Numbered from the stretch's first letter, positions 1-60,182 are shown. The stretch: DNA of 60,182 nt from Candidatus Fraserbacteria bacterium (GCA_037443265.1 JBBIOR010000011.1:1-60182), one strand, 5' to 3'. Made by a program: numbers and translations. Notes: generated by a model from the sequence alone, not told the origin.

Positions 1-831
1 GCCGCTCAGCCGGGAGATACCGTTAAAGTACGTGAGGGCCTCTACAAAGAGAATCTCCGCATCAGCAAGAAGATCACGCTTCAAGGGGAAGGTGCTGATC
101 GCGTCCGCATCGAGCCTAGTGACCCCGAAAGCCCCACTCTGAGCATCGAATCTCTAGCCACAAAACAAGGAAAGTTCGAGGTGCTCGTTCAAGGAGTGGT
201 CATCCGCGGATTCACCATCCAGCCCGGCAAAGTGGCCGTGCTCATCGGGAACGCCGGGGCAACTCTTGAGGATAATCGCATCGTAGGAGAGGGAGATGGC
301 ATCTGGGCCTTCGTGTTCCTCTCGGATCTCCCCATCACGATCCTGGAAAACGAGATCGAGGGAGCCCCAAGTGGCCTCCTCAGCCACGCAGGAATTCGCG
401 TAGGTGGAGGCGCCATTCCCGTCTTGATCTCAAACAACCGGATCGTCCGCAAGGCCGTAGGAATCAGCGTCGGAGGCTTCGTAGGCATGAAGGCAGAGCT
501 TCGCCAGAACACGATCCATCTCAGCGGCACCGGGATCTCCATTAGCGGCCTCGGCGGCCACGTCCTGATTGAAGAGAACCGCCTCCTCTCAAATCGCGGA
601 ACGGGTCTTCTTCTAATGCAGGGGCCTCAAGTCGAGATAAAGCGCAACTTTGTCTCTGGCAGCCTACTGTGGGGTCTGGCCCTCTGGCAGCGCCCGTGCT
701 TTGACACGCAGCCCCAGTTCCAGTTCGAAGGAACCGTTCATGGCTCAGAAAACCAGTTCCAGCAGAATCATCAGGATCTCTGCCCCGCAGACTATCCTTG
801 GCCCGCCGGCTTCCTCCAGCAAGAGCCTTGA
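1..831 (+). CDS. Right-handed parallel beta-helix (pectin lyase-like/NosD-like) repeat protein, 5'-partial
   Basis: Frame 1 is open from base 1 (AAQPGDTVKVREGLYKENLRISKKITLQGEG, a typical beta-helix cap), followed by repeated I.[EN]N.I...GI.. coils. Stop TGA at 829-831. Confidence 0.85.
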   Translation, partial: AAQPGDTVKVREGLYKENLRISKKITLQGEGADRVRIEPSDPESPTLSIESLATKQGKFEVLVQGVVIRGFTIQPGKVAVLIGNAGATLEDNRIVGEGDGIWAFVFLSDLPITILENEIEGAPSGLLSHAGIRVGGGAIPVLISNNRIVRKAVGISVGGFVGMKAELRQNTIHLSGTGISISGLGGHVLIEENRLLSNRGTGLLLMQGPQVEIKRNFVSGSLLWGLALWQRPCFDTQPQFQFEGTVHGSENQFQQNHQDLCPADYPWPAGFLQQEP

Positions 832-857
832 CGATTCTCTGATTCAGACAATATACT
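828..857 (+). promoter_or_regulatory. sigma70-type promoter for phhB
   Basis: TTGACG(828-833)-18nt-TATACT(852-857). Confidence 0.6.
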
Positions 858-892
858 GAAGAAAGCCAGCGGAAGCGTCTGGGGGCGAGAGC

Positions 893-1225
893 ATGACGAG
901 CGACTTGGCAGAGAAAGCATGTGTCCCCTGCAAGGGAGGAGTGCCTCCTCTTAAGGGCGAAGAGCTGAAAGCGCTCTGGGCAAAGCTCGATAGCAGCTGG
1001 CAGGTCATCGAGGAGCATCATCTGGAGAAGGCATTCAAATTCAAAAATTTTCGACAGGCGCTGGATTTTGTGGTCAAAGTGGGAGAGCTGGCCGAAGAGC
1101 AGGGCCACCATCCCGATATTTATTTGAGCTGGGGAAAAGTTAAGATCACCATCTGGACCCACAAGATCGATGGCCTCACCGAGAGCGACTTCATCCTCGC
1201 TGCCAAGATCGATAGATTATTCTAA
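893..1225 (+). CDS. phhB: Pterin-4-alpha-carbinolamine dehydratase
   Basis: CxPCxGGxPPL N-terminus, EEQGHHPDI and WTHKIDGLTESDFILAAKID motifs. Confidence 0.93.
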   Translation: MTSDLAEKACVPCKGGVPPLKGEELKALWAKLDSSWQVIEEHHLEKAFKFKNFRQALDFVVKVGELAEEQGHHPDIYLSWGKVKITIWTHKIDGLTESDFILAAKIDRLF

Positions 1226-1827
1226 AGCGCGCTCCGGAAAAGCCTGAGCCAGCGTTTGACGCGCCAGCAGAATCCCAAGCAGCACCAGAGCCCCTCCCGC
1301 CGCTTGCATCCCCCCAGAGGCTCGCGGAGCAGAACCCAGGCCAGAAGAGCGGCCATCACGGGCTGCAACAGTAAAGCCACAGACGTAAACGAGGCCGGAA
1401 GATACGCCAGGGCATACGCGATGAGCCCCTGCCCGCCAGTGTGCGAGATCCAGGCCAGCCCTACCAGCACTGCCCAGCCGTCCAGGGTCTCTGCGATGAG
1501 ACTCTCCCGGAAGAGGAGCGCCATGAAAAACAGAGCGATGCACGTGACGAGTCCGCTGCCGGCCATGACGCGGGCCGTGGTCAAAGAAGCCCTCAGTCTC
1601 TTGATGCACAGGATGTACCCGGCATAGAACCCAGCAGTCAGCAATCCCAAGCCATCCCCCAGCACGTGCTGCGGACTCAGCCGAAAGCTGGCACTGATGA
1701 CCAACGTGGCTCCCCCAAGCGCCAGCACCAATCCCGTAATGAAGCGTATGCTCACGAAGATGGGCGCGAAGGCGATGCCAACAGCCCCAAGCAGCAGGGC
1801 CAACAGGGCCGATCTTGATGGAGGCAT
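1217..1827 (-). pseudogene. EamA/DMT family transporter, frameshifted and apparently internally deleted
   Basis: DMT motifs (GQGLIAYALAYLPA, LQPVMAALLAWVLLRE). The last TM helix (MQAAGGALVLLGILLA) lies in another frame after a G6 run at 1310-1315. Even repaired it is only about 203 aa. Confidence 0.7.
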
Positions 1828-1870
1828 GTTTAGAGCCTGGCAGAGTCTAGCTGCCGCGAACGTCTTCAGC

Positions 1871-1916
1871 AAGTGTGATCTGCATCCTAGTCACAGCGGC
1901 CAGAATTCACTATGTT
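1871..1916 (+). promoter_or_regulatory. Putative CRP-family site and -10 box (class II geometry)
   Basis: aagTGTGAtctgcaTCctAgtc (1871-1892), centred 41.5 nt upstream of the +1 inferred from TATGTT (1911-1916). Confidence 0.45.
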
Positions 1917-1948
1917 GAGATCAAGTCTCGGCAGAGGGGGTGAAGTAG

Positions 1949-2020
1949 GTGAAAGGGAAGGCCAAGAAGAAAAGCCCGAAGAAGGCCGCCAAGAAGAGCT
2001 CGAAGAAGGGGAAGAAGTAG
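1949..2020 (+). CDS. 23-aa Lys-rich micropeptide MKGKAKKKSPKKAAKKSSKKGKK (histone H1-tail-like)
   Basis: SD-like GAGGGGGTG (1934-1942), GTG start, TAG stop, 13 of 23 residues Lys, followed by a terminator. Too short for the ORF track. Confidence 0.7.
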   Translation: MKGKAKKKSPKKAAKKSSKKGKK

Positions 2021-2042
2021 CTCTGCCGCAGCCAGCTGGTGT

Positions 2043-2085
2043 TGCGAAAGGCCACCACGGATAGACGGTGGCCTTTCGCATTTCT
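2043..2085 (+). terminator. Intrinsic terminator after the micropeptide
   Basis: Perfect 14-bp stem TGCGAAAGGCCACC/GGTGGCCTTTCGCA, 10-nt loop, then TTTCT. Confidence 0.75.
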
Positions 2086-2145
2086 CACGGCGCAAAGACG
2101 ACTGTCCTTGGCTCTGCCCATCGCTGGCGATAGCCTCCCTCCGCC

Positions 2146-3459
2146 TTGAATAGCTTTCACCCATTTGCGGGAAGGCGCGTCACCGTCTTAGGGGCCGGCA
2201 AGACCGGCCGAGCCGTCGCGCGCTTCCTCGCCCCGCAGAAGGCCCATGTCTTTGTGAGTGATCGGGCAGAGCTTCCCCCTCTGCTGAAAGAGGAGTTTTC
2301 CAAGCTGGGCATCGAGTACGAGCAAGGTGGCCACAGTGAGCGCGCTCTTCAAGCAGATCTGATCATCCCCTCTCCGGGTGTCCCGGCCTCTTCTCCCGCG
2401 CTTGTTGAGGCCCACAGGCGAGGCATTCCCATTTGGGGCGAGCTGGAGCTGGCCTATCGCCTCTGTCCCAGCGAGAAGATCATCGCCGTCACAGGCACTG
2501 TCGGCAAGACGACCACCACCCATCTCATAGCAGAGCTCCTCAAAGCGCGCGGTTATCCCGTGGTAGTCGCAGGCAACATCGGAGAGCCCTTCATCTCTCA
2601 ACTGCCAAAGATCCGCACTAAAACCATCGTCGTCTTGGAAGTGAGCAGCTATCAACTAGAGCAGGTCGAGCTCTTTCGGCCCCATATCGGAGTCTTCACG
2701 CGTTTTGCGCCGCATCACTTAGATCGTCATGGCAGCCTTGAGAGATATTTCTCAACCAAGTGCCGGCTGTTCGCCCAGCAAAGCGAAAGTGATTTCGCCG
2801 TGGTACATCGTGACATTGAGCTTCCCCGCTGGGTGCAAGCCCGGGTCTTCCGGTTCTCCGCTGACGAGTTGCAAGAGTTGGAGTTGCCCACTCATCAGCG
2901 AGAGAATCTGGCCGCCGCCCTGCGAGCCGCTTGCTGGATCGATGCTCAAATCACCCTAAAGCATCTGGATTTGAAAAGAGCGCTCCAGCTTCCCCATCGC
3001 CTGGAGTTCGTAGCTGAGATGGATGGGGTGCGCTTCTACAACGACTCAAAGGCCACCAGCACGGCTGCGACACTGGCTGCTATCTCCTCCTTTAAGGAGC
3101 CACTCGTGCTCATTCTGGGCGGCTACGATGATGGGGAAGATCTCTCGAGGCTGGCGCAGGCCATTGGACACAGCGATGTCCGGGCCGTCTTCCTCTGGGG
3201 CCAGACCCAGGAGCGCTTCTCTAAAGTGTTCAGGGCCCTAGGCTACCCGCGCTTCCAGATCGTACAAAGCGTGCACGAGGCCATTGAAAAGGCTCTGCGG
3301 CTTAGACCAAAGATCTGTCTGTTCTCGCCGGCTGCGCCCAGCTTCGATCGCTTCAAAGACTACGAGGAGCGCGGCCAATATTTCAAACATGTCGTGCGTT
3401 CCTATCTTCCCAAGACAGCCATCACCCCCTCAAGTGATCAACTGGCACAGGCGCCTTAG
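2146..3459 (+). CDS. murD: UDP-MurNAc-L-Ala:D-Glu ligase
   Basis: GAGKTG, SPGVP, VTGTVGKTTT, LEVSSYQL, YNDSKAT and SPAAPSFD motifs. Confidence 0.95.
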   Translation: MNSFHPFAGRRVTVLGAGKTGRAVARFLAPQKAHVFVSDRAELPPLLKEEFSKLGIEYEQGGHSERALQADLIIPSPGVPASSPALVEAHRRGIPIWGELELAYRLCPSEKIIAVTGTVGKTTTTHLIAELLKARGYPVVVAGNIGEPFISQLPKIRTKTIVVLEVSSYQLEQVELFRPHIGVFTRFAPHHLDRHGSLERYFSTKCRLFAQQSESDFAVVHRDIELPRWVQARVFRFSADELQELELPTHQRENLAAALRAACWIDAQITLKHLDLKRALQLPHRLEFVAEMDGVRFYNDSKATSTAATLAAISSFKEPLVLILGGYDDGEDLSRLAQAIGHSDVRAVFLWGQTQERFSKVFRALGYPRFQIVQSVHEAIEKALRLRPKICLFSPAAPSFDRFKDYEERGQYFKHVVRSYLPKTAITPSSDQLAQAP

Positions 3460-3557
3460 CAGGGGTCCTTCGGATCGAAGCTTCCGCGCAGTATAAAACT
3501 TCCGCACGCACTGCCTTCATGCTCTGCGAAGCCGCCGACCACATGGGAGGTGTTATC

Positions 3558-4811
3558 TTGAGGGGGCTGCAGCCTTGGCTCGAGCACGAAAGACGCATCC
3601 GCCCGCCGAAGAGCCCGGATTTCCCGCTGCTGCTTGCCGTGACGGCCCTTACGCTCTTCGGGCTGGTGATGGTCGCCTCGGCCAGCGCTCCCCTCTCCTA
3701 CGAGAGCTACCAGCGCCCAGAATATCTCTTCCTCAAGCAACTCATCTCAGCTGCGATTGGATTCATTCTGCTCTTTTTGCTGATGAAGCTCGACTATCGA
3801 AGACTCTTTGAGTGCGATGGGATTCTCCTGCTTGCCGCCATGGGGTTAACTCTGCTCACGTTTGTGCCTGCCCTGGCGCCGGATGGCCTCTGGCTGCGCT
3901 TGGGGCCGATCTCGTTCCAGCCCACAGAGCTTATGAAGCTGGCTGTTATCGTCTATATGGCTGCGGCGGTGATTCGCAAAGCAGAGGCCAGCGACCTGGA
4001 AGACTTTGCGAGGGGTGTCCTGCCCTTCTGGGCGCTCTTGGGACTTTTGGCCCTCATGGCGCTGGCGCAACCGGACTTTGCGCTGGTCGTGCTCTTGGGA
4101 GCGCTGGGGGCATTCCTGCTGCTCATGGCAGGTGCAAGGCTCATCCATGTCGCTCTTCCGATGCTGGCCGCGCTCCCGCTGCTGGCCGGGCTGCTGTGGC
4201 TTGCGCCGTATCGTCGGGCGCGGCTGTTCGCGTTTCTCGACCCCTTCGCCGATCCCAGCGGGTCCGGCTATCACTTGCTGCAGTCGCTTACGGCGCTGGG
4301 GTCAGGAGGGCTATTGGGGCGCGGGCTTGGGGCTGGACGCGAGAAGTGGCTCTATCTGCCTTCAGCTTATAACGATTTCATTCTCTCTGTGGTGGGCGAA
4401 GAGCTGGGGCTGGTGGGCGTGCTCTTTGTGCTTGGACTCTTCCTCTTTGTGGCCTGGCGGGGGTTTCAGATTGCCCTCGGTGCGCCCGATCGCTTCGGGT
4501 TTCTGCTCGCCTCCGGGATTACGTTTCTCATCACGTTCCAAGCGGCGATTCACTTCGGCGTGGTGGTCGGAGCGCTCCCCGTCACCGGGCTCACGCTGCC
4601 CTTTGTCAGCTATGGCGGCTCTTCTTTGATGATCTCTTTGGCGATGATGGGAATCTTGCTGAACATCTCACGACATGCGTCCACATCCGTCGCTGCGCTA
4701 CGGCGGGAAGGAGGCGCACTTGAAGGTGTTGGTCGCGGGCGGGGGCACCGGAGGCCATCTCTACCCCGCCTTGGCCTTCATCGAGGGGCTCCGTCGCCGG
4801 TATGGCGATGA
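3558..4811 (+). CDS. ftsW: SEDS peptidoglycan glycosyltransferase FtsW
   Basis: FQPTELMK, AQPDF, GEELG and TGLTLPFVSYGGSSL motifs, between murD and murG. TTG start after GGAGGTG. Confidence 0.93.
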   Translation: MRGLQPWLEHERRIRPPKSPDFPLLLAVTALTLFGLVMVASASAPLSYESYQRPEYLFLKQLISAAIGFILLFLLMKLDYRRLFECDGILLLAAMGLTLLTFVPALAPDGLWLRLGPISFQPTELMKLAVIVYMAAAVIRKAEASDLEDFARGVLPFWALLGLLALMALAQPDFALVVLLGALGAFLLLMAGARLIHVALPMLAALPLLAGLLWLAPYRRARLFAFLDPFADPSGSGYHLLQSLTALGSGGLLGRGLGAGREKWLYLPSAYNDFILSVVGEELGLVGVLFVLGLFLFVAWRGFQIALGAPDRFGFLLASGITFLITFQAAIHFGVVVGALPVTGLTLPFVSYGGSSLMISLAMMGILLNISRHASTSVAALRREGGALEGVGRGRGHRRPSLPRLGLHRGAPSPVWR

Positions 4812-5925
4812 GGTCCAGATCGCTTACGTCGGCACCCGGCGAGGCTTGGAAGCGCGCGTGCTCGATCAGGGAGCGGGCGTGCAGTTCTTTACGATCCAAG
4901 CCCGAGGCCTCGAACGGCACCTTACGGGCCGAGCCGCTGTGGCTCTGGGACAGAACGGGCTCGGCTTGGCCCAGACGCTGCACATCCTCAAGAGATTCCG
5001 CCCCCAGCTGATCTTCGGGACGGGGGGATATGGCTGCTTTGCACCGCTCTTTTGGGGCTCACTGCTGCGCATCCCCACGGTGATCCATGAGCAGAACGTC
5101 CTGCCCGGTCTGGTCAATCGACTCATGGCTCCTCGGGTAGATTGCGTTCTGTTGTCGTATCCTGATACGGCCCGCTATGTGCGCGCCAAGCGCTGGGTCG
5201 TCACCGGAGTGCCCCTCCGCCCCTCGATCCTTGAGGCCCGAACGCAGCTTGATCCGCAGGGCGCGAAACGTCTATTCCATCTAGATCCCGTTCGGCCTCT
5301 GGTGCTGGTGATGGGGGGCTCTCATGGCGCGCGAGCCCTTCACGAGCCGCTTCTGCCCGGAATCGCTCGTCTGCAGCGAGAAGGGATTCAACTCGTCCTC
5401 CTTGCGGGGGGGGACGCCACACGCCTCCGCGCGCAGCTTTCAAAGGAGGGCGTCATCGTGCTCGAGCACACACCTGAGATCGGTGTCTTGCTGAAAGCGG
5501 CCGATCTGGTGATCTCGCGGGCCGGCGGCGCGACGCTGGCGGAACTGACGGCTTTGGGGAAGCCGGCCATCGTCGTCCCCTGGCCTGGAGCGGTCGGCGG
5601 ACATCAAGAGAAGAACGCCCGCTGGCTGGCTGAGCGCGGCGCTTGTCTCCTCCTCCTGGAAGACCAGCTCCAACAGAAAGAGCTCGTAGATGAGATTCTC
5701 AGACTGCTTCGAGATCCGTCGCAGCTTTTCGCTATGGCCCAAGCCAGCGCTCGGCTCGGCCGAATCGACGCACTCGATCATGTGATCAGGGAGGTTGAGC
5801 CTTATCTTCACCATGGAACATCGTCACGAGTCTTATCATTTCATCGGCATCGGCGGGGATGGCATGAGCGCCTTGGCCTGGGTGCTCCACGAGCAAGGCC
5901 ATCCCATAAGCGGCTCGGATCTTAG
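4720..5925 (+). CDS. murG: Lipid II GlcNAc transferase
   Basis: GGGTGGHLYPA, GTGGY, HEQN, GGSHGA and SRAGGAT motifs. TTG start after GGAGG. Confidence 0.95.
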   Translation: MKVLVAGGGTGGHLYPALAFIEGLRRRYGDEVQIAYVGTRRGLEARVLDQGAGVQFFTIQARGLERHLTGRAAVALGQNGLGLAQTLHILKRFRPQLIFGTGGYGCFAPLFWGSLLRIPTVIHEQNVLPGLVNRLMAPRVDCVLLSYPDTARYVRAKRWVVTGVPLRPSILEARTQLDPQGAKRLFHLDPVRPLVLVMGGSHGARALHEPLLPGIARLQREGIQLVLLAGGDATRLRAQLSKEGVIVLEHTPEIGVLLKAADLVISRAGGATLAELTALGKPAIVVPWPGAVGGHQEKNARWLAERGACLLLLEDQLQQKELVDEILRLLRDPSQLFAMAQASARLGRIDALDHVIREVEPYLHHGTSSRVLSFHRHRRGWHERLGLGAPRARPSHKRLGS

Positions 5926-7168
5926 GGATACTCCTCGAACTCGGCAGCTTAGAGAGGCAGGCATCCCCGTGCATTGTGGCCACGATCCCAGCCACCTGCG
6001 CGCGCCCGAAGCCGTCGTCTATTCCTCGGCAGTGGGGCCTTTTAACGTCGAGATCCAAGCGGCCAGGAGTGCCCAATGCCCGATCCTCCACCGCCAAGAG
6101 GTGCTAGCCCAGCTCATCCAGGCCCATCGCTCCATCGGCGTGGCGGGCACCCACGGCAAGACCACCACGAGCGCCATGATCGCTGCCCTGCTCTCGTCCA
6201 GCGGGCTCGACCCGACGTTTCTTGTGGGAGCCCCATCGGCCAGCCTCGGTGGAAGACATGCCCGCCTCGGCCAGAGCTCTTGGCTGGTCACGGAAGTAGA
6301 CGAGAGTGACGGGTATTTCGCGCAGCTTAGCGCGGAGCTGGCCGTGGTGACCAACGTGGGCTGTGATCATCTCAGCCACTACGGAAGCCAGCAGGCGCTG
6401 CTCTTAGGCTTCGCCCGGTTCATCTCCCATAGCCGGCGGGTCATCCTCTCAGCCAACGATGTGCACACACAGAGGCTCAAAGCCTACGCGCGGGAAGTCT
6501 TCACATTTGGGATCGACTGTCCAGCGGATCTTGTGGCTTCTAAGATCGAGCAGCATCGCATGAGCACGCGGGCGGCTCTCCTGTTCCGAGGAGAGCGCTT
6601 AGGGGAACTGGAGCTCGCGCAGGCGCCCGGCCGCCACAACGTGAGCAACGCTTTGGCCGCCCTTTTGGCCGGGCATCTACTGGGTTTGGAATTCAAAGAG
6701 ATGCTTTCCATCTTGAAAGAATTTCGCCTGCCGGAGAGGCGCTTTCAGATCCTCGAAGAGAACGGCGTGGTGATCGTGGACGATTATGCGCATCTTCCAG
6801 AGCAGATCCAGGCGAATCTTGAGGCCGTGCGCGCCGGCTGGAAGCCCAAGCGCCTGATTGCCGTCTTCCAGCCGCATCGCTACACGCGTCTGAGCTATAT
6901 GAGCCAGGAGTTTGCCCAAGCGCTCAGAGGGGCCGATCTCGTCCTCGTGACGGAGATCTATCCCGCCTTTGAGTCCCCCATTGCCGGGGTCGACGCGCGC
7001 AGGGTGGCGCAGATCCTAGGCGAGGGGAGAGGGTGCAGCTATGCCCGCACCCCAGAGGAAGTTCATGCCTTCCTAAGCGAGCAAATCTCTCCGGGTGACT
7101 TCATCATCGGCTTCGGAGCCGGGGATCTCTGGCAGGTCCTCCATCGACTGGCCCAGCAAGAAGCGTGA
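5813..7168 (+). CDS. murC: UDP-MurNAc:L-Ala ligase
   Basis: HFIGIGGDGMS, AGTHGKTTTS, EVDESDG, DDYAH and FQPHRYTR motifs. Confidence 0.96.
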   Translation: MEHRHESYHFIGIGGDGMSALAWVLHEQGHPISGSDLRDTPRTRQLREAGIPVHCGHDPSHLRAPEAVVYSSAVGPFNVEIQAARSAQCPILHRQEVLAQLIQAHRSIGVAGTHGKTTTSAMIAALLSSSGLDPTFLVGAPSASLGGRHARLGQSSWLVTEVDESDGYFAQLSAELAVVTNVGCDHLSHYGSQQALLLGFARFISHSRRVILSANDVHTQRLKAYAREVFTFGIDCPADLVASKIEQHRMSTRAALLFRGERLGELELAQAPGRHNVSNALAALLAGHLLGLEFKEMLSILKEFRLPERRFQILEENGVVIVDDYAHLPEQIQANLEAVRAGWKPKRLIAVFQPHRYTRLSYMSQEFAQALRGADLVLVTEIYPAFESPIAGVDARRVAQILGEGRGCSYARTPEEVHAFLSEQISPGDFIIGFGAGDLWQVLHRLAQQEA

Positions 7169-7175
7169 TCCCGCG

Positions 7176-8108
7176 ATGACAGCCTCTGTCTTAGCTGTTC
7201 GTGAGAAGACGCGGCCCACCCCGACGAGAATCTGTGAGCCAAGGCTCATTCGTCGAGATGAGCTGCTACGCCCCTATACGTCCTTGGGGATCGGCGGCCC
7301 GGCCGATTTCTTCGCCAGCCCAGGCACGATCTGCGAGATCGAAAGACTCATAGCGTTTGCCCGCCAGAGAGAGCTGCCCTGGATGGTGCTCGGCAACGGG
7401 ACCAATGTTCTCTTTCCGGATGAGGGCTACCGCGGATTGATTATCCATCTCGGGCGAGCCTTCAGCGCCCAGCACATCGAAGGGGATCGACTCTATGTGC
7501 AGGCGGGGGCGGGGCTGGGAGCGACCATGGGCTATGTGCGCGCCCAGGGCTTCTTCGACTTTGATGGGCTGGTGGGCATTCCCGGCACGATCGGCGGGGC
7601 GCTCGCCATGAACGCGGGCATCCCCGAGACGACGATTTCAGAGTACGTCCTCTCTTTGAGCGTCCTAACGGATGAGGGGGATCTGCTGGTTCTCAGCCGC
7701 GAAGAGTGCGGGTTCGGCTATCGCACCAGTGTCTTTCGAGAGCGTCCTTGGGTGATTCTTGAGGGGGAGTTTCAGCTGGGCAGCGAGCCTCGCTTTGATC
7801 CGGAGGAGTTGATGCGCAGGCGTCGCGAGCGCCAACCGCTTCGCCTTCCGAGCGCCGGCTGTGTCTTCAAAAATCCCGGAGGCCCTATGACGGCGGGGCA
7901 GCTCATCGAGCGGGCACAGCTTAAGGGTCTTAGAGTAGGTGGCGCGATGATCTCGCCACTCCATGGGAATTTCATCGTCAACTGTGGGGGTGCGACCTCG
8001 GCGGATATCCTCCGCCTTATTGACATGGCGCGCGAGAAGGTGTATAAAGAATTCGGAGTGGAGTTACGGCTGGAGCTGGTGGTGGCCTCCACCCAAAACC
8101 TCCGGTGA
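7176..8108 (+). CDS. murB: UDP-N-acetylenolpyruvoylglucosamine reductase
   Basis: IGGPA, LGNGTN, IPGTIGGALAMNAG, GYRTS, QP..PSAGCVFKNP and HGNFIVN motifs. Confidence 0.95.
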   Translation: MTASVLAVREKTRPTPTRICEPRLIRRDELLRPYTSLGIGGPADFFASPGTICEIERLIAFARQRELPWMVLGNGTNVLFPDEGYRGLIIHLGRAFSAQHIEGDRLYVQAGAGLGATMGYVRAQGFFDFDGLVGIPGTIGGALAMNAGIPETTISEYVLSLSVLTDEGDLLVLSREECGFGYRTSVFRERPWVILEGEFQLGSEPRFDPEELMRRRRERQPLRLPSAGCVFKNPGGPMTAGQLIERAQLKGLRVGGAMISPLHGNFIVNCGGATSADILRLIDMAREKVYKEFGVELRLELVVASTQNLR

Positions 8109-8797
8109 GAAGGGGATTTTTGATCTGCCTCGGAGGGCTTGCTCTCGTAGGGGCTGCTCTCCTGCGAGGGGGGCCTCTCATAATCGAGGAGATCACGGTC
8201 AAAGGTGGTGAGAGGATCGGCGCCTCGCAGATCCGAGCAGCCAGTGGCCTCACCCTAGGACAGCCGTGGACGACTTCCCTTAAGTGGCAAGCGGCCCTTG
8301 CGCTTAAGCGCTTGCCCGGCGTCCAAGATGTGCAGATCCTGCTTAAGAGGCGTCCCGGGGGGAAAGTTGGGGTGGACATCGTCCTAAGAGAACGCGAGCC
8401 CTACGGGCTCATTGCCCTCTCCGGCCGCGGCCTCTTCTGGGTGGATCGCGAGGGCTTTGTGCTGGGGAAACTGGAAGGGAAGCCCTATCTGCCGGTGGTG
8501 ACCGGAGTATCGACGATCTCAACGCCGGAGGGGGAGCGCCTCTCCTCCGAGCGAGCGCGCCGCCTCATTGAAGAATTTTTCGCGCTCGAGGGTGACTGGC
8601 TGAGCCGTGTGGCGGAACTGCGCGTGCGCGAGTACGACGTGGAGCTCCGAGCCACAGAGGGCTGGCGGGCGCTTCTGGCGCCCGGAGGACTTCGACCTCA
8701 ACTGGCGAAGCTCGATGTAATTCTTTCGACGTTAGAAGCGGTAAAGTGGCGCACCGTGGATCTCCGTTTTGAGGGGGAAGTGGTCCTAGGGCGATGA
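8105..8797 (+). CDS. ftsQ: Cell division protein FtsQ/DivIB (N-terminal TM helix plus POTRA domain)
   Basis: N-terminal TM helix, POTRA-like segment, EREP, VDREG and C-terminal VDLRF, between murB and ftsA. Confidence 0.85.
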   Translation: MRRGFLICLGGLALVGAALLRGGPLIIEEITVKGGERIGASQIRAASGLTLGQPWTTSLKWQAALALKRLPGVQDVQILLKRRPGGKVGVDIVLREREPYGLIALSGRGLFWVDREGFVLGKLEGKPYLPVVTGVSTISTPEGERLSSERARRLIEEFFALEGDWLSRVAELRVREYDVELRATEGWRALLAPGGLRPQLAKLDVILSTLEAVKWRTVDLRFEGEVVLGR

Positions 8798-8878
8798 GAT
8801 CACCACTTGACAAGTCGCGCTCATCTGATCCAATATGAAGCAAATCACCCACTAGCGGGCGGTGAGAGGGATGAGACG

Positions 8879-10177
8879 ATGGTGAGAGGATCCGGGGGTA
8901 TAATCGTCGGGCTCGACATCGGCACCACTAAAGTTGTGGCGCTGGTCGGCAGCGTCGAGAATGGGGTCATTGAGATCATCGGGATGGGGAAAGCCCCTTC
9001 GCACGGGCTCGAGAAGGGGGTGGTGGTGGACATCGGCGAGACGACCGCCTCCATCAAGCGGGCCATCGAAGAGGCCGAAAACATGGCCGACGTGCGCATC
9101 GACCGTGTCTACGCCGGCATCGCCGGCAAGCACATCAGTTCCATCAACAACTCCGGCACCGTCAGCATCTCGCGGGAAAATCGCACCATCACCGTCGATG
9201 ATGTCCGCCGGGTCATCGAGACAGCCCAAGCGATCCAGCTCACTCCCGATTCCGAGCTCATTCACGTCATCCCCCGCCAATACATCGTCGACGGCCAGGA
9301 GGGCATCACGGATCCTGTGGGCATGACTGGCACCCGGCTCGAAGTCGATGTGCACATCGTGGCGGGTTCTATTACAGCCGTCCACAACATCTATCGCTGT
9401 GTGAACAATCTGGGCATTGAAGTGGAGCAGATCGTATTGCAGCCCTTGGCCTCCAGCTACGCGGTGCTCACGGAGGCCGAGAAGGAGCTGGGTGTGGCGC
9501 TCATGGACATCGGTGGAGGAACGACGGATATTGCCATCTTCCGGCGGGGGGACATCTGGTTCTCGAAAGTCCTTCCCATCGCCGGGGAGCAGATCACCAA
9601 CGACATCACCGTGGGCCTCAAGGTCGAGTATCAAGAGGCCGAACGGATCAAGCGCACCGAGGGCCTGCCGCGCGTGGACGAAGTGAGCGGCGAAGAGCGC
9701 TTTGAGATTACCACCATCAGCGGCGAGAAGAAGAGCGTCAGCAAGAGGAAGCTGGCCAAGATCATCGAGCCCAGGCTCGAAGAGCTCTTTGATTTGGCCA
9801 TGGGCGAGATTGAGGACGCCGGATACAGGGATCTCATTCCGGCGGGCCTTGTGCTCACCGGAGGGACAGCGCTGCTCAAGGGCCTGCCGGAGTTCATTCA
9901 GGAGCGCTATAATGTGGCCGTGCGACGGGGCAAGACCCCCCAAGGCATCCACGGACTGCGCGATATCGTCGAAAGCCCCATCTATGCCACGGTCATCGGC
10001 CTGCTCAAGTACGCCTTGGAGTCCCGGGAGTATCACATGCGCTACGGAGACAGCGCTCGGCATCGGGTGGACGCCAAGCGGCGCTGGTGGACGACGAACA
10101 ACGGCCGAGGGGAGAATTCGATCCTGGTGCGGGTCCTGCGCTGGCTCAACTCTATCTTTCGTGGCGCAGCCCGCTAG
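8879..10177 (+). CDS. ftsA: Cell division protein FtsA
   Basis: GLDIGTTKV, DIGGGTTD and VLTGG motifs, C-terminal amphipathic helix. Confidence 0.97.
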   Translation: MVRGSGGIIVGLDIGTTKVVALVGSVENGVIEIIGMGKAPSHGLEKGVVVDIGETTASIKRAIEEAENMADVRIDRVYAGIAGKHISSINNSGTVSISRENRTITVDDVRRVIETAQAIQLTPDSELIHVIPRQYIVDGQEGITDPVGMTGTRLEVDVHIVAGSITAVHNIYRCVNNLGIEVEQIVLQPLASSYAVLTEAEKELGVALMDIGGGTTDIAIFRRGDIWFSKVLPIAGEQITNDITVGLKVEYQEAERIKRTEGLPRVDEVSGEERFEITTISGEKKSVSKRKLAKIIEPRLEELFDLAMGEIEDAGYRDLIPAGLVLTGGTALLKGLPEFIQERYNVAVRRGKTPQGIHGLRDIVESPIYATVIGLLKYALESREYHMRYGDSARHRVDAKRRWWTTNNGRGENSILVRVLRWLNSIFRGAAR

Positions 10178-10194
10178 CGTGGAAAGGGGCGGAC

Positions 10195-11304
10195 ATGGAG
10201 GGCCATCGCCGTAACGGACTGGCACGCATCCGGGTCATCGGCGTCGGCGGCGGAGGCTGCAATGCCGTCAATCGCATGATGAAGGCCAAGATCAAGGACG
10301 TGGAGCTTGTGGCCGTCAACACTGACGCTCAGGTGCTGGAAGTGATCGAAGCCCATAAAGCCTTGCAGATCGGCGCCAAGCTCACTGGAGGCTTAGGAGC
10401 GGGGGGAAACCCCGAGATCGGACGCAAGGCCGCCGAAGAATCCGAGGCGGAGATCCGCGACCTTTTGGAAGACGTGGACATGGTCTTCATCACCACCGGC
10501 ATGGGGGGCGGCACGGGCACGGGAGCCTCTCCCGTGATCGCGCGTCTGGCGCGGGAAGCGGGCATTCTGACTGTGGGCATTGTGACTAAACCCTTCTCGT
10601 TCGAGGGGCACCATAGGCAAGAGCGTGCTAAGAAGGGCATAGAAGAATTGCGCCAGCATGTCGATACTCTGATCGCCATTCCCAATGATCGCCTGCTGAA
10701 AGTCGCTCCGGCGGACATCACCCTCATGCAGGCCTTTGAACTGGCCGATGATATTCTGCGCCAGGGAGTGCAGGGGATCACGGATCTAATCACGACGCCC
10801 GGTCTGATCAATCGCGACTTCGCCGACGTGGAGGCGACCATGAGGGGAGCCGGCACAGCCATGATGGGCATCGGCCAAGGCGAAGGCGAAGGCCGCACCC
10901 GCGAGGCCGCCCGAGGGGCCATCACCAGCCCCCTGCTCGAAGGGTCCATCGAAGGGGCTCAGCGCGTCATCCTCAACATCACCGGAGGCTTAGACCTAAC
11001 CCTTGAGGAAGTCACGGAGGCCGCACAGCTCATCCGTGAGGCCGTCTCAGAGTCGGCCGACATCTTCTTTGGGGCCACCGTCAAAGAGGGCTTCGATAAG
11101 CTCAAACTGACGGTGATCGCCACAGGCTTCAAGCAGGTGGAGGAGCAGGAACTCGAAGATCTGGAGACGGAAGAGGAGCTGCCGGTCTATCATCCTCCCG
11201 TCAGTAGTCGCAGCCTGCGCCCCCGTGATCGCCATCGATTGGGGGATTGGGACGTGCCCACCTTCATCCGCCGCCGAGGGCACGATCACGACGAAGAGGA
11301 CTAG
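10195..11304 (+). CDS. ftsZ: Cell division protein FtsZ
   Basis: GVGGGGCNAVNRM, GGGTGTG, INRDFAD and C-terminal DVPTFIR. Confidence 0.98.
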   Translation: MEGHRRNGLARIRVIGVGGGGCNAVNRMMKAKIKDVELVAVNTDAQVLEVIEAHKALQIGAKLTGGLGAGGNPEIGRKAAEESEAEIRDLLEDVDMVFITTGMGGGTGTGASPVIARLAREAGILTVGIVTKPFSFEGHHRQERAKKGIEELRQHVDTLIAIPNDRLLKVAPADITLMQAFELADDILRQGVQGITDLITTPGLINRDFADVEATMRGAGTAMMGIGQGEGEGRTREAARGAITSPLLEGSIEGAQRVILNITGGLDLTLEEVTEAAQLIREAVSESADIFFGATVKEGFDKLKLTVIATGFKQVEEQELEDLETEEELPVYHPPVSSRSLRPRDRHRLGDWDVPTFIRRRGHDHDEED

Positions 11305-11306
11305 CG

Positions 11307-12431
11307 CTAATCCATCCGAATGGGCATGCACACATAGAGGAACCCCTGATCTTCTTCTCCCTCTAGGGGCTCCAACAGCCCGGCGCTCTCGGCGTCTTTG
11401 AGCCACAGGACCACTTCTGCCCCTTTCATGCGTCGAAGCGCGTCAATCAAATACTCCCCGCGGAAAGAGATCGTGATGGCAGGCGCGGGCTTAAGGAGGG
11501 GAACGCGCTCCTCCGTGTGGCCCTTCTCGGCCGAAGACGATTTAATCCAGAGCGAAGCATCGCGCGATTCCAAAATGACCGCCCCGGACTCCTCCGCGGT
11601 GGTAATCTGAGCCCGCTGCAGGGCACTTAAGAAAGCCTCGCGCTTGATGTGCAGAGAAACGGGGTTGTCCTTGGGGATGACCCGCTCAAAATCTGGATAT
11701 TCTTCTTGAATGAGCCGGGCGATGAAGAGCACTTGATGGGTCAAGAAGAAGAGATGTCCTTCCCCCTGGGCGATCCTCACTTGTTCATCGTCCAGCGTGC
11801 CCAGAATTCCCTGAAGATCCCTGAGGGCGTCCGCATCAATGAGGAATTCCCCCTCCGGCACGGAGGACTCAAGCTGTTCTTCTTTCAAGGCGAGGCGATA
11901 CCCATTGGTGGCCACCATCTTGATCGTTCTTCCCGACATCAGAATATCCACGCCGGTGAGGTTCAATCGGGATGTCTCCTTGGCACTCATGGCCGCAAAC
12001 GTCGTGAGAGAGAGAGCGTGCATGAGCCTCTCTCGCCGGATGGCACAGATCTCTCTTTGCACGGAGGGGATCTGCGGATAGTCCTCCACCGGCATGAGCA
12101 AGAGCTCAAAAGTAGCTTCTCCCGAGGTGATGGTGACCCTGTCGCCGGAGTCATCAAGGCGCAGAGAGAGCTTTTCATCCGGGAGCATGCCCGTGATCTT
12201 GGAAAAGAGCCCTCCGTTCAGCACACATGTCCCGCCAGGAGTGCCATGATTTTCGATGGGGACGGTGACGACGATGGCTCGCACCAGGTCCGTTGCCATC
12301 AGCCTAAGCTGCTGGTTTTCTACCTCCAGCTTGATGCCCGCTAGGATGGGCAGGGTGCTGCCCATCCCCAGCGCCCGGCTGGCCGTCTTCACCCCAAAGG
12401 TGATGTCCGCTCTATGGCAAATGAAGTCCAT
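11307..12431 (-). CDS. dnaN: DNA polymerase III beta clamp
   Basis: LPILAG, ATDL, VATNGYRLA, YPDFERVIP and C-terminal MPIR. About 374 aa. Confidence 0.93.
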   Translation of the reverse strand: MDFICHRADITFGVKTASRALGMGSTLPILAGIKLEVENQQLRLMATDLVRAIVVTVPIENHGTPGGTCVLNGGLFSKITGMLPDEKLSLRLDDSGDRVTITSGEATFELLLMPVEDYPQIPSVQREICAIRRERLMHALSLTTFAAMSAKETSRLNLTGVDILMSGRTIKMVATNGYRLALKEEQLESSVPEGEFLIDADALRDLQGILGTLDDEQVRIAQGEGHLFFLTHQVLFIARLIQEEYPDFERVIPKDNPVSLHIKREAFLSALQRAQITTAEESGAVILESRDASLWIKSSSAEKGHTEERVPLLKPAPAITISFRGEYLIDALRRMKGAEVVLWLKDAESAGLLEPLEGEEDQGFLYVCMPIRMD

Positions 12432-13053
12432 CTGGGCTCTCCCCCCCCCTTCGCTTAAGGACTGCCAGCACGTCCTCGAAGACCCGTTCGGGGCTTTGCC
12501 GGCCATCCACGCGAATCACTTCCGGGTAGCGCTGGGCCATCGCCTGATACCCCTGTTCGACCTGTCGGAGGAACTCCAGGCCCTCTCTTTCGATGCGATC
12601 GAGCACGCGGGCTCCGCGCACCCTGCTTAGCCCCTCCTCGGCAGGAACGTCGAGCCAGAAGCAGACGTCCGGCCTCAGGCCCTCCGTGGCCCGTTCGTTG
12701 AGTTCTTCGATCCACCCGAGCGGCAGACCGCGGCCGTAGCCCTGATAGGCCAGGCTGGAGTAGCCGTATCGCTGGCAGATGACGAGCGCGCCTCGCTCCA
12801 AGGCCGGCCGAATCACCCGGCGGGTCAGCTGATGCCGCGACGCTTCATATAGAAGGAGCTCGGTCAAGGGCTCGAGAGACCGTCTTCCCTCTAGCAGAAT
12901 CGCGCGGATGCCTTCGCCCACGGGGCTTCCGCCCGGTTCCTCCACGGAGATCACCTCGCGGCCCTGCTTCTTAAAATGCTGAGCCAAGAGTTTGGCTTGG
13001 GTGGTCTTTCCGCTGCCGTCCAGACCCTCAAACACGATGAAGAATCCCCTCAC
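12412..13053 (-). CDS. tmk: Thymidylate kinase
   Basis: FIVFEGLDGSGKTTQ, EPGG, SSLAYQG and DRIE motifs. Confidence 0.95.
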   Translation of the reverse strand: MRGFFIVFEGLDGSGKTTQAKLLAQHFKKQGREVISVEEPGGSPVGEGIRAILLEGRRSLEPLTELLLYEASRHQLTRRVIRPALERGALVICQRYGYSSLAYQGYGRGLPLGWIEELNERATEGLRPDVCFWLDVPAEEGLSRVRGARVLDRIEREGLEFLRQVEQGYQAMAQRYPEVIRVDGRQSPERVFEDVLAVLKRRGGESPDGLHLP

Positions 13054-13514
13054 GAGCGGATCTCCTGTGCCAAGAGACGCCAGAGCAGAAGCCCTGTGCC
13101 AATGACAATGGCCGCATCAGCCACGTTGAATGTAGGCCAGCGCCATGCCGCAGAGATCCCGACGTCCACGAAGTCTACCACATAGCCCAGCCTTAGGCGA
13201 TCCATGAGATTTCCCACGGCACCGCCAGCGATGGCCACCAGCCCCGTGCTCATCCCAGGCGACTTCCTCCCCCCACGCCCCAAGAAGATCAAAATGCCTG
13301 TGACCACGGCCACCGTGAGCACGGTGAGCAGCGAGCCATGCTCCGGCAAGATCCCAAATGCCCCGCCGGGGTTCTGCGCCAGCGTGAGCTTCACATACTC
13401 TCCCCACAAAGAGACGGATCTCTGCGTCGCTAAGTACGCGGCCACGGCCAGCTTGCTCGCCTGATCCACAGCCACCAGAACGACAATCCCAGCTAGAGCG
13501 GCCAAAAAATTCAT
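13050..13514 (-). CDS. lspA: Lipoprotein signal peptidase II
   Basis: DQASK, NPGGAFG, GAVGNLMDRL, VVDF and FNVAD motifs. Confidence 0.96.
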   Translation of the reverse strand: MNFLAALAGIVVLVAVDQASKLAVAAYLATQRSVSLWGEYVKLTLAQNPGGAFGILPEHGSLLTVLTVAVVTGILIFLGRGGRKSPGMSTGLVAIAGGAVGNLMDRLRLGYVVDFVDVGISAAWRWPTFNVADAAIVIGTGLLLWRLLAQEIRS

Positions 13515-13586
13515 GCGCCTTCGTATATAACCCATCTGTCGAGGGAAATCAATGGCGTATTTCCCATCGCGACGGGGCAGCCGGAT

Positions 13587-13615
13587 TTGCTCCGCCCCAA
13601 ATGGCTGTGTATAAA
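13587..13615 (+). promoter_or_regulatory. sigma70-type promoter for the PKD protein
   Basis: TTGCTC-17nt-TATAAA. Confidence 0.5.
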
Positions 13616-13657
13616 CGAGGCGTATCCGCAGCACACGAGAGGGTGAACTGCAACGCC

Positions 13658-15037
13658 ATGTTCGAGCGCATTGTCATTGCCATTCTAATTCCAGCCTTGC
13701 TCTGGCTCACCTCCCCTAGAGCAAGCTGGCCTGAGGAATCCGAGAAAGAGCGGGGCTCTGCTGCTGTGCAAGGCGCTCCTTCCCTAGAGCAGATGGCTCT
13801 GCGAGCGTTTCAAGCCGTGCTGCTTCTGACAAAGAGCGATGAGAACAGCATCATGATCTTCAGGCGCGAGGCTCCCCAGCAAGTCCAACCCGGCGAGGTC
13901 TTCACCGTCACAGAGACGCTGGAAGCCAAAGTGCAGCTGGAGTTCGCGGCCATCGTCTCCGCCCTTCCGGCCAGCTTTGAACTCGTCAGCGGGCAGCTGA
14001 GACAGTTTCAAGTCGGAGGTCTTAAGCCCGGCGAGACTCTCATTAATATCTATGAGGTGCGGGCTCCCAATCAAGAAGGGAGTTTTACACTTTCAGCCAA
14101 CGCCCGCGGCAAGCCCGTGGGCGCCGACAGCCAGGGGCTGAGTGTGACTCTTTCACTTGAGGTGACTAAGGAGGCCCCTCCTCCGCCTCCGCCTCCGCCA
14201 CCGAATCAGAATCCCGTGGCCAGCTTCACTTTCTCTCCCCTCGATCCCAAAGCGGGAGACCTCATCACATTTGATGCGTCCGGCTCCACAGATCCCGATG
14301 GAGTGATTGTCAACTACCGCTGGAATCTGGGCGATGGAACCATCCTGGAGGGTCCAGATCAGATCATCGTCACCCACACCTATCAGAAAGAAGGCGCTTA
14401 TCAAGTCACGCTCATTGTGATTGACGACCAAGGTGCAGCTTCCGCTGCCAGCTCGGCCGTGATCGCCGTCGCGGCCCCTCCGAAGCCTACGATCCTCGGC
14501 CTCCCCCTGGAGGTGGCGATCGCCATCGGTGCGGTGCTCACAGGAGCTGCGATCTACTTCCTCGTGCGCGCGTTGTTCTTCGCGCGTGCACCTTCAGATG
14601 GCGCAGGGCAAGAAGGCGTAGATCTGACAGGGGCCTTGAGAGCAGAAGTCGAGCGCTTCCTGGCAGCTTCCGGTCTGCCCGTAAAGGAAGTCTCTGCCAC
14701 CCAACTCGTCGAGCGCGTGGATGAACTCAGCCGAGCGCGCTGGGTGCGGACGCTGGCCAACAACTCACTCTTCATCGTCTCGCGCGGGGAAGGAACTCTC
14801 ACGCTCAGGGCCTATGGCGATATGAGTGAGCAAGAGCAGGCCGGTCTTGACTTCAGCAGACTGGAGGCCGCCTCGCTCATTGATTATATCTCGCCCCGGG
14901 TGGCCCCGGGAGATCAGATCCTCCGGCTCCGCTGGACGAGCCAGGACGGGCAGACCTTCGAGAGCTACGCCGTCGTGGATGCTTCCGGCCGGCTCAAGTT
15001 CGACACCTTCATGAGTCTTGTGCCTCTGGCGCTTTAA
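13658..15037 (+). CDS. Type I membrane protein: signal peptide, Ig-like domain, poly-Pro linker, PKD domain, TM helix, cytoplasmic domain
   Basis: PKD signature NQNPVASF..FDASGSTDPDG..YRWNLGDG..HTY..G.Y.VTL.V.D, P8 linker, TM helix VAIAIGAVLTGAAIYFLV. Confidence 0.85.
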   Translation: MFERIVIAILIPALLWLTSPRASWPEESEKERGSAAVQGAPSLEQMALRAFQAVLLLTKSDENSIMIFRREAPQQVQPGEVFTVTETLEAKVQLEFAAIVSALPASFELVSGQLRQFQVGGLKPGETLINIYEVRAPNQEGSFTLSANARGKPVGADSQGLSVTLSLEVTKEAPPPPPPPPPNQNPVASFTFSPLDPKAGDLITFDASGSTDPDGVIVNYRWNLGDGTILEGPDQIIVTHTYQKEGAYQVTLIVIDDQGAASAASSAVIAVAAPPKPTILGLPLEVAIAIGAVLTGAAIYFLVRALFFARAPSDGAGQEGVDLTGALRAEVERFLAASGLPVKEVSATQLVERVDELSRARWVRTLANNSLFIVSRGEGTLTLRAYGDMSEQEQAGLDFSRLEAASLIDYISPRVAPGDQILRLRWTSQDGQTFESYAVVDASGRLKFDTFMSLVPLAL

Positions 15038-15038
15038 A

Positions 15039-17777
15039 TTAATCCACGCGGAGTCGCACGCTTCTCTTGTTGTTCTCCTCGTTCGACTCCGGGATGTCCT
15101 CATTGAAGTCGGCCACGACGATGATCTCGAATTCTCCAATCCACAGGAACGACGTATCCAGCTGAGCGGTGAGCGTCTTTCTCTCCCCCTTGGCCAGCCC
15201 AGGCAAGTTGAAGCCGGCAAAGTTGACGGGCTTGTCCGTGCCGACCCGCTTCCAGAAGAAGACCACGCGGAAGGGGCCCGCGTCTTGAGTGCCGATGTTG
15301 GCCACCTCCGCCCGCACTTCGACGATGTCCCCCGCGATGGCCTGCGGGGGCGCAAGAACGAGGCTAGCCACGGTGAGATCGACGCCTGTGGTTCTGGCCT
15401 CTCCTGTGATCTCCAAGGGCAGAGCTGCGGTGTTGTTGAGCTCGTTCTCCTCTTCCACGCGGCCAGCCAGGCGGCCCTGCTCCACGGGATCTATGACGAC
15501 TTGAACGAGATAAGATCCGGGCTCGAGATTCGTGGTGTCTAGGACGGCTTTCGCCTGCAGCACCACGCCTGTGCCCAGGCCCGGGAAGCTCGTGCGCTCT
15601 CCGAAGGGGACGCAGCTGGTCTCTCCGACCCGCTGGCGGCAGAAGGCTACTTCAAAGGCACCTGCGGCTTCCAGGCCAATGTTCGTGATCTCCGCTAAGA
15701 GCTCGACTTTTGCCCCTCGGGTGACTCTGGGCGAGGCAGCTAGGGCCGGGTCGACGAAGCGCAGGCCCGCGGGCACAAGATCCGGCCCCCGCACAAAGAG
15801 CGCGGCCTGCGGATCAAGCCCTGTGGTAAAGACGTTGTTCCCTTCGCTGAGCTCATTGACGATCTGCTCCGAGTCGGCCACGATCTGGATCTGGTAGAAG
15901 CCGGGGCGCAGGGCCGTCGTGTCCAGTCCGACGGTGAGAAGGGCCTGCTCGCTGATCAAGAGGCCACTCACAGATCGTCTGGCAAAGACCGTGAAGATCT
16001 CCTCATCGAGTCGGCGCAAGGAGTACTCGACCGTGAACGAACCGGCTGCCCGCTCTCCGATGTTGACCACCGAGGCCGAGATGCTCACCAGCGCGCCGCG
16101 GCGGACCTCCAGGGAGGGCTGAATCCGCACGCTCGCGGGATCGATGATCAAGTCCGGCTTGCGCGGCCTAAGCAGTGTAAAGGCGCTGACCAACTCGTTG
16201 TTGAAGTCGTCCAGCTCAGGCACTCTGCCGTCCGGATCGACGACGACGCGCACTTGGTAGTTGCCCGGAGCCAGATCCCCAAGGGGCAGCGTCCCCGCCG
16301 CCTGGATGCCCGTGCCCGGTGCCAGCTCGGCCACCGTGCAGCTCGTCGTACAGGCGATGGGAATCCAGCGCACGCTGCCCATCAGGCGATAGAAGAAGGT
16401 GATTTCAAAAGTGCGGGCTGCGATCGCCCCTGTGTTCACAATCTCGGAGAGGACGCCCAACTCACGATTGCTCTCTAGCTCTATGGGCGACCTCGGGTTG
16501 ACGATCAGGCCTTTGGGGTGCAGCTCCGCTCTCCGCGGGGTAGGAGTCTGCAGAGTCAGAGCCGTGCGGATCTCGTTGTTCGTCTCATCCCGCTCGGAGA
16601 TTTGATTGTTGGGGTCCACTACAATCCGGATGAGATGAATCCCCACATCCAGCAAAAGCTCGGCTGTCTTGAGGGTGCCTTCAACCGTGGCGGATTGATT
16701 CTCTTCCAAAGTGAGGGTCTGTCGATCGAATGGGGCTCCATTCACCAAGAAGGCCACTTCCACATTGCGGGCGGTGCCTTGACCCGAGTTCTCGATGGTC
16801 GCCATCACCTTCACGGTGTCCCCAGCGCGGGGCAGGGGCGGATTGAAGAGGAGTCCCACCGGATGCAGCTCCGGACCCTGGATGGAGAGCACCGCGATCA
16901 GCTCGTTGTTGGCCTCATCTTGTTCTTTGATTTGCCCTGCGGGATTGTCGGGATCCGGCGGATCGACCGTGGCTTTGATCAAATATATGGCGGGGTCCAA
17001 GGATGATATTAAGAGTCTAGCCCCATCGTCCTTGGTGCCGCCTTTGGGCAGCCCGCCGGCGAAAGCGTTGGGCCGCGCGCGATCGAACTCCACGAACTCC
17101 GAGGGGCAAGAGCTCTGTCCCTCCTGGAGCCGGCAGTAGGAGAAGCTCACCCGGAAGGGGCTGGCATCGCGATCGCCGCTGTTTGTAATCGTAGCCGTCA
17201 CAAGCACCGTCTGATCTGGGCTAGTGAGGAACACGGGTGAGGGGGGAGTGAACGCCAGAGCCACCGGTCGCAAATCCGGCTTTCCCAAGAGCGACGGCTG
17301 CACGAGCAGGGACGTGATCAACTCGTTGTTCGTCTCATCGGATTCCGGGATCTGATCGTTGGAGTCGACCACAACCCGGATCTCATAGATGTCCGGGGCC
17401 GGAATCAGGCTTGGACTTGATGTATCAAAGATCCCCTGGACTTGGATCTCCTGTTCTTGTGGGCTCAGTCCCCGCAGCTGGGTGGTTGAAAAGCTGATCC
17501 AGCTGGGCACGGTGCCCCCTTTGGGGCGCGGTCTTAGGAAGAACTCGACTTTGAACTCAGCTGCCGCGCTTTCTCCGCTGTTTTCCAGCTTGGCGACCAC
17601 GGTGACGATGCGTCCTTGATCGACGGGTGAGGCCGGGTCCAGAAGGAGGGTCGTCGGGTGCAGCTCGGGCTGGCTTCCCGCGACCTCCTGGCTCTGGCTG
17701 AAGAGGAAATAGACTCCACCGACGAACAGAAGCGTGCCACTTAAGAGGGCAAGCCCCCGGAGTAGCCTCCTGGCCAT
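15039..17777 (-). CDS. Exported protein with 7 tandem CARDB-like Ig domains
   Basis: N-terminal hydrophobic helix, then 7 repeats of P[ED]L..N.G..Y...V.D...E..E.NN. SD AAGGAGGT. Confidence 0.88.
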   Translation of the reverse strand: MARRLLRGLALLSGTLLFVGGVYFLFSQSQEVAGSQPELHPTTLLLDPASPVDQGRIVTVVAKLENSGESAAAEFKVEFFLRPRPKGGTVPSWISFSTTQLRGLSPQEQEIQVQGIFDTSSPSLIPAPDIYEIRVVVDSNDQIPESDETNNELITSLLVQPSLLGKPDLRPVALAFTPPSPVFLTSPDQTVLVTATITNSGDRDASPFRVSFSYCRLQEGQSSCPSEFVEFDRARPNAFAGGLPKGGTKDDGARLLISSLDPAIYLIKATVDPPDPDNPAGQIKEQDEANNELIAVLSIQGPELHPVGLLFNPPLPRAGDTVKVMATIENSGQGTARNVEVAFLVNGAPFDRQTLTLEENQSATVEGTLKTAELLLDVGIHLIRIVVDPNNQISERDETNNEIRTALTLQTPTPRRAELHPKGLIVNPRSPIELESNRELGVLSEIVNTGAIAARTFEITFFYRLMGSVRWIPIACTTSCTVAELAPGTGIQAAGTLPLGDLAPGNYQVRVVVDPDGRVPELDDFNNELVSAFTLLRPRKPDLIIDPASVRIQPSLEVRRGALVSISASVVNIGERAAGSFTVEYSLRRLDEEIFTVFARRSVSGLLISEQALLTVGLDTTALRPGFYQIQIVADSEQIVNELSEGNNVFTTGLDPQAALFVRGPDLVPAGLRFVDPALAASPRVTRGAKVELLAEITNIGLEAAGAFEVAFCRQRVGETSCVPFGERTSFPGLGTGVVLQAKAVLDTTNLEPGSYLVQVVIDPVEQGRLAGRVEEENELNNTAALPLEITGEARTTGVDLTVASLVLAPPQAIAGDIVEVRAEVANIGTQDAGPFRVVFFWKRVGTDKPVNFAGFNLPGLAKGERKTLTAQLDTSFLWIGEFEIIVVADFNEDIPESNEENNKRSVRLRVD

Positions 17778-17822
17778 GCAGACCTCCTTTGTTTTCCAGT
17801 CCGTCAAAGAGCCCCTAATGTA

Positions 17823-17851
17823 AGTATAAAAGACCAAGGTTCCCAAGCCAA
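17823..17851 (-). promoter_or_regulatory. sigma70-type promoter for the 7xCARDB gene
   Basis: TTGGCT-17nt-TATACT on the minus strand. Confidence 0.5.
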
Positions 17852-17900
17852 ATAGGGCAGGTAGGGGACCCTTCCCCTCAGCCCGCTCTTCCTTCCTTCC

Positions 17901-18518
17901 TTACGGACGCTCGCAGTAGGTCGGCTTGTTCTGCGCGTTCTTGCAAGACTCGAGGATCTTGCTGAGCTGGCGGTTCGCCACTTGGATCAGCTGGTCTTCC
18001 GTGAGCGCATTCGGCGCCGCTTTAGCAGTCCGGAGGAAGATCACTAGGGTTAGGCGCTGCAAGACGATCTGTTGCTGCCCGTCTTCGAGCTGGAGCAGCA
18101 AGATCTTGTCCGTCTCTTTCTGGAGCGTCTCCGGCAGAAGATTGGGCCTCTCCCGGACTTCCGCCAGCAGATCCCGGGAGCTCTGGACGGGCTTAGCAGC
18201 GAGCAGTGCACTTAGAAAGCGATCCGCTGGCTCCCGGGCCTCAAAGTCGAGCAGGCCGATGATAAGGGCGATCTCCGTGTTCGTGTTTACGTAGGTGGCC
18301 ACCATGGTCCGCTTCTCCGCGCCGGGGGGCTCTGGGTTGAGATGATCTAGGGTGCGGACCACCCAATCCTCGCCGAGCCCCAGCTCCTTGGACAGCGCGT
18401 TCAGCTCTTCCTGGGTGAGGAGCAGGCTTTGAAGCTGTTCCAGGACGCTCGACTGACCCAGGCCCACCATGACAATGAGTAGCGGGAGCAGCAGGCCCGT
18501 CAGTACCTTGCGCCACAT
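17901..18518 (-). CDS. Exported hypothetical protein with a C-terminal Cys pair
   Basis: SD AAAGGAGA, signal peptide MWRKVLTGLLLPLLIVMVGLG, dedicated promoter. Confidence 0.8.
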   Translation of the reverse strand: MWRKVLTGLLLPLLIVMVGLGQSSVLEQLQSLLLTQEELNALSKELGLGEDWVVRTLDHLNPEPPGAEKRTMVATYVNTNTEIALIIGLLDFEAREPADRFLSALLAAKPVQSSRDLLAEVRERPNLLPETLQKETDKILLLQLEDGQQQIVLQRLTLVIFLRTAKAAPNALTEDQLIQVANRQLSKILESCKNAQNKPTYCERP

Positions 18519-18540
18519 GGTCTCTCCTTTCTTTGCGCGA

Positions 18541-18569
18541 ATTATATACCCATTCTGCTCCGAAGGCAA
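18541..18569 (-). promoter_or_regulatory. Leftward promoter of the divergent CARDB locus
   Basis: TTGCCT-17nt-TATAAT on the minus strand. Confidence 0.7.
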
Positions 18570-18624
18570 TTTCCCGCCAAGCGCTCTATAAGAGATACAC
18601 GCGGCTTTCGGAAAGGTTTCCTGA

Positions 18625-18653
18625 TTGACAGCACCCGCTGGATGGTGTAGGAT
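18625..18653 (+). promoter_or_regulatory. Rightward promoter of the divergent CARDB locus
   Basis: TTGACA-17nt-TAGGAT. Confidence 0.72.
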
Positions 18654-18692
18654 ATTTCTTACGAAGAGCGGAAGAAAAACGGGGTGACATCC

Positions 18693-20789
18693 ATGAGGCC
18701 AGGCAGAAGAGGCCAGCGACTGCGACCCATCCTGCTGGGGCTCTTGGCCATGCTTCTGATCGCCCTTACCGGCAGCCGGGATGCGATCACCTACGGGCAA
18801 GCCATAGCCAATCTACTCGTAGAAGGCATTGAGCTTCAGCCATTGGGGTTCTTCCTGGAGTCGCCGGGGCCGCCTGTCACAATCCGGGCCACGGTCCGCA
18901 ACGACGGAACAGCCGATGCGCAGAATTTTGACGTGAGTATGCGCATCCGCCGCGAGGACGAATCCACTTTCCGCCCGGAAGAGCTCTGTCAGTTCATGGG
19001 GGCCTCCAGCAGCTGCAAGAGCTTGAGCCTGCGAGCTGGAGAATCTCAGCTGGCCATCGGGTTTTTGGCCACGAGCAACTTGAGCGTAGGGCGCTACATC
19101 ATCCGTGTATCCATCGATCTGAAGGGCCTTGCCCAGTCGAACCAGGAGGACGACTCGCAAGAGAGCCTCTTGCTCATCGGCATCCTTCTGCCAGAGTTCC
19201 ATCCCATCTCCTTGACGTTCAGTCCGCCCTCGCCGGTGCCTCAAGGAGTTCAGTTGACCGTCAAAGTGCAGATTGAGAACACCGGCCGGCCTACGAATCC
19301 CGAGCTTGAAGCCAAGTTTGAATACTGCTTGGAGAGCCCAGCTTGCATTGACTTCAGCAGTCGGGGCTTCCCTGCGGATGGCATCAAGCGCTTGACTTCC
19401 AGTCAGACCCTGCCCCTCAGCCAGGGCAGGACGCTCGAGGTCTCCAACGTGCTTGACACCACAGACCTCCAGATCGGGCGATACTCCTTCCGCGTCTCGA
19501 TCCGAGCGCTCTCTTCGTCGGGCAGCGAAGTGGACGAACTCGATCGGGCCAACAACGAGATCTCGACCCGCCTGACCGTTGCCCCACCTGGAGCGGGGGG
19601 TCTCAACACACCTCTCTGCCAACTCTCCGGGAATGTCATCACGCTGGGGCGGGGTGTGGGCACGGTGGAGAACCGCCTTGTGCCGATCATCTATGTCGGG
19701 GTGAAAGATACAGCCGGCAGAGTGAGCCTGCACGCCTTCAAGAAGACCGACGTCGATCAAGTCCAGCCGGGCTCCGTCTGCCCGGAGATCACAAACTCGC
19801 CCATGAATCTTCCAGCAGACATTACGTCCTTTGCGCTCGACCAGAAGGTGAAGCTGCTCTACATTGGGCTGGCGAACGGTCAGCTGGTGGGGGTCAACGT
19901 GGATAGCCCAGAGACGCTCGTCGCGACCTCTCCGCGCACGGTGGCCGCGGCGGCTTTGTCCTCTATGGCGGCGCGCGTAGCCGCAGCCAATATGGGAGAA
20001 GTCTTCATCGGGTCGGCGGATGGGAATCTTTATCGGGTGCGGGTCACAAAAGACGCGGCGGGCAGTCTGAGTGTGACCTCCTCGGAGATGTGTGCCCGCC
20101 TGGGAAGCCCCATAAACGCCCTGCTCCTCTTTCAGGGCAACACGTATTTTGGCACGAGCAGCGGCACGGTCTTCCGGATGCCTGAAGGATCCTGTGCGCA
20201 AAGCCAGGCTAGTTTGTTCTTCACCGCGGGTCGCGGCGTCCGAGCGCTGGCCACGCATCGGCTGGTCTTTGGCCGGATATTTGCACCTCAGATCCTAGTG
20301 GGCCTGGAAGACGGCAAGCTCCACGTGGTCAACATCTTTGGCTCGGACTACAGTGGCTCTCCGGTGGCGCTCGCGCCCGGGGCGGCGATCACGGCCCTGG
20401 CTGTCAACAAGAAGACTCGGGTGGTCTACGCTGGAACCGCCGCCGGTTCCATCCATGCACTGGATTTGAGCAGCCGGCTGCCCAGCTGCCCCAATCCCTT
20501 TGTGGTACCCACCCAGCAGGCCGTCAACGTCTTGGCGGTGGACGACGGCGGACAGGGGGATCTACCGGCCACGGGTCTCGTCTTCGCCGGCTCCGAGGAC
20601 GGCAATCTCTATGTGATGGGCTCAAGCTGCACGCGGGCGACCGATCCGCGCCCTACGCTGGGACCCATTCGCGCCCATATGATCCTCGACCCCGTGGTCG
20701 GGTTCTTCGGGGTAGAGGGAATTCAGGCGCTCTATGGGGGCGGCCAGGGACTCTTCAAGCTCACCCTCCAGCTATCTTCGATCCCCTGA
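18693..20789 (+). CDS. Exported protein: 2 CARDB-like domains plus a C-terminal WD40/PQQ-like beta-propeller
   Basis: Signal peptide, ATVRNDG and ELDRANNE repeats, then blades LYIGLANGQL, VFIGSADGNLY, YFGTSSGTVF, LVGLEDGKLH, YAGTAAGSIH, FAGSEDGNLY. Confidence 0.82.
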   Translation: MRPGRRGQRLRPILLGLLAMLLIALTGSRDAITYGQAIANLLVEGIELQPLGFFLESPGPPVTIRATVRNDGTADAQNFDVSMRIRREDESTFRPEELCQFMGASSSCKSLSLRAGESQLAIGFLATSNLSVGRYIIRVSIDLKGLAQSNQEDDSQESLLLIGILLPEFHPISLTFSPPSPVPQGVQLTVKVQIENTGRPTNPELEAKFEYCLESPACIDFSSRGFPADGIKRLTSSQTLPLSQGRTLEVSNVLDTTDLQIGRYSFRVSIRALSSSGSEVDELDRANNEISTRLTVAPPGAGGLNTPLCQLSGNVITLGRGVGTVENRLVPIIYVGVKDTAGRVSLHAFKKTDVDQVQPGSVCPEITNSPMNLPADITSFALDQKVKLLYIGLANGQLVGVNVDSPETLVATSPRTVAAAALSSMAARVAAANMGEVFIGSADGNLYRVRVTKDAAGSLSVTSSEMCARLGSPINALLLFQGNTYFGTSSGTVFRMPEGSCAQSQASLFFTAGRGVRALATHRLVFGRIFAPQILVGLEDGKLHVVNIFGSDYSGSPVALAPGAAITALAVNKKTRVVYAGTAAGSIHALDLSSRLPSCPNPFVVPTQQAVNVLAVDDGGQGDLPATGLVFAGSEDGNLYVMGSSCTRATDPRPTLGPIRAHMILDPVVGFFGVEGIQALYGGGQGLFKLTLQLSSIP

Positions 20790-20801
20790 TAGGAGCTTCC
20801 C

Positions 20802-22559
20802 ATGAATCAAAAAACACGCCGATGGCGCATGCCGCTTAAGATCGTACTCCTCCCCCTGGGCTTTGTTTTCATCTTGCTGCTCCTGGGCTCCGCTCAGCAG
20901 AGCCGGCCCGACATTCAGGTGACGACCCCGATCACGCTCGAGGCGCCCAACAGGCGCGGAGACACCATCACCGTCGAGCAAGGCGAGTCTGTGACGCTGG
21001 TGGCGACGATCTCCAATCAGGAGACCGTGCCGGTGGCGGCCGCCATTGACATCGCCTTTCAAATCCTCAGGAACGGGGAAGCAGAGCCTCGAGACTTAGG
21101 CCCTACTGAGGTGACTTGCCAGACGCTCCCTGATCCCGATGACTCTTCGCGATGTCGTCTGCCGGGGCTGGGAGCTCGGGGCGAGCCCAACGACCAATTG
21201 CAACTCAAAGCTAAGCTCAATACGGCCTCACTCAGCCCAGATCAATACACGCTGTTCGTCCTCGCAGATCTGCAGAACAGAGTGGCTGAGACCGATGAGA
21301 CAAACAACTCCGGCCAAGGGCGCCTGATCGTCAGCCCTCGGTTGCCCAATCTCACGGTACTGGCTGAGTTTGTGCTCATTCCAGAAGAGCCCCAGCAGGG
21401 AGATCTTTTGACGGTGGAGTTTGTGATTGAGAACGATCGTCGCGGGGCAGATGTGACCGTGCCGTTCAATATCAGCTTGGCTTTCCGACCCCTGGGCGAG
21501 GATGCGTTTACGCTGCTGGTTCCGCCGGCTCTTTTCTGTCCGGATTGCACGGTGGCGGGCCTGCCGGGCTTCAACCCCCAATTGCCAAAAGATCAACAAC
21601 AGAATCGCAAGAAGATCCAAGCCCGATTCACTACCCTCTTGCTCACCCCGGCTGAGTATCAGCTTCGGATCGCGGTGGACTCCGGCAACGACGTGGAAGA
21701 AGCCAACGAGAGTGATAACGTGCTCACGTTTGATTTCCGTCTGGGCGAGCCGCCGCGGAATCTCTCCCTCTCTGAGGGTCGACTGACGCCGTCTGTGCCT
21801 TCTCCAGAGAGCTTGATCTCGCTGGCCTTTGCCATTCGCAATGAGAGCATGGCGGCCGCGACCGGAGTAGATCTGAAATTTTCGCTGAGGCAGCCGGAGA
21901 CGGGGACAGTCTTTAATATGCGAGATCTGCCGGGTTTTGCCTGCGCCCCGGCCGGAGCTTTAGAGCCCAACAAGGACAAATGCGCCGCTTTGACGATCGG
22001 GGCCAACGGGTCTCTGGAGATCAGAGCGCAGTTCTCCGCGGCGAATTTAGCCTTGGGCCGCTATGAACTTGAGATTACCGTCGATCCACCGGGTCCTGAG
22101 ACGCCCCGTGGGAAGATCGCGGAGATCAACGAAGGGGACAACACATTGCTCCTCCCCTTCACGTTGGTGGAGCCCGGCCAGGTCGTCCCGCAGACCGGAC
22201 CTGAGCTACATCCGACTGGCCTCTCGTTGGTCCCCAGCTCGCCGATCGTCCAGGGCCAAAAGGTGCTCGTAAGCGCAATAATTGCCAACAGTGGCAATCA
22301 AGACGCAGGGGAATTTCTCGTGGAGTTCTTCATCCGCCGCGAGGACGTCGAGCAGCCGCAGAGCTTTACGCTCTTTGGCCGGCAGACCATCGCCGGCCTA
22401 AGGGTGGGCAAGACGATCGAAGCGAGAAGAATTCTGGAGACGGCCGGCCTGGAGCCCGGCCTTTACGCCGTCAAGGTCGTGGTAAACTCCCTGGGGCAAG
22501 CGGAACTCGACAGAAACAACAACACGATCATTGCGTTTCTCACTGTTTTGAAGCCTTAA
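20802..22559 (+). CDS. Exported protein with 4 CARDB-like domains
   Basis: Signal peptide, repeats ending ETDETNN, EEANESDN, EINEGDN and ELDRNNN. Confidence 0.85.
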   Translation: MNQKTRRWRMPLKIVLLPLGFVFILLLLGSAQQSRPDIQVTTPITLEAPNRRGDTITVEQGESVTLVATISNQETVPVAAAIDIAFQILRNGEAEPRDLGPTEVTCQTLPDPDDSSRCRLPGLGARGEPNDQLQLKAKLNTASLSPDQYTLFVLADLQNRVAETDETNNSGQGRLIVSPRLPNLTVLAEFVLIPEEPQQGDLLTVEFVIENDRRGADVTVPFNISLAFRPLGEDAFTLLVPPALFCPDCTVAGLPGFNPQLPKDQQQNRKKIQARFTTLLLTPAEYQLRIAVDSGNDVEEANESDNVLTFDFRLGEPPRNLSLSEGRLTPSVPSPESLISLAFAIRNESMAAATGVDLKFSLRQPETGTVFNMRDLPGFACAPAGALEPNKDKCAALTIGANGSLEIRAQFSAANLALGRYELEITVDPPGPETPRGKIAEINEGDNTLLLPFTLVEPGQVVPQTGPELHPTGLSLVPSSPIVQGQKVLVSAIIANSGNQDAGEFLVEFFIRREDVEQPQSFTLFGRQTIAGLRVGKTIEARRILETAGLEPGLYAVKVVVNSLGQAELDRNNNTIIAFLTVLKP

Positions 22560-23926
22560 AGAGCTGAAACGAGCCGGTCCAGCTCCATGCCCCGCGAGCC
22601 CTTGATGAGAATCAAATTCCGATCATCTACAAGCTCCTTCCACAGCAGCGCTTTGAGCTCGGTTAAGCTGCGGGCGCTCAGCGCTCGAGAAGCTCCCCAG
22701 CCGGGTCTTTTTGCGAGCGCTAAGGCTGCCTCCTTGGCCAGCTCGCCCACGGTGAAGACTCGATCTAGGCCCAACTCATCGATCAGCCCTGCCAGTTCAC
22801 GATGGAGTTCCTTCGCAAAACTCCCCAACTCGAGCATGTCTCCTAAGACGAAGATCTTTCGATGGGGCACGCGCAGGCGTGCGAGCGCCCAAAGGGCCTC
22901 CTTAGTGGATGCCGGATTTGCGTTGTAGCTATCATCGAGGATGAGGCCAAAGCGCTGCGAGCGCTTAAGCTCCATACGATGAGAAATGGCTTTGAATTCT
23001 GAAAGGGCGCGCTGAATCTCCCTGACAGGCACATCCAGCTCAAAGGCCACGGAAGAAGCGGCCAGGGCATTATAGACATTCATTCGGCCCAGAAGATGCA
23101 TCCGCACGTCAAAGCGCTCTCCCCGGGCAGAGATCTCAAACGCCAGCCCCTCGAGAGAGTCGTCGCGGATGTTCTTTGCTCTTATGCTGGCTCGCTCGTC
23201 TTCGATCCCGAAGCCGATGACTCGTACGGGCAGCCGCTCGGCCCACGAAGCCAGATGCGGCGCATCGAAGTTGAGGGCGGCCACGCCCTCCGTCGACAAG
23301 CTTTCTATCAGTTCCCACTTGGCGCGCGCTAAGGCCTCTCGGCTTGGGAAGAAGCCCAGATGGGCATCTCCCACAGAGGTGAGGACGCCGATCGTGGGCC
23401 GGGCCAGCTCACTGAGAATCTTTAGATCCCCGGGCCGCTGCAGCCCCAGCTCGAAGATCCCCACCTCGGCATCGGGCGGCATGTTAAGAAGAGCCAGCGG
23501 CAATCCGATCTCCGTGTTGTAGTTGCCCGGCGAGCGATACGCTCTATATCTTCTGCTCAAGAGGGCATAGAGCAGCTCTTTGGTCGTGGTCTTCCCTGAG
23601 CTGCCCGTGATCCCCACGATGGGAATGCTCAGCTGCTTCCGACGGGCTGCGGCCAGCTGCTGGAGCGCTCGGGTCGTATCGGGTACCTGAATGCAATTGT
23701 AAAATCTTTCGGAGGGGATTTTGGAGACAATGGCCCCGCTGGCCCCCCGTCGGAAGGCCTCTTCCAAGAAGAGATGGCCATCTGTCCGCTGGCCCGGCAA
23801 CGCGACGAAGAACTCTCCGGCTCGAAGAAGCCGGCTGTCAATAGAGACGCCCGAGATCTCGCGCGCCGGATCCGGCCGATGAACCCGGCCACCGACCACC
23901 TGGGCAATCCAGTCGAGGCTCAGCAC
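22556..23926 (-). CDS. murF: UDP-MurNAc-tripeptide:D-Ala-D-Ala ligase
   Basis: ITGSSGKTTTKE, NYNTEIGLP, DDSYNANP, LGDMLELG and KGSRG motifs. Confidence 0.96.
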   Translation of the reverse strand: MLSLDWIAQVVGGRVHRPDPAREISGVSIDSRLLRAGEFFVALPGQRTDGHLFLEEAFRRGASGAIVSKIPSERFYNCIQVPDTTRALQQLAAARRKQLSIPIVGITGSSGKTTTKELLYALLSRRYRAYRSPGNYNTEIGLPLALLNMPPDAEVGIFELGLQRPGDLKILSELARPTIGVLTSVGDAHLGFFPSREALARAKWELIESLSTEGVAALNFDAPHLASWAERLPVRVIGFGIEDERASIRAKNIRDDSLEGLAFEISARGERFDVRMHLLGRMNVYNALAASSVAFELDVPVREIQRALSEFKAISHRMELKRSQRFGLILDDSYNANPASTKEALWALARLRVPHRKIFVLGDMLELGSFAKELHRELAGLIDELGLDRVFTVGELAKEAALALAKRPGWGASRALSARSLTELKALLWKELVDDRNLILIKGSRGMELDRLVSAL

Positions 23927-23927
23927 T

Positions 23928-25883
23928 TTAGCAGTAGAAGAGCTGAGGACACTTCTTCTCCGGCTCCTGCGGCGGCTCTTGCTTCTGCTCCTCTTTGGAC
24001 TTCTCCGGCATCTGGATCTTGATGGTAGTGCGTCCTTCGCCTGTCACGACCCAATCGCCGAGCTTCTGGATGTCCTGGAAGGGTTTAGATTCCTCATCCT
24101 CACCGGTCTCCTGGGGCAGGCCCAGAAGCTCCACCGTGAGCTGGTCGTTGGTGGTGGAGCGCTCAAGCGCTTGAATGAGTTGATCGAGGCTGTCTACCTG
24201 GGGCAGCGGCTGTTGGTTGTTCTGCTGGCGGCGCGGCCCGCCAAAGACGTACAGCGTCAAGCTCCTCACTTTGAGGTCCTTAGGGAGGGTGAAGCTGCCG
24301 GTAGCCAGCCGCTCGGAGCCGCGATAGGGCTTGAGCTGCACCGTGTAGCGGACCGTCTCTCCCGCCTGATAGACCTCTTTATCTGTCTGGATGGCCTTCA
24401 CTTGGAGGAGCCGAATGGCATCGGTGGTGGTGATCTCCACATCGATGCGCTCCAGGCCGGGGTCTGTGAACTCGTTCTGGGTGAGGAAGAAGACGACTTG
24501 GGCTATTTGTAAGGGGCCGAAGAGGGCGATGTCGCTAAAGTGTGTAAACACATCGGAGCGCGCGAGCCTCTTGGGTAGCTCCGTGCCGCGGATGGTGTAC
24601 TCAATTCTCATCGTTCCTGGGCCAATGCGATTCATGGTGGTGTCCACGGCCTCGAGGAGCGACGCGAAGACCAAGGAGGGCACAAACGTGCTGGCTGGAG
24701 CGATAGTGACGCTGAAATCCCGATCCTTCCCGGTGCTTAGATCCTTCAAGTGGGCCACGAGTCTGACCGCGGGCAGCTGATAAGAGAGCGCAGCTCCAAT
24801 GGCCTGAGTACGATCTTGGAGCACGGCTCCGACCACTTCAGTCCGATCGACCTGGGGGAGCACAAACGAGATGGGCGCGCTGTTGACGGTGTCGATCACT
24901 CTCGCCTTAGCCAAAAACAGGCGGGCATCCCCCGTGAGGAACAAGGGGTGTCCGCAGGCCAGGAGCACGCGGGTTTGAGGATCGATGTACGTGGTCGTGC
25001 AGACGCCTCCAAAGAGCACATCCCCTGTGGTGAGTAGAGCCGCCATGGGCCGACCCGGCTCAAATTCTTCTGAAAACTCCCCGACTTGAGTGTCAGCGGA
25101 AGATGTGGGGTAGATCGTCACCCCATAGCGCTCTTCAAAGCCCCATTGCAATTCATCGAGGAACTGCTGGCTGAAAGAGGCCCCAGGCAGCAGCCCGCTG
25201 GCGAATCGGGCCAGAGCTTGAGAGGCTATGCCCCTCTTGAGCCAGTCGAGCGCACGGCCGCTGAGTCCACTGGCCCAGAGTGGAGCCCCTGTCCGGACCG
25301 CATAGAGGGTATCGGGGTTGGCCCGGCGCTCCGCGAAGCTGGGAGGAGACGAGACGAACTGGACGTCCTTGGGAGGGCCATTCTCCAGCCTGACCCGTCG
25401 GAGAACATGCTCGATCGGCTGGAGAGATTCTTGAGAATTTTGGCTTTGGGCACCCACGGCCTTTCGGATCGGCTCCACCAACTGGAGGACCGTCTCAATG
25501 GGGCGCACCAGTCCAATGGGATTGGGGCTCTCATCATACAGGAAGGCCGCGAAGAAGGCCCCCACGAGGCGATCGTTGATGTAGATGGGGCTGCCGCTCA
25601 TCCCCTGGGCATATCCGCCGGCCTCGCGAATGAGATCGCCGCTGGAGCGGACTAGAATATAATCGTTCAGCTCGCCGGGGTTGTCGATGAGCCCGATGAT
25701 GCGCGTCTGAAAGATCCGAATTTCATCTCCGCCGATGGTCGTCTTGCCGATCCCTTCCATGCCGACCCGCAGATCCTTCATGAAGAGAAAGGGCGAGGGG
25801 CTCAGTTGGGCGGACGTCGGCAGGACAGCCAAGCCCACAAACAATAGGAGCAGACCCAACACCGAGATTTTGGCGACCTTCAT
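23928..25883 (-). CDS. Exported SpoIVB-like (S55) serine peptidase
   Basis: Signal peptide, AQGMSGSPIY catalytic-Ser motif, ACGHP. SD GGAGGAGG. Confidence 0.8.
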   Translation of the reverse strand: MKVAKISVLGLLLLFVGLAVLPTSAQLSPSPFLFMKDLRVGMEGIGKTTIGGDEIRIFQTRIIGLIDNPGELNDYILVRSSGDLIREAGGYAQGMSGSPIYINDRLVGAFFAAFLYDESPNPIGLVRPIETVLQLVEPIRKAVGAQSQNSQESLQPIEHVLRRVRLENGPPKDVQFVSSPPSFAERRANPDTLYAVRTGAPLWASGLSGRALDWLKRGIASQALARFASGLLPGASFSQQFLDELQWGFEERYGVTIYPTSSADTQVGEFSEEFEPGRPMAALLTTGDVLFGGVCTTTYIDPQTRVLLACGHPLFLTGDARLFLAKARVIDTVNSAPISFVLPQVDRTEVVGAVLQDRTQAIGAALSYQLPAVRLVAHLKDLSTGKDRDFSVTIAPASTFVPSLVFASLLEAVDTTMNRIGPGTMRIEYTIRGTELPKRLARSDVFTHFSDIALFGPLQIAQVVFFLTQNEFTDPGLERIDVEITTTDAIRLLQVKAIQTDKEVYQAGETVRYTVQLKPYRGSERLATGSFTLPKDLKVRSLTLYVFGGPRRQQNNQQPLPQVDSLDQLIQALERSTTNDQLTVELLGLPQETGEDEESKPFQDIQKLGDWVVTGEGRTTIKIQMPEKSKEEQKQEPPQEPEKKCPQLFYC

Positions 25884-25917
25884 GCTCGATGACCTCCTCC
25901 AATTTCGTTCGAAAAGA

Positions 25918-27036
25918 TCAGGCCACAAGACGGGCGATCTCCTCCGCTCCCTCCTCCATGCCGGAAACGGCTGTGATCCCGGTGATTTGCCCTAGCAGTT
26001 TGCGGCCTTCGGCCTCATTCGTACCCACGAGGCGGACTACCATCGGGATGCGCACATGGAGCGTCTTCTTGGCCTCGATGATCCCTTGGGCCACGAGATC
26101 GCAGCGGGTGATCCCCCCAAAGATATTGATGAAGACCCCACGGACTTTAGAGTCGCTCAGCACCAGCTCGAGGGCTCTCTTCATCTGTTCGGCCGAGGCT
26201 CCGCCGCCGATATCTAGAAAGTTGGCTGGCCGGCCACCCTTCAGCCTCACCAGGTCCAGGGTGGCCATCACGAGTCCGGCGCCGTTGCCGATGATCCCAA
26301 TCTCCCCGTCGAGTTTGACATATTGTAGATCGTACTTTTGGGCCGCGCGCTCGAGTGGATCTTGCGGCTCCCCGCCGGGGATCTGGGCGGGCAGATCGTC
26401 ATCATCTAAGATGAACTTCGCATCCAGCGCCCAGATCTGCCCCTTGGGAGTCACAGCCAACGGGTTGATCTCCACCAGATGCGCTCGATATTCCGTAAAA
26501 GCGCGATAGAGCTTCTGGGTGATGTCGAGGAGGGCCCCGATCTCTTCCTTGGGGACTTGGGCTTGGAAGAGCAGGTGGCGGCTCTGATAATCGTGCAGGC
26601 CCTCGAGGGGAGAGATGTGGCACCTGTGGATGCTCTGGGGGGAAGATCTGGCGATCTCTTCGATGTCCACGCCCCCTTGGGTGGAGAAGATGAGCACGGG
26701 GCGTCGGGCGGCGCGATCGATGGTAAGGCCCAGATAGTATTCGTGCTTGATCTCGACGGCCTGAGTGACGAGCACGCTCCGCACGGGCTCGCCCTGGATG
26801 CTCATCCCCAAGATTCTCTTAGTGTGGCTTTCGGCCTCTTCGGGGGTTTGGGCGATCTGGATGCCGCCGGCCTTGCCTCGGCCTCCAGCGGCCACTTGGG
26901 CCTTGATCACAACCGGCAAAGAGAGAGCGCGCGCGATCTTCTTGGCTTCTTCAGGGGAAGAAGCCAGCTGCCCCACAGGGACAGGAAGGCCCACGCGCCG
27001 AAAGAGTTCTCTGCCTTGGTATTCGAGCAGCTTCAA
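25918..27036 (-). CDS. sucC: Succinyl-CoA ligase beta subunit (or a related acyl-CoA ligase beta subunit)
   Basis: KAQV..GGRGKAGG, EINPL, GNGAGLVMAT, PANFLDIGGGA and NIFGGITRCD motifs. Confidence 0.9.
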   Translation of the reverse strand: MKLLEYQGRELFRRVGLPVPVGQLASSPEEAKKIARALSLPVVIKAQVAAGGRGKAGGIQIAQTPEEAESHTKRILGMSIQGEPVRSVLVTQAVEIKHEYYLGLTIDRAARRPVLIFSTQGGVDIEEIARSSPQSIHRCHISPLEGLHDYQSRHLLFQAQVPKEEIGALLDITQKLYRAFTEYRAHLVEINPLAVTPKGQIWALDAKFILDDDDLPAQIPGGEPQDPLERAAQKYDLQYVKLDGEIGIIGNGAGLVMATLDLVRLKGGRPANFLDIGGGASAEQMKRALELVLSDSKVRGVFINIFGGITRCDLVAQGIIEAKKTLHVRIPMVVRLVGTNEAEGRKLLGQITGITAVSGMEEGAEEIARLVA

Positions 27037-27060
27037 GGTCGGCCGCGCTCCATTTGTGGT

Positions 27061-27357
27061 TCAGGCTTTCGGCTCCACTTTGGACTTGTCCGGCTCTGCT
27101 TTCCCTGCGGCCGTAGGAGATGAGCCCTGGGTCTGGCCCTGCGCATCTTCTTTCTCAGCTTCGAGCTCCACATCGCGCTTGAGTTTATTGGCCTCCTCTT
27201 TAAAGGCGCGCAGGGCCTGGCCCATCGAGCGGGCCACCTCGGGAAGCTTCTTGCCTCCAAAGAGCAAAAGCACGATCGCGAAGATCACCAGAAGTTCCCC
27301 GGCTCCAATCCCTGGCAAGAACGCATAGACCAGCTTGGCTTCTGCTAGCATGCCCAT
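27061..27357 (-). CDS. tatA: Twin-arginine translocase subunit TatA/E
   Basis: IG..ELLVI..IVLLLFGGKKLPEVARSMGQALRAFK. Confidence 0.92.
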   Translation of the reverse strand: MGMLAEAKLVYAFLPGIGAGELLVIFAIVLLLFGGKKLPEVARSMGQALRAFKEEANKLKRDVELEAEKEDAQGQTQGSSPTAAGKAEPDKSKVEPKA

Positions 27358-27396
27358 CCCTCCAGGGCCTCACTCTACCATAAAGACCTGGGTCTG

Positions 27397-30245
<2,849 letters not shown>

Positions 30246-30345
30246 CTGCCCCAAAAGAGGCGCCACAGCAGGTGATCAGAGAGAAGCTCTAACTCGACAT
30301 CCGTCCTTTCCGCCGACATGGCCGATGGAGTAGACATGATCTGCC

Positions 30346-31395
30346 ATGTCTGCTCGAAAGCTCCACGTGGTGGTCTTGATGGGCGGCCCCTCGGCTGAGC
30401 ATGAGGTCTCTCTGGCCAGTGGAAGAGTGATCATCGAGCATCTCAATCCCAGTAAGTATGAGATTCAGCCGATGGCCATCGGCCGATCTCCAGCGCTTCT
30501 GGCTTCTGACAAAGAGGGTGGCGATCGCTCTCTGCAGGCTCTGCCCGTCAGTGTGGCTCTCAAGCAAGCGAAAGAGGGCCAGATCGACGTCGTCTTCATC
30601 GCCCTGCACGGCGAATTCGGCGAAGACGGTCGGCTTCAGGGCCTGCTCGATCTTCTAGGGATTCCCTACACGGGCTCCGGCGTGCTGGCTTCCAGCTTGG
30701 CTATGGACAAGGTCAAATCTGCTGAACTCTTTCGAGCCCATGGGCTTCTGGTCCCGCCCTACACGCATTTCTGGCGCTGGGAGTGGGAAGAGCGCCCAGA
30801 GATCATCCTGGCGTTTCTGACGCAAGCTCTTCCCTTCCCCTGGGTGGTCAAGCCGGCGGATCGGGGATCGAGCGTCGGAGTAAGCATCGCCTCTACCCAA
30901 GAGAGGCTGGGCTCTGCTATTGAGGAGGCCTTCGAGCACTCAGAGCATGTCATGGTCCAGCAACATATCTCCGGCGTTGAGGTGACCTGCGCCGTCTTGC
31001 ATGAAGACCCGCGGTGCGAGCCGTGGCCGTTGCCTCCGACTCAGATCCTCCCCAAATCGAAAGCTTTTTTTGATTATGATGCGAAATATACGCCCGGGAC
31101 TACAGAAGAGATCACGCCGCCTCGCCTGCCCCAGGCCCTCATTGCGCGCATCCAGGCCCTGGCCGTCAAGGCCCATAAGATTCTTGATTGCTACGGCATG
31201 TCGCGCACGGACATGATCGTGCAGGGTGAAAGCCTTTACATTTTGGAGACGAACACCATCCCCGGCATGACGGAGACGAGCCTCTATCCCCAAGCGGCCA
31301 AGGCCATCGGGCTGGAGTTGGGAGACCTCTTAGATCGCTTGATCGCTGCCGCGCTGCGACGACATGGATTCCGCAACAGATCAAATCTATCATGA
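30346..31395 (+). CDS. ddl: D-alanine--D-alanine ligase
   Basis: GGPSAEHEVS, LHGEFGEDG, GSSVG, DYDAKY and ETNTIPGMT motifs. Confidence 0.96.
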   Translation: MSARKLHVVVLMGGPSAEHEVSLASGRVIIEHLNPSKYEIQPMAIGRSPALLASDKEGGDRSLQALPVSVALKQAKEGQIDVVFIALHGEFGEDGRLQGLLDLLGIPYTGSGVLASSLAMDKVKSAELFRAHGLLVPPYTHFWRWEWEERPEIILAFLTQALPFPWVVKPADRGSSVGVSIASTQERLGSAIEEAFEHSEHVMVQQHISGVEVTCAVLHEDPRCEPWPLPPTQILPKSKAFFDYDAKYTPGTTEEITPPRLPQALIARIQALAVKAHKILDCYGMSRTDMIVQGESLYILETNTIPGMTETSLYPQAAKAIGLELGDLLDRLIAAALRRHGFRNRSNLS

Positions 31396-32861
31396 TCAAG
31401 CGCCTCAGAGAGCTCCTCTTAGGCCTCGAGTGCGAGAGCGTCCGTGGCCCTCTTGATCCACTCGTTCATCGAATTATCTCTGACTCGCGTCAGGCTCGGC
31501 CCGGCGATCTTTTTGTGGCCATCCGTGGGAGCAAGCACGATGGGCACGAGCACGTCTTGGAAGCGCTTCGAAGAGGAGCCGTGGCCGTCGTCTGCGAGCG
31601 CATCTCCTCTCATAGATCTCTTAATGTAACGTACATCACAGTCAAAGACAGCCGGAAGGCCCTGGCTGACTTGGCCTGTGCGTTCTACGATCATCCCACT
31701 CGCAGGCTCTTTACAGTTGGGGTGACGGGCACGAAGGGCAAGAGCTCTGTGGCCCACCTGAGCGCAGCCGTGCTGGGCTTGGAACAGACAGAGCTCATCA
31801 GCACCATCACGAACGCACTCCAGAGAGGAACGGAACAGACCACGCCGGAGGCTCCGGAGATCCAGCGAATCGCTTGGGAAGCCGTGCAAGTCGAGAAGAC
31901 GCACTTCGTGCTTGAAGTCTCCGCTCACGCGCTCTCACAGGAGCGGGTGCGAGGCGTGGACTTCAACGCGGCGATCTTCACGAATCTCAGCCATGATCAT
32001 TTGGATTATTACGGCCGTACAGAGGACTATCTCCAAGCCAAGTTGAGGCTGTTTACCCAACTTCCTCCCACGGGGACGGCGATCGTGAATCTGGACGATC
32101 CCATAAGCCATCGCGTGATCGCTGCTACGCGGGCGCGCGTCTGGACCTATGGCCTGATGCGAGCGGCTGACATCTGGGCGGATGAGCTTGAGCTTGGTCC
32201 GGATGGCTCACAGGCGCTCGTCCACACGCCTCAGGGAACCTTCCCGCTGCGCCTACACTTTCCGGGGAGTTTTTATATTCAAAATGCGCTAGCGGCCGTA
32301 GGCGTGGGCTTATTGAGGGAGCTGCCGCTCTCGCTCATCCGGGATCGCCTGGAGGCCGTCCGTCACCTCGAAGGGCGTCTGGAGCGCTTTGTGACTCCCG
32401 AGGGCGTTACGATTGTGATTGATTTCGCTCACTCGCCTGACTCTCTCGCCAAGGCCATCCGAACGCTTAGGCCATTCTATAGCCAGATGATCACCGTCTT
32501 CGGCTGCGGAGGAGATTCCGATCGCCGAAAGCGCCCGATGATGGGCACAATCAGTGGCTGTCTTTCGGACTATACGATCATCACGAGTGACAACCCCAAG
32601 AGCGAAGATCCTGAAATGATCATCCATGAGATCGAGGAGGGCTTGAGGGCACTTGGGGTGCCCTATGAAGCAATCGTGGATCGGGGGAGGGCCATCCGGC
32701 GGGCGCTGGAGCTGGCCCGACCCGGCGATTGTGTGCTGATCGCAGGCAAGGGTCACGAGCGGACGCAAATCTTCAAAGATTATCAGGTTCCCTTCAATGA
32801 CAAAGCTTATCTTAAAGAGCTGGGCGTGATTGCGCCGGAAGCTCCGTGTGGCGTAGACTGA
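31392..32861 (+). CDS. murE: UDP-MurNAc-dipeptide:diamino acid ligase
   Basis: VTGTKGK, TTPE, EVSAH, FTNLSHDHLDY, FGCGGD, SDNPK and AGKGHE motifs. Confidence 0.94.
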   Translation: MIKRLRELLLGLECESVRGPLDPLVHRIISDSRQARPGDLFVAIRGSKHDGHEHVLEALRRGAVAVVCERISSHRSLNVTYITVKDSRKALADLACAFYDHPTRRLFTVGVTGTKGKSSVAHLSAAVLGLEQTELISTITNALQRGTEQTTPEAPEIQRIAWEAVQVEKTHFVLEVSAHALSQERVRGVDFNAAIFTNLSHDHLDYYGRTEDYLQAKLRLFTQLPPTGTAIVNLDDPISHRVIAATRARVWTYGLMRAADIWADELELGPDGSQALVHTPQGTFPLRLHFPGSFYIQNALAAVGVGLLRELPLSLIRDRLEAVRHLEGRLERFVTPEGVTIVIDFAHSPDSLAKAIRTLRPFYSQMITVFGCGGDSDRRKRPMMGTISGCLSDYTIITSDNPKSEDPEMIIHEIEEGLRALGVPYEAIVDRGRAIRRALELARPGDCVLIAGKGHERTQIFKDYQVPFNDKAYLKELGVIAPEAPCGVD

Positions 32862-32865
32862 GTGC

Positions 32866-33528
32866 GTGCTCAAGCTCGAAGGAATTTCAAAGATCTATGC
32901 CATAGGACGCCTGACAGTGCCAGCCCTTAAAGATATCCATTTGGAGATCGCTGCGGGAGAGTTTTTGGCGCTCATGGGGCCCTCGGGCTCGGGCAAATCC
33001 ACGCTCTTGCACATTTTGGGCGGGTTAGATTGGCCCTCCGGTGGGCGGGTGCTTTGGCAGGGGCGGGATCTCGCGACCCTGGGTGGGGCGGAATTGGCCC
33101 GCTGGCGCGGCAGACATGTTGGGTTCGTCTTCCAGACGTTCAACCTGGTCCCTGCACTCACGGCCCTAGAGAACGTCGAGCTGCCCCTGCTGTTGCGAGG
33201 AGTCTCTCCCCATAGGCGGCGCAAGCGGGCGAGCGCGTTGCTTGAGCAAGTCGGCCTAGCCGAGCGGGCACATCACAAGCCCACAGAGCTCTCCGGCGGC
33301 GAGCAGCAGCGGGTGGCATTGGCTCGGGCGTTGGTGAGCGATCCCGCGATGATCTTGGCCGACGAGCCCACCGGCAACCTCGATTCCGAAACGGGTCGTG
33401 CGATTCTGCAACTGCTTCGAGCCTTGAACCAGCAGGGCACGACGATCGTGCTGGCGACCCATAATTGGGAAGCGGCGGGGTACGCTCAACGGATCATCCG
33501 TCTGCGAGATGGTCGGCTCATGCCTTGA
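32866..33528 (+). CDS. ABC transporter ATP-binding protein (LolD/MacB-like)
   Basis: [18 protein letters not shown] and [11 protein letters not shown] motifs. Confidence 0.92.
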
Positions 33529-33578
33529 ACCCGCGCCGCCAGTGGCACAAGTGCTCAAAGATCTGCTAGGGTGAAGCT

Positions 33579-35774
33579 GTGGAGAAGGAGAAGCACATCG
33601 CTGAAGTGGCCGTCCCCCGCGATATTGACAGGACATTCGATTATCTCATCCCGGAGGCCTTGAGGGAGCGGGTGGCGCTGGGGGTGCGCGTGCGAGTCCC
33701 CTTTCGCGGTGAGAGGCTTGTGGGCTTCGTCGTCGCCCTCAAGGCGGAGAGTTCATTCGCGGGCCGGCTCCACGAGCTGATAGAAATTCTAGATTCCTAC
33801 GCGGTGATTGATGAAGCCAGGCTGCGCTTGGCCCGCTGGATCAGCGAGTATTATCTCTGCCCGTTGGGGCTGGTCTTGCAGGCCATGGTCCCGGCGCTCC
33901 TTCGGCCCCGGGTACCGCGGACGCGCTCTTTGGTGAAGCTGAAAGCGAGCCTCTCCGACGCTCTCTGCTGGATCGACCAGATTTCTTCCACAGCGCCACA
34001 GCAGGCGGCTCTGTTAAGAGCGCTCCTGGCTCATGGCCCTCTTCTCTCCGCCCCTGAGCTCCTTAAGCGAGCGGGTTGCTCTGCGGCTCCTCTGAAAGCC
34101 CTGGAAGAACGCGGCTTGATCGCGCTGGAGCGGCGCCCCATCCTCCCGCGCGTTACCATGCCGTTCCATGAAGAAGCGATGGAGATCTCGCTCTCTGCCG
34201 CTCAGCAGGCGTCTTTGGAAGAGATCCGCTCCGGCCTCAAACGAGGGGGCGGGCGCTTTTTGCTACACGGGGTCAACGCCAGCGGCAAGACTGAAATTTA
34301 TATCCAGAGCGTCCAACAAGCCTTGGAGCTGGGGAAAGGGGCCATCGTGATTGTCCCTGAGATCTCGCTGACACCTCAATTGATTGCCCGCTTCCGCGCG
34401 CGCTTTGGCGAGGACGTCGCCGTGTATCACAGCCAGCTGACGGAGGCTCAGAGGGCGCGCGAGTGGCAGCGCCTACGAGCTGGAGAAGCCCAGGTGGCCA
34501 TCGGGATTCGTGCGGCCGTCTTCGCGCCGCTGGATCGGCTAGGGCTCATTGTGATTGACGAAGAGCACGAGCCCACCTACAAGCAGGACGACCCCGCGCC
34601 GCGCTACCACGCCAGGGAAGTGGCCTTCAAACGGGCGGAGCTTTCGGGCGCTGTGGTGGTGTTAGGCAGCGCCACCCCTTCTGTGGAGAGCTACTGGCGG
34701 GCCAGGCAGGGCGGCTTGCGTCTGTTAGAACTCAAAGAGCGCGTGGTCGGAGGGAACCCACCTGAGGCGACGGTCGTGGATCTGGCCGGAGAAGATCGCT
34801 TGCTCAGCCCCGTTTTGAAGCAGAAGATCGCCGGGCGCCTGAAGGCGGGCGAACAGGTGCTTCTGCTGCTCAATCTGAGGGGATTCGCCCGAGGTGCCTT
34901 CTGCCGAGCGTGCCGAACGACACAGAAGTGCCCGCGCTGTCAGATCGCGCTCGTCTATCATCTTAGGGGCCAGCGCCTCCGATGTCATTATTGCGGCCAG
35001 ACGTATCCCGTGGGCCGGTGTCGCTCGTGTGGCTCGAAAGAGTTGATCTTCCTGGGCGCGGGGACGGAGCAGGCCGAGCTCTTACTGCGCGAGACCTTTC
35101 CCGGAGCCACGATCGCCCGCATGGACTCTGATGCCCTAAGAAGAGGCCAGCACGGGATTATCTTAGAGCACTTCCGTCGAGGCGAGATTCAAATTCTTCT
35201 AGGCACGCAAATGATCGGCCTAGGGCTCGATTTCCCCAACGTGACCCTGGTGGGCGTGCTCTTGGCAGATACGCTCTTGGATCTGCCGGATTTCCGTGCC
35301 GGAGAGCGGACGTTTCAACTCATCAGCCAAGCCGTCGGCCGAGCCGGGCGGGGCGAAAAGCCCGGAGAAGTCGTCATCCAGACGAATCACCCTGAGCACT
35401 ATGCCGTCGCCCAAGCTGTACAGCAGCAATATGAGGCGTTCTATCAAGAGGAGCTGATCTTCCGCCGGACGCTCAACTACCCGCCCTTCGCGCATTTGAT
35501 CAAACTCACGTGCGAGGATCGCACAGAGGAACGGGCACAGCAGCAGGCCCAGACGCTCGGCACAGCGCTAAGTCGCGCCCGCATGAAGGGCCTGGAGGTG
35601 CTCGGCCCCTTCAAAGCGCTGCCCTATCGCGTTCGTGGGAACTTCCGCTGGCAGCTCGTGCTCAAGGCAAAAGACGTGCTGGGGACGAACGCCCTGCTCT
35701 GCCAGACCCTGGCAGAGACGGGGCTCTCCGCAGGGGTCAAAATCGATGTCGACCCTCAGAGCCTCATCGTGTGA
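33579..35774 (+). CDS. priA: Primosomal protein N' (replication restart helicase)
   Basis: SGKTE, VPEISLTPQ, DEEH, GSATPS, four CxxC motifs and GRAGR. Confidence 0.96.
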   Translation: MEKEKHIAEVAVPRDIDRTFDYLIPEALRERVALGVRVRVPFRGERLVGFVVALKAESSFAGRLHELIEILDSYAVIDEARLRLARWISEYYLCPLGLVLQAMVPALLRPRVPRTRSLVKLKASLSDALCWIDQISSTAPQQAALLRALLAHGPLLSAPELLKRAGCSAAPLKALEERGLIALERRPILPRVTMPFHEEAMEISLSAAQQASLEEIRSGLKRGGGRFLLHGVNASGKTEIYIQSVQQALELGKGAIVIVPEISLTPQLIARFRARFGEDVAVYHSQLTEAQRAREWQRLRAGEAQVAIGIRAAVFAPLDRLGLIVIDEEHEPTYKQDDPAPRYHAREVAFKRAELSGAVVVLGSATPSVESYWRARQGGLRLLELKERVVGGNPPEATVVDLAGEDRLLSPVLKQKIAGRLKAGEQVLLLLNLRGFARGAFCRACRTTQKCPRCQIALVYHLRGQRLRCHYCGQTYPVGRCRSCGSKELIFLGAGTEQAELLLRETFPGATIARMDSDALRRGQHGIILEHFRRGEIQILLGTQMIGLGLDFPNVTLVGVLLADTLLDLPDFRAGERTFQLISQAVGRAGRGEKPGEVVIQTNHPEHYAVAQAVQQQYEAFYQEELIFRRTLNYPPFAHLIKLTCEDRTEERAQQQAQTLGTALSRARMKGLEVLGPFKALPYRVRGNFRWQLVLKAKDVLGTNALLCQTLAETGLSAGVKIDVDPQSLIV

Positions 35775-35808
35775 ACTTTGCAGGGTAGCTGCCGGCTGAT
35801 GGATCTCA

Positions 35809-35837
35809 TTGATTCGTCCTCGTCTCTGAGCTATTCT
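35809..35837 (+). promoter_or_regulatory. hem operon promoter
   Basis: TTGATT-17nt-TATTCT, with SD GAGGAG before hemA. Confidence 0.5.
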
Positions 35838-35871
35838 AGAATGTGCCTGGTACGCGCTTAAGAGGAGCACC

Positions 35872-37137
35872 ATGCGACTGATTGCGGCAGGACTCAGCTA
35901 CAAGACGGCGCCTCTTGAACTGCTCGAGAGAGTTGCCTACACGCATGATCGCCTGCCGGATGGGCTGAGGGCGCTACGGGCGCAGGCGTCCCTGGCGGAA
36001 GCCGTGATTCTGTCCACCTGCCATCGAACGGAGCTCTATGGCGTCACAGCCGGAGATCCTCGTGAAGCCCAGCAACAGATGGCCCGCTTTTTGGGCTCGT
36101 TTCATGTCGTGAGAGAGGCCGAGCTTCTGCCACATCTGTGCTTTTATGAAGATGGGGGAGTCGCGCAGCATCTCTTTGCGGTGGCAGCGGGCCTGGAGTC
36201 GATGGTCTTGGGCGAGCCTCAGGTGCTGGGCCAAGTGCGCGCCGCCTTGGGAGAGGCCTTGGGCTGCGGGACAGTCGGGAAGATTCTTTCGAGGCTCTTT
36301 CGAGCGGCGGTACGAGTGGGAAAGCGCGCGCGCACGGAGACGGGCATCGCCCGCACCCCACTCTCCATCAGCTCATTGGCCGTCTCTCTGGCCGAGCAAG
36401 TCCTGGGGAGTTTGTGCGGTAAGGAGGCGCTCATCGTGGGCTCCGGCGAGATGAGCGTGTTGGCCGCAAGGCTGCTCTTCAAGCGCGGTATCCAGAAGCT
36501 CAAAGTGACCAGTCGCCGGTATGAGCGAGCTCTGTCTTTCGCAGGCTCTCTCCAGGGAGAAGCCGTTCCTTGGGAAGCTTTACCAGAGGCCCTCCAGCAG
36601 GCGGATCTGGTCATCAGCTCTACAGCCGCGCCCCATGCGGTGATAAGCGCTGAGATGATCCGTCAGGCTATGAGACGGCGAAGACGCCCGCTGATTCTGA
36701 TCGACATCGCCATGCCGCGCGACATCGAACCGGAGGCCGGAAAGATCGCCAACGTCTACCTCTATAATCTCGACGCCTTGCAGGCCGTCGTCGAGAAGAA
36801 TGGGCAGCAGCGCGCGCGTGAGATCCCCTCCGTTCAAGCCATCATTGAAGAAGAGGTGCATGATTTTATGGAGTGGCTTCAGACGCTCCGGGCCATCCCC
36901 ACGCTCAAGGCGCTGCGGGATCGCGCAGAGCAGATCCGCACGCAGGAGCTTAAGCGGGCACTTCAGCGCCTTGGCCCCATCTCCGAGCGGGAGAAGCAGA
37001 TCATCGAGCAGCTGAGCTCTCGGATTGTCAAAAAACTTCTGCACGAGCCGACCGTGCGCCTCAAGCAAGAGGGAAGCCGAAATGGCTCTCTGGAACAACT
37101 GGCCCGCGAGCTCTTCGGCCTTAAGGAGGAGCCGTGA
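35872..37137 (+). CDS. hemA: Glutamyl-tRNA reductase
   Basis: LSTCHRTE, GLESMVLGEPQVLGQV and DIAMPRDI motifs. Confidence 0.96.
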   Translation: MRLIAAGLSYKTAPLELLERVAYTHDRLPDGLRALRAQASLAEAVILSTCHRTELYGVTAGDPREAQQQMARFLGSFHVVREAELLPHLCFYEDGGVAQHLFAVAAGLESMVLGEPQVLGQVRAALGEALGCGTVGKILSRLFRAAVRVGKRARTETGIARTPLSISSLAVSLAEQVLGSLCGKEALIVGSGEMSVLAARLLFKRGIQKLKVTSRRYERALSFAGSLQGEAVPWEALPEALQQADLVISSTAAPHAVISAEMIRQAMRRRRRPLILIDIAMPRDIEPEAGKIANVYLYNLDALQAVVEKNGQQRAREIPSVQAIIEEEVHDFMEWLQTLRAIPTLKALRDRAEQIRTQELKRALQRLGPISEREKQIIEQLSSRIVKKLLHEPTVRLKQEGSRNGSLEQLARELFGLKEEP

Positions 37138-38057
37138 AAGAGGTCACGATCGGCACACGGGGGAGCCGGTTGGCGCTCGCCCAAACCGAGTTGGTCGCCG
37201 CAGAGCTTCGTAGGCTCTACCCAGAGATCGCATGGCACATCGAAGTGATTCAGACCGAGGGAGATCGTTTCAGAGGGGCGCCGTTGCCCGTCCTAGGAGG
37301 CCAGGGCGTCTTCATCAAAGAGCTCGAAGAGGCTCTTCTGGACGGCGAGATCGATCTGGCCGTCCATAGTCTAAAAGACATGCCCACAAAGCAGCCGGAG
37401 GGACTTTTGATCGCAGCGGTGCTTGAGCGAGAGGACCCGCGAGATGTGCTGATCTCCCGAGAGGGGCTTTCCTTAAGAGCACTGCCCAAGGCCGCTCGGG
37501 TGGGGACGGGGAGTCCGCGGCGTATGGCACAGCTTTTGGCGTTTCGCCCGGATCTTCGTGTGCTGGAGGTGCGTGGCAACGTCGAGACCCGGCTTCGCAA
37601 GCTCGAGGAGGGTCGATTTGACGCGATCCTCTTGGCCGCCGCGGGCCTGGTGCGTCTGGGGTTGGCGTCGCACATCACGGAGCCTCTTCCATGTTCGATC
37701 ATGCTGCCGGCTGTGGGGCAAGGGGCACTGGCTCTGGAAGTGCGCGAAGATGATGCTGAGATGCAGGGACTGGTTCAGCCGCTGGATCATAAGCCGACGC
37801 GGATGGCTGTGGAGGCCGAGCGGGCCTTCTTGCGGGCCTTGGAAGGCGGCTGCCGCGCTCCCATCACAGCGTATGGCTGCGTAAAAGACAAGCAGCTTTT
37901 GCTCGAAGGGCTGGTCGCCCGTCCCGACGGGACAGAGTTGTTCCGCGATCGGCTGGCGGGTGATCCCAGGCAGAGGGAAGAGCTGGCGAGACGCCTAGCA
38001 AGAAGGCTCTTAAGGCAAGGAGCCGAAAAGATCCTTCAGGAAGTGCGCCATGGATGA
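37134..38057 (+). CDS. hemC: Hydroxymethylbilane synthase
   Basis: GTRGSRLALAQ, VHSLKDMP, RGNVETR and LEGGC motifs. Confidence 0.97.
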   Translation: MKEVTIGTRGSRLALAQTELVAAELRRLYPEIAWHIEVIQTEGDRFRGAPLPVLGGQGVFIKELEEALLDGEIDLAVHSLKDMPTKQPEGLLIAAVLEREDPRDVLISREGLSLRALPKAARVGTGSPRRMAQLLAFRPDLRVLEVRGNVETRLRKLEEGRFDAILLAAAGLVRLGLASHITEPLPCSIMLPAVGQGALALEVREDDAEMQGLVQPLDHKPTRMAVEAERAFLRALEGGCRAPITAYGCVKDKQLLLEGLVARPDGTELFRDRLAGDPRQREELARRLARRLLRQGAEKILQEVRHG

Positions 38058-38838
38058 GAAGCCCCTGCGGGGCCTTCGAGTTCTTGTGACGAGGCCTGAA
38101 GAGGTCGCTGAGGTGCTTGCGGAGCGATTGCGCACTCTGGGCGCTTTCCCCATCGTGCTTCCTACGATCCAGTTCAGGCCGCCGGCAGATCCCCGCCCGC
38201 TGGATCGCGCGATCCAGTGCTTGAAGCACAAGGAATATAATTGGGTGATCTTTACCAGCGCCACTGGGGTGCGATTCTTCTGGAAGCGTCTGGCTGCTTG
38301 GGGGCATGATCCGCAGCTCTTCTCGGGTGTGAAGCTGGCGGCGATTGGGCCGGCTACGGCGCAAGCTCTAAAAGAGCGCGGCGTGTGTGTCGATTACGTC
38401 CCGCCGCGCTATGTGGCAGAGGAGATCGCTGCGGGCCTGGGTGATGTCACTCATCAGAAGATCCTGCTCCCTCGGGCTGACATCGCGAGAAAGGCGTTCG
38501 CCCAGCTTCTTTTGCAAAGAGGGGCTCAGGTGGATGAGATTGCTGTCTATCGAACGGAGCCAGTCAAGATAGAAGAAGCTCAAATGGCTCGAATCAAAGC
38601 CATGCTACAAGGAGCGCAGATCGACGTGGTGGCGTTCACCAGTTCCTCGACGGTGCGCCATTTTTTGGGGCTTTTGGAAGATCCTTCGTTGCTCAAAGGG
38701 GCGATCATCGTGTGCATCGGGCCGATCACGGCAGCGACGGCCCAGGAGTTAGGGCTTAAGGTAAACATCGTGGCTCGGGAGCACACGATCGAGGGCTTGA
38801 TCCAAGCCACCATTGAGGAGGTGAAAGCGCATGCGTAA
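38050..38838 (+). CDS. hemD: Uroporphyrinogen-III synthase
   Basis: [28 protein letters not shown] and IGPITA motifs. Confidence 0.93.
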
Positions 38839-39820
38839 GCTCAAATTTGGAATGCTCAGTCGCAGGCCACGGAGGTTGCGAGGGAGCGATTCACTGCGCA
38901 GATTGGTGCGTGAGACACGACTCTCTGTCGATCAATTGATCTATCCGTTGTTTGTGCGCTTTGGCCGCAGTATACGTGAGGAGATCCCTTCGATGCCCGG
39001 CCAGTATCGACTCTCGCCGGATGAGCTTCCCAAAGAGGCCGAGGAGATCGCAAAATTGGGAATTCCCGCGGTGCTCCTCTTCGGCCTGCCGGCGCACAAA
39101 GATGAGCTGGGAACCGGCGCCTATGATGATCGTGGCATCGTCCAAGAAGCGACTCGCACGCTCAAGAGAGCCGTTCCAGAAATACTGGTCATCACGGACG
39201 TCTGCTTGTGCGAATACACCAGCCACGGGCACTGTGGTGCCGTTCGAGATGGAGATGTGGAGAACGATGAGACGCTTGAACTCTTGGCGCGAACGGCCGT
39301 ATCTCAAGCGGCCGCGGGTGCGGATCTCGTGGCTCCGAGCGCGATGATGGACGGTCAAGTGAGAGCCATCCGCGAGGCTCTAGATGAGGCTGGCTTTCAG
39401 AATACGCCCATTATGAGCTATTCCGCGAAATATGCGTCGGCGTTCTATGGCCCCTTCCGCGAAGCAGCAGACTCAGCCCCTCAATTTGGCGATCGTCGGG
39501 GCTATCAGATGGATCCCCCGAACGTGCGCGAGGCCTTGAGAGAGATCGAGCTGGACATCGCCGAAGGAGCAGACATGGTGATGGTGAAGCCCGCGTTGGC
39601 TTATCTGGACGTGATCCGCGCGGTGCGAGAGCGCTTTGAACTCCCCTTGGCGGCCTACAACGTGAGCGGCGAGTACGCCATGGTCAAAGCGGCTGTTAGA
39701 GAGGGCTGGCTGGATGAAGAGCGCATTGTGCCTGAGATCATGACGGCTATCGTGCGGGCCGGGGCGAATCTTGTGATCACGTATTTTGCGAAAGACTTAG
39801 CCAGGCTGCTTGGAAGATAA
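38831..39820 (+). CDS. hemB: Porphobilinogen synthase
   Basis: [26 protein letters not shown] and YNVSGEY motifs. Confidence 0.97.
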
Positions 39821-40060
39821 GCTCGCCTGCATCCAAGCGGCTCGCAGCTCCTCCTCGCTCAGTCGTCCGCGCACGCGCTCCACGCCGTCGATGGCAATTA
39901 CGGGAATATCAAAACAATAACGCTCAAAGAGAGCTTGATCGCTTGTGATATCGATCACTTCCATCTCATAGCGAAACTCTCTCTGGAGCTTGCGCAGAAG
40001 CTTCTCGGCCTTGGCGCACAACGGGCAATCCGACTTGCTGTAGAGCGTGACTTTGCTCAT
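39797..40060 (-). CDS. Glutaredoxin-like protein (DUF836 type)
   Basis: [10 protein letters not shown] and DIPVI motifs, upstream TATAAT on the minus strand. Confidence 0.85.
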
Positions 40061-40113
40061 ATGAACCCGCAAAGATTATACTTCGTGTATCTCTTTGTCC
40101 AAGAAGAAAGGAC

Positions 40114-41103
40114 ATGAGTCTCGACTGGCTGGCTCTTATGGCGATCCCCCTGGTGGCTGCAGCCATTGGGTATTTCACAAACTGGGTTGCCATCTGGATG
40201 CTCTTTCGGCCACATACGGTAAAGCGCATCTTCGGGCTCAGAATTCCCTTTACGCCCGGCCTCATCCCCGCACGACGCCTGGAGATGGCCGAGCGCCTGG
40301 GAGCGGCCGTCGCCCAGCACCTCGTCACAGAAGAGGCGATCGCCACCAGACTCGATACTCCAGAAGTCCGTGCGAAGATCGAAGAGATCACCTGCGGTTA
40401 TCTCGATGAATTGTTCTCAAAAGATCTGGGCCCGCTTGCGGCTCACGTTCCACCGCCTCTCAAAGAGCTGGCCTACCGGAAGATCGAAGATCTGATGCCT
40501 CTTCTGCTCGAGAGATTGGCCTGCGTGTTGGCAGACGAAAAGCTCAAAAGGATCATCAAGATCGAGATCTACGAGTCGCTCGATCGACTCTTGACCCAGA
40601 CATTCAAGGCGGATTCGCTCTGGGATCAGTTGAAATTTAAGCTGCTGGAGGCATTTGTCATCAGCACAGACGAGATCAAGGAGAAGATCGAGCGCTCTGT
40701 CGATGAAGCCGGCCCGCGGCTAGCCACTCTACTCCAACGCGAGGAAGTCAAAATGAGAATGTATGACGCGCTCCGTGGTGCTGTCGATGAATTCTTGGCC
40801 CGTCCGCTGGGCAGGCTGCGCGATCATCTCTCTGAAGAACACGCCCTTAAGAGTAAGGCCTGGCTGGCTGAGAAGGTACTTGAGATCCTAAAGCGCGAGA
40901 CGCCTAAGCTGATCCGGGCCATCGATGTCCAGGGACTGGTACGGGAGAAAGTGAACGAGATGCCCCTGGCCGAGGTCGAGCGCTTAATTTTAGCCATCAC
41001 CAGCCGGCAGCTTAAGGCCATCACGTGGTTTGGGGCTCTTTTGGGTTTTCTGATCGGCTTGATTCAAGTGGCGTTCTTGCTTGTGCGTGGCGGACTCCAG
41101 TAG
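40114..41103 (+). CDS. DUF445 family membrane protein
   Basis: IGYFTNWVAIWMLFRP, GLIPAR and C-terminal I...GALLGFLIG. Confidence 0.88.
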   Translation: MSLDWLALMAIPLVAAAIGYFTNWVAIWMLFRPHTVKRIFGLRIPFTPGLIPARRLEMAERLGAAVAQHLVTEEAIATRLDTPEVRAKIEEITCGYLDELFSKDLGPLAAHVPPPLKELAYRKIEDLMPLLLERLACVLADEKLKRIIKIEIYESLDRLLTQTFKADSLWDQLKFKLLEAFVISTDEIKEKIERSVDEAGPRLATLLQREEVKMRMYDALRGAVDEFLARPLGRLRDHLSEEHALKSKAWLAEKVLEILKRETPKLIRAIDVQGLVREKVNEMPLAEVERLILAITSRQLKAITWFGALLGFLIGLIQVAFLLVRGGLQ

Positions 41104-42017
41104 CGATGATCCGGGAGCCTTGCGACTAAGCCGCGCTCCTCCAAGGCTTCCAGATGGGCTTGGACTTCACCGGCTCCCAGGAGCGCGTGGTGCTCTCTCA
41201 TCTTCCCAAAGAGCAATAGGGCGATCTCATAGACGGTTCTCGGCTTCCTATCAGATAAGATCGCCCGAATGCGCTCTGCGCGTTCTTGGTGATGAGTGAG
41301 AATCGCCTCGATGCGCCCTGTGGAATCCATGATCTCGTCCCCATGTCCGGGCAGCACGCGCGCCCCCGAGAATCTTCTAAGCCTCTTAAGCGACGCGCGA
41401 TATTTGAAGAGCATACCAGAAGCACTGAGGTCTGTTGCACCGATGTTGGGCGTGTAATCGGGTAAGAGATGATCTCCGGTGAAGAGCACGTCTTCCAGCA
41501 GGAAGCAGGCGGAGCCCTGGGTGTGGCCGGGGGTGTGAATCACGAGCAGCTCTGAATGGCCAAGAGGGATCTTCTGCCCATCGCGGAGCGCTTCGGCGCT
41601 CACAGAGCGCCCCAGCCGCGCGAAGCGCCGGGCGATGACGTCGATGAGCCTCCGCGGAAGGCCCCAGAGGCACATCTTTTCTAAATACAAGCGATGGATG
41701 AGATCGTAGCGCTCATCGAAGTGCGCCACATCCTGCTGATCGTCTTGGTGAATGTAGACGCGCGCGCCGCAGACCTCTTGGAGGCGGTGGGCCAGCCCAA
41801 AATGATCTAGATGCTTGTGCGTGAGAAAGATCTTTTTGATCTCTTCGACTCGATAGCCGTGTTGAGTAAGGGCGCGCTCCAAAGTTGAAAAGGCTTCCGG
41901 CGTATCGATGCCGGTGTCGATGAGCGCAAGCTCCCCAGCATCGATGAGATAAGCGTTGTTATCGCGTTCGAAGTAGGGATTGGGAAGCTGGATGGAAAGG
42001 ACGCGCGCCTCGGACAC
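41064..42017 (-). CDS. MBL-fold metallo-hydrolase with C-terminal winged helix
   Basis: LIDTG, THKHLDH, TPGHT, FTGDH and PGHG motifs. Confidence 0.9.
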   Translation of the reverse strand: MSEARVLSIQLPNPYFERDNNAYLIDAGELALIDTGIDTPEAFSTLERALTQHGYRVEEIKKIFLTHKHLDHFGLAHRLQEVCGARVYIHQDDQQDVAHFDERYDLIHRLYLEKMCLWGLPRRLIDVIARRFARLGRSVSAEALRDGQKIPLGHSELLVIHTPGHTQGSACFLLEDVLFTGDHLLPDYTPNIGATDLSASGMLFKYRASLKRLRRFSGARVLPGHGDEIMDSTGRIEAILTHHQERAERIRAILSDRKPRTVYEIALLLFGKMREHHALLGAGEVQAHLEALEERGLVARLPDHRYWSPPRTSKNAT

Positions 42018-42020
42018 GAT

Positions 42021-42485
42021 TTATGCCTTCTTCTTGAAGAAGAGCCAGTTCTTTGGGTCTTCGTCGGGCTGAAAGCGAATTAGACAATATCTTCCTTGGA
42101 GCTTTTCGCCCTGAATATCGATGATAATCTCGTTTTTGTCCCAGTGGATGGGCGTAAAGTATCCGCGGTCCCAAAGCTCGACTCTTCCCGCACCGTACTC
42201 CCCTTCTGGGATGGTGCCCTCGAAGCTCCCATACTCGATCGGGTGATCTTCCACCTCCACGGCCAAGCGGCGCTCGCCCTGCTTCCTAGGAGGTTCTTTG
42301 GGGACCGCCCAGCTTTTGAGCACTCCGTCTTTCTCCAGTCGCAGATCCCAGTGGAGGCGGCGGGCTTGATGTTTCTGGATGACGTATAGCAACTTGGTTC
42401 CCTCAGAAGATCTTCGTGAATCGGAGCCTGAAGGCTCTTTTGTCCTCGTGAAATCCCGCTTCTTGCGATATTTCCCCAGGGTCAT
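42021..42485 (-). CDS. Stand-alone LigD 3'-phosphoesterase (PE) domain protein
   Basis: [38 protein letters not shown] and GEYGAG motifs. Confidence 0.92.
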
Positions 42486-42497
42486 CTCATCCTTACG

Positions 42498-43427
42498 CTA
42501 GGGGGAGAAGAGGTCTAGGAAGCGCTCCAGGCGCTGCCGGATCTTGGGAGCTCTGAGTTTCTCCAGGGCCTCGTTCTGGATCTGGCGCACGCGCTCCCGG
42601 CTGATGCCCAAAATCTTGCCCGTCTCTTCCAGAGTCTTGGGCTGATCGTCTTCTAGGCCATAGCGCAGGCTGAGCACTCTCCTCTCCCGCTCGCTTAGGG
42701 TCTCTAGGGCTTTGCGGAGCTCTTCTCGTCTCAATTCCCTTAGCGCAGCCCGCAGCGGGGAGGGCAGGCTCCCATTGCTGATGAGCTGTTCTAGCTCATC
42801 GCCTTCCTCCTCCTCCCGCGGCTGATCCAGCGAGGGGGTGTACTGAGGAGCCTGCCGGGTGGCCTGGATCTGTTCCAGCGGGATCTTAAGAAGCTCCGCG
42901 AGATCTTCGTCGGTGGGCGGCTCGCCGTGCTCCTGGACCCAGGCGGCCTCGGCCTCATGGATCCGCCGAAGCCGCTGAATGAGCGATTCCGGAAGGCGAA
43001 TCGAGCGCGAGGTCTGGGTGAGTGCCCGCGTGATCGCCTGGCGAATCCACCACGTCGCATAGGTGGAGAATTTATAGCCCTTCTCCGGGTCGAATTTCTC
43101 TACAGCCCGCATGAGTCCTACATTGCCCTCTTGGATGAGATCCAGCAGGGGCAGGCCCAGCCCCGTGTAGCGCTTGGCGATGGAGACGACCAGTCTCAAG
43201 TTCGCCGAGGCCAACCGAGCCTTGGCGTCGGGATCACCTTGTTTAGCTCTCCTGGCCAGTCCCTTCTCTTCTTCAGGAGTCAAAAGCGGGATCTGCCCGA
43301 TCTCCCGAAGGTACGTCCGGACCGGATCCTCCCGAGAGGCCTCTTCTCCCGCCAGCCCCTCCCAGAGATCTTCTTCTTCCCACTGAGGCTCCAAATCATT
43401 CATCTCCGGCTCATCGGCTTTCTCCAT
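42498..43427 (-). CDS. Alternative RpoD/RpoS-like sigma-70 factor lacking region 1.1
   Basis: [36 protein letters not shown] and SRERVRQI motifs, 309 aa. Confidence 0.93.
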
Positions 43428-43466
43428 GGGGTGTCAGATCTGCCCTGCGAGCGCTTACCAGCGTCC

Positions 43467-43495
43467 AGCATACTGAAGATCTAGGGCTTCAGCAA
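43467..43495 (-). promoter_or_regulatory. Promoter for the sigma-PE-MBL unit, containing an inverted repeat
   Basis: TTGCTG-17nt-TATGCT, with CTGAAG-N8-CTTCAG at 43473-43492. Confidence 0.55.
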
Positions 43496-43524
43496 GGAGC
43501 GAAGGGGGTGGCGGGAAGGCCAGT

Positions 43525-45384
43525 TCAACCCGCGCGACGGGCCCGGATGGAATGCCCTCGCTGGTGAGCCTCGTAGACGCGCTCCGCCGGCTCGCTGCCC
43601 CGGCGAAGCTTGATGCTGCCCGAGCGCGATACCGAGCCGATAAACACAGACTCGCCGTCGACGACCAGCTCGATCGTCTTGCCTCTAAGACTGGGATCGA
43701 GATCGATGATGACATGCTCGTCGGTGAGGGTGACCTCGATCTGTCGCCCGGCCGTAAGATCCATCTCGCCAAACGAGCGAATGTCGAGCCCGATGCCCAA
43801 CTGCTCTTCCAGCGCGCGGATGCGACTTCCTCCCTTGCCCACGATGAGCGGGATGCGATCCTCATCGACGTAGACCGTCGCGCGGGTGTCGGACTTGACC
43901 TGCACCACGACGCTCGCTCGGAGCAGGCGGCCCAGCTCGTATTCGAGTGTGCGCTCGGCCAGCTTCCAGACGGGAGGCGCGGCCATGACTTCCCCGATGG
44001 GCATCACCACCACCTGCTCGCCGAAGCTGTAAATTTCAAAGGCCAGCTGCTTTGATTCATAATCGCGCACTTCGATCACGGGCCGCGCCAGATCCTCATC
44101 GCCCATGCCTGTGGGTACTCTCACGGTGAACTCGACTTCGTAGAGTTGGCGCACATCGGCGGCCTCGATGAAGACCACGGTGTCCACGACTTGGGGGATC
44201 ATGCCCAGCTCGACGCGCCCGATCAAGCGCTGCAAGGCGTCGATGCCGCGGGTGGCGTGCACCACGCCCACCATGCCCACGCCAGCCAAGCGCATATCGG
44301 CAAACACTTGAAAATCTTCCGTTCGGCGCATCTCATCGAAGATGGTGTAATCCGGGCGCACCAGTAGGAGTACATCGGCCGTGTTGGCCATGTTGCCCTC
44401 CAGAGCCGTATATTGCGTGATCTCATCGCTCACTTCGAGGTCTCTGGGTCTCTCCATGGTCTTGATGACCCAGCCGGCCTCTTCGAGATAGTCGGCGATG
44501 GCCTGGACGAACGTTGATTTGCCCGCCCCTGGAGGCCCCGAGACGAGCACGCCGCGATGGCGCTGGCTGAGCCGCTCCCTCAGCAGATCTGCATAGGCGT
44601 AGTCATCCAGCTTGGTTCGAGTGATGGGGCGCACTACGGTAATTTCAAGCGCATCGGAGAAGGGCGGCCGGGCGATGGCAATGCGCAGATTCTTAAGCTG
44701 CACGACCGTCGAGCCTCCGGAGTCCATCTCGATAAAGCCTTCCGGATGCTGCTCCGCGGCCTCGACGATCTCGCGCGCCATAGCTTCAACCTCTTTTTCC
44801 GTCAAAGGCTGCTCACTCAGATAGACGATCTTCATCTCGCCTGGCGAGCCCTTCTTCGCTTTGGGGCGCATGCGGGCTCTTAGATGGACAGACATGGTCG
44901 TCTCGTCGAAGTAGCGCATGATCTTGAGGGATTCCAGACGATGTGCTGCGGGGCTTTCAAAATAGACCACGGGCATGCCGCGGGCCTGGCAGACGAGCGC
45001 CTGCACACGATCGCTGGTGAGGAGCGTTGCGCCCTCCTCCTCGGCCAGGCGCCGGATGAGCGAATCCAGCTCGCCGGATTCGTGCAATCTCAAAATATCT
45101 CCGTGGGGGCGCTCGCCCCTATACTCGAGCTGGATCGAGCCTTCCCAGCTTAGGCTCTGCAAGTGTTTTAATTCATTGAGCCCGGCGAAGCCTGTCTCTT
45201 GTCCATGTTCGGCTTGAGCTTCCAGCTCGGCCAGAACCGCTTCGGGAACGAGAAACAGTGCCCCCTGGAAGCGACCCTCCCGGACCTCTTGGGTGATCCG
45301 CCCATCGACAATCACGCTCGTATCCAGCACATAAAGATCTGTCTTGCTGTTCTTCTCTTGCGCATTCTCTTTACGTTTGCTCAT
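43525..45384 (-). CDS. PIN domain-ATPase-KH protein (archaeal PINA-like)
   Basis: PIN motif VLDTSV..VPEAVLAELE..TSD, Walker A GPPGAGKST, Walker B TIFDE, KH motif IVGKGGSRI. Confidence 0.88.
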   Translation of the reverse strand: MSKRKENAQEKNSKTDLYVLDTSVIVDGRITQEVREGRFQGALFLVPEAVLAELEAQAEHGQETGFAGLNELKHLQSLSWEGSIQLEYRGERPHGDILRLHESGELDSLIRRLAEEEGATLLTSDRVQALVCQARGMPVVYFESPAAHRLESLKIMRYFDETTMSVHLRARMRPKAKKGSPGEMKIVYLSEQPLTEKEVEAMAREIVEAAEQHPEGFIEMDSGGSTVVQLKNLRIAIARPPFSDALEITVVRPITRTKLDDYAYADLLRERLSQRHRGVLVSGPPGAGKSTFVQAIADYLEEAGWVIKTMERPRDLEVSDEITQYTALEGNMANTADVLLLVRPDYTIFDEMRRTEDFQVFADMRLAGVGMVGVVHATRGIDALQRLIGRVELGMIPQVVDTVVFIEAADVRQLYEVEFTVRVPTGMGDEDLARPVIEVRDYESKQLAFEIYSFGEQVVVMPIGEVMAAPPVWKLAERTLEYELGRLLRASVVVQVKSDTRATVYVDEDRIPLIVGKGGSRIRALEEQLGIGLDIRSFGEMDLTAGRQIEVTLTDEHVIIDLDPSLRGKTIELVVDGESVFIGSVSRSGSIKLRRGSEPAERVYEAHQRGHSIRARRAG

Positions 45385-45827
45385 GGTGCCATCGCTGCCA
45401 GAAGCTGGGCCACTTCCGTCAAGAATCTCTCGTCTTGAGGGCCGAAAGCTGCGAGCGTGTCGCTGTCGATGTCGATCTCACCTAGCACTTTCTCATCTTT
45501 CATGATGGGCACGACGATCTCTGAGCGCGTATGGGGAAAGCATGCCAGATAGCGCGGATCCTTGTGGACGTCATCCACGATGACTGTTTTGCTCTCTCGG
45601 GCGGCCAAGCCGCAGATCCCCGCTCCGATGGGGATGCGCGTGTGCTGGGTGGCTTCTTTCCCGTCCCACGCAGCCAGCACGAGCTCATCGCCCTGAAGCA
45701 GATAGATGCCGACCCAGTTGTAGTGAGGCACAGATCGGCGCAGGCTTCTTACAATCCACTCACAAGCCTCGTGAAAACTCTTGCCGTCGATCTCCGCGCT
45801 CAACTGCGCCAGCTTGGGAAATCTCAT
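45381..45827 (-). CDS. msrC: GAF-domain free methionine-R-sulfoxide reductase-like protein
   Basis: NWVGIY, RIPIGAGICG, YLAC...RSEIVVP and GEIDIDS motifs. Confidence 0.8.
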   Translation of the reverse strand: MRFPKLAQLSAEIDGKSFHEACEWIVRSLRRSVPHYNWVGIYLLQGDELVLAAWDGKEATQHTRIPIGAGICGLAARESKTVIVDDVHKDPRYLACFPHTRSEIVVPIMKDEKVLGEIDIDSDTLAAFGPQDERFLTEVAQLLAAMAP

Positions 45828-45945
45828 CGGAATGCATGATACCGGGGTGGCGGGCAGCCCGCAAGGGCTTCGCGCGCAGACCCGCTGATCTTCCCTTTTG
45901 CCCACAAATGACTACAATGGTAAATCTGGGAAGGAGGAGCCAGGA

Positions 45946-46653
45946 GTGGAAGTCCATCGCGAGCATAGGGAACTCTGGTGCCTGGAGCATATTGACCTCT
46001 TCCGGCGTCTTCCCGCGCGGGAGCGGGTGAAGCTTCGGCGCTTGGGGCGGACGATCAAATATCGCAAGGGCGAGACGATCTTCATGCCCGGGGATCCAGG
46101 CGACACGATCTATTTCTTGCGGGCGGGCCGGGTCAAGCTGGCCCTGCTCGATGAGAGCGGGAGGCGTCTTACCCTGATGATCTGCCATCGGGGCGAGCCC
46201 TTCGGCGAGATGGCGCTGGCGGGCGAGGAGCAGCGCAAGCTCATCGCCGAGGCGTTGGACCATGTTGAACTTTGCGCCGTCTCCAAAGATGAGCTTTTGA
46301 GATTCGCCCAGGAGAGCCCGAGCCTGGCGCTACGCATCACAAAGCTTGTGGGGCTGCGCTTCATTGACATTGAGAATCGCCTGGAGGATTTGCTCTTTAA
46401 AGATGTTCCGACGCGGCTGGCGCGCCTCCTGCTCAAGCTGGGCCGTCAGCACGGCGTTCCGGTCGAGAGGGGCACTCAGATCGATTTGAGAATTACCCAT
46501 CAAGATCTGGCTGAGTTAATCGGGGCCACGCGGGAGACGACCTCGGCGGCTCTGGGCGAGTTTGAGGCCAAGGGCTGGATCGAGAAGGGCCGCAGCCGGA
46601 TCGTCCTCCGAGATCTGGAAGGCCTAAGAGGGCAGGCGAAGCTGCGCGGATAG
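45946..46653 (+). CDS. Crp/Fnr family transcriptional regulator
   Basis: cNMP domain (FGEMAL) and [29 protein letters not shown]. No FNR-type Cys cluster. Confidence 0.92.
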
Positions 46654-46664
46654 GATCTCCGGCC

Positions 46665-46693
46665 TTGACAACCCTTGCGGAAGACGTTATGAT
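46665..46693 (+). promoter_or_regulatory. Strong promoter for tRNA-Leu-plsX-fab
   Basis: TTGACA-17nt-TATGAT. Confidence 0.8.
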
Positions 46694-46725
46694 CCCGGTC
46701 ACCCAAACGGCTCTCTTTGCACCGG

Positions 46726-46810
46726 GCCGAGGTGGCGGAACTGGCAGACGCGCACGTTTGAGGGGCGTGTGGGGTAACCCGTGGGGGTTCGAGTCCCCCC
46801 CTCGGCACCA
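46726..46810 (+). tRNA. tRNA-Leu(GAG)
   Basis: Acceptor stem GCCGAGG/CCTCGGC plus ACCA, anticodon arm CACGT-TTGAGGG-GCGTG, long variable arm, GGTTCGAGTCC. Confidence 0.96.
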
Positions 46811-46824
46811 TAGGAGGTATTTTG

Positions 46825-47841
46825 ATGGCAAAGATCGTGCTGGACACCCAAGGAGGCGACCGCGGTCCAGCCGAGATCATCTATGGGGGGATCAAGGCGG
46901 CAGATGCTTGTGATGCCGAAGTGATCTTCGCCGGGGATCGGAGCACGATCGAGGGTGAGATGAGCCGCCGCGCCCGCAGACGCTTTTCGATCCTCCATGC
47001 CCCCGAGATCATCACGATGGAGGACATCCCCACGGAGGCCGTGCGTCGCAAGAAGAACAGCTCGCTCGTTCGAGGGATCGAGTCTGTCCGAGAAGGGTTG
47101 GCAGATGCCTTCGTGAGCCCGGCGAACACGGGGGCCGTCATGGCCGCCTCGCTGCTTTATCTGGGGCGCCTGGAGGGCATCGATCGGCCCGGCATTGCCG
47201 CCGTCATCCCCACCGTCTCTGGACGGAACGTGCTCATCATTGACGTGGGGGCCAACGTCGACTGCGATCCAGAGAATTTGAGGCAATTTGCCATCATGGG
47301 CACCGTCTATGCCCAGGAGATTTTGGGCATAGCGGAGCCCAAGGTCGGGCTGCTCAATATTGGGAGCGAGCGGCGCAAGGGCAATGAACTCGCTTTAAAG
47401 ACGTTCTTTTTGCTGGAGCAATTGGGAAACTTTGCGGGCAACGTCGAGGGCCATCAGATCCTCGAGGGCCAGGTGGATGTGGTAGTCTGCGACGGCTTTG
47501 CCGGCAACGTCTTGCTCAAGGCCTTTGAAGGGGGGGCTTCCGCGACCGTGGAATTTCTGCGAAAAGCGATCGAGAAGGACTTCTTCGCGCGGCTGGGCGC
47601 ATTCATCTTGCTGCCGGCGCTTAGGAACTTTAAGCGCAGCATCAGCGCGGCCCGCTATGGGGGAGCGCCGCTTCTGGGGGTGCGAGGCGTCGTGATCATC
47701 GCGCATGGCAACTCCGATGCCGAGGCGATCAAGAACGCCATTCGGGTGGCGGTGGAGTCCGTCCGGCACCAGCTGGTGGGGGCGATTGAGCGCGGCCTAA
47801 AGAGGTTCGCCCGCCCGGCTCCTAAGGGAGTGACCACGTGA
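46825..47841 (+). CDS. plsX: Phosphate acyltransferase
   Basis: GGD..P, NTGA, DVGANVD, LLNIG.E..KG, CDGF.GN and AHGNS motifs. Confidence 0.95.
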
Positions 47842-48833
47842 GCCAGCACCTCGATCTGCCCGGCATTGCCGGAATTGGAGCGGCCGTTCCAGATCTCGTC
47901 CTCACTAATGCCGATCTCGAAAAGATCGTAGATACTTCCGATGAGTGGATCACCAGCCGCACCGGCATCAAAGAGCGAAGGATTCTCAAAGAGAGCGAAG
48001 ATCCGGCCGAGCTGGGAGTTCTGGCCGCCCGGCGCGCTCTGCAAGCCGCCGGGCTCTCTCCCAAAGATCTCGATTTTGTGATCACGGCCACGAACCTGCC
48101 CGAGCTGCCCATCCCTGGCAGTTCGCCGTTCATCTGTGAGGGCCTCAAGATGGGGAAAGATGTGCCGTTCTTCGATCTCATCGCGGGGTGTACAGGGTTT
48201 GTCTATGCGCTCGTGGTGGCCGGGGATCTCGTCCGCTCGGGGAATTACGAGAACGTTCTGGTCGTGGGGCTGGAGGCGCTCTCGCGCTTTACAGATTGGG
48301 CGGACCGCGCAACGTGTGTGCTCTTCGGCGATGGGGCGGGAGCCGCCGTGGTGCGCCCGATGTCCGATGGTCGTGGAATTCTCGCCTCGTGTCTATCAGC
48401 CGATAGCTCCAAGTGGAATCTCCTCTACATGGAGGGCGGGGGCATTAAGTACCCGGCCAGTCCCAAAACGCTCGAGCGGCGTATGCATTATCTGCGCATG
48501 GTGGGTGGAGGAGTATTCAAGAGCGCCGTCACCATGATGGGGATGACCACGCAAAAAGCCCTGGAAGACGCTGGGCTCACGAAAGAAGACGTGGATTGGG
48601 TCGTCCCGCATCAGGCCAATTTGAGAATCATCAAGGCCTTTGCCGAGCGCTATGAGATCCCGATGGCGAAGATCATCGTCAACATCGAGCGCTACGGGAA
48701 CACTTCGACAGCCTCGATTCCGATTGCGCTCTCGGAAGCCGTGGACGATGGACGCATCCAGCCGGGGCAAATTGTGGTGCTCAACGCCTTCGGCGCGGGC
48801 GTCACCTATGGGGCCGTCGTGCTGCGGTGGTGA
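47838..48833 (+). CDS. fabH: 3-oxoacyl-ACP synthase III
   Basis: DTSDEWI..RTGI, AGCTGF, FGDGAGA, PHQAN and GNTSTAS motifs. Confidence 0.96.
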   Translation: MSQHLDLPGIAGIGAAVPDLVLTNADLEKIVDTSDEWITSRTGIKERRILKESEDPAELGVLAARRALQAAGLSPKDLDFVITATNLPELPIPGSSPFICEGLKMGKDVPFFDLIAGCTGFVYALVVAGDLVRSGNYENVLVVGLEALSRFTDWADRATCVLFGDGAGAAVVRPMSDGRGILASCLSADSSKWNLLYMEGGGIKYPASPKTLERRMHYLRMVGGGVFKSAVTMMGMTTQKALEDAGLTKEDVDWVVPHQANLRIIKAFAERYEIPMAKIIVNIERYGNTSTASIPIALSEAVDDGRIQPGQIVVLNAFGAGVTYGAVVLRW

Positions 48834-48852
48834 GCTTAAAGAATAAAGAATA

Positions 48853-49743
48853 ATGAAGATCGCCTTTGTCTATCCTGGCCAAGGCTCTCAAGCTGTGGGC
48901 ATGGGCAAAGATCTCTATGAGCGCTTTCCCAAGCGCGTCCGTCCCTTCTATGAGCGCGCGAAAGACGCCCTCGGCTTCGATCTGAAAGATGTAATCTTCG
49001 AGGGACCCGATGAAAGACTCACCCTGACAGAAAATGCCCAGCCGGCTATTTTACTAGACAGCGTCATCAAGTATGAGCTTCTCAAAGATCGCTATACGCC
49101 TGCCTTGGCCGCCGGCCACAGCTTGGGTGAGTACTCTGCCCTGGTCTGCGCCAGAGTGCTCTTGCTAGAAGAGGCCCTCCAGCTCGTCCACAAGCGCGGC
49201 AAATACATGCAAGAGGCCGTCCCTGTGGGCCAAGGCTCGATGGTCGCCCTCCTTAAGCTCGATCTTGGGAGAATTGAAGAGATCTGCCGGAAGACGGGCG
49301 CAGAGATTGCCAACTTCAACGCCCCCGGCCAGATCGTCATCTCCGGCCGGCGAGAGAGTGTCCTCCAAGCCAAAAGGCTCGCCGAGGAGGCCGGAGGCCG
49401 AGGCATCGAGTTGGACGTCTCGGCCCCCTTCCATTCGACGCTCATGGCCCCGGCCGAAGAACGTTTGCGAAAAGATCTCGAGCGGGTGACGTTTCGTCCA
49501 CCTTCATTTCCCGTCATCTCGACGGTGAGCGGCCAGCCCGAGACGGACCCGGAGCGCATTCAGCAGCTTTTGATGAAGCAGATCACCAGCCGGGTCCGCT
49601 GGGTGGACTATGTGCAAACGATGAAGGCTTTAGGGGCTAGAAGGCTCATTGAAGTGGGGTCGGGCGAGGTGCTCACTCGCTTGAATCGGCGCATCGAGCC
49701 CGAATTGGAAGCGCTCAGCTTCGCCGCTGTCTTTGACTCATAG
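48853..49743 (+). CDS. fabD: Malonyl-CoA:ACP transacylase
   Basis: PGQGSQ, GHSLGEY and SAPFHS motifs. Confidence 0.96.
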
Positions 49744-49763
49744 CTGTTAGAAAGGACTCCGCC

Positions 49764-50501
49764 ATGGGAGAGTTTTCAGATCGAGTCGCGGTGGTGACGG
49801 GGGGCACAGGGGCGATCGGAAGAGCGATCGCCCAAGAACTCATAGCCGGAGGCGCTTGGGTGGCCCTGGTGGCGCGCGACGGCGAGCGCGGAAGAGCTGT
49901 CGAGCTCACGCTGGGGCCAAACGTCCGCTTCTATCCGGCCGATGTCACCCAGGGCCTTGAGGTCGACCGGCTCTTCAAGGAGATCTACGAGGAGCGTGGC
50001 AGGATTGATTATCTGGTCAACAACGCGGGTGCGATCAAAGATAATCTCATCGTGCGCATGAGAGAAGACGAGTGGGACCTGGTGATCAACACGAATTTGA
50101 AGGGTGCATTTCATTGTGCCCGAAGCGCCGTGCGCTACATGCTTAAGGGTCGGGCGGGAGCGATTGTCAACGTGAGTTCCATCTCTGGGCAAGTGGGCGT
50201 CCCCGGCCAGGCGAATTACTCGACGGCCAAGGCGGGTCTCTTTGGCTTCACCAAGAGCCTGGCTCGGGAGCTGGCCTCGCGCGGAATCCGGGTGAATGCG
50301 GTCGCGCCCGGCTTCATCGACGCGGGCATGACAGCCGCGCTCCCCGAGGCCGTCAAGCAGAGTTATCTCCAACAGATCCCGCTGGGCCGCTTCGGACGCG
50401 CGGAGGAAGTGGCTCAGTTGGTCTGCTTCTTGCTTTCGGATCGGGCTTCGTATATAACGGGTCAGATTTTCAACGTGGACGGAGGTCTGGCGATGGGATG
50501 A
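49764..50501 (+). CDS. fabG: 3-oxoacyl-ACP reductase
   Basis: [18 protein letters not shown] and VAPGFI motifs, fab operon context. Confidence 0.95.
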
Positions 50502-50553
50502 GCCATCGCTCCAGTACTCTTCAGTCCACACGGGAAGAGGGAGGTGTCTTTAG

Positions 50554-50814
50554 ATGGCCGACATTGAGGACCGAGTAAAGAAGATCATCGCCGAGCAGCT
50601 CATGGTGGAGGAGGATGAGATCACCGATGACGCCTCGTTCGTCGACACCCTGGGCGCGGACTCGCTCGACACCGTGGAGATGATCATGGAGATCGAGGAC
50701 GAGTTCGGCATTGAGATCCCCGACGAGGATGCGGAGAAACTGCTCACAGTCGGCGAGGCGATCGAGTACGTCAAGCGCAAGGTCGAAGAGAAACAAGGCC
50801 AGGTCGCGGACTGA
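50554..50814 (+). CDS. acpP: Acyl carrier protein
   Basis: [10 protein letters not shown] motif, acidic composition. Confidence 0.97.
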
Positions 50815-50819
50815 CCCCT

Positions 50820-52037
50820 CTAGGGTTCTTCCCGCAGGGCAAGCTGTTGGAGGACTGGCTCACTGAGCTGGCATTGGATGGGGAGGAGATTGACCGTCGG
50901 CTGTGGGGGCACGGCGGTGGGCTGCTGGGTGTTTGAGCCCATCAGATTCAGGGGATCTTGAGCGACTTCAGCAATGCCCTGCTGATCGGTGTGATAGAGC
51001 CCAAAGTTGTGCCCAAACTCGTGGGCCATGGCCGTAATCGGCCTCTTGGGGGGGAAGATCTCTCCTGTCTCCTTGTCAATAATTAAAATATCATCCCAGC
51101 GGACAAGAGACACTTGCCCCTTGATGTAGGTAACGCCGCCGAAGTGGCGCGTATCCCCCGGCTGGAGGACAATCCTGGCCCCTGTGATAAAGACGCTCAA
51201 GGCGCGGGAGTCCAATGGCCTCCCCTCAGATTGTGCCGTGAATCCGATGGGGCCCAGCGCCTCCGTGAGCAGGTCCAGCGGGCGGGCCCGACTGGCCTCG
51301 GCAATCGCAATCTCTGGGAGATCTCGTTCTCTGACAAAGAGGAGCGGGTCGAGATTGCCGCGGCTGAGCTGGATCTTCTCCGGTCGAACGACCAGAAGCT
51401 GCTCGAGCTCGAAGGCCACGCGGCACTGATCCCAGATGCCTGTGAGGGCTGGGATGATCTGCCGCTCAATGGCCCTCCTCACCTCAGGACGCGTCTTTCC
51501 CAGCGGATCATCGTCATCCGCAAAGACGGCTCCTTCCGCCAGCCCACTGACCCCATCGGCCAAGATGAAGAGATTGACGCCCAGCGTGTATCGGGTGGGA
51601 CGGACAGTAGCCAGCTCCTCATCGTAGTTCCCCAGCGGAGGCTCTCCGCAGGTGAGGGAGACCGCCCGGGGCTCGCTGGGTTGGCCGGCTCGATCGACGA
51701 GGACCAGCTTTAAGGTCAGCTGCTGCGCAATCGTGCAAGAGACGGAGAACGTGAAGGCTCCCACCGTATGCCCGAAGAGCTCGCCCAGCGGGAGGACAAA
51801 GGGATCGTGTTTGCCGTCGATGACGCGGAAGCGAGCCTCCTTGAGGTCGCCATCCATGTCCTGAAAGCGGACCTTCCCTTCGATGGCTCCTCCGACGGCC
51901 GCCCTCTGCACCGGGATCTCCACGCTCAAGATCAGGGGAGGGGTGGGGTTCTGAGCGGAGAGGATGGGCCTGCTTAGAAGCAGCAAGACTATTACGCCCA
52001 GCACACTAGAGAGCTTGAGCCCAGAGATTCGTCGCAT
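50820..52037 (-). CDS. Exported metzincin-type zinc metallopeptidase with an N-terminal Ig-like domain
   Basis: Signal peptide, AHEFGHNFGLYH (HExxHxxGxxH) and Met-turn NLMG. Confidence 0.8.
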   Translation of the reverse strand: MRRISGLKLSSVLGVIVLLLLSRPILSAQNPTPPLILSVEIPVQRAAVGGAIEGKVRFQDMDGDLKEARFRVIDGKHDPFVLPLGELFGHTVGAFTFSVSCTIAQQLTLKLVLVDRAGQPSEPRAVSLTCGEPPLGNYDEELATVRPTRYTLGVNLFILADGVSGLAEGAVFADDDDPLGKTRPEVRRAIERQIIPALTGIWDQCRVAFELEQLLVVRPEKIQLSRGNLDPLLFVRERDLPEIAIAEASRARPLDLLTEALGPIGFTAQSEGRPLDSRALSVFITGARIVLQPGDTRHFGGVTYIKGQVSLVRWDDILIIDKETGEIFPPKRPITAMAHEFGHNFGLYHTDQQGIAEVAQDPLNLMGSNTQQPTAVPPQPTVNLLPIQCQLSEPVLQQLALREEP

Positions 52038-52147
52038 GTCTTCCTCTTTGATTTGAACGCCCTGTTTCGTGCCCATCGTACGCGGAGGAAGCCGTACTGT
52101 CAAGATGGTTGCAGGAGGGGGCGTTGCCATCTAAGCTAGAGGGCATC

Positions 52148-53425
52148 ATGGAGCTTAAGCTGCCACGGGGGATGCGGGATTTCCCGCCCGAGGAGAAACT
52201 CTTGAGAGACGAAGTGATTGCGCTTCTTGTGGAGGTCTTTGAGCGCTACGGATTTAGTCCTCTAGAGACGCCGATTGTGGAGCGTTGGGAGATCTTAGCG
52301 GCCAAATACGCGGGCGGTGAAGAGATCCTCAAAGAGACGTTCCGGCTGCGCGATCAGGGTGGACGCCCGTTGGGACTGCGCTACGATCATACGGTCCCTC
52401 TGGCCCGCTTCATTGGGATGAACCCCACGATCAAGCGCCCGTTCAAGCGTTATGCGATTGGGCCCGTCTATCGCGATGGGCCGATCAAGCAGGGGCGCGC
52501 TCGCGAGTTCTATCAATGTGATGTGGACACCGTCGGCGTCCATTCCCCCATGGCCGATGCGGAATTTATCCTCATGGCCCTGGAAGTCTTTGATCGCCTG
52601 GGGTTCAAGATCGAGATCTGGGTGAATCACCGGGGGCTCCTCCAGGATCTGGCCGTGGCCGCAGGTGTGCCGGAAGAGCTGCGCGATTCTGCGATTCTTA
52701 CCGTCGACAAGCTGGAGAAGATCGGGCGCTCTTCCGTGAGAGAGGAGTTGCACAAGAAGGGTCTCAAAGCCGACCAGGTCGACCGCTGGCTCGAGATGCT
52801 CAGCCTATCTGGCTGTAGCGACGAGATCTTGCGGCAGCTGAGAAAAGCCCTCCCCTGGAGCCAGGGCCTAAGCGAGCTGATCGAGCTGTTTGAGCATCTT
52901 CCCGAGCGGAGGGAGATCCGTTTTGTGCCCTCGCTCGCCCGAGGTCTCAGCTATTATACCGGTGTCATCTTTGAAGTGAAGAGCCTCGATCCGCCGCTGG
53001 ATGGCTCTGTGGCCGGCGGCGGGCGTTGGGACGACATGATCGGAAATTTCTTGGGTGGTGATGAGAGGTATCCAGCTGTGGGGATCTCGTTTGGGCTCGA
53101 GCCCATCTTTGAGCTCCTTAAGATTCGCCGAGGAGGAGCTGCTCAGAAGACCGTCACGCAAGTCTACGTCATCTCGATTGGCCTAAAGCAGGAGGGTTTG
53201 GAGATCGCCCAGAAGCTGAGAGGGGCGGGCATCAAAGCCGATCTCGATCTAGCGGGCAAGGGGATCAGCGACAATTTGAGATATGCCAACTCGTATGGGA
53301 TTCCCTATGCGTTGATCGTCGGCCCCTCGGAGCTTTCTCAGAACAGAGTGAAGCTACGAGACATGCGCTCCGGGCAGGAAGAGCTTTTAACTCTGGAGCA
53401 GGCGATCGCTCGGCTCAAGGATTAA
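52148..53425 (+). CDS. hisS: Histidine--tRNA ligase
   Basis: PRGMRDF, LRYDHTVP, REFYQCDVD, ARGLSYYTG and GGGRWD motifs. Confidence 0.95.
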   Translation: MELKLPRGMRDFPPEEKLLRDEVIALLVEVFERYGFSPLETPIVERWEILAAKYAGGEEILKETFRLRDQGGRPLGLRYDHTVPLARFIGMNPTIKRPFKRYAIGPVYRDGPIKQGRAREFYQCDVDTVGVHSPMADAEFILMALEVFDRLGFKIEIWVNHRGLLQDLAVAAGVPEELRDSAILTVDKLEKIGRSSVREELHKKGLKADQVDRWLEMLSLSGCSDEILRQLRKALPWSQGLSELIELFEHLPERREIRFVPSLARGLSYYTGVIFEVKSLDPPLDGSVAGGGRWDDMIGNFLGGDERYPAVGISFGLEPIFELLKIRRGGAAQKTVTQVYVISIGLKQEGLEIAQKLRGAGIKADLDLAGKGISDNLRYANSYGIPYALIVGPSELSQNRVKLRDMRSGQEELLTLEQAIARLKD

Positions 53426-53649
53426 CGGCGCGAGCGGCTGAGCCAGCCCATCCCGATCACGAAGGCCATCGCCAGCACCAAGATGACCCACACGAAGGCT
53501 GCCGTCGCCCACGGCCCCAGCGTCTGCTGTTGCTGTGCTGACGGCGAGGACGTCGCCTCCTGGGCCAGCCCCACAGCTCCCACCATAAGCAGCAACAAGC
53601 ACAACACGACAGCCACCTGCCGGCCCATTGGCGCCTTGAACTTCTTCAT
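53422..53649 (-). CDS. Small membrane protein (signal peptide plus C-terminal TM helix)
   Basis: SD GGGGAGG, two hydrophobic segments, basic tail SRSRR. Confidence 0.7.
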   Translation of the reverse strand: MKKFKAPMGRQVAVVLCLLLLMVGAVGLAQEATSSPSAQQQQTLGPWATAAFVWVILVLAMAFVIGMGWLSRSRR

Positions 53650-53679
53650 GAGCCTCCCCCTTCCCCTCCTGTGCTCATT

Positions 53680-54639
53680 CTATAGGAAACCCTTCTCCCG
53701 CATCCACTCGTCCGAGAAGACTCTCTTGATATAATGGCGCCCCGAATCGGGCAGGAGCACCACTAGCGTGCCTGCTTTCATCTTCTCGGCGTAGCGGAGT
53801 GCGCCCAGCACCGCCGAACCCGAAGAAATTCCCACAAAAAGCCCTTCGCGCTTGAGTAGCTCCCGCGTCATGAGAAAGGACTCCCGATCCGTCACCCGGA
53901 TGATCTCGTCGATGATCTTTAAATCAAGCGTCTTAGGGATGATGTCCTCTCCGATGCCCTCAATTAAATAGGGATGGACGTCGTGGGGCAGGCCGTAGAA
54001 CTCAGAGTAGATCAGCGAGCCTTCAGGGTCCACGCCGATGATTTTGACCCGGGGGTTCTTCTCCTTGAGAAATCTTCCGACGCCGCTGATGGTGCCGCCC
54101 GTGCCCACTCCGCAGACAAACGCATCGATCTCTCCGTTAGTCTGCTGCCAGATCTCCGGCCCCGTGGTCTGATAATGAGCCTCCGGGTTGCCTGGGTTTT
54201 CGTATTGATTCGGCAGAAAGCCGCCTCGCTCTTGCGCCAATCGTCGGGCCACGGAATAATAGCTCCTCGGGTCATCGGGAGGGACGGCCGTAGGGCAGAC
54301 GACCACTTCCGCCCCATAGGCCCTAAGAAGATCGATCTTCTCCTGGCTCTGCTTATCCGGGATCGTGCAGACGAGCTTGTAGCCCTTAAGCAGACATGCC
54401 AAGGCCAGCCCGATGCCCGTGTTCCCCGATGTGGGCTCGACGATGGTCATGCCCGGTTTGAGTATCCCCGCGCGTTCGGCTCGCTCAATCATGTTGATCC
54501 CGATGCGATCCTTGACAGAGCCTCCGGGGTTGAAATACTCCAATTTCGCAAAGATGCGCACGGGGGTAGGATTGATCCGAGAGAGCTCCACCATGGGAGT
54601 CTGGCCGATCAGCTCGAGAATATTCTGCGCAACGCGCAT
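53680..54639 (-). CDS. Cystathionine beta-synthase / cysteine synthase family PLP enzyme (catalytic core only)
   Basis: NPGGSVKDRIG, EPTSGNTG, NQYENPGN and GTGGT motifs, adjacent to a cystathionine lyase. Confidence 0.85.
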   Translation of the reverse strand: MRVAQNILELIGQTPMVELSRINPTPVRIFAKLEYFNPGGSVKDRIGINMIERAERAGILKPGMTIVEPTSGNTGIGLALACLLKGYKLVCTIPDKQSQEKIDLLRAYGAEVVVCPTAVPPDDPRSYYSVARRLAQERGGFLPNQYENPGNPEAHYQTTGPEIWQQTNGEIDAFVCGVGTGGTISGVGRFLKEKNPRVKIIGVDPEGSLIYSEFYGLPHDVHPYLIEGIGEDIIPKTLDLKIIDEIIRVTDRESFLMTRELLKREGLFVGISSGSAVLGALRYAEKMKAGTLVVLLPDSGRHYIKRVFSDEWMREKGFL

Positions 54640-54645
54640 GATGGC

Positions 54646-55773
54646 TCAGAGGGCTGCGAGGGCGTTCTGGAGATCTTCCCTGAGATCATCTGGGTGTTCG
54701 ATGCCTATAGAGAGGCGCAAGAGGTTGTCTTTGATGCCGCGGCGGGCGCGCTCCTTAGGCGGCATCGAGGCATGGGTCATGCTAGAGGGGTGATTGATCA
54801 AAGACTCAATTCCGCCCAAGCTTTCTGCCAGCTTGATCACCTTCAGATTTTTCAAGAAGCGCTCCACCTCTCCCTTGAGTTCAAAGGAAAGCATCCCCGA
54901 AAAAGCCTTCATCTGGCGGCGGGCTATCTCATGGCCGGGGTGCGACGCCAGCCCGGGATAATAGACCCGCTCGATGTGGGGATGCTCGCTCAAGAACTCG
55001 GCAATTCTCTGGGCGTTCTCTGAGTGAGCTCTCATGCGCACGGCCAGCGTCTTGATCCCACGGTGCACCAAAAAACAATCGAAGGGCGATGGGACGGCTC
55101 CCACGGCCTTTTGAATGAATTTGAGCTCCTGATAGAGCGTCTTGTCGTGGGTGATCAAGGCCCCGCCGATCAAGTCGCTATGGCCGCCCAGATATTTGGT
55201 CGTGCTGTGCAGCACCACATCCGCACCCCACTCGAGCGGCCGTTGCAGATAGGGCGAGGCAAAGGTGTTGTCCACCACGAGAAGAGCGCCCCGCTTGCGC
55301 CGAGCCACCCCCGCGATATCTGTGATTTTGAGGAGGGGATTGCTGGGCGTCTCGATCCAGATGAGCTTCGTGTTCTTGCGCAGGACGACGTTTTCTAGCT
55401 GGCTTGTGTCCACATAGCTGAACTCGAGCCCGTATTTGCTATATATCTCTTCAAAGAGCCGGTAGGTGCCCCCATAGAGATCCTCACAGGCGAGGACGTG
55501 ATCGCCCGGACTAAGCAGAGTTAAGACGGCTGCCGTGGCGGCCACGCCTGAGGCGAACGCGACGGCATAGTGCGCGCCTTCGAGGGCGGCTAAAGCTTGT
55601 TCGAGTCTTTGTCGGGTGGGGTTATCCGCTCGGCTGTAGTCGAAGCCCTTATGGACGCCAGGGGCCTCTTGCTCGTAGGTGGAGGTGGCATAGATGGGGA
55701 AGATGACGGCTCCGGTGGCGGGATCGGGCTCGCTGCCCACGTGGATGGCTTGGGTCTCAAAGCGGGGACTCAT
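54646..55773 (-). CDS. Cystathionine gamma-lyase/synthase family PLP enzyme
   Basis: [32 protein letters not shown] and AESLGG motifs. Confidence 0.9.
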
Positions 55774-55979
55774 TTATTAATAAATTGAGCGTACTTGCGC
55801 TGGAAGAGCTCCACGCGCCCGGCGGTGTCCACAAACTTCTCTTCCCCGGTGAAGAAGGGATGGCACTTGGAGCAGATGTCCACGTGTAGATTGTCCCCCG
55901 TCGAAAACGTCTCGAACTCGGCTCCGCAGTTACAGCGGATGGTCACGCGCTTCATCTCCGGGTGGATTCCGGGTTTCAT
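55770..55979 (-). CDS. rpmE: 50S ribosomal protein L31 (Zn-binding type)
   Basis: [21 protein letters not shown] and GRVELF motifs. Confidence 0.97.
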
Positions 55980-56000
55980 GGGAAGTCACCTCGCTTGGGG

Positions 56001-56450
56001 CTAGCGCTTGCTGAACTGCTGGCCGCGCCGAGCTTTGTGGAGCCCGTACTTCTTGCGCTCGACCATGCGGGGATCGCGGGTGAGCAAGCCCGCGGCCTTG
56101 AGCGTCTTGCGGAACTCGACGTTGACGGCCAAGAGCGCGCGGGCGATCCCATGCCGGAGTGCCTCCATCTGGCCGGAGGGGCCGCCGCCCCGGATGTTGG
56201 CCTTCACGTCATACTTGCCCAGCGTGTCCGTCACCTCAAAGGGCTGCAGCGCGATCTTCTTGAAGCGTTCCCCTATCCACTTGCCGGCAAAATACTCTTC
56301 CGCCGGATGGCCGTTGATGATCACTCGGCCTTCGCCCTGGGCCAGATAGACCCGAGCGACAGACTCCTTGCGCCTTCCTACCGCATGAAGGTAGCCGTTG
56401 ATCTTCTGGGGTAGCCTAGACTTTGCCACCGTCTCCACAGTCTCTGCCAT
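56001..56450 (-). CDS. rpsI: 30S ribosomal protein S9
   Basis: [30 protein letters not shown] and QFSKR motifs. Confidence 0.97.
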
Positions 56451-56508
56451 GCAGACCTCCATATTCACTGAAACTGAATAAGCAGCCAGCTTACGAATCG
56501 CGAGCCTC

Positions 56509-56537
56509 ACTATACTCCAATTAGAGGGCCTTTGCAA
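56509..56537 (-). promoter_or_regulatory. rpsI promoter overlapping the ahcY 3' end
   Basis: TTGCAA-17nt-TATAGT on the minus strand. Confidence 0.65.
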
Positions 56538-57774
56538 GATAGGCCTGCTGAGCCGGGCTCAGCTCATCGATCCGCACCCCCAGGGCCTCGAGCTTGAGGC
56601 GCGCGATCTTCTCATCGATCTCCTTGGGGACGGAGTAGAGGCCCGGCTTGAGCTTCTTGTGATGCTGGATGAGATATTCGAGCGTGAGTGCCTGGACGGC
56701 AAACGAGAGATCCATGATCTCCATGGGATGACCATCCCCGCAGGCGAGATTGACCAGCCTCCCCTGGCCGAGTAGATAGAGCCTGCGGCCGTCTGGGAGC
56801 GTGAATTCCTCGATATTGGGCCGGATCTCCGCCCGTGAGATGGCCAGCTTGACCAGATCGGGAATGCAGATCTCGACGTCGAAGTGGCCGGCGTTGGCCA
56901 GGATCGCTCCGTCTCTCATGAGCGCAAAGTGCTCTTCTCGGATCACGTCTATGCATCCGGTGGCCGTGATGAAGAGATCTCCCAGGGGGGCGGCCTCTTC
57001 CATCGGCATCACGCGAAAGCCGTCCATGAGGGCTTCCAGGGCCTTGATCGGGTCGACTTCCGTGACGATCACTGCGGCTCCCAGCCCGCGGGCTCTTTGG
57101 GCGATTCCTCGGCCGCACCAGCCGTAGCTGGCTACTACCACCGTCTTGCCCGCAATCGAGAGATTAGTAGTGCGCATGATCCCATCCCAAGTGGACTGCC
57201 CCGTCCCGTAGCGATTGTCAAATAAAAATTTCATCTGGGCGTCGTTGACGGCGAACATGGGGAAGCGCAGCTTGCCCTCTTTCGCCAGCGCTTTCAGGCG
57301 TCTTACGCCAGTGGTCGTCTCTTCGGTGCCGCCCCAGATCTCCCCGGCCCAATTCGAGAGTTTTCCGTGGAGCAGGGCTACAAGATCACCGCCGTCGTCG
57401 AGGATCACCTGAGGACGGATCTTAAGCGCTTGCGTGAGGTGGCGTTCGTAGTCTTGGGGTGAGACGCCATGGCGGGCGAAGACGCTGATGTGCTCATCTT
57501 GGGCGAGCGCCGCGGCCACATCGTCTTGGGTGGAGAGGGGATTCGAGCCGGTGACGGCCAGCTCTGCCCCGCCGCTTCTGAGCACCCGGGCCAGATAGGC
57601 CGTCTTGGCCTCCAGATGTATGCTCATGGCCAGCCGTAGACCCGCAAAGGGTCTCTCTATGGAAAAGCGTTCTTGGATTTTCTTCAGCAATTGCATGTGG
57701 CGCTCGACCCAGCGAAGCTTCTGTTCGCCTAGGGGGGCCAGCTTCATATCGCGTACTTCTGAGGGCATGCTCAT
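56521..57774 (-). CDS. ahcY: S-adenosylhomocysteine hydrolase
   Basis: [30 protein letters not shown] and GRLVNL..GDGHP motifs. Confidence 0.96.
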
Positions 57775-57845
57775 TCCTCCCGTAAAGAAAAGCCTAGATG
57801 AGTTGACATCTGGGGCCATTATAGAGAAGATGTAGGCGGGTTGTC

Positions 57846-58727
57846 ATGTCTTTCCCGGAGAAACTTTGCTCGCCCCGCATCGTGCGCCAGCTGCTTAAGG
57901 AGCATGAAATTCGCCTTCGCCAGCGTTGGGGACAGCACTTCCTCTGCGACGAGAACATACTCGATAAGATCATCGCGGCCGCCCAGCTCCACAGAGGCGA
58001 GCGCGTCTTTGAGATTGGAGCCGGCTTGGGGACTCTCACTCAAGCCATCGCGCCCCTGGTGCGCGCAGTGATCGCCGTGGAGATCGATCCCCGGCTCATC
58101 CCCATCTTGCGCGAGCAGCTGGCTGAGCATCCCAACGTGCGCCTGATCCAAGCCGACGTGCTGAAACTCGACTGGCGCACTCTTCTCCCTGTCAGTACAC
58201 GCCTGAAGGTCATGGGGAATCTCCCCTATGGAATCACGTCGCCGCTGCTGGCGAGACTCATAGAGCATCGGGATCTCTTTGGGGAGGCGCTGCTCATGGT
58301 CCAGCGGGAAGTAGCCGAAAAGCTCATCGCCCGGCCGGGGAGACGGGAGACCAGCTCCTTAGGGATCTTTGTTCAAGTCTATTGCGATGTGGAGCTTTTG
58401 CTGCGGGTTTCGAGAAACTGCTTCTACCCTCGCCCAGAGGTCGATTCCGCCCTCGTGCGGCTCTCGTTCTTAGAAAGGCCCAGATTTCTCGCCTCTGAAG
58501 AGTGCTTCATGGCCATCGTGCATGCGGCCTTGGGGATGCGTCGCAAGACTCTTCGGCAAGCGCTCACCCTCTCCCCCCAGCTAAGCCTCTCTCGTGAGCA
58601 TGCCCTCGATTTACTGCATCAGACCGGCATTGAGGAGACTCGCCGGGGAGAGACGCTCACCCTCGAAGAGCTCGATCGCTTGGCTCAGGCGCTGGAAGAG
58701 CGCTTTGGTTACGGGTCCTCCCACTAG
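57846..58727 (+). CDS. rsmA: 16S rRNA m6,6A dimethyltransferase
   Basis: GQHFL, EIGAGLG, GNLPYGI, F.PRPEVDS and RRKTL motifs. Confidence 0.95.
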   Translation: MSFPEKLCSPRIVRQLLKEHEIRLRQRWGQHFLCDENILDKIIAAAQLHRGERVFEIGAGLGTLTQAIAPLVRAVIAVEIDPRLIPILREQLAEHPNVRLIQADVLKLDWRTLLPVSTRLKVMGNLPYGITSPLLARLIEHRDLFGEALLMVQREVAEKLIARPGRRETSSLGIFVQVYCDVELLLRVSRNCFYPRPEVDSALVRLSFLERPRFLASEECFMAIVHAALGMRRKTLRQALTLSPQLSLSREHALDLLHQTGIEETRRGETLTLEELDRLAQALEERFGYGSSH

Positions 58728-59179
58728 GGTGGGGAGGGGCACTCCTCTTCTTGCTTGAGGCGCTCGTAGATCTGCTTGACGAACTCCTTCTCGCGGGTGG
58801 GATTGAGCTCCTTGCCCACGAGCTGAAAGATGTGCTTCCAGCGGAGGCGCGTACCAGCCAGCTGCTCCAGGGTGAGATCCTTCAAGTGGACTTCACCTCG
58901 CTCGATGCGCTTCATGAGATCTCGTTGCTTCTGGCGATCCAGCTCGCCGAGGTGATGGCTGATCATATAGGCCAGCAGGCCACGGATGTAGTCGGAGTGG
59001 CCTTCACGCTTGGCCACAGCGAACGCCCGCCACCAGCGGGCTTTTTCGACCTCGCCATCCAGCATGAGCAGGCCCTCCACCTCTTCGGGGTCGCGGTTCG
59101 TGCACTGAATGATCTGCTCGCCGTACGCGAGACGCGCCAGCTCAATGCGGCTCCTAAGATCAAGCTCATCTTCGGGCAT
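58724..59179 (-). CDS. Hypothetical cytoplasmic protein
   Basis: Fills the gap between rsmA and the tRNA, GC3-biased codons, upstream TTGCTT-17nt-TAAGAT. No family recognised. Confidence 0.7.
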   Translation of the reverse strand: MPEDELDLRSRIELARLAYGEQIIQCTNRDPEEVEGLLMLDGEVEKARWWRAFAVAKREGHSDYIRGLLAYMISHHLGELDRQKQRDLMKRIERGEVHLKDLTLEQLAGTRLRWKHIFQLVGKELNPTREKEFVKQIYERLKQEEECPSPP

Positions 59180-59258
59180 TTTGGGCAACCGCTCCCTCTG
59201 CTGGGGCTGTCCTTGCTCGGGTATCTTAATGCGCTTGCCTGGCAAAAGCAATGGGGAT

Positions 59259-59288
59259 TTGTCTGGGACGCGCGCGCCTTTGTATAAT
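59259..59288 (+). promoter_or_regulatory. Promoter for tRNA-Leu(CAA)-udp
   Basis: TTGTCT-18nt-TATAAT. Confidence 0.6.
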
Positions 59289-59312
59289 GTGTCTCTCAAG
59301 CTGGCAGGAGGC

Positions 59313-59398
59313 GCCGAGGTGGCGGAACTGGCAGACGCGCGGGACTCAAAATCCCGTGGTGTGCAAACACCATGAGGGTTCGACTCCCTCCCTCGGCA
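59313..59398 (+). tRNA. tRNA-Leu(CAA)
   Basis: Acceptor stem GCCGAGG/CCTCGGC plus A, anticodon arm CGGGA-CTCAAAA-TCCCG, long variable arm. CCA not fully encoded (CCT). Confidence 0.95.
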
Positions 59399-59415
59399 CC
59401 TAAAGAAAGATCCTC

Positions 59416-60177
59416 ATGAAAAGAGTCTACCATCTGGCGCTGAATGAGCAGATGACCCAGGGAGCGCGGATCGCCCTATTGCCTGGAGATCCGGCGCGCG
59501 TGCCTAAGTTGGCCCACGCCTTCGATCCCCAGGCCCAAGAGCTGGCCTATCACAGAGAATATCGCACGTACTTGGGGACCTGCACGGACAAGCCCGTCTT
59601 GATCGTCTCCACCGGAATAGGAGGCTCATCCACAGCGATTGCCGTCGATGAGCTGGCACAGCTGGGAGTCAGAACGTTCATCCGAGTAGGAACATCGGGG
59701 GCCATTGCGCCTCACCTCGAAGTCGGGGATGTGGTCATCACGGCCGGGTCGGTCCGTCTCGACGGAGCCTCTGTACAGTATGCGCCGATCGAGTACCCTG
59801 CCGTAGCCCACTACGAGATCGTCCGCGCGCTGGTGGAGGCGGCTCGCCGCCTGAAGAAGCGCTACCACGTCGGCATCACCGCCTCGACGGCCACCTTCCA
59901 TCCAGGGCAGGAGCGGCCGGATTCGTACTTGGGCTATGTCCCGCGCTCCCTGCAAGGAGCCACAGCCGAATGGAAGAGATTGGGAGTGCTCAACTATGAG
60001 ATGGAATCGGCCACCGTACTGACCTTGGCTGGCTTATTCGGCTGCCAAGCGGGCTGCATCACGGGAGTGGTGGATAAGCACGAAAGAGCAGGAGCGATCA
60101 CCGAGGAAGGGCTCAGGCTGGGAGAGGAGAACGCCATCGCCGTAGCCGCCAAGGCCTTGGAATGGCTGCCTGCCTGA
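59416..60177 (+). CDS. udp: Uridine phosphorylase
   Basis: LPGDPARV, HREY, STGIGG, IRVGTSG, GQER and NYEMES motifs. Confidence 0.93.
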   Translation: MKRVYHLALNEQMTQGARIALLPGDPARVPKLAHAFDPQAQELAYHREYRTYLGTCTDKPVLIVSTGIGGSSTAIAVDELAQLGVRTFIRVGTSGAIAPHLEVGDVVITAGSVRLDGASVQYAPIEYPAVAHYEIVRALVEAARRLKKRYHVGITASTATFHPGQERPDSYLGYVPRSLQGATAEWKRLGVLNYEMESATVLTLAGLFGCQAGCITGVVDKHERAGAITEEGLRLGEENAIAVAAKALEWLPA

Positions 60178-60182
60178 TTGGC

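Follow-up and report, generated by a model that had tools for sequence, protein, structure and literature searches.

Gene content of the murD locus

Approximately 97% of the window, by which is meant the whole 60,182-nucleotide (60 kb) stretch of DNA that was analyzed, is coding. The region considered here separates an EamA/DMT transporter gene from the divergently oriented murD-ftsW-murG-murC-murB-ftsQ-ftsA-ftsZ cluster, in which the ftsQ product is an FtsQ-type POTRA protein. A micro-ORF lies directly upstream of this cluster, its stop codon being followed 126 nt downstream by the murD start, and the placement "just upstream of the division cluster" given in the original prediction was thus correct. 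The features of the locus are as follows.

1222..1872 (-): EamA/DMT transporter gene, apparently decayed; a 216-aa ORF divergent from murD
1888..1916 (+): possible weak promoter, TAGTCA (1888-1893), 17 nt, TATGTT (1911-1916); 8/12 matches to the sigma-70 consensus, found by eye and below the scan threshold
1921..2121 (-): rival antisense ORF, Phe-rich; 66 aa from ATG 2121 to TGA 1921, or 79 aa from GTG 2160; the prediction of the gene caller
1934..1943 (+): Shine-Dalgarno-like site GAGGGGGTGA, 5 nt 5' of GTG 1949
1949..2020 (+): micro-ORF; GTG start, 23 codons, TAG stop at 2018-2020
1957..2017 (+): degenerate tandem repeat inside the micro-ORF; period 24, 2.5 copies, 72% matches; a period of 12 is also present
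2039..2149 (+): second small ORF; GTG start, 36 codons, same frame as the micro-ORF, spanning the hairpin
2043..2080 (+): perfect 14-bp hairpin; arms 2043-2056 and 2067-2080, loop of 10 nt, -26.3 kcal/mol when folded alone
2081..2086 (+): short U-tail TTTCTC, with 4 T in 6; weak for an intrinsic terminator
2146..3459 (+): murD, first gene of the division/cell-wall cluster; TTG start without a Shine-Dalgarno site

The closest homologs of the transporter (P0004-P0008) are 288–314 amino acids in length and 62–66% identical to it, the best named one being from Candidatus Fraserbacteria RBG_16_55_9. The copy in the window lacks approximately 85 residues between two FAPIFV motifs, a gap such as a deletion between short direct repeats could have left, and its C-terminal 20–24 residues are specified in another frame (1244-1315). 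On the basis of these lesions the gene looks like a pseudogene and, because this neighboring gene is decaying, the locus as a whole may be degenerating. A gene for pterin-4a-carbinolamine dehydratase adjoins the transporter on its far side from murD.

The TTG start of murD was examined for a ribosome-binding site, together with the starts within the first 60 codons, and the best pairing had an energy of only -4.5 kcal/mol. The sequence around this TTG (2133-2149) contains, just upstream of it, an anti-Shine-Dalgarno-like string, CCTCCCTCC, which reads GGAGGGAGG on the other strand. The second small ORF ends here, its TGA (2147-2149) overlapping the murD start in the tetranucleotide TTGA. Its GC3 is 0.67, versus 0.61 in the other two frames.

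At 13601-22559, adjoining the division and replication genes, is a cluster encoding large CARDB- and PKD-domain proteins (478, 935, 701 and 585 aa).

The micro-ORF and its flanking signals

The elements of the micro-ORF described in the original prediction (a Shine-Dalgarno sequence, a 6-nt spacer, a GTG start, 23 residues including 13 lysines and no acidic residue, and a stop) were all found where they had been placed: GAGGGGGTG occupies positions 1934-1942 and is followed by AAGTAG (6 nt) and GTG 1949. TAG is also the codon directly 5' of this GTG, leaving a frame that is open for exactly 23 codons. The predicted peptide, MKGKAKKKSPKKAAKKSSKKGKK, contains 13 Lys in 23 amino acids (57%) and no Asp, Glu or Arg; its mass is 2.5 kDa, its pI 11.1 and its charge about +12.5. 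Eleven of the Lys codons are AAG and two AAA, AAG being also the preferred codon in the genes of the window (437:191), and the GC3 of the micro-ORF is 0.92. When all six frames of the window were scanned, no other stop-to-stop frame reached a Lys content of 45% across 18 residues.

The KKxx periodicity that had been noted in the peptide is present and derives from the 12/24-nt repeat; since the period of the tandem repeat is a multiple of 3, it reappears in the protein as an xxKK pattern. The lysine tract is a purine tract and is open in all three plus-strand frames, for which reason the lack of stop codons within it is no evidence of coding, and as a degenerate tandem repeat it could be neutral. 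Read-through or recoding of the TAG codon was ruled out, because TAG ends 15 of the 49 Pfam-supported genes. A Glu-rich plus-strand frame of 50 aa, starting at ATG 1912, was also rejected, because no Shine-Dalgarno site precedes it and its Glu codons, counted by eye, are mostly GAA, the genome preferring GAG (915:367).

The Shine-Dalgarno-like site at 1934-1943 has a duplex energy of -15.6 kcal/mol, calculated with a generic 16S 3'-tail. It ranks sixth in strength among such sites on both strands of the window, and is the sole plus-strand site at -11 kcal/mol or better within 1873-2145. Of 5027 start-like triplets (ATG/GTG/TTG), seven, GTG 1949 included, are preceded at a spacing of 3–9 nt by a duplex of -15 kcal/mol or lower. 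Four of the other six are plausible true starts, namely those of hemB (38831), murG (4720), a crp-like gene (45946) and acpP (50554; PP-binding match, 3.4e-17), while one of the remaining two lies inside tmk and the last opens a 3-codon ORF. The purine-rich context of the site makes Shine-Dalgarno-like strings likelier, which weakens this argument.

The perfect 14-bp hairpin that had been reported downstream was confirmed, with arms at 2043-2056 and 2067-2080. It begins 22 nt past the stop of the micro-ORF. The 80-nt fold around it has a z-score of -3.6, and none of 200 shuffled sequences was as stable. The window contains six perfect hairpins with stems of at least 9 bp, and among these it alone reaches 11 bp or more and it alone falls outside coding sequence. 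The arm is unique to this hairpin at up to 2 mismatches, apart from one hit at chance level (3 matches versus 2.7 expected), and a mobile element or repeated hairpin was rejected on this ground.

The original prediction assigned the micro-ORF its own terminator with a T-rich tail. Here the hairpin stands, and the tail is generously described as T-rich: TTTCTC would form a weak U-tail. On the minus strand the hairpin is followed by ACACCAGCTG, which has no U-run, and a tail starting with U is therefore found on the plus strand only. The terminator scan made no call at 2043-2080, because the 10-nt loop exceeds the limit of 8 nt set in the scan. As the neighboring gene is divergent, there is no plus-strand gene upstream which the hairpin could serve to terminate.

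The strength of the hairpin relative to everything else in the region is also an argument for regarding the locus as a non-coding small RNA or a bare terminator, a reading that we place on the unlikely side. A plus-strand transcript ending at the hairpin would then be produced, in which the purine tract would work as RNA, or as an unstructured platform for the binding of protein or RNA, or have no function, and the ORF and the Shine-Dalgarno-like string would be by-products of purine richness. This agrees with the tandem-repeat nature of the tract, with its being open in all three plus-strand frames and with the lack of unusual structure in the rest of 1900-2100 (z = -1.16; 21 of 200 shuffles as stable), which is what a single-stranded purine tract should exhibit. 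It accounts less readily for the fact that the sole plus-strand Shine-Dalgarno site at or below -11 kcal/mol is ideally spaced from the only start codon of a stop-bounded frame. Nor was an Rfam family recognized: none reached its gathering score, and at E-values up to 10 only chance-level fragments of miRNAs and CsrC appeared.

Elsewhere in the window the Rfam scan at gathering threshold returned only a tRNA-Leu (CAA) at 59313-59400. A second tRNA-Leu, with anticodon GAG, at 46726-46810 (+) was found by ARAGORN and not by that scan.

Since the gene upstream is divergent, the promoter of the murD operon must lie within 1873-2145. The promoter scan of this interval gave no promoter-like site at threshold. 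Two weak candidates were recognized by eye, the one at 1888-1916 listed above and TTGGCT-17-TAGCCT (7/12), which lies between the hairpin and murD. The description of the micro-ORF as a monocistronic unit did not hold up well in view of these results, of the weak U-tail and of the missing Shine-Dalgarno site of murD; indeed, because murD has no such site of its own, read-through into it is a live alternative.

An unlikely but credible explanation is accordingly one in cis. The micro-ORF would be a leader ORF of the murD-ftsZ operon, the transcript of which starts upstream of it, and the peptide would have no role in trans. The Shine-Dalgarno site would load ribosomes, the hairpin would be a partial terminator, a pause site or a stabilizer, and translation of the leader, possibly continued by ORF 2039-2149, would set the output of murD. 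In addition to the weak U-tail, the unaided murD start, the constraint on the position of the operon promoter and the failure of the scan to detect a promoter-like site between hairpin and murD, this explanation draws on the arrangement of ORF 2039-2149, which is in the frame of the micro-ORF, runs across the hairpin and meets the murD start in the TTGA overlap. Lysine and its precursor diaminopimelate are, moreover, cell-wall building blocks.

The locus shares with the leader-peptide attenuators of the his, trp and pyrBI operons a short ORF, a run of one codon, a Shine-Dalgarno site and a hairpin before the operon. Those systems, however, possess an antiterminator which overlaps the leader ORF, whereas none was found here, and 22 nt separate the stop of the ORF from the hairpin. 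When the 3' arm was blocked, the 5' arm paired weakly and locally (-33.2 versus -52.4 kcal/mol); classical attenuation is unsupported because no antiterminator competes with the hairpin, and the distance of 22 nt would keep a ribosome stopped at TAG from touching it. As to the cognate amino acid, murD-ftsZ is not devoted to lysine biosynthesis; lysine and diaminopimelate in the cell wall would provide an indirect link. We know of no lysine-codon attenuator of a mur operon. ORF 2039-2149, for its part, has neither a Shine-Dalgarno site nor a family match, and the long-range pairings that could be drawn in the leader were not beyond chance. In 1.5% of random windows a pairing was found as good as, or better than, that between the Shine-Dalgarno site and CCUCCCUCC, which lies upstream of murD. 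The inverted repeat CGGCAGAG / CUCUGCCG (1924-1937 and 2021-2037), which flanks the micro-ORF and is paired in the minimum-energy fold, was equaled in 6.5% of them and is not significant.

The antisense frame and searches for homologs

The original prediction had remarked that the micro-ORF was absent from the ORF track. This fits the content of the protein database, in which the antisense 66-aa ORF is entered (P0001), as a prediction from this contig alone, and no protein of 22–70 aa matches the peptide. The C-terminal half of the antisense product mirrors the lysine tract and is approximately half Phe, a proportion seen very rarely in real proteins. Since the two frames share their third codon positions, neither GC3 nor codon log-odds (15.1 bits for the Lys frame versus 13.7 bits for the antisense Phe frame) can separate them.

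We consider it highly improbable that the minus-strand ORF is the real gene, specifying a small Phe-rich membrane protein, possibly type-I-toxin-like; the plus-strand RNA would then act against it as antisense RNA, and the Lys frame would be its mirror image. The ORF was chosen by the gene caller, its codon log-odds are close to the value for the Lys frame, and the transporter ORF, which shares its strand and reading frame, follows 49 nt downstream. It also has a Shine-Dalgarno-like site, GGAGGGAGGC at 2142, with an energy of -14.8 kcal/mol. This site is, however, 11 nt from ATG 2121, beyond the 3–9 nt observed for real starts, and the perfect 14-bp hairpin would fall inside the coding sequence. 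No homolog was found among 5.8e9 clustered proteins, no Pfam or NCBIfam family was matched, and the atlas recognition value of 1278 lies in the range typical of shuffled sequences, the best hit (0.80) being at chance level. Examined as a candidate small hydrophobic type I toxin, the ORF was without known toxin family or homolog; the plus strand opposite it carries the hairpin as the putative terminator of an overlapping antisense RNA.

An exhaustive HMMER search over 1.84e9 representatives likewise revealed no homolog. Its single extra hit, P0123, a 2629-aa "protein" built of tandem repeats, is an artefact: it reached E 6.6e-20 with the antisense ORF without any one stretch that matched, an example of how repeats inflate whole-sequence HMMER scores.

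Nor does the antisense ORF represent the N-terminal portion that the transporter would have lost. Read-through with TGA translated as X gained no EamA match, and the N-terminal motif of the EamA homologs maps to 1818-1747, inside the 216-aa ORF.

Conservation of the plus-strand micro-ORF was investigated by scanning genome contigs for MurD. This gave 131 pattern matches and 93 relatives, from which 80 loci (684,913 bases) were kept. The nearest six are from Bipolaricaulota/Acetothermia, with MurD proteins 47–51% identical; they carry different genes upstream of murD, almost no intergenic space and no transporter. From their N-terminal sequences we take these upstream genes to be BamA-like, OmpH-like, FabZ-like and formiminotransferase-like. 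Given the best named transporter homolog, from Fraserbacteria, the window comes from an uncultivated bacterium close to these candidate phyla.

A short Lys-rich ORF was present in none of the six Bipolaricaulota loci and in none of the 80 loci overall; because the nearest six are both distant and non-syntenic, the result neither refutes nor supports the micro-ORF. The scan for Lys-rich frames detected nine, all of at least 78 codons, in five of the 80 loci (L035, L040, L042, L050 and L059) and none in the nearest six (L001-L006). BLASTN and TBLASTN comparisons of the region with the loci gave low-complexity matches only, the best being one of 45 nt at 80% identity in L058 (E 0.001) and those to long Lys-rich frames in L042.

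The genes upstream of murD in five relatives do not end in a Lys-rich tail, and there is thus no sign that the micro-ORF is the remnant of a C-terminus. This result counts against the quite improbable view that the region is the debris of a decaying locus, in which an AAG tract, expanded like a microsatellite, and an orphan hairpin would persist and no product would be expressed. Such a view would suit the adjacent EamA gene, with its internal deletion of about 85 residues between FAPIFV repeats and its C-terminal change of frame, as well as the degeneracy of the repeat tract and the occurrence of the tract in none of the relatives. It leaves to coincidence the presence, within 150 nt, of a top-ranking Shine-Dalgarno site, its correct spacing, the exact stop-to-stop framing and the only long hairpin of the window.

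The large protein database was searched with a 40-codon query, in which the TAG was read through as X, against targets of 22–70 aa. One candidate shared words with the query and no protein of this size was matched at E-values up to 10, a weak negative since ORFs of less than 30 aa are seldom predicted. The peptide matched no Pfam family at E-values up to 1, no NCBIfam family at E-values up to 10 and, using phmmer, no PDB chain at E-values up to 10. No match was obtained in plasmid (BLASTN) or phage (TBLASTN) collections, where the low-complexity filter of BLAST limits the test.

The predicted peptide and its possible role

The ORF, the Shine-Dalgarno site and the hairpin are real and non-random, and these signals favor a small plus-strand expression unit over the antisense 66-aa ORF. 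We tentatively prefer the reading, possible rather than probable, that it is a translated plus-strand micro-gene, whose product would be a disordered polycation with a polyanion as its target. Transcription and translation of the unit, the stability of its peptide and any binding partner are inferred. Ribosomes would be recruited to GTG 1949 by the strong Shine-Dalgarno site, the 23 codons, 13 of them for Lys, would be translated, and translation would terminate at TAG 2020. Approximately 65 nt past this stop, the 14-bp hairpin and its short U-tail would end or pause transcription. Because it has no hydrophobic core, the peptide would be disordered; it would act in trans, through electrostatic binding to a polyanion. 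A first guess at the partner, by analogy with the tiny basic ribosomal proteins, would be ribosomal RNA, followed by DNA or polyphosphate. A role in nucleoid condensation or ribosome association, as put forward in the original prediction, would be pure inference. Against this reading stand the weak promoter candidate and U-tail, the use of GTG as start and the lack of any sign of conservation in the loci compared. Overall, the micro-ORF is a reasonable candidate micro-gene, plausible and unproven.

The closest functional analogs would be bS22 and bL37, the latter of approximately 24 aa; Thx of Thermus is another tiny basic ribosomal protein. Of these, bS22 is 33 aa with 55–65% basic residues, and bL37 is similar (PMC10085706). 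The peptide resembles these proteins, found in Actinobacteria, Bacteroidota and Borrelia, in its size class (24–33 aa) and in being over half basic. Their genes are easily overlooked in annotation, and they are held in rRNA cavities by charge. They are, however, Arg-rich and helical, with hydrophobic residues, whereas the predicted peptide contains Gly, Pro and Ser but lacks Arg as well as any large hydrophobic residue. In addition, the peptide shows no match to a solved ribosomal chain or model and its gene is not located beside ribosomal genes.

Next in closeness would come H1-like proteins rich in Lys (Hc2 and AlgP, for example). With this group (chlamydial Hc1/Hc2, Pseudomonas AlgP and the tails of HupB/HupS) the peptide has in common repeats rich in Lys, Ala, Ser and Pro, including one SPKK, and the action to be expected by analogy, i.e. 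the binding of polyanions (DNA or polyphosphate). The designation "histone-H1-like" was not borne out beyond this, resting as it does on composition and the one SPKK with no match to a Pfam or NCBIfam family. H1-like proteins are much larger (about 100 aa or more), with their basic regions usually existing as tails on folded domains or as long repeat arrays, whereas the peptide comprises 23 aa bounded by stops. The length of Hc2, for instance, is given as 165–237 aa (PMC2848022). By the tests run, all of them computational, the peptide is a member of neither the ribosomal nor the H1-like group. In the literature searched, as far as its texts were accessible, we encountered neither a free-standing, Lys-rich micro-peptide of this type nor any account of small proteins of the Bipolaricaulota.

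A more far-reaching version of the preferred reading, which we regard as rather improbable, is that a free-standing, Arg-free, polylysine-type peptide of 23 residues is a genuine product of this uncultivated Bipolaricaulota/Fraseribacteriota-like bacterium. It would be a minimal polyanion binder, either a new ribosome-bound micro-protein or a "histone-tail-only" organizer of the nucleoid or of polyphosphate, expressed from the leader of the division operon, which would couple its amount to growth and division. If real, the gene would be among the shortest in bacteria and its product a natural "tail-only" polycation, in which low-complexity lysine repeats act without a folded domain. It would also add to the tiny basic proteins missed by annotation pipelines, the mirror-image ORF having been called here in its place. 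Its position before murD-ftsZ would also leave to be explained how the division operon is started in this candidate phylum, since murD is without its own ribosome-binding site. If the gene is not real, the locus serves as a warning: because the antisense frame has the same third codon positions, either strand can mislead a gene caller or a human reader in GC-rich genomes.

Other small minus-strand ORFs of the window include the gene for ribosomal protein L31 at 55770-55979 (69 aa; Pfam 4.4e-31), the ATG of which is preceded at 5 nt by a Shine-Dalgarno site. A 74-aa ORF at 53428-53649, lying in a 254-nt gap, has a strong Shine-Dalgarno site (-14.2 kcal/mol, spacer of 5), hydrophobic stretches and no significant family match; possibly it specifies a genuine small membrane protein.
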